DNA from: a virus
Taxonomy: Duplodnaviria; Heunggongvirae; Uroviricota; Caudoviricetes
Length of the DNA stretch: 10,891 nucleotides
Virus record (IMG/VR): IMGVR_UViG_2541047778_000014
Direction: 5' to 3' (one strand)
Shown here: positions 1 through 10,891 of the stretch, in pieces
Numbering within the stretch: position 1 is the first letter of the stretch
Layout of the letters: every line of letters starts with the position of its first letter
Position numbers and translations under genes: made by a program
The notes under the pieces: model-generated
Told to the model about the DNA's origin: nothing
Database searches by the model: none
The model's input: only the letters and a program-made list of their open reading frames with translations

Positions 1-7270: not shown

Positions 7271-7677
7271 TCGTACCTCCTGTCGGTAAATCTGACACCC
7301 TGACCAATAGCCCATGCTGTTGTGTACTCGATCAGACTTGCCATACGCTTCACACTCATCTGCGCGCTGCTTTCGCGAATGTTGACGTATTCGCCTTCAA
7401 GCCCGGGCAAAACATCAGCTTCCTGTTTTGTTGCCACTGCATGACCGCTGATCAACAAAACCTTCCATTGTTCTGGTTTTAACCATTTATCGCGCCACTG
7501 AACTTGCCTAGCGATATCTGCGACCATCGCGTGAAATTTTGCGTTCTGGTCAAGGTTGCGCTTGTAGTCAGTAATGCGGATGGTGACTGGCTTGTCTTTA
7601 TCGAGTGGTGTTGCGAGGATGGCATTTATTGCAGCTTGCTGTTGTTGCTTAGTTCGGAGGAATATTGTTTGCTTCAC
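7267..7677 (-). CDS. ninB: NinB recombination protein (Orf-family)
   Basis: 136 aa; aligns from its first residues with lambda NinB as recalled (e.g. [22 protein letters not shown] vs lambda RSLDQNRKLWACLGDVSRQVEW); GTG start at 7677..7675, only 5 bp from the IS end. Confidence 0.75.
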
Positions 7678-7736
7678 TGAATTGAACCGCCCCGGGAATC
7701 CTGGAGACTAAACTTCCTGAGAAAGAGGTAAACAGG

Positions 7737-8063
7737 ATGACTAAAAATACTCGTTTTTCCCCCGAAGTCCGTCAACGGGCAGTCCGTATGGTTCTGGAAA
7801 GTCAGAGCGAATATGACTCACAATGGGCGACAATTTGTTCCATTGCTCCAAAGATTGGCTGTACGCCGGAGACTCTGCGTGTCTGGGTTCGCCAGCATGA
7901 GCGGGATACCGGGGGCGGTGATGGAGGGCTCACCACCGCTGAACGTCAGCGTCTGAAAGAGCTGGAACGTGAAAATCGTGAACTGCGCCGCAGTAACGAT
8001 ATCCTTCGCCAGGCTTCCGCTTATTTTGCGAAGGCGGAGTTCGACCGCCTCTGGAAAAAATGA
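7737..8063 (+). CDS. IS629 OrfA (transposase N-terminal HTH/leucine-zipper protein)
   Basis: 108 aa; starts 55 nt inside the left IR; ends in an A6 run (8055..8060) that overlaps the orfB start. Confidence 0.9.
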
Positions 8064-8950
8064 TGCCACTGCTGGATAAGCTGCGTGAGCAGTACGGGGT
8101 CGGACCGCTATGCAGCGAACTGCATATTGCCCCGTCAACGTATTACCACTGTCAGCAACAGCGACATCATCCGGATAAACGCAGTGCCCGTGCGCAGCGC
8201 GATGACTGGCTGAAGAAAGAGATACAGCGCGTATACGATGAAAATCACAAGGTATACGGTGTGCGTAAAGTCTGGCGTCAGTTGTTACGGGAAGGTATCA
8301 GAGTGGCCAGATGCACTGTGGCACGTCTCATGGCGGTTATGGGACTTGCCGGTGTTCTCCGGGGTAAAAAGGTCCGTACGACCATCAGCCGGAAAGCCGT
8401 TGCCGCAGGCGACCGCGTAAACCGTCAGTTCGTGGCAGAACGACCTGACCAGCTGTGGGTGGCTGATTTTACTTACGTCAGCACATGGCGGGGCTTCGTC
8501 TATGTGGCGTTCATCATTGATGTGTTTGCCGGATACATCGTGGGGTGGCGGGTCTCATCGTCCATGGAAACGACATTCGTGCTGGATGCACTGGAGCAGG
8601 CGTTATGGGCCCGTCGACCGTCCGGCACGGTCCATCACAGTGATAAAGGTTCTCAGTATGTATCGCTGGCCTACACACAGCGGCTTAAGGAAGCCGGATT
8701 ACTGGCATCAACAGGAAGTACAGGCGACTCGTATGACAACGCGATGGCGGAGAGCATCAATGGTCTTTACAAAGCGGAGGTAATACACCGTAAGAGCTGG
8801 AAAAACCGTGCAGAAGTGGAACTGGCCACACTCACGTGGGTGGACTGGTATAACAATCGACGATTGCTGGAAAGGCTGGGCCATACTCCTCCGGCAGAAG
8901 CAGAAAAAGCTTATTATGCTTCCATCGGAAACGATGATCTGGCAGCCTGA
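8060..8950 (+). CDS. IS629 OrfB (transposase catalytic DDE domain; normally expressed as an OrfAB fusion by -1 frameshift)
   Basis: 296 aa; in the -1 frame relative to orfA, with ATGA overlap; rve-type integrase catalytic-core residues visible (D in WVADFTYV, D in [10 protein letters not shown] in DNAMAES). Confidence 0.9.
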
Positions 8951-9015
8951 GTTCACAGATAAAACACTCTCCAGGAAACCCGGGGCGGTTCAGGCAACAA
9001 ATACCATCTGTTGAA

Positions 9016-9258
9016 ATGCCGAATCACACATGGTTTTGCGTACTTGATATCGATGGTATGGATACGTTGGTTGACACTCGTCATTACTGCGATACCGCAA
9101 CAGCTACTCCGGCGAAAGCAAAGAAAATGGCTGCTCTGATAGAAAACTGGACTCCACCTGATGGTTGGTGCAATGGGAATGATCGAGATTGGCACGAAAA
9201 AATGAAGGGCTATATCTGCGATTTTTTACGTAAATGCAACGGCTTCAGGGGGATGTGA
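9016..9258 (+). CDS. hypothetical phage protein (80 aa), possibly 5'-truncated by the adjacent IS
   Basis: ORF starts 24 bp after the IS right end with no clear Shine-Dalgarno; the reading frame stays open upstream into the IS, so the native N-terminus may be missing. Stop lies 2 nt before the next gene. Confidence 0.4.
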   Translation: MPNHTWFCVLDIDGMDTLVDTRHYCDTATATPAKAKKMAALIENWTPPDGWCNGNDRDWHEKMKGYICDFLRKCNGFRGM

Positions 9259-9259
9259 T

Positions 9260-9832
9260 ATGACCAAAATTAACTATCAGGCACTGCGTGAGGCGGCAGA
9301 ACGTGCAATTCCGGCAATGGAACGCCTGTTAATGTTGCCAGTTGATGATGATTTGTTAAGTGAACAGGAACTTAAGGATTACGGTGTGGATATTGATGCG
9401 CTCAACGCCTTCAAATTTCTGACCGGACCAGAAACCGTGCTGGCGCTGCTGGATGAACGGGAAAGAAACCAGCAATACATCAAACGCCGCGACCAGGAGA
9501 ACGAGGAAATTGCGCTAACGGTAGGGAAGCTGCGCGTTGAGCTGGAAGCTGCAGAGAAGCGCATTGCAGAACTGGAAGCCGAACCTGTAAGCCAAACTTA
9601 CAAGTTGAACGAGCTGTCGGGCAACTATCCGGTAACTCCGGATGGTTGGATAAGCTGTAGTGAGCGAATGCCCGCTCAAGATGATTGGATTTTAATTTAT
9701 TCAAAGCACGGCGAGTATATGGCAGGACAGGTACAAGGGGAATACGTGGAGTTGAGCGACGGCACTTTATCGTGGTTAGGGAACGCCTTGTACTGGATGC
9801 CTCTACCGGAACCGCCGCAGGAGGTTAATTGA
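9260..9832 (+). CDS. Ead/Ea22-like protein with C-terminal DUF551-like domain
   Basis: 190 aa; AGGGGG Shine-Dalgarno 8 nt upstream; N-terminus MTKINYQALREAAERA plus a coiled-coil-like segment (LRVELEAAEKRIAELEA) and C-terminus WISCSERMP...YWMPLPEPP resemble Ea22-like/DUF551 prophage proteins as recalled. Confidence 0.65.
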   Translation: MTKINYQALREAAERAIPAMERLLMLPVDDDLLSEQELKDYGVDIDALNAFKFLTGPETVLALLDERERNQQYIKRRDQENEEIALTVGKLRVELEAAEKRIAELEAEPVSQTYKLNELSGNYPVTPDGWISCSERMPAQDDWILIYSKHGEYMAGQVQGEYVELSDGTLSWLGNALYWMPLPEPPQEVN

Positions 9833-10116
9833 TGGTCTCCTTCGCGAAATATACGATTATTGACTGGATAGCATTCATTCAGGTTTTGCTCATCTGGTTT
9901 TATATGGCTTACAGGAGTGGACAGTGGATTGTCAGTGTAGCCTGTAGCAATGGATGGCGTTGGTGGAACCGAAAGAATAAAAAAGCGCTGGCCTTGGCTT
10001 CGTTTTACGAAGCATTCAATCTTAACAGTCTTCAGCCTGGTTTTGTCGTTGTAGTCACCACTCAAAGCGGCATGACGATACAAATTCACAAGCCAAAGGA
10101 GGAAGGTCGTGGCTAA
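9829..10116 (+). CDS. hypothetical small membrane protein (95 aa)
   Basis: ATGA overlap with the upstream gene; one strongly hydrophobic segment (IIDWIAFIQVLLIWFYMAY) followed by a basic stretch; operon context supports it over the antisense ORF 9697..10155. Confidence 0.5.
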   Translation: MMVSFAKYTIIDWIAFIQVLLIWFYMAYRSGQWIVSVACSNGWRWWNRKNKKALALASFYEAFNLNSLQPGFVVVVTTQSGMTIQIHKPKEEGRG

Positions 10117-10393
10117 CCTGCAACTTGCCGTTAAAGGTGAATACTTCGATGCCATGATTCGCGGAGAGAAAACGGAAGAGTATCGCCTGTGTAATGACTA
10201 CTGGAATAAGCGAATTATGTTCCGCGAGTATGACCGCCTGATTATCACAAAGGGATATCCGAAGCGCGACGATTCCAGCCGCAGAATTGACGTCCCGTAT
10301 GACGGATATGAAATCAAGACAATCACACATCCGCACTTCGGCGATAAACCGGTAAAGGTGTTCGCTATAAAGGTGAATATCGACAATGAATGA
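10109..10393 (+). CDS. ASCH-like (PUA-fold, DUF3850-type) protein
   Basis: 94 aa; LAVKGEYFDAMIRGEKTEEYRL...REYDRLII resembles the ASCH/DUF3850 pattern (KPEYFEAV..G.KTFE.R...) as recalled; overlaps the upstream gene by 8 nt. Confidence 0.5.
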   Translation: MANLQLAVKGEYFDAMIRGEKTEEYRLCNDYWNKRIMFREYDRLIITKGYPKRDDSSRRIDVPYDGYEIKTITHPHFGDKPVKVFAIKVNIDNE

Positions 10394-10397
10394 TAAT

Positions 10398-10423
10398 CCT
10401 CGCACTCGCGGGGATTTCTTTTA
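10398..10423 (+). terminator. candidate intrinsic terminator after the ASCH-like gene
   Basis: CCUCGC-ACUC-GCGGGG stem-loop (6 bp with one G-U pair) at 10398..10413, followed by the U-rich run TTTCTTTTAT. Confidence 0.45.
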
Positions 10424-10465
10424 TCTGAACTCGCTACGGCGGGTTTTGTTTTATGGAGATGATAA

Positions 10466-10633
10466 ATGCACTTCCGAGTCACAGGTGAATGGAATGGAGA
10501 GCCATTCAACAGAGTTATCGAAGCAGAGAACATCAACGACTGCTATGACCACTGGATGCTGTGGGCGCAGATAGCACATGCAGACGTAACTAATATTCGA
10601 ATTGAAGAACTGAAAGAACACCAAGCCGCCTGA
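10466..10633 (+). CDS. small hypothetical protein (55 aa), not in the supplied ORF track
   Basis: Manual translation: MHFRVTGEWNGEPFNRVIEAENINDCYDHWMLWAQIAHADVTNIRIEELKEHQAA. GGAG Shine-Dalgarno 7 nt upstream; protein-like composition; stop directly followed by an intrinsic terminator. Preferred over the overlapping track ORFs 10386..10574 (+) and 10451..10699 (-). Confidence 0.45.
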   Translation: MHFRVTGEWNGEPFNRVIEAENINDCYDHWMLWAQIAHADVTNIRIEELKEHQAA

Positions 10634-10648
10634 TGGCGGTTTTTTATT
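10625..10648 (+). terminator. intrinsic terminator downstream of the 55-aa ORF
   Basis: GCCGCC-UGAU-GGCGGU stem-loop (10625..10640) followed by TTTTTTATT (10641..10649); the stem includes the ORF stop codon. Confidence 0.6.
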
Positions 10649-10690
10649 GCCTGATTTGCAGGTTCGATTCCCTATTCGGAGATAGCACTC

Positions 10691-10891
10691 ATGCAACACG
10701 AACTACAACCTGATTCACTGGTTGATTTGAAATTCATCATGGCCGATACTGGCTTCGGTAAAACCTTCATCTATGACCGGATTAAGTCCGGCGACCTGCC
10801 AAAAGCCAAAGTTATCCACGGGCGAGCAAGATGGTTATATCGTGACCATTGTGAATTCAAAAATAAGCTCTTAAGCCGCGCCAATGGGTAA
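10691..10891 (+). CDS. AlpA-family HTH protein, probable excisionase (Xis-like)
   Basis: 66 aa; DLKFIMADTGFGKTFIYDRIKSGDLPKAKVIHGRARWLYRDHCEF matches the AlpA/excisionase HTH pattern from recall; GGAG 9 nt upstream; sits at the distal end of the early-left genes where xis-int are expected (int would lie beyond the window). Confidence 0.6.
   Translation: MQHELQPDSLVDLKFIMADTGFGKTFIYDRIKSGDLPKAKVIHGRARWLYRDHCEFKNKLLSRANG

Follow-up and report, generated by a model that had tools for sequence, protein, structure and literature searches.

The DNA analysed here, a stretch of 10,891 nucleotides referred to as the window, is 100% identical to the draft scaffold KE700025.1 (GCA_000457855.1), the single assembly in which the truncated terminase ORF at its left end (72-827, minus strand) is on record. 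A complete copy of IS629 (IS-B) separates prophage genes on the minus strand from prophage genes on the plus strand, and the end of a second copy (IS-A) forms the left edge. L004 coordinates are those of the matching S88 locus.

1-120, minus strand: IRL end of IS-A, matching the opening 120 nt of IS-B at 100% identity and pointing out of the window
121-827, minus strand: large terminase gene (Pfam Terminase_3), its 3' end cut by IS-A, into which the ORF (72-827) runs
2485-3842, minus strand: lysis cassette with holin (3519-3842), endolysin (3059-3535), Rz-type lysis protein (2625-3062) and a small ORF (2485-2637)
4439-7270, minus strand: antiterminator Q (4439-4957) and nin region with ninH, rusA, ybcO/DUF1364, a Rha/KilAC antirepressor (5788-6510), ninF, ninX and ninE, named from Pfam and from RefSeq names of 100%-identical genes
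7267-7677, minus strand: ninB, 136 aa, GTG start (complement of 7675-7677), Pfam NinB 1-131 of 131
7678-7682: final 5 bp of phage sequence at the left junction (7682/7683), which corresponds to L004 21562
7683-8992, plus strand: complete IS629 copy IS-B
7737-8063, plus strand: IS629 orfA, 108 aa, HTH_Tnp_1
8018-8134, plus strand: ALIL pseudoknot, a frameshift stimulator (Rfam RF01497, 120.2 bits), spanning the A6 slippery run at 8055-8060
8060-8950, plus strand: IS629 orfB, 296 aa, HTH_21, rve and rve_3
8993-9258, plus strand: DUF7739 gene without its first 34 bp; the right junction (8992/8993) corresponds to L004 30275
9260-9832, plus strand: Ead_Ea22 and DUF551 gene
9832-10116, plus strand: DUF4752 gene
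10109-10393, plus strand: ASCH gene (name from identical RefSeq copies)
10466-10633, plus strand: 55-aa ORF
10691-10891, plus strand: torI (excisionase), 100% identical to WP_001163428.1 copies

The prophage to which these genes belong is P22-like and lambdoid, and lies at argW/dsdC. In the source scaffold, examined over ~30 kb (L003, L007), the P22-type virion genes for coat, gp4, gp10, gp7, gp20 and gp16 are found to the left of the window (L003; Pfam families P22_CoatProtein, P22_Tail-4, Phage_stabilise, P22_gp7, Inj_translocase and Phage_P22_gp16), and together with the nin-Q-lysis block (NinB/E/X/F/H, RusA, Q and holin) they mark the prophage as P22-like. To the right (L007), torI is the terminal gene and adjoins dsdC, the arrangement of the argW recombination module, with dsdXA, emrYK and evgAS beyond. 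The complete map, which runs from dsdC-torI to intS at the far end, is seen in the relative E10. This locus and its torI/intS recombination module are also used by KplE1 of K-12, HK620 and Sf6 (PMC3509656). Since the right flank of IS-B runs through torI into dsdC-dsdXA and the left flank runs into P22-type structural genes, both flanks lie in their native places. An earlier reading made from the letters of the window (the sequence-only reading) had placed Ea22-like/DUF551, ASCH-like and excisionase-like genes to the right of the IS; all are present, the excisionase being torI, but the first gene on that side is the truncated DUF7739 gene and not Ea22.

IS-B is 1310 bp long and apparently intact. 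Its terminal inverted repeats (IRL, 7683-7707; IRR, 8968-8992) are 25 nt in length and 92% complementary, their outermost 14 nt (TGAACCGCCCCGGG) being perfect, and like those of IS629, a member of the IS3 family, they are imperfect and end 5'-TG...CA-3'. The two overlapping ORFs between them (HTH, then DDE rve) and the stimulatory structure are likewise those of IS629. The second ORF is in the -1 frame relative to orfA at the A6 run, a programmed frameshift is marked by RefSeq in near-identical copies of the IS, and the orfB product is predicted to be made as an OrfAB fusion via this -1 frameshift. Over 1310 of 1310 bp, IS-B shares 99.5% identity with elements that records of Stx phages (LC567824, LC567828) annotate as 'IS3 family IS629', and it is 100% identical to the IS629 copy in AF017626 and to copies in two other E. 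coli, E10 and CP164873.1; the copies in BEN5202 and AH19K002 differ from it by one base. Given 99.5-100% identity over all 1310 bp, IS-B is IS629 itself and no chance pattern. The sequence-only reading, which had described a complete IS629-like element with perfect 14-bp terminal repeats between these same ends, was therefore correct both in the repeats and in the assignment. In length, inverted repeats, orfA/orfB organization with a -1 frameshift and ALIL pseudoknot, IS-B does not differ from IS629, and only its missing flanking duplication is unusual. In RefSeq, the O157 copies of IS629 carry the label 'IS3-like element IS1203 family'.

On simple insertion IS629 makes a 3-bp target duplication, as seen at the copies 100% identical to IS-B in E10 (GGT) and CP164873.1 (TAC), and at related IS629 variants in AH19K002 (TAC) and E10 (CCC); the duplication is given as 3-4 bp in the literature (Rump 2011, PMC3271280). 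IS-B lies in the context ...CTTCACTGAAT, IS, GGCAACAAAT..., and a search for a 3- or 4-bp direct repeat at its ends found none (AAT or GAAT on the left, GGC or GGCA on the right), so the mismatch of the flanking triplets reported earlier survives re-inspection. As evidence for a deletion, however, the missing duplication is weak when taken alone, since matching 3-4 bp duplications were found at only 21 of 47 IS629 sites in O157 genomes (PMC3271280). The case for a deletion is carried by comparison with relatives. A deletion gives a circle as its reciprocal product, and this circle is lost; looking for the partner of the missing duplication at another IS629 copy in the genome, as had been suggested, would therefore lead nowhere.

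The comparison supports the conclusion that IS-B marks an internal 8,712-bp deletion in this P22-like lambdoid prophage at argW/dsdC. Positions 121-7682 of the window correspond to L004 14001-21562 and positions 8993-10891 to L004 30275-32174, each at 99.9% identity and both on the same strand of the S88 locus, so that L004 21563-30274 (8,712 bp) is missing and IS629 is in its place. The flanks are 100% or 99.9% identical to BEN5202 and S88, on one strand and with exact breakpoints. The left flank (121-7682) matches, at 99.9-100%, a prophage carried by many complete genomes (S88, APEC O1, ATCC 11775 and E10 among them), and the matches of these relatives all end exactly at 7682. The same 8,712-bp spacing of the two flanks, with order and orientation unchanged, is found in E10, ATCC 11775 and further relatives, and the intact left and right sites occur in 127 and 430 complete genomes, respectively. 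As its flanks are unduplicated (AAT versus GGC) and are separated by 8,712 bp in S88 and E10, IS-B is not classed as a simple insertion; its exact IS termini and the collinear, co-oriented flanks of one prophage are those of an IS-bounded internal deletion. The alignment of both flanks to intact relatives, a check proposed with the sequence-only reading, sets the endpoints at L004 21562 and 30275 and, through S88, E10 and ATCC 11775, supports the claim that a deletion removed the immunity, replication and recombination modules.

Neither junction was encountered elsewhere: 120-nt queries across the two IS junctions found no place covering at least 80% of either query in 5,426 complete E. coli genomes, and the exact 32-nt junction strings had 0 matches, for both junctions, in JGI metagenome contigs and in GTDB representative genomes. 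One could imagine a natural mosaic in which ninB natively lies beside the ea genes and the IS inserted without a visible duplication, and the third IS629 copy of the scaffold (IS-C, below) does appear to have contiguous flanks without one. However, an adjacency of ninB and the right-hand genes, with or without an IS, which the sequence-only reading had itself named as counter-evidence, occurs in none of the 5,426 complete E. coli genomes and the mosaic is to that extent refuted. In such a mosaic ninB would moreover miss its Shine-Dalgarno sequence and DUF7739 its first 11 codons, both of which are present in every intact relative, and we regard this origin of the junction as having next to no probability.

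In the order given by the RefSeq annotation of S88, AH19K002 and E10, the lost segment comprises a phiTE_015-family pseudogene and a small ORF; a replicative DnaB-type helicase and a replication protein; a small ORF, cII, cro, a LexA-family (cI-type) repressor and the divergent promoter region; three small ORFs, erf, one ORF and an anti-RecBCD gene; and a DUF2737 fragment, YfdS and the initial 34 bp of DUF7739. Both pL and pR are among the lost DNA. Immunity, replication and recombination functions, including cII, cro and the cI-type repressor, are thus absent as had been claimed. The sequence-only reading had also listed lambda O, P, exo, bet and gam as missing, but the genes lost are of P22 type, because the phage is P22-like, lies at argW/dsdC and ends in torI.

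At the left edge, ninB is placed as originally described, on the minus strand with its GTG 5 bp from the end of IS-B, and this start is the one annotated for the identical RefSeq protein WP_000814617.1 in relatives. The native ninB leader in relatives reads AAAGGAGT/ATTCAGTG, also given as GGCATAAAAAATAAAGGAGT/ATTCAGTG, and its Shine-Dalgarno sequence, AAGGAG, is on the deleted side. The claim that IS sequence has replaced the native ribosome-binding site accordingly holds, and all native upstream DNA, including pR, is gone. At the right edge, what is left of DUF7739 is an 80-aa ORF that starts at an internal ATG (9016) and covers Pfam positions 21-95 only, while the 99-aa S88 protein covers 1-95. 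This ORF was rejected as a junction-specific marker, as other gene callers call the 80-aa form in intact prophages. A search with it turned up CP164873.1.

In the source strain, three or more IS629 copies, IS-B among them, are found within 20 kb of this prophage. IS-A, 7.5 kb away and inverted relative to IS-B, continues as an N-gap in the source scaffold. Its flanks (GAA/GTT) show no duplication and map to L004 14001 and 9954, which indicates a separate 4,046-bp deletion that removed the terminase C-terminus, portal, scaffold and the coat N-terminus; the intact large terminase gene of relatives is 1416 bp long. IS-C interrupts the ejection gene gp16, is also an N-gap in the draft, and has contiguous flanks yet apparently no duplication (GCT on the IRL side, TTA on the IRR side). 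The two gaps have sizes of 1110 and 1040 N and are bordered by contig ends with 95-120 nt of IS; both copies are in the orientation opposite to IS-B. One prophage therefore carries three independent IS629 lesions: the IS-A deletion, the IS-B deletion and the IS-C insertion in gp16.

Among the three visible copies, no flanking triplets match crosswise (IRL sides AAT, GAA and GCT; IRR sides GGC, GTT and TTA). An inversion between inverted IS629 copies was rejected on this ground and because the flanks are oriented as in relatives. Mismatched flanks are also a signature of inversions and translocations, and with IS-A inverted only 7.5 kb away, IS629 copies at different loci might have recombined such that the missing DNA was relocated and not lost. 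We consider this very improbable: besides the absence of cross-matching triplets, both flanks come from one prophage whose native order and orientation they retain, they are 100% identical to relatives, and on the right the sequence runs on into dsdC at its native junction.

A draft assembly could also mislead, if a short-read assembler had collapsed two IS629 copies around the 8.7-kb segment, or had joined flanks that are not adjacent. KE700025.1 is a draft scaffold in which IS-A and IS-C are unresolved N-gaps with 95-120 nt of IS at contig ends, and the junctions are absent from every other assembly searched. IS-B, however, was assembled N-free inside one contig, and each N-gap together with its IS ends amounts to about one IS length, suggesting sensible spacing of paired reads. 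In addition, joints of this kind are seen in this prophage in the closed long-read genomes of BEN5202, AH19K002 and CP164873.1. An artefact is accordingly improbable, if not quite as remote as the relocation of the missing DNA, and we put the probability that a real IS629-bounded deletion exists, whatever its route, at roughly 90%.

The IS629 and IS629-type copies found in the same prophage of the closed genomes, including those three, are as follows.

AH19K002, simple insertion of a 97.9% variant with TAC duplicated: upstream of ninB, in the opposite orientation, 2 bp away from the left junction of the window
E10, simple insertion with GGT duplicated: ejection gene gp20
E10, simple insertion of a 96.3% variant with CCC duplicated: ClpP/arc region
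CP164873.1, simple insertion with TAC duplicated: DUF7739, in the opposite orientation, ~26 bp away from the right junction of the window
BEN5202, between truncated dnaB and truncated erf: no duplication, 5,666 bp deleted
AH19K002, between truncated gp10 and truncated terminase: no duplication, 6,830 bp deleted
AH19K002, between truncated tail-fibre and truncated ant: no duplication, two truncated genes joined
CP164873.1, between L004 1617 and 28627: no duplication, ~27 kb deleted
CP164873.1, L006 295-1604, beside the antirepressor gene: unduplicated flanks (ATC/TCC) that were not located in S88

A 3-bp duplication accompanies each of the four simple IS629-type insertions in these closed genomes, and of the five copies without a duplication, four are at deletions (5.7, 6.8 and 27 kb) or at the junction of two truncated genes. 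As in the window strain, duplication-less IS629 lies exactly at the deletion joint in BEN5202, AH19K002 and CP164873.1, and the repressor and replication genes were also lost from BEN5202 (5,666 bp) and CP164873.1 (27 kb). Since endpoints and IS orientation differ, the deletions in BEN5202, AH19K002 and CP164873.1 were separate events.

Reportedly, IS629-associated deletions in E. coli O157:H7 were already described by Ooka in 2009. In O157:H7, 62% of IS629 copies are in prophages (PMC3271280), and a passage in PMC9943667, citing Ooka 2009 and Kusumoto 2011, puts IS629-associated deletions at up to more than 40 kb. Prophage decay by IS629 in O157:H7 resembles the present case in the IS itself, in the preference for prophages, in that fewer than half of the copies have duplications, and in deletions that start exactly at the IS end. 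It differs in the host, which here is of an extraintestinal/avian-pathogenic-type lineage (relatives S88, APEC O1, ATCC 11775 and BEN5202), and in the target, which here is P22-like. Prophage deletions marked by IS629 were thus known before; novelty is confined to this allele, and no new mechanism is involved. The interest of the case is as an example, resolved to the base, of prophage decay driven by an IS in a strain other than O157, at the site where K-12 has the cryptic KplE1.

The exact IS termini and collinear flanks fit two routes and argue against random illegitimate joining. The most likely route, to which we give about an even chance, is two-step and ends in recombination between two IS629 copies. 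In the first step, copy-out-paste-in transposition would put two IS629 copies into the prophage in direct orientation, one 5 bp upstream of ninB (with AAT duplicated) and the other 34 bp into DUF7739 (with GGC duplicated). In the second, RecA-dependent recombination of the two 1.3-kb repeats would loop out the intervening DNA and leave one hybrid IS, with its left flank from the first copy and its right flank from the second. We prefer this route for three reasons: regeneration of the donor is expected of copy-out-paste-in (IEE review, bioRxiv 10.1101/2023.06.07.543989), several copies have visibly accumulated in the prophage, and direct repeats of 1.3 kb recombine readily. Several nearby IS629 copies, which it needs, are present in the source strain. 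Passages of PMC3271280 and PMC9943667 put both IS629-associated deletions and frequent missing duplications on record. IS-A and IS-C, however, are both oriented opposite to IS-B, which speaks against two-step recombination, and the source is a draft scaffold with two IS629 N-gaps.

Alternatively, the deletion may have been made in one step by IS629 transposase from a single resident copy, either by aberrant ('sloppy') strand transfer to a distant site or by intramolecular transposition from a tandem IS dimer. Under either variant, which the IS-excision enhancer IEE may have aided, the IS would keep one flank and gain another. Both IS termini are kept to the base, as expected of a joint made by transposase, although recombination between two copies explains exact IS ends equally well. 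Independent IS629-type insertions so close to the junctions, 2 bp from the left one in AH19K002 and ~26 bp from the right one in CP164873.1, make either junction a plausible primary insertion site. The intermediate of the two-step route, a same-orientation IS629 at either site with its own duplication, was found in none of the 5,426 complete genomes, the GTDB representatives or the JGI metagenome contigs, which favours a one-step event. However, as copy-out-paste-in is expected to regenerate the donor, a one-step deletion in which the IS is kept would need an extra, unproven reaction (bioRxiv 10.1101/2023.06.07.543989), and we hold the one-step origin to be a possible but less probable one, perhaps a one-in-three matter. 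A polymorphism inside IS-B that would reveal a hybrid origin was sought and none was found, IS-B being 100% identical to the E10 and CP164873.1 copies and one base from those of BEN5202 and AH19K002. As the intermediate is absent from all collections searched, the two routes are not separable here.

Whatever the route, the deletion explains why the prophage is a dead remnant, as the repressor, the early promoters and the replication and recombination genes are all gone. The remnant should be unable to be induced or to replicate, and should give no immunity. With pR lost, the nin-Q-lysis genes would be without their promoter; ninB would also lack its native ribosome-binding site. A consensus scan of 7300-9400 for sigma-70-like promoters found none, against 2.0 expected by chance, and there is therefore no sign of an outward promoter. 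The genes from truncated DUF7739 to torI lie downstream of the IS transposase genes and are co-oriented with them, and transcription might therefore read through into them; stx2::IS629 offers a precedent for read-through across this IS (PMC7430833).

Loss of the repressor alone, leaving pR-cro-replication-Q-lysis in place, would probably be lethal. By this survivorship argument, the strains that survive should be those whose deletions also took both early promoters, a pattern that BEN5202, CP164873.1 and the window strain would all fit. Two broader ideas are both rather doubtful. The first is that IS629 may not hit this prophage at random: the insertions 2 bp and ~26 bp from the junctions in other strains, and three independent IS629-bounded deletions that all removed the repressor-replication block, could reflect true target hot spots combined with selection for 'grounding' the P22-like prophage in B2-type E. 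coli. The second is that IS-C, with its contiguous flanks and no duplication, could point to a non-canonical entry of IS629 into DNA.

The prophage of the window has the argW recombination module in common with KplE1 (CPS-53) of E. coli K-12 and with HK620/Sf6 (PMC3509656, PMC2951348), and with KplE1 it further shares the integration locus argW...dsdC, torI as the last gene, and YfdS-family and other early-left genes. KplE1, with 16 ORFs, is a far smaller remnant, whereas the prophage described here keeps nin, Q, lysis and many structural genes and therefore likely represents an earlier stage of KplE1-type decay. For annotation, ninB, Q and the lysis genes here are best not taken as parts of an inducible phage, and both DUF7739 and the terminase are truncated.

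The prophage that carries IS-B, the complete IS629 in the window, has two further copies of this element, IS-A and IS-C, and IS629 or IS629-type copies also lie in the same prophage of E. coli relatives. Coordinates labelled L003 refer to a piece of the source scaffold that reaches beyond the window, and L001, L002 and L006 to BEN5202, AH19K002 and CP164873.1.

Window 1-120, running on as an N-gap at L003 10708-12032 of the source scaffold; inverted relative to IS-B: IS-A, an IS629 copy
Source scaffold beyond the window, L003 19523-20752: IS-C, the third IS629 copy, splitting a gp16-type ejection gene
L001 20688-21997: IS629 of BEN5202 at its own deletion, with 5,666 bp gone and a helicase fragment fused to an erf fragment
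L002 20955-22264, opposite orientation to IS-B: IS629-type insertion of AH19K002, a 97.9% identical variant with a TAC duplication
L006 8640-9949, opposite orientation to IS-B: IS629 copy of CP164873.1, 100% identical to IS-B, with a TAC duplication

At IS-A, 4,046 bp are absent relative to the intact prophage of S88 (the terminase C-terminus, portal, scaffold and coat N-terminus), and the element brings together a truncated large terminase gene and a truncated P22 coat gene. As with IS-B, its flanks (GAA/GTT) show no duplication. The flanks of IS-C, ACAGCT and TTAT, adjoin each other in S88 (ACAGCTTTAT); compared with S88, no 3 bp are duplicated and no bases are lost, the right flank being readable for 4 nt only and the copy itself being an N-gap. 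Unlike IS-C, all four simple insertions found in closed genomes carry a 3-bp duplication.

The flanks in BEN5202 are 100% identical to those of the window, and its IS629-bounded deletion is a different one, which likewise takes the repressor, cro, cII and the replication protein. The independent insertion in AH19K002 lies 2 bp from the left junction of IS-B (window 7682/7683), within the AT-rich ninB leader, and such proximity may reflect a local target preference. The CP164873.1 copy is found at the DUF7739 start, about 26 bp from the right junction (8992/8993), and in this prophage CP164873.1 has also lost about 27 kb through an IS629-bounded deletion.

The DUF7739 gene itself (window 9016-9258) is called as 80 aa from an internal ATG in several assemblies, intact prophages included, and as 99 aa in RefSeq; the Pfam comparison favours 99 aa as the probable length. 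Beyond it lies an intact ORF; for the same DNA in relatives, RefSeq gives an Ea22-like pseudogene, marked incomplete, and a small hypothetical gene.

Window 9260-9832: Ead_Ea22+DUF551 ORF, 190 aa

Elsewhere in the window, an ORF-free stretch of about 600 bp (3843-4438) separates Q from the holin gene. The Q-holin interval is where pR'/tR' are expected; an Rfam search of 3843-4438 at the gathering threshold gave no match. The window also contains two Rha/antirepressor-type genes.

Window 1737-2348: Phage_pRha + ORF11CD3 gene, flanked by lysis cassette and terminase genes
Window 5788-6510: Phage_pRha + ANT/KilAC gene, inside the nin region

What the first reader, a model, noticed from the sequence alone, without database searches (positions are those of the whole stretch)
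9829..10393. Small membrane protein plus ASCH-like (PUA-fold) protein pair in the early-left region
A 95-aa protein with one transmembrane-like segment is translationally coupled to a 94-aa ASCH/DUF3850-like protein (overlapping starts and stops). ASCH domains are predicted RNA-binding or modified-nucleotide-recognising folds. Their role in prophages is poorly characterised, and early-left accessory genes are often host-takeover, anti-defence or exclusion functions.
Basis: inference. Interest (0 to 1): 0.35.

Follow-up and report, generated by a model that had tools for sequence, protein, structure and literature searches.

The report
Two ordinary phage accessory genes
Two small, tightly packed genes near the end of a decayed E. 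coli prophage encode a likely membrane-anchored protein of unknown function (DUF4752) and a small ASCH/PUA-like protein. Both are real, common and already annotated, but they are neighbours through phage gene shuffling, not a dedicated two-part system.

Summary
Two overlapping + strand genes lie at 9832-10116 (94 aa; ATG at 9832 is the better start, not TTG at 9829) and 10109-10393 (94 aa, GTG), each behind a strong Shine-Dalgarno site.

Gene 1 is a clear member of Pfam DUF4752. It has a conserved N-terminal hydrophobic helix followed by a basic, Trp-rich stretch, which suggests a single-pass, N-out/C-in membrane protein.

Gene 2 falls below the Pfam ASCH threshold. It nonetheless carries the ASCH octapeptide G-x-K-x-x-E-x-R, folds with high confidence (pLDDT 93), and has only ASCH proteins among its top 13 PDB fold matches.

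The locus is the distal early-left ("ea") region of a CUS-3-like, P22-type prophage remnant at argW in E. coli.

The pair is not a conserved module:
- Among 5,426 E. coli genomes, DUF4752 occurs in 546, ASCH in 1,536 and the contiguous pair in 266.
- Five divergent DUF4752 homologues all lack an adjacent ASCH.
- ASCH also occurs in virulent phages.
- The gene borders are mosaic junctions.

Function is unknown for both genes, and neither matched a known defence-system protein model. In this window an IS3-family element has removed the upstream early-left genes; the immunity/pL region that should lie there is missing too. Ordinary, already annotated, low interest.

The parts
9260..9832 (+). Upstream gene: Ead/Ea22-like N-terminus plus DUF551 C-terminus (190 aa). 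Its stop overlaps the DUF4752 start.
   Evidence: Pfam PF13935 at 1.1e-29 and PF04448 at 5.9e-11. A DUF551-type gene lies directly upstream of DUF4752 in 67 of 80 IMG/VR loci.
9819..9824 (+). Shine-Dalgarno AGGAGG, 7 nt before ATG 9832.
   Evidence: Read from the sequence.
9832..10116 (+).
   Evidence: PF15944 at E 2.7e-33, 114 bits against a cut-off of 27, covering the full length. Also phrog_667. RefSeq calls it 'DUF4752 family protein' with the same start.
9853..9909 (+). Codons for residues 8-26 (TIIDWIAFIQVLLIWFYMA): the predicted N-terminal transmembrane or signal-anchor helix.
   Evidence: Mean Kyte-Doolittle value 1.82 over 19 residues. AF2 predicts a helix over residues 9-45, with residues 11-30 the best-predicted part. 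The hydrophobic helix is conserved in homologues down to 23% identity.
9955..9984 (+). Codons for residues 42-51 (WRWWNRKNKK): a Trp-rich basic juxtamembrane cluster.
   Evidence: G41, W42, R43, W44, W45, N46, R47 and K51 are invariant in alignment A2. The flank after the helix carries a net charge of +4 to +8 in five divergent homologues, against about 0 on the N-terminal side.
10096..10102 (+). Shine-Dalgarno AAGGAGG, 6 nt before GTG 10109, inside the end of the DUF4752 gene.
   Evidence: Read from the sequence.
10109..10393 (+). ASCH-superfamily (PUA-like) gene, 94 aa, GTG start, overlapping the DUF4752 gene by 8 nt.
   Evidence: phrog_625 at 1.3e-51. Pfam ASCH only at 0.068. AF2 pLDDT 93, pTM 0.81. 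Foldseek top 13 PDB hits are all ASCH proteins. RefSeq calls it 'ASCH domain-containing protein'.
10163..10186 (+). Codons for G19-E-K21-T-E-E24-Y-R26: the ASCH signature octapeptide.
   Evidence: K21 is invariant, and G19, E24 and R26 are at least 90% conserved in 55 homologues of 40-80% identity. The motif G-X-K-X-X-[ETS]-X-R is quoted from PMC9599836.
10395..10446 (+). Two terminator-like hairpins directly after the ASCH stop codon.
   Evidence: Consensus scan only.
10466..10633 (+). 55-aa ORF of unknown function (phrog_676), the last gene before the argW-derived repeat.
   Evidence: phrog_676 at 3.7e-40. Annotated in CUS-3 and in RefSeq genomes.
10623..10642 (+). GC-rich hairpin followed by a T-run: an intrinsic-terminator-like site ending the block.
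7683..8992 (+). IS3-family insertion sequence (orfA and orfB, 25-nt inverted repeats). It replaces the upstream early-left genes (hkaH, erf, kil, cIII) and the replication and immunity region expected to carry pL.
   Evidence: Pfam HTH_Tnp_1 and rve. Inverted repeat I2. Comparison with the CUS-3 and ST104 gene order.

Best explanation
These are two independent, non-essential accessory genes in the distal early-left ('ea' / exo-xis-type) region of a CUS-3-like, P22-type prophage remnant inserted at argW in E. coli.

Shown:
- Gene 1 is a DUF4752 family member. Its conserved architecture is an N-terminal hydrophobic helix of about 20 residues, a Trp-rich basic stretch, and a small C-terminal helix plus beta-hairpin.
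- Gene 2 is a stand-alone ASCH-superfamily (PUA-like beta-barrel) protein with an intact G-x-K-x-x-E-x-R motif and further near-invariant polar residues (R35, Y50, H74).
- The genes are packed into a run of abutting or overlapping genes, each with its own ribosome-binding site.
- They are adjacent only in a subset of phages.

Inferred:
- In an intact phage both genes are transcribed from pL early after infection or induction, and translation passes from gene to gene as in the rest of the block.
- DUF4752 inserts into the inner membrane with its N-terminus out and its roughly 45-residue C-terminal part in the cytoplasm. There it most likely binds or perturbs a host envelope protein, the type of activity seen in small phage exclusion or host-modulation proteins.
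- The ASCH protein is soluble and uses the conserved cleft to bind, and possibly hydrolyse, a nucleoside, nucleotide or RNA ligand. It is not a general nucleic-acid coat: its net charge is about +1, and the conserved Lys/Glu/His/Tyr set looks catalytic.
- The two proteins act separately.
- In this window the block is probably poorly expressed or silent, because an IS3-family element has removed everything upstream and no promoter-like site remains.
For: Identity and context:
- 100% DNA identity over 9000-10891 to many E. coli chromosomes, annotated 'DUF4752 family protein' and 'ASCH domain-containing protein'.
- 99.8% identity to phage CUS-3.
- In ST104 the pair lies between ead and xis, on the same strand as erf, abc, kil and c3.

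DUF4752:
- PF15944 at E 2.7e-33.
- Hydropathy of 1.82 for residues 8-26.
- The helix and a basic C-terminal flank (+4 to +8) are conserved in homologues of 23-58% identity.
- AF2 predicts a helix over residues 9-45.
- The sense frame is conserved while the antisense frame is broken.

ASCH:
- The family comprises 753 clusters at 50% identity.
- The motif and other residues are conserved.
- pLDDT 93.
- PDB fold hits ranked 1-13 are ASCH proteins: 3iuw, 2z0t, ZmASCH, 1xne, 1wk2 and 2dp9. YqfB (9kyh) follows at rank 15. Probabilities run 0.97-0.6 and TM-scores are about 0.45-0.54.
- Viral fold hits include DUF3850 and ASCH phage proteins.
- Weak Pfam ASCH hits in 18 of 55 homologues.

Independence of the two genes:
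- E. coli genomes: DUF4752 in 546, ASCH in 1,536, contiguous pair in 266.
- Phage records: 124 and 333 by tblastn, against 13 with the contiguous pair.
- Only 28 of the 80 closest ASCH loci have DUF4752 upstream.
- 0 of 5 divergent DUF4752 genes are next to ASCH, and two of them lie in the nin region.
- 933W has DUF551 followed by ASCH; PA28 has DUF551, then DUF4752, then Ant.
- Apparent 'fusion' proteins are in-frame read-through from Ead/DUF551 genes, not DUF4752-ASCH fusions.

Expression in this window:
- No promoter-like site in 8900-10891, against 3.2 expected.
- The IS lies at 7683-8992, between NinB and a truncated DUF7739 gene.
Against: - No experimental data exist for either family. 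Literature searches found nothing.
- The membrane call rests on hydropathy and charge bias only. The helix contains conserved D11 and Q17, some homologues fall below the usual 1.6 threshold (1.36-1.46), and the AF2 model has low confidence (pLDDT 62).
- ASCH membership is sub-threshold by Pfam (14.3 against 21.2 bits). Foldseek E-values are modest (0.03-0.3) with TM-scores near 0.5.
- About half of the E. coli genomes with DUF4752 (266 of 546), and 71 of the 80 closest DUF4752 loci, do have ASCH immediately downstream. Some functional link within this lineage therefore cannot be excluded.
- The ligand and activity proposed for ASCH, and the target proposed for DUF4752, are inference only.
Confidence: 0.72

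Rival explanations
1. The two genes form a dedicated two-component module. The membrane protein anchors or regulates the ASCH protein, or the reverse, and together they carry out superinfection exclusion, anti-defence or host takeover.
For: - 8-nt overlap with an internal SD site.
- 71 of the 80 closest DUF4752 loci, and 266 of 546 E. coli genomes with DUF4752, have ASCH directly downstream.
- Stx phages that lack ASCH still keep about 35 nt of its 5' end after DUF4752, which suggests the pair is the older arrangement in that lineage.
Against: - ASCH occurs without DUF4752 in about 83% of the E. coli genomes that carry it, and in virulent Jerseyvirus, Klebsiella, Ralstonia and Erwinia phages.
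- 0 of 5 divergent DUF4752 genes have ASCH next to them.
- There are no true fusions.
- The same tight overlap links all four genes of the block.
- Neither protein hits a PADLOC model.
Confidence: 0.1
2. The ASCH protein is a YqfB-type N4-acylcytidine (ac4C) amidohydrolase used for nucleoside salvage or RNA-modification erasure.
For: - Same superfamily and similar size. YqfB (9kyh) is among the fold hits, with TM-score 0.52.
- The motif region aligns residue for residue: G19, K21 and R26.
Against: - The YqfB nucleophile Thr24 is Glu24 here, and Glu is at least 90% conserved in the family. The catalytic role of Thr comes from PMC9599836.
- The hhalign match is not significant (E 0.1, 16 columns).
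- YqfB ranks only 15th among the fold hits.
Confidence: 0.06
3. The ASCH protein is a non-catalytic reader of a modified base in DNA, in the manner of EVE, SRA or YTH domains. It would shield or mark DNA, for example to evade modification-dependent restriction or to regulate phage genes.
For: - PUA-superfamily sensor domains, ASCH included, are thought to recognise base modifications (PMC12191111 and PMC7641849).
- Lower-ranked fold hits include YTH and SRA domains.
- The third viral fold hit is named 'restriction alleviation protein'.
Against: - The protein is nearly neutral, with 17 K+R against 16 D+E.
- P22-like and lambdoid phages are not known to carry hypermodified DNA (own knowledge).
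- YTH and SRA hits have low probability (0.2 or less).
- The name of the viral hit could not be checked.
Confidence: 0.12
4. One or both ORFs are not real genes. The true coding sequences would be the antisense ORFs 9697-10155 and 10055-10405 (the latter annotated in the CUS-3 record), or the region would be non-coding.
For: Long antisense ORFs are open in the window. ECRS218_0062 is annotated on the minus strand in CUS-3.
Against: - The antisense frame acquires stops in divergent homologues, while the sense frame stays open with many synonymous changes.
- The codon-position pattern favours the + frame for ASCH.
- Both + strand products belong to large conserved families.
- The ASCH product folds with high confidence.
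Confidence: 0.01

Closest known systems
ASCH superfamily (Pfam PF04266; PUA-like fold), e.g. E. faecalis 3IUW, P. horikoshii PH0355 (2Z0T), Zymomonas ZmASCH (5GUQ)
   Same: [quoted passage not shown] The signature octapeptide G-x-K-x-x-E-x-R is present. It is a single domain of about 100 aa. Solved ASCH proteins fill the top 13 fold matches.
   Different: The sequence is too divergent to pass the Pfam threshold (14.3 against 21.2 bits). It is shorter (94 aa). It forms its own phage-centred family (phrog_625; 753 clusters at 50% identity) with additional near-invariant W32, R35, G49-Y50-P51 and H74. No activity has been tested.
E. coli YqfB, N4-acetylcytidine amidohydrolase (1TE7, 9KYH)
   Same: Same superfamily and size. 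The motif positions G19, K21 and R26 coincide.
   Different: The nucleophile Thr24 is replaced by a conserved Glu24. There is no significant sequence similarity outside the motif. YqfB is a chromosomal housekeeping gene, whereas this is a mobile phage gene.
DUF3850 (PF12961), ASCH-like phage and bacterial proteins
   Same: Small stand-alone ASCH-like proteins that are common in phages. Six of 55 homologues give weak DUF3850 hits, and several BFVD fold hits carry that name.
   Different: The window protein itself does not hit PF12961. The relationship is at superfamily level only.
DUF4752 (PF15944), including ST104 orf7 and CUS-3 ECRS218_0060
   Same: Full-length, high-scoring member. It is 90-99% identical to copies in many E. 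coli and Salmonella P22-like and Stx phages.
   Different: Nothing differs. It is an ordinary member of a family with no known function.
Accessory genes of the lambdoid exo-xis / P22 'ea' region, and small prophage membrane proteins such as HK97 gp15 or P22 SieA/SieB (own knowledge)
   Same: The position is between the recombination genes and xis/att. The genes are small, non-essential, mosaic and densely packed. DUF4752 shares the architecture of a single N-terminal membrane helix plus a small soluble part.
   Different: There is no sequence or fold relationship to any characterised exclusion or host-modulation protein. No phenotype is known.

Membership tests
ASCH superfamily (PUA-like) | [quoted passage not shown] | tested here: met
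   AF2 model at pLDDT 93, with elements E3-8, H10-18, E23-27, H30-37, E43-48, E59-63, E67-72 and E82-88. Foldseek PDB ranks 1-13 are all ASCH proteins, with probability 0.97-0.6 and TM-scores of 0.44-0.54. The core description comes from PMC7641849.
ASCH superfamily (PUA-like) | Conserved octapeptide G-X-K-X-X-[ETS]-X-R | tested here: met
   G19-E-K21-T-E-E24-Y-R26. K21 is invariant, and G19, E24 and R26 are at least 90% conserved in 55 homologues. The motif is quoted from PMC9599836.
ASCH superfamily (PUA-like) | Score above the Pfam PF04266 gathering threshold | tested here: not met
   14.3 bits against a cut-off of 21.2, E 0.068, with only residues 6-28 matched. Eighteen of 55 homologues give weak hits, the best at 0.003. 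There is no NCBIfam hit and no PDB hit by sequence or by profile.
YqfB-type N4-acylcytidine amidohydrolase | Catalytic Lys and Thr nucleophile within the octapeptide, plus an acidic Glu | tested here: not met
   Lys21 is present, but the Thr position is a conserved Glu24. The third residue could not be mapped without model coordinates.
DUF3850 (PF12961) | Significant match to the family HMM | tested here: not met
   The window protein gives no hit at E of 1 or less. Six of 55 homologues give weak hits, the best at 0.0017.
DUF4752 (PF15944) | Full-length match above the gathering threshold | tested here: met
   114.3 bits against a cut-off of 27, E 2.7e-33, residues 8-91 on profile positions 2-84 of 84.
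Single-pass inner-membrane protein (N-out/C-in) | Hydrophobic helix of about 19-21 residues, conserved across the family | tested here: met
   Kyte-Doolittle value 1.82 for residues 8-26. Values of 1.36-2.14 in five homologues of 23-58% identity. This is marginal in some homologues, and D11 and Q17 lie inside the helix.
Single-pass inner-membrane protein (N-out/C-in) | Positive-inside charge bias | tested here: met
   In the five divergent homologues the N-flank has a net charge of about 0 and the C-flank +4 to +8. In the window protein the helix is followed by R28 and the cluster R43, R47, K48, K50, K51.
Single-pass inner-membrane protein (N-out/C-in) | Call by a dedicated predictor (DeepTMHMM, TOPCONS) or experimental localisation | not testable with these tools
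   No TM predictor is available. AF2 gives only a long helix at moderate confidence.
Conserved two-gene functional module | Adjacency kept across sequence divergence and across phage lineages | tested here: not met
   The pair occurs in 266 E. coli genomes, against 546 (DUF4752) and 1,536 (ASCH). None of 5 divergent DUF4752 genes is adjacent to ASCH. Only 28 of the 80 closest ASCH loci have DUF4752 upstream.
Translationally coupled gene pair | Stop/start overlap with an SD site inside the upstream gene | tested here: met
   8-nt overlap (10109-10116), with AAGGAGG at 10096-10102. Actual coupling of translation was not tested. The same packing applies to all four genes from 9016 to 10393.
Known anti-phage defence system component (PADLOC) | Match to a defence-system protein model | tested here: not met
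   No hit for either protein at E of 1 or less.

The most novel reading that the evidence does not exclude
The phage ASCH family represented here (phrog_625) has a conserved Lys21/Glu24/Arg26/Tyr50/His74 cleft and is found in both temperate and virulent phages of enterobacteria, Ralstonia and Erwinia. It could be an uncharacterised enzyme or sensor acting on a modified nucleoside, a signalling nucleotide or host RNA, and so a new host-takeover or counter-defence activity. DUF4752 could be a separate, new membrane-located exclusion or host-modulation factor.
Probability: 0.12. Interest if true: 0.55.

Novelty: already known. Interest (0 to 1): 0.15.

Why it matters
It matters little as it stands. 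Both genes are already annotated in hundreds of genomes as 'DUF4752 family protein' and 'ASCH domain-containing protein', and the pairing is a by-product of lambdoid mosaicism.

The useful outcomes are these:
- The ASCH call, which Pfam alone does not support, is now backed by motif and fold evidence.
- DUF4752 has a conserved membrane-anchor-like architecture.
- The two genes should be studied separately, not as a unit.

The ASCH family is widespread: 753 clusters at 50% identity, present in about 28% of complete E. coli genomes and in virulent phages. A biochemical function for it would therefore annotate many phage genes at once.

Tried and rejected
Searches that gave nothing useful:
- Sequence and profile searches of the PDB for the ASCH protein returned only chance hits (a designed knot protein, BirA, ribosomal L15). 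The PDB sequence search for DUF4752 found nothing.
- NCBIfam gave no hit for either protein, and PADLOC gave none.
- Ten longer homologues with extra sequence beside the ASCH domain were scanned for informative domain fusions. None was found; the only hits were sub-threshold RVT_1 and DUF3850 matches.
- The apparent N-terminal 'fusions' P0163, P0164 and P0003 are upstream in-frame read-through from Ead/DUF551 genes. P0130 is a frameshifted DUF4752.
- Foldseek with the low-confidence DUF4752 model returned only a fragment of the same family plus noise.
- The search for related loci with the broad ASCH alignment failed because no stretch was conserved enough. A narrower alignment returned only close relatives.
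- Literature searches for DUF4752, for the protein accessions, and for ASCH in Stx or prophage contexts returned nothing on these genes.

Ideas considered and rejected:
- YqfB-type chemistry, because Thr24 is Glu.
- Antisense ORFs as the real genes.
- A signal-peptide reading of the DUF4752 N-terminus. The h-region of about 20 residues is too long, and there is no obvious cleavage motif or lipobox (from the sequence; inference).
Full report
**Observation**

- For the first ORF, TTG 9829 and ATG 9832 are in frame. The ATG overlaps the stop of the upstream gene (TGATG) and lies 7 nt after AGGAGG (9819-9824). ATG 9832 is therefore the better start, giving 94 aa, and RefSeq uses it too.
- The second ORF starts at GTG 10109, 6 nt after AAGGAGG (10096-10102). 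It overlaps the first by 8 nt. Conservation in homologues begins at residue 4, so no downstream start is possible.

Both ORFs are real genes.
- The DUF4752 frame stays open in homologues of 58% and 45% identity, with 23 synonymous codon changes in each. The antisense frame that is open in the window picks up two stops in each of them.
- The ASCH gene varies mainly at third codon positions (24/19/58). The antisense ORF annotated in the CUS-3 record varies mainly at its first position.

**Context**

Positions 9000-10891 are 100% identical to many E. coli chromosomes. The pair is 99.8% identical to phage CUS-3 and about 97% identical to Salmonella phage ST104.

In ST104 the gene order is c3, kil, erf, abc1, abc2..., ead, DUF4752, ASCH, xis, int.

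The rest of the window reads as follows:
- The minus strand encodes NinB, NinX, Ant/Rha, YbcO, RusA, Q, lysis genes and a truncated large terminase.
- An IS3-family element with 25-nt inverted repeats lies at 7683-8992. It sits between ninB and an N-terminally truncated DUF7739 gene.
- A second, inverted copy of the IS begins the window (1-120).
- The replication and immunity genes that normally lie between ninB and the early-left operon are absent, so pL, which lies there in P22-type phages (own knowledge), should be gone too. Also absent are the early-left genes that CUS-3 has upstream of DUF7739: cIII, kil, erf, hkaJ and hkaH.
- No sigma-70-like site was found in 8900-10891 (0 found against 3.2 expected). 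Terminator-like hairpins follow the ASCH gene and the next small ORF.

In this remnant the block is probably not transcribed from its normal promoter. This is an inference.

**Gene 1**

It is a full-length DUF4752 member (PF15944, E 2.7e-33; phrog_667). The family is small: 42 clusters at 90% identity were found by the word-indexed search, and tblastn found 124 phage records, some only 25-36% identical.

An alignment that includes homologues of 23-58% identity shows one architecture:
- a hydrophobic N-terminal helix;
- a G-Q-W turn;
- a Trp-rich basic stretch (GWRWWNRKNKK here);
- a short helix (A..FY.AF);
- a P-G turn and a beta-hairpin.

The supporting measurements are these:
- Residues 8-26 have a mean hydropathy of 1.82.
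- The equivalent segments of five divergent homologues score 1.36-2.14. Their C-terminal flanks carry a net charge of +4 to +8 and their N-terminal flanks about 0.
- AF2 gives a helix over residues 9-45, a helix over 50-61 and a hairpin over 72-86, at only pLDDT 62. The fold search with this model was uninformative.

I read this as a probable single-pass, N-out/C-in inner-membrane protein with a small cytoplasmic domain. The call is provisional: no dedicated TM predictor was available, the helix carries conserved D11 and Q17, and some homologues fall below the usual hydropathy threshold.

**Gene 2**

Pfam ASCH is hit only below threshold (E 0.068, 14.3 against 21.2 bits, N-terminal 23 residues). 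NCBIfam and PDB sequence searches found nothing. It is a strong member of phrog_625.

An exhaustive search found 753 clusters at 50% identity. In 55 homologues of 40-80% identity:
- K21 and L4 are invariant;
- L6, F13, G19, E24, R26, W32, R35, G49, Y50, P51, G66, I72, H74, F77, V84 and I87 are at least 90% conserved.

G19-x-K21-x-x-E24-x-R26 matches the ASCH octapeptide G-X-K-X-X-[ETS]-X-R as given in PMC9599836.

With that alignment AF2 gives pLDDT 93 and pTM 0.81, with a strand-helix-strand start and six strands in all.
- Foldseek against the PDB returns ASCH proteins at ranks 1-13: 3iuw, 2z0t, ZmASCH 5guq/5gus/5y6b/5y6c, 1xne, 1wk2 and 2dp9. YqfB (9kyh) follows at rank 15. Probabilities run from 0.97 to 0.6 and TM-scores are about 0.45-0.54. 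YTH, SRA and MspJI-type PUA-like domains come lower.
- Against viral models it finds family members, then DUF3850 and ASCH phage proteins.
- Eighteen of 55 homologues give weak ASCH hits and 6 of 55 give weak DUF3850 hits.

It is not a YqfB-type amidohydrolase. The profile alignment places the motifs in register, and the Thr nucleophile of YqfB is a conserved Glu here.

The protein is nearly neutral (17 K+R, 16 D+E) and has several conserved polar residues. I therefore favour a ligand-binding or hydrolytic cleft over a general nucleic-acid-coating role, but this is inference.

**Is the pair a unit?**

It is not.
- *E. coli genomes.* Among 5,426 complete genomes, DUF4752 DNA occurs in 546, ASCH DNA in 1,536 (including 98 places on plasmids), and the contiguous pair in 266.
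- *GenBank phages.* 13 records hold the contiguous pair, against 124 (DUF4752) and 333 (ASCH) records by tblastn.
- *Wider spread of ASCH.* Its homologues occur in virulent Jerseyvirus phages and in Klebsiella, Ralstonia, Erwinia and Pantoea phages.
- *Alternative arrangements.* 933W has DUF551 followed by ASCH. PA28 has DUF551, then DUF4752, then Ant.
- *IMG/VR.* 71 of the 80 closest DUF4752 loci have ASCH next to them. Only 28 of the 80 closest ASCH loci have DUF4752 upstream; 19 have a DUF551-type gene and 33 have other junctions.
- *Divergent DUF4752 genes.* None of five has ASCH beside it, and two lie in the nin region of the early-right operon.

Homology breaks fall exactly at the ASCH start codon, or about 35 nt into the ASCH gene. 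The same ...GCAGGAGGTTAA... junction precedes DUF4752 here and precedes ASCH in several of the loci that lack DUF4752. This is the usual lambdoid pattern of module exchange at gene borders.

The apparent long 'fusion' proteins are in-frame upstream read-through, not DUF4752-ASCH fusions. Tight start/stop packing applies to all four genes from 9016 to 10393.

**Function**

Neither protein matches a PADLOC model. No paper in the library mentions DUF4752 or the accessions of these proteins.

My best account is two independently acting accessory proteins made early from pL in intact phages:
- a small inner-membrane protein that probably acts on a host envelope component;
- a soluble ASCH protein that binds or processes a nucleoside, nucleotide or RNA ligand in its conserved cleft.

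Both mechanisms are inferred, not shown.

**Verdict**

The feature is ordinary and already annotated. The only mildly interesting residue is that a very widespread phage ASCH family remains biochemically uncharacterised.

Noticed in passing
window 7683-8992 and 1-120: An IS3-family element of about 1,310 bp (orfA 7737-8063, orfB 8060-8950, 25-nt inverted repeats TGAACCGCCCCGGGAATCCTGGAGA) sits between ninB and a truncated DUF7739 gene. A second copy in inverted orientation starts the window, with positions 1-120 being 100% complementary to 7683-7802. That copy truncates the large terminase gene to 251 aa. The replication, immunity and proximal early-left genes of the prophage are missing.
   Followed up: partly
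window 10656-10671: An exact 16-nt copy of the argW T-arm (TTGCAGGTTCGATTCC) lies between the 55-aa ORF and torI. The CUS-3 GenBank record labels this repeat 'attR core' and ends there, which would leave torI outside the phage. However, the 3' end of argW (TGCAGGGGACACCATT) is repeated about 75 nt downstream of torI (L001 13967-13982, beyond the window). The published KplE1 attR primers also span that downstream site (PMC3509656). The two halves of the argW 3' segment are therefore separated by torI at the right end of the prophage.
   Followed up: partly
window 9260-9832, and the junctions at 9810-9834 and 10090-10116: The upstream gene is a mosaic of an Ead/Ea22 N-terminus and a DUF551 C-terminus. 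Its 3' end plus SD site (…GCAGGAGGTTAA…) recurs as the junction in front of either DUF4752 or ASCH in different phages. It looks like a conserved linker at which modules are exchanged.
   Followed up: partly
window 10466-10633: A 55-aa ORF (phrog_676, no Pfam hit) is conserved at the very end of the early-left block, just before a strong terminator-like hairpin. Its function is unknown.
   Followed up: no
L086 4001-4270 and L085 114-389: Divergent DUF4752 homologues (58% and 45% identity) lie in the nin region of other lambdoid prophages. In L086 the gene lies between the replication genes and ninB. In L085 a DUF1367-like ORF lies downstream (my reading of the translation). The family therefore moves between the early-left and early-right operons. 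In L085 a further small ORF with two hydrophobic segments follows it.
   Followed up: partly
window 9697-10155 and 10055-10405, minus strand: Long antisense ORFs of 152 and 116 aa overlap the two genes, and the second is annotated as a CDS in the CUS-3 record (ECRS218_0062). Codon-position variation and stops in homologues indicate that they are not coding.
   Followed up: yes
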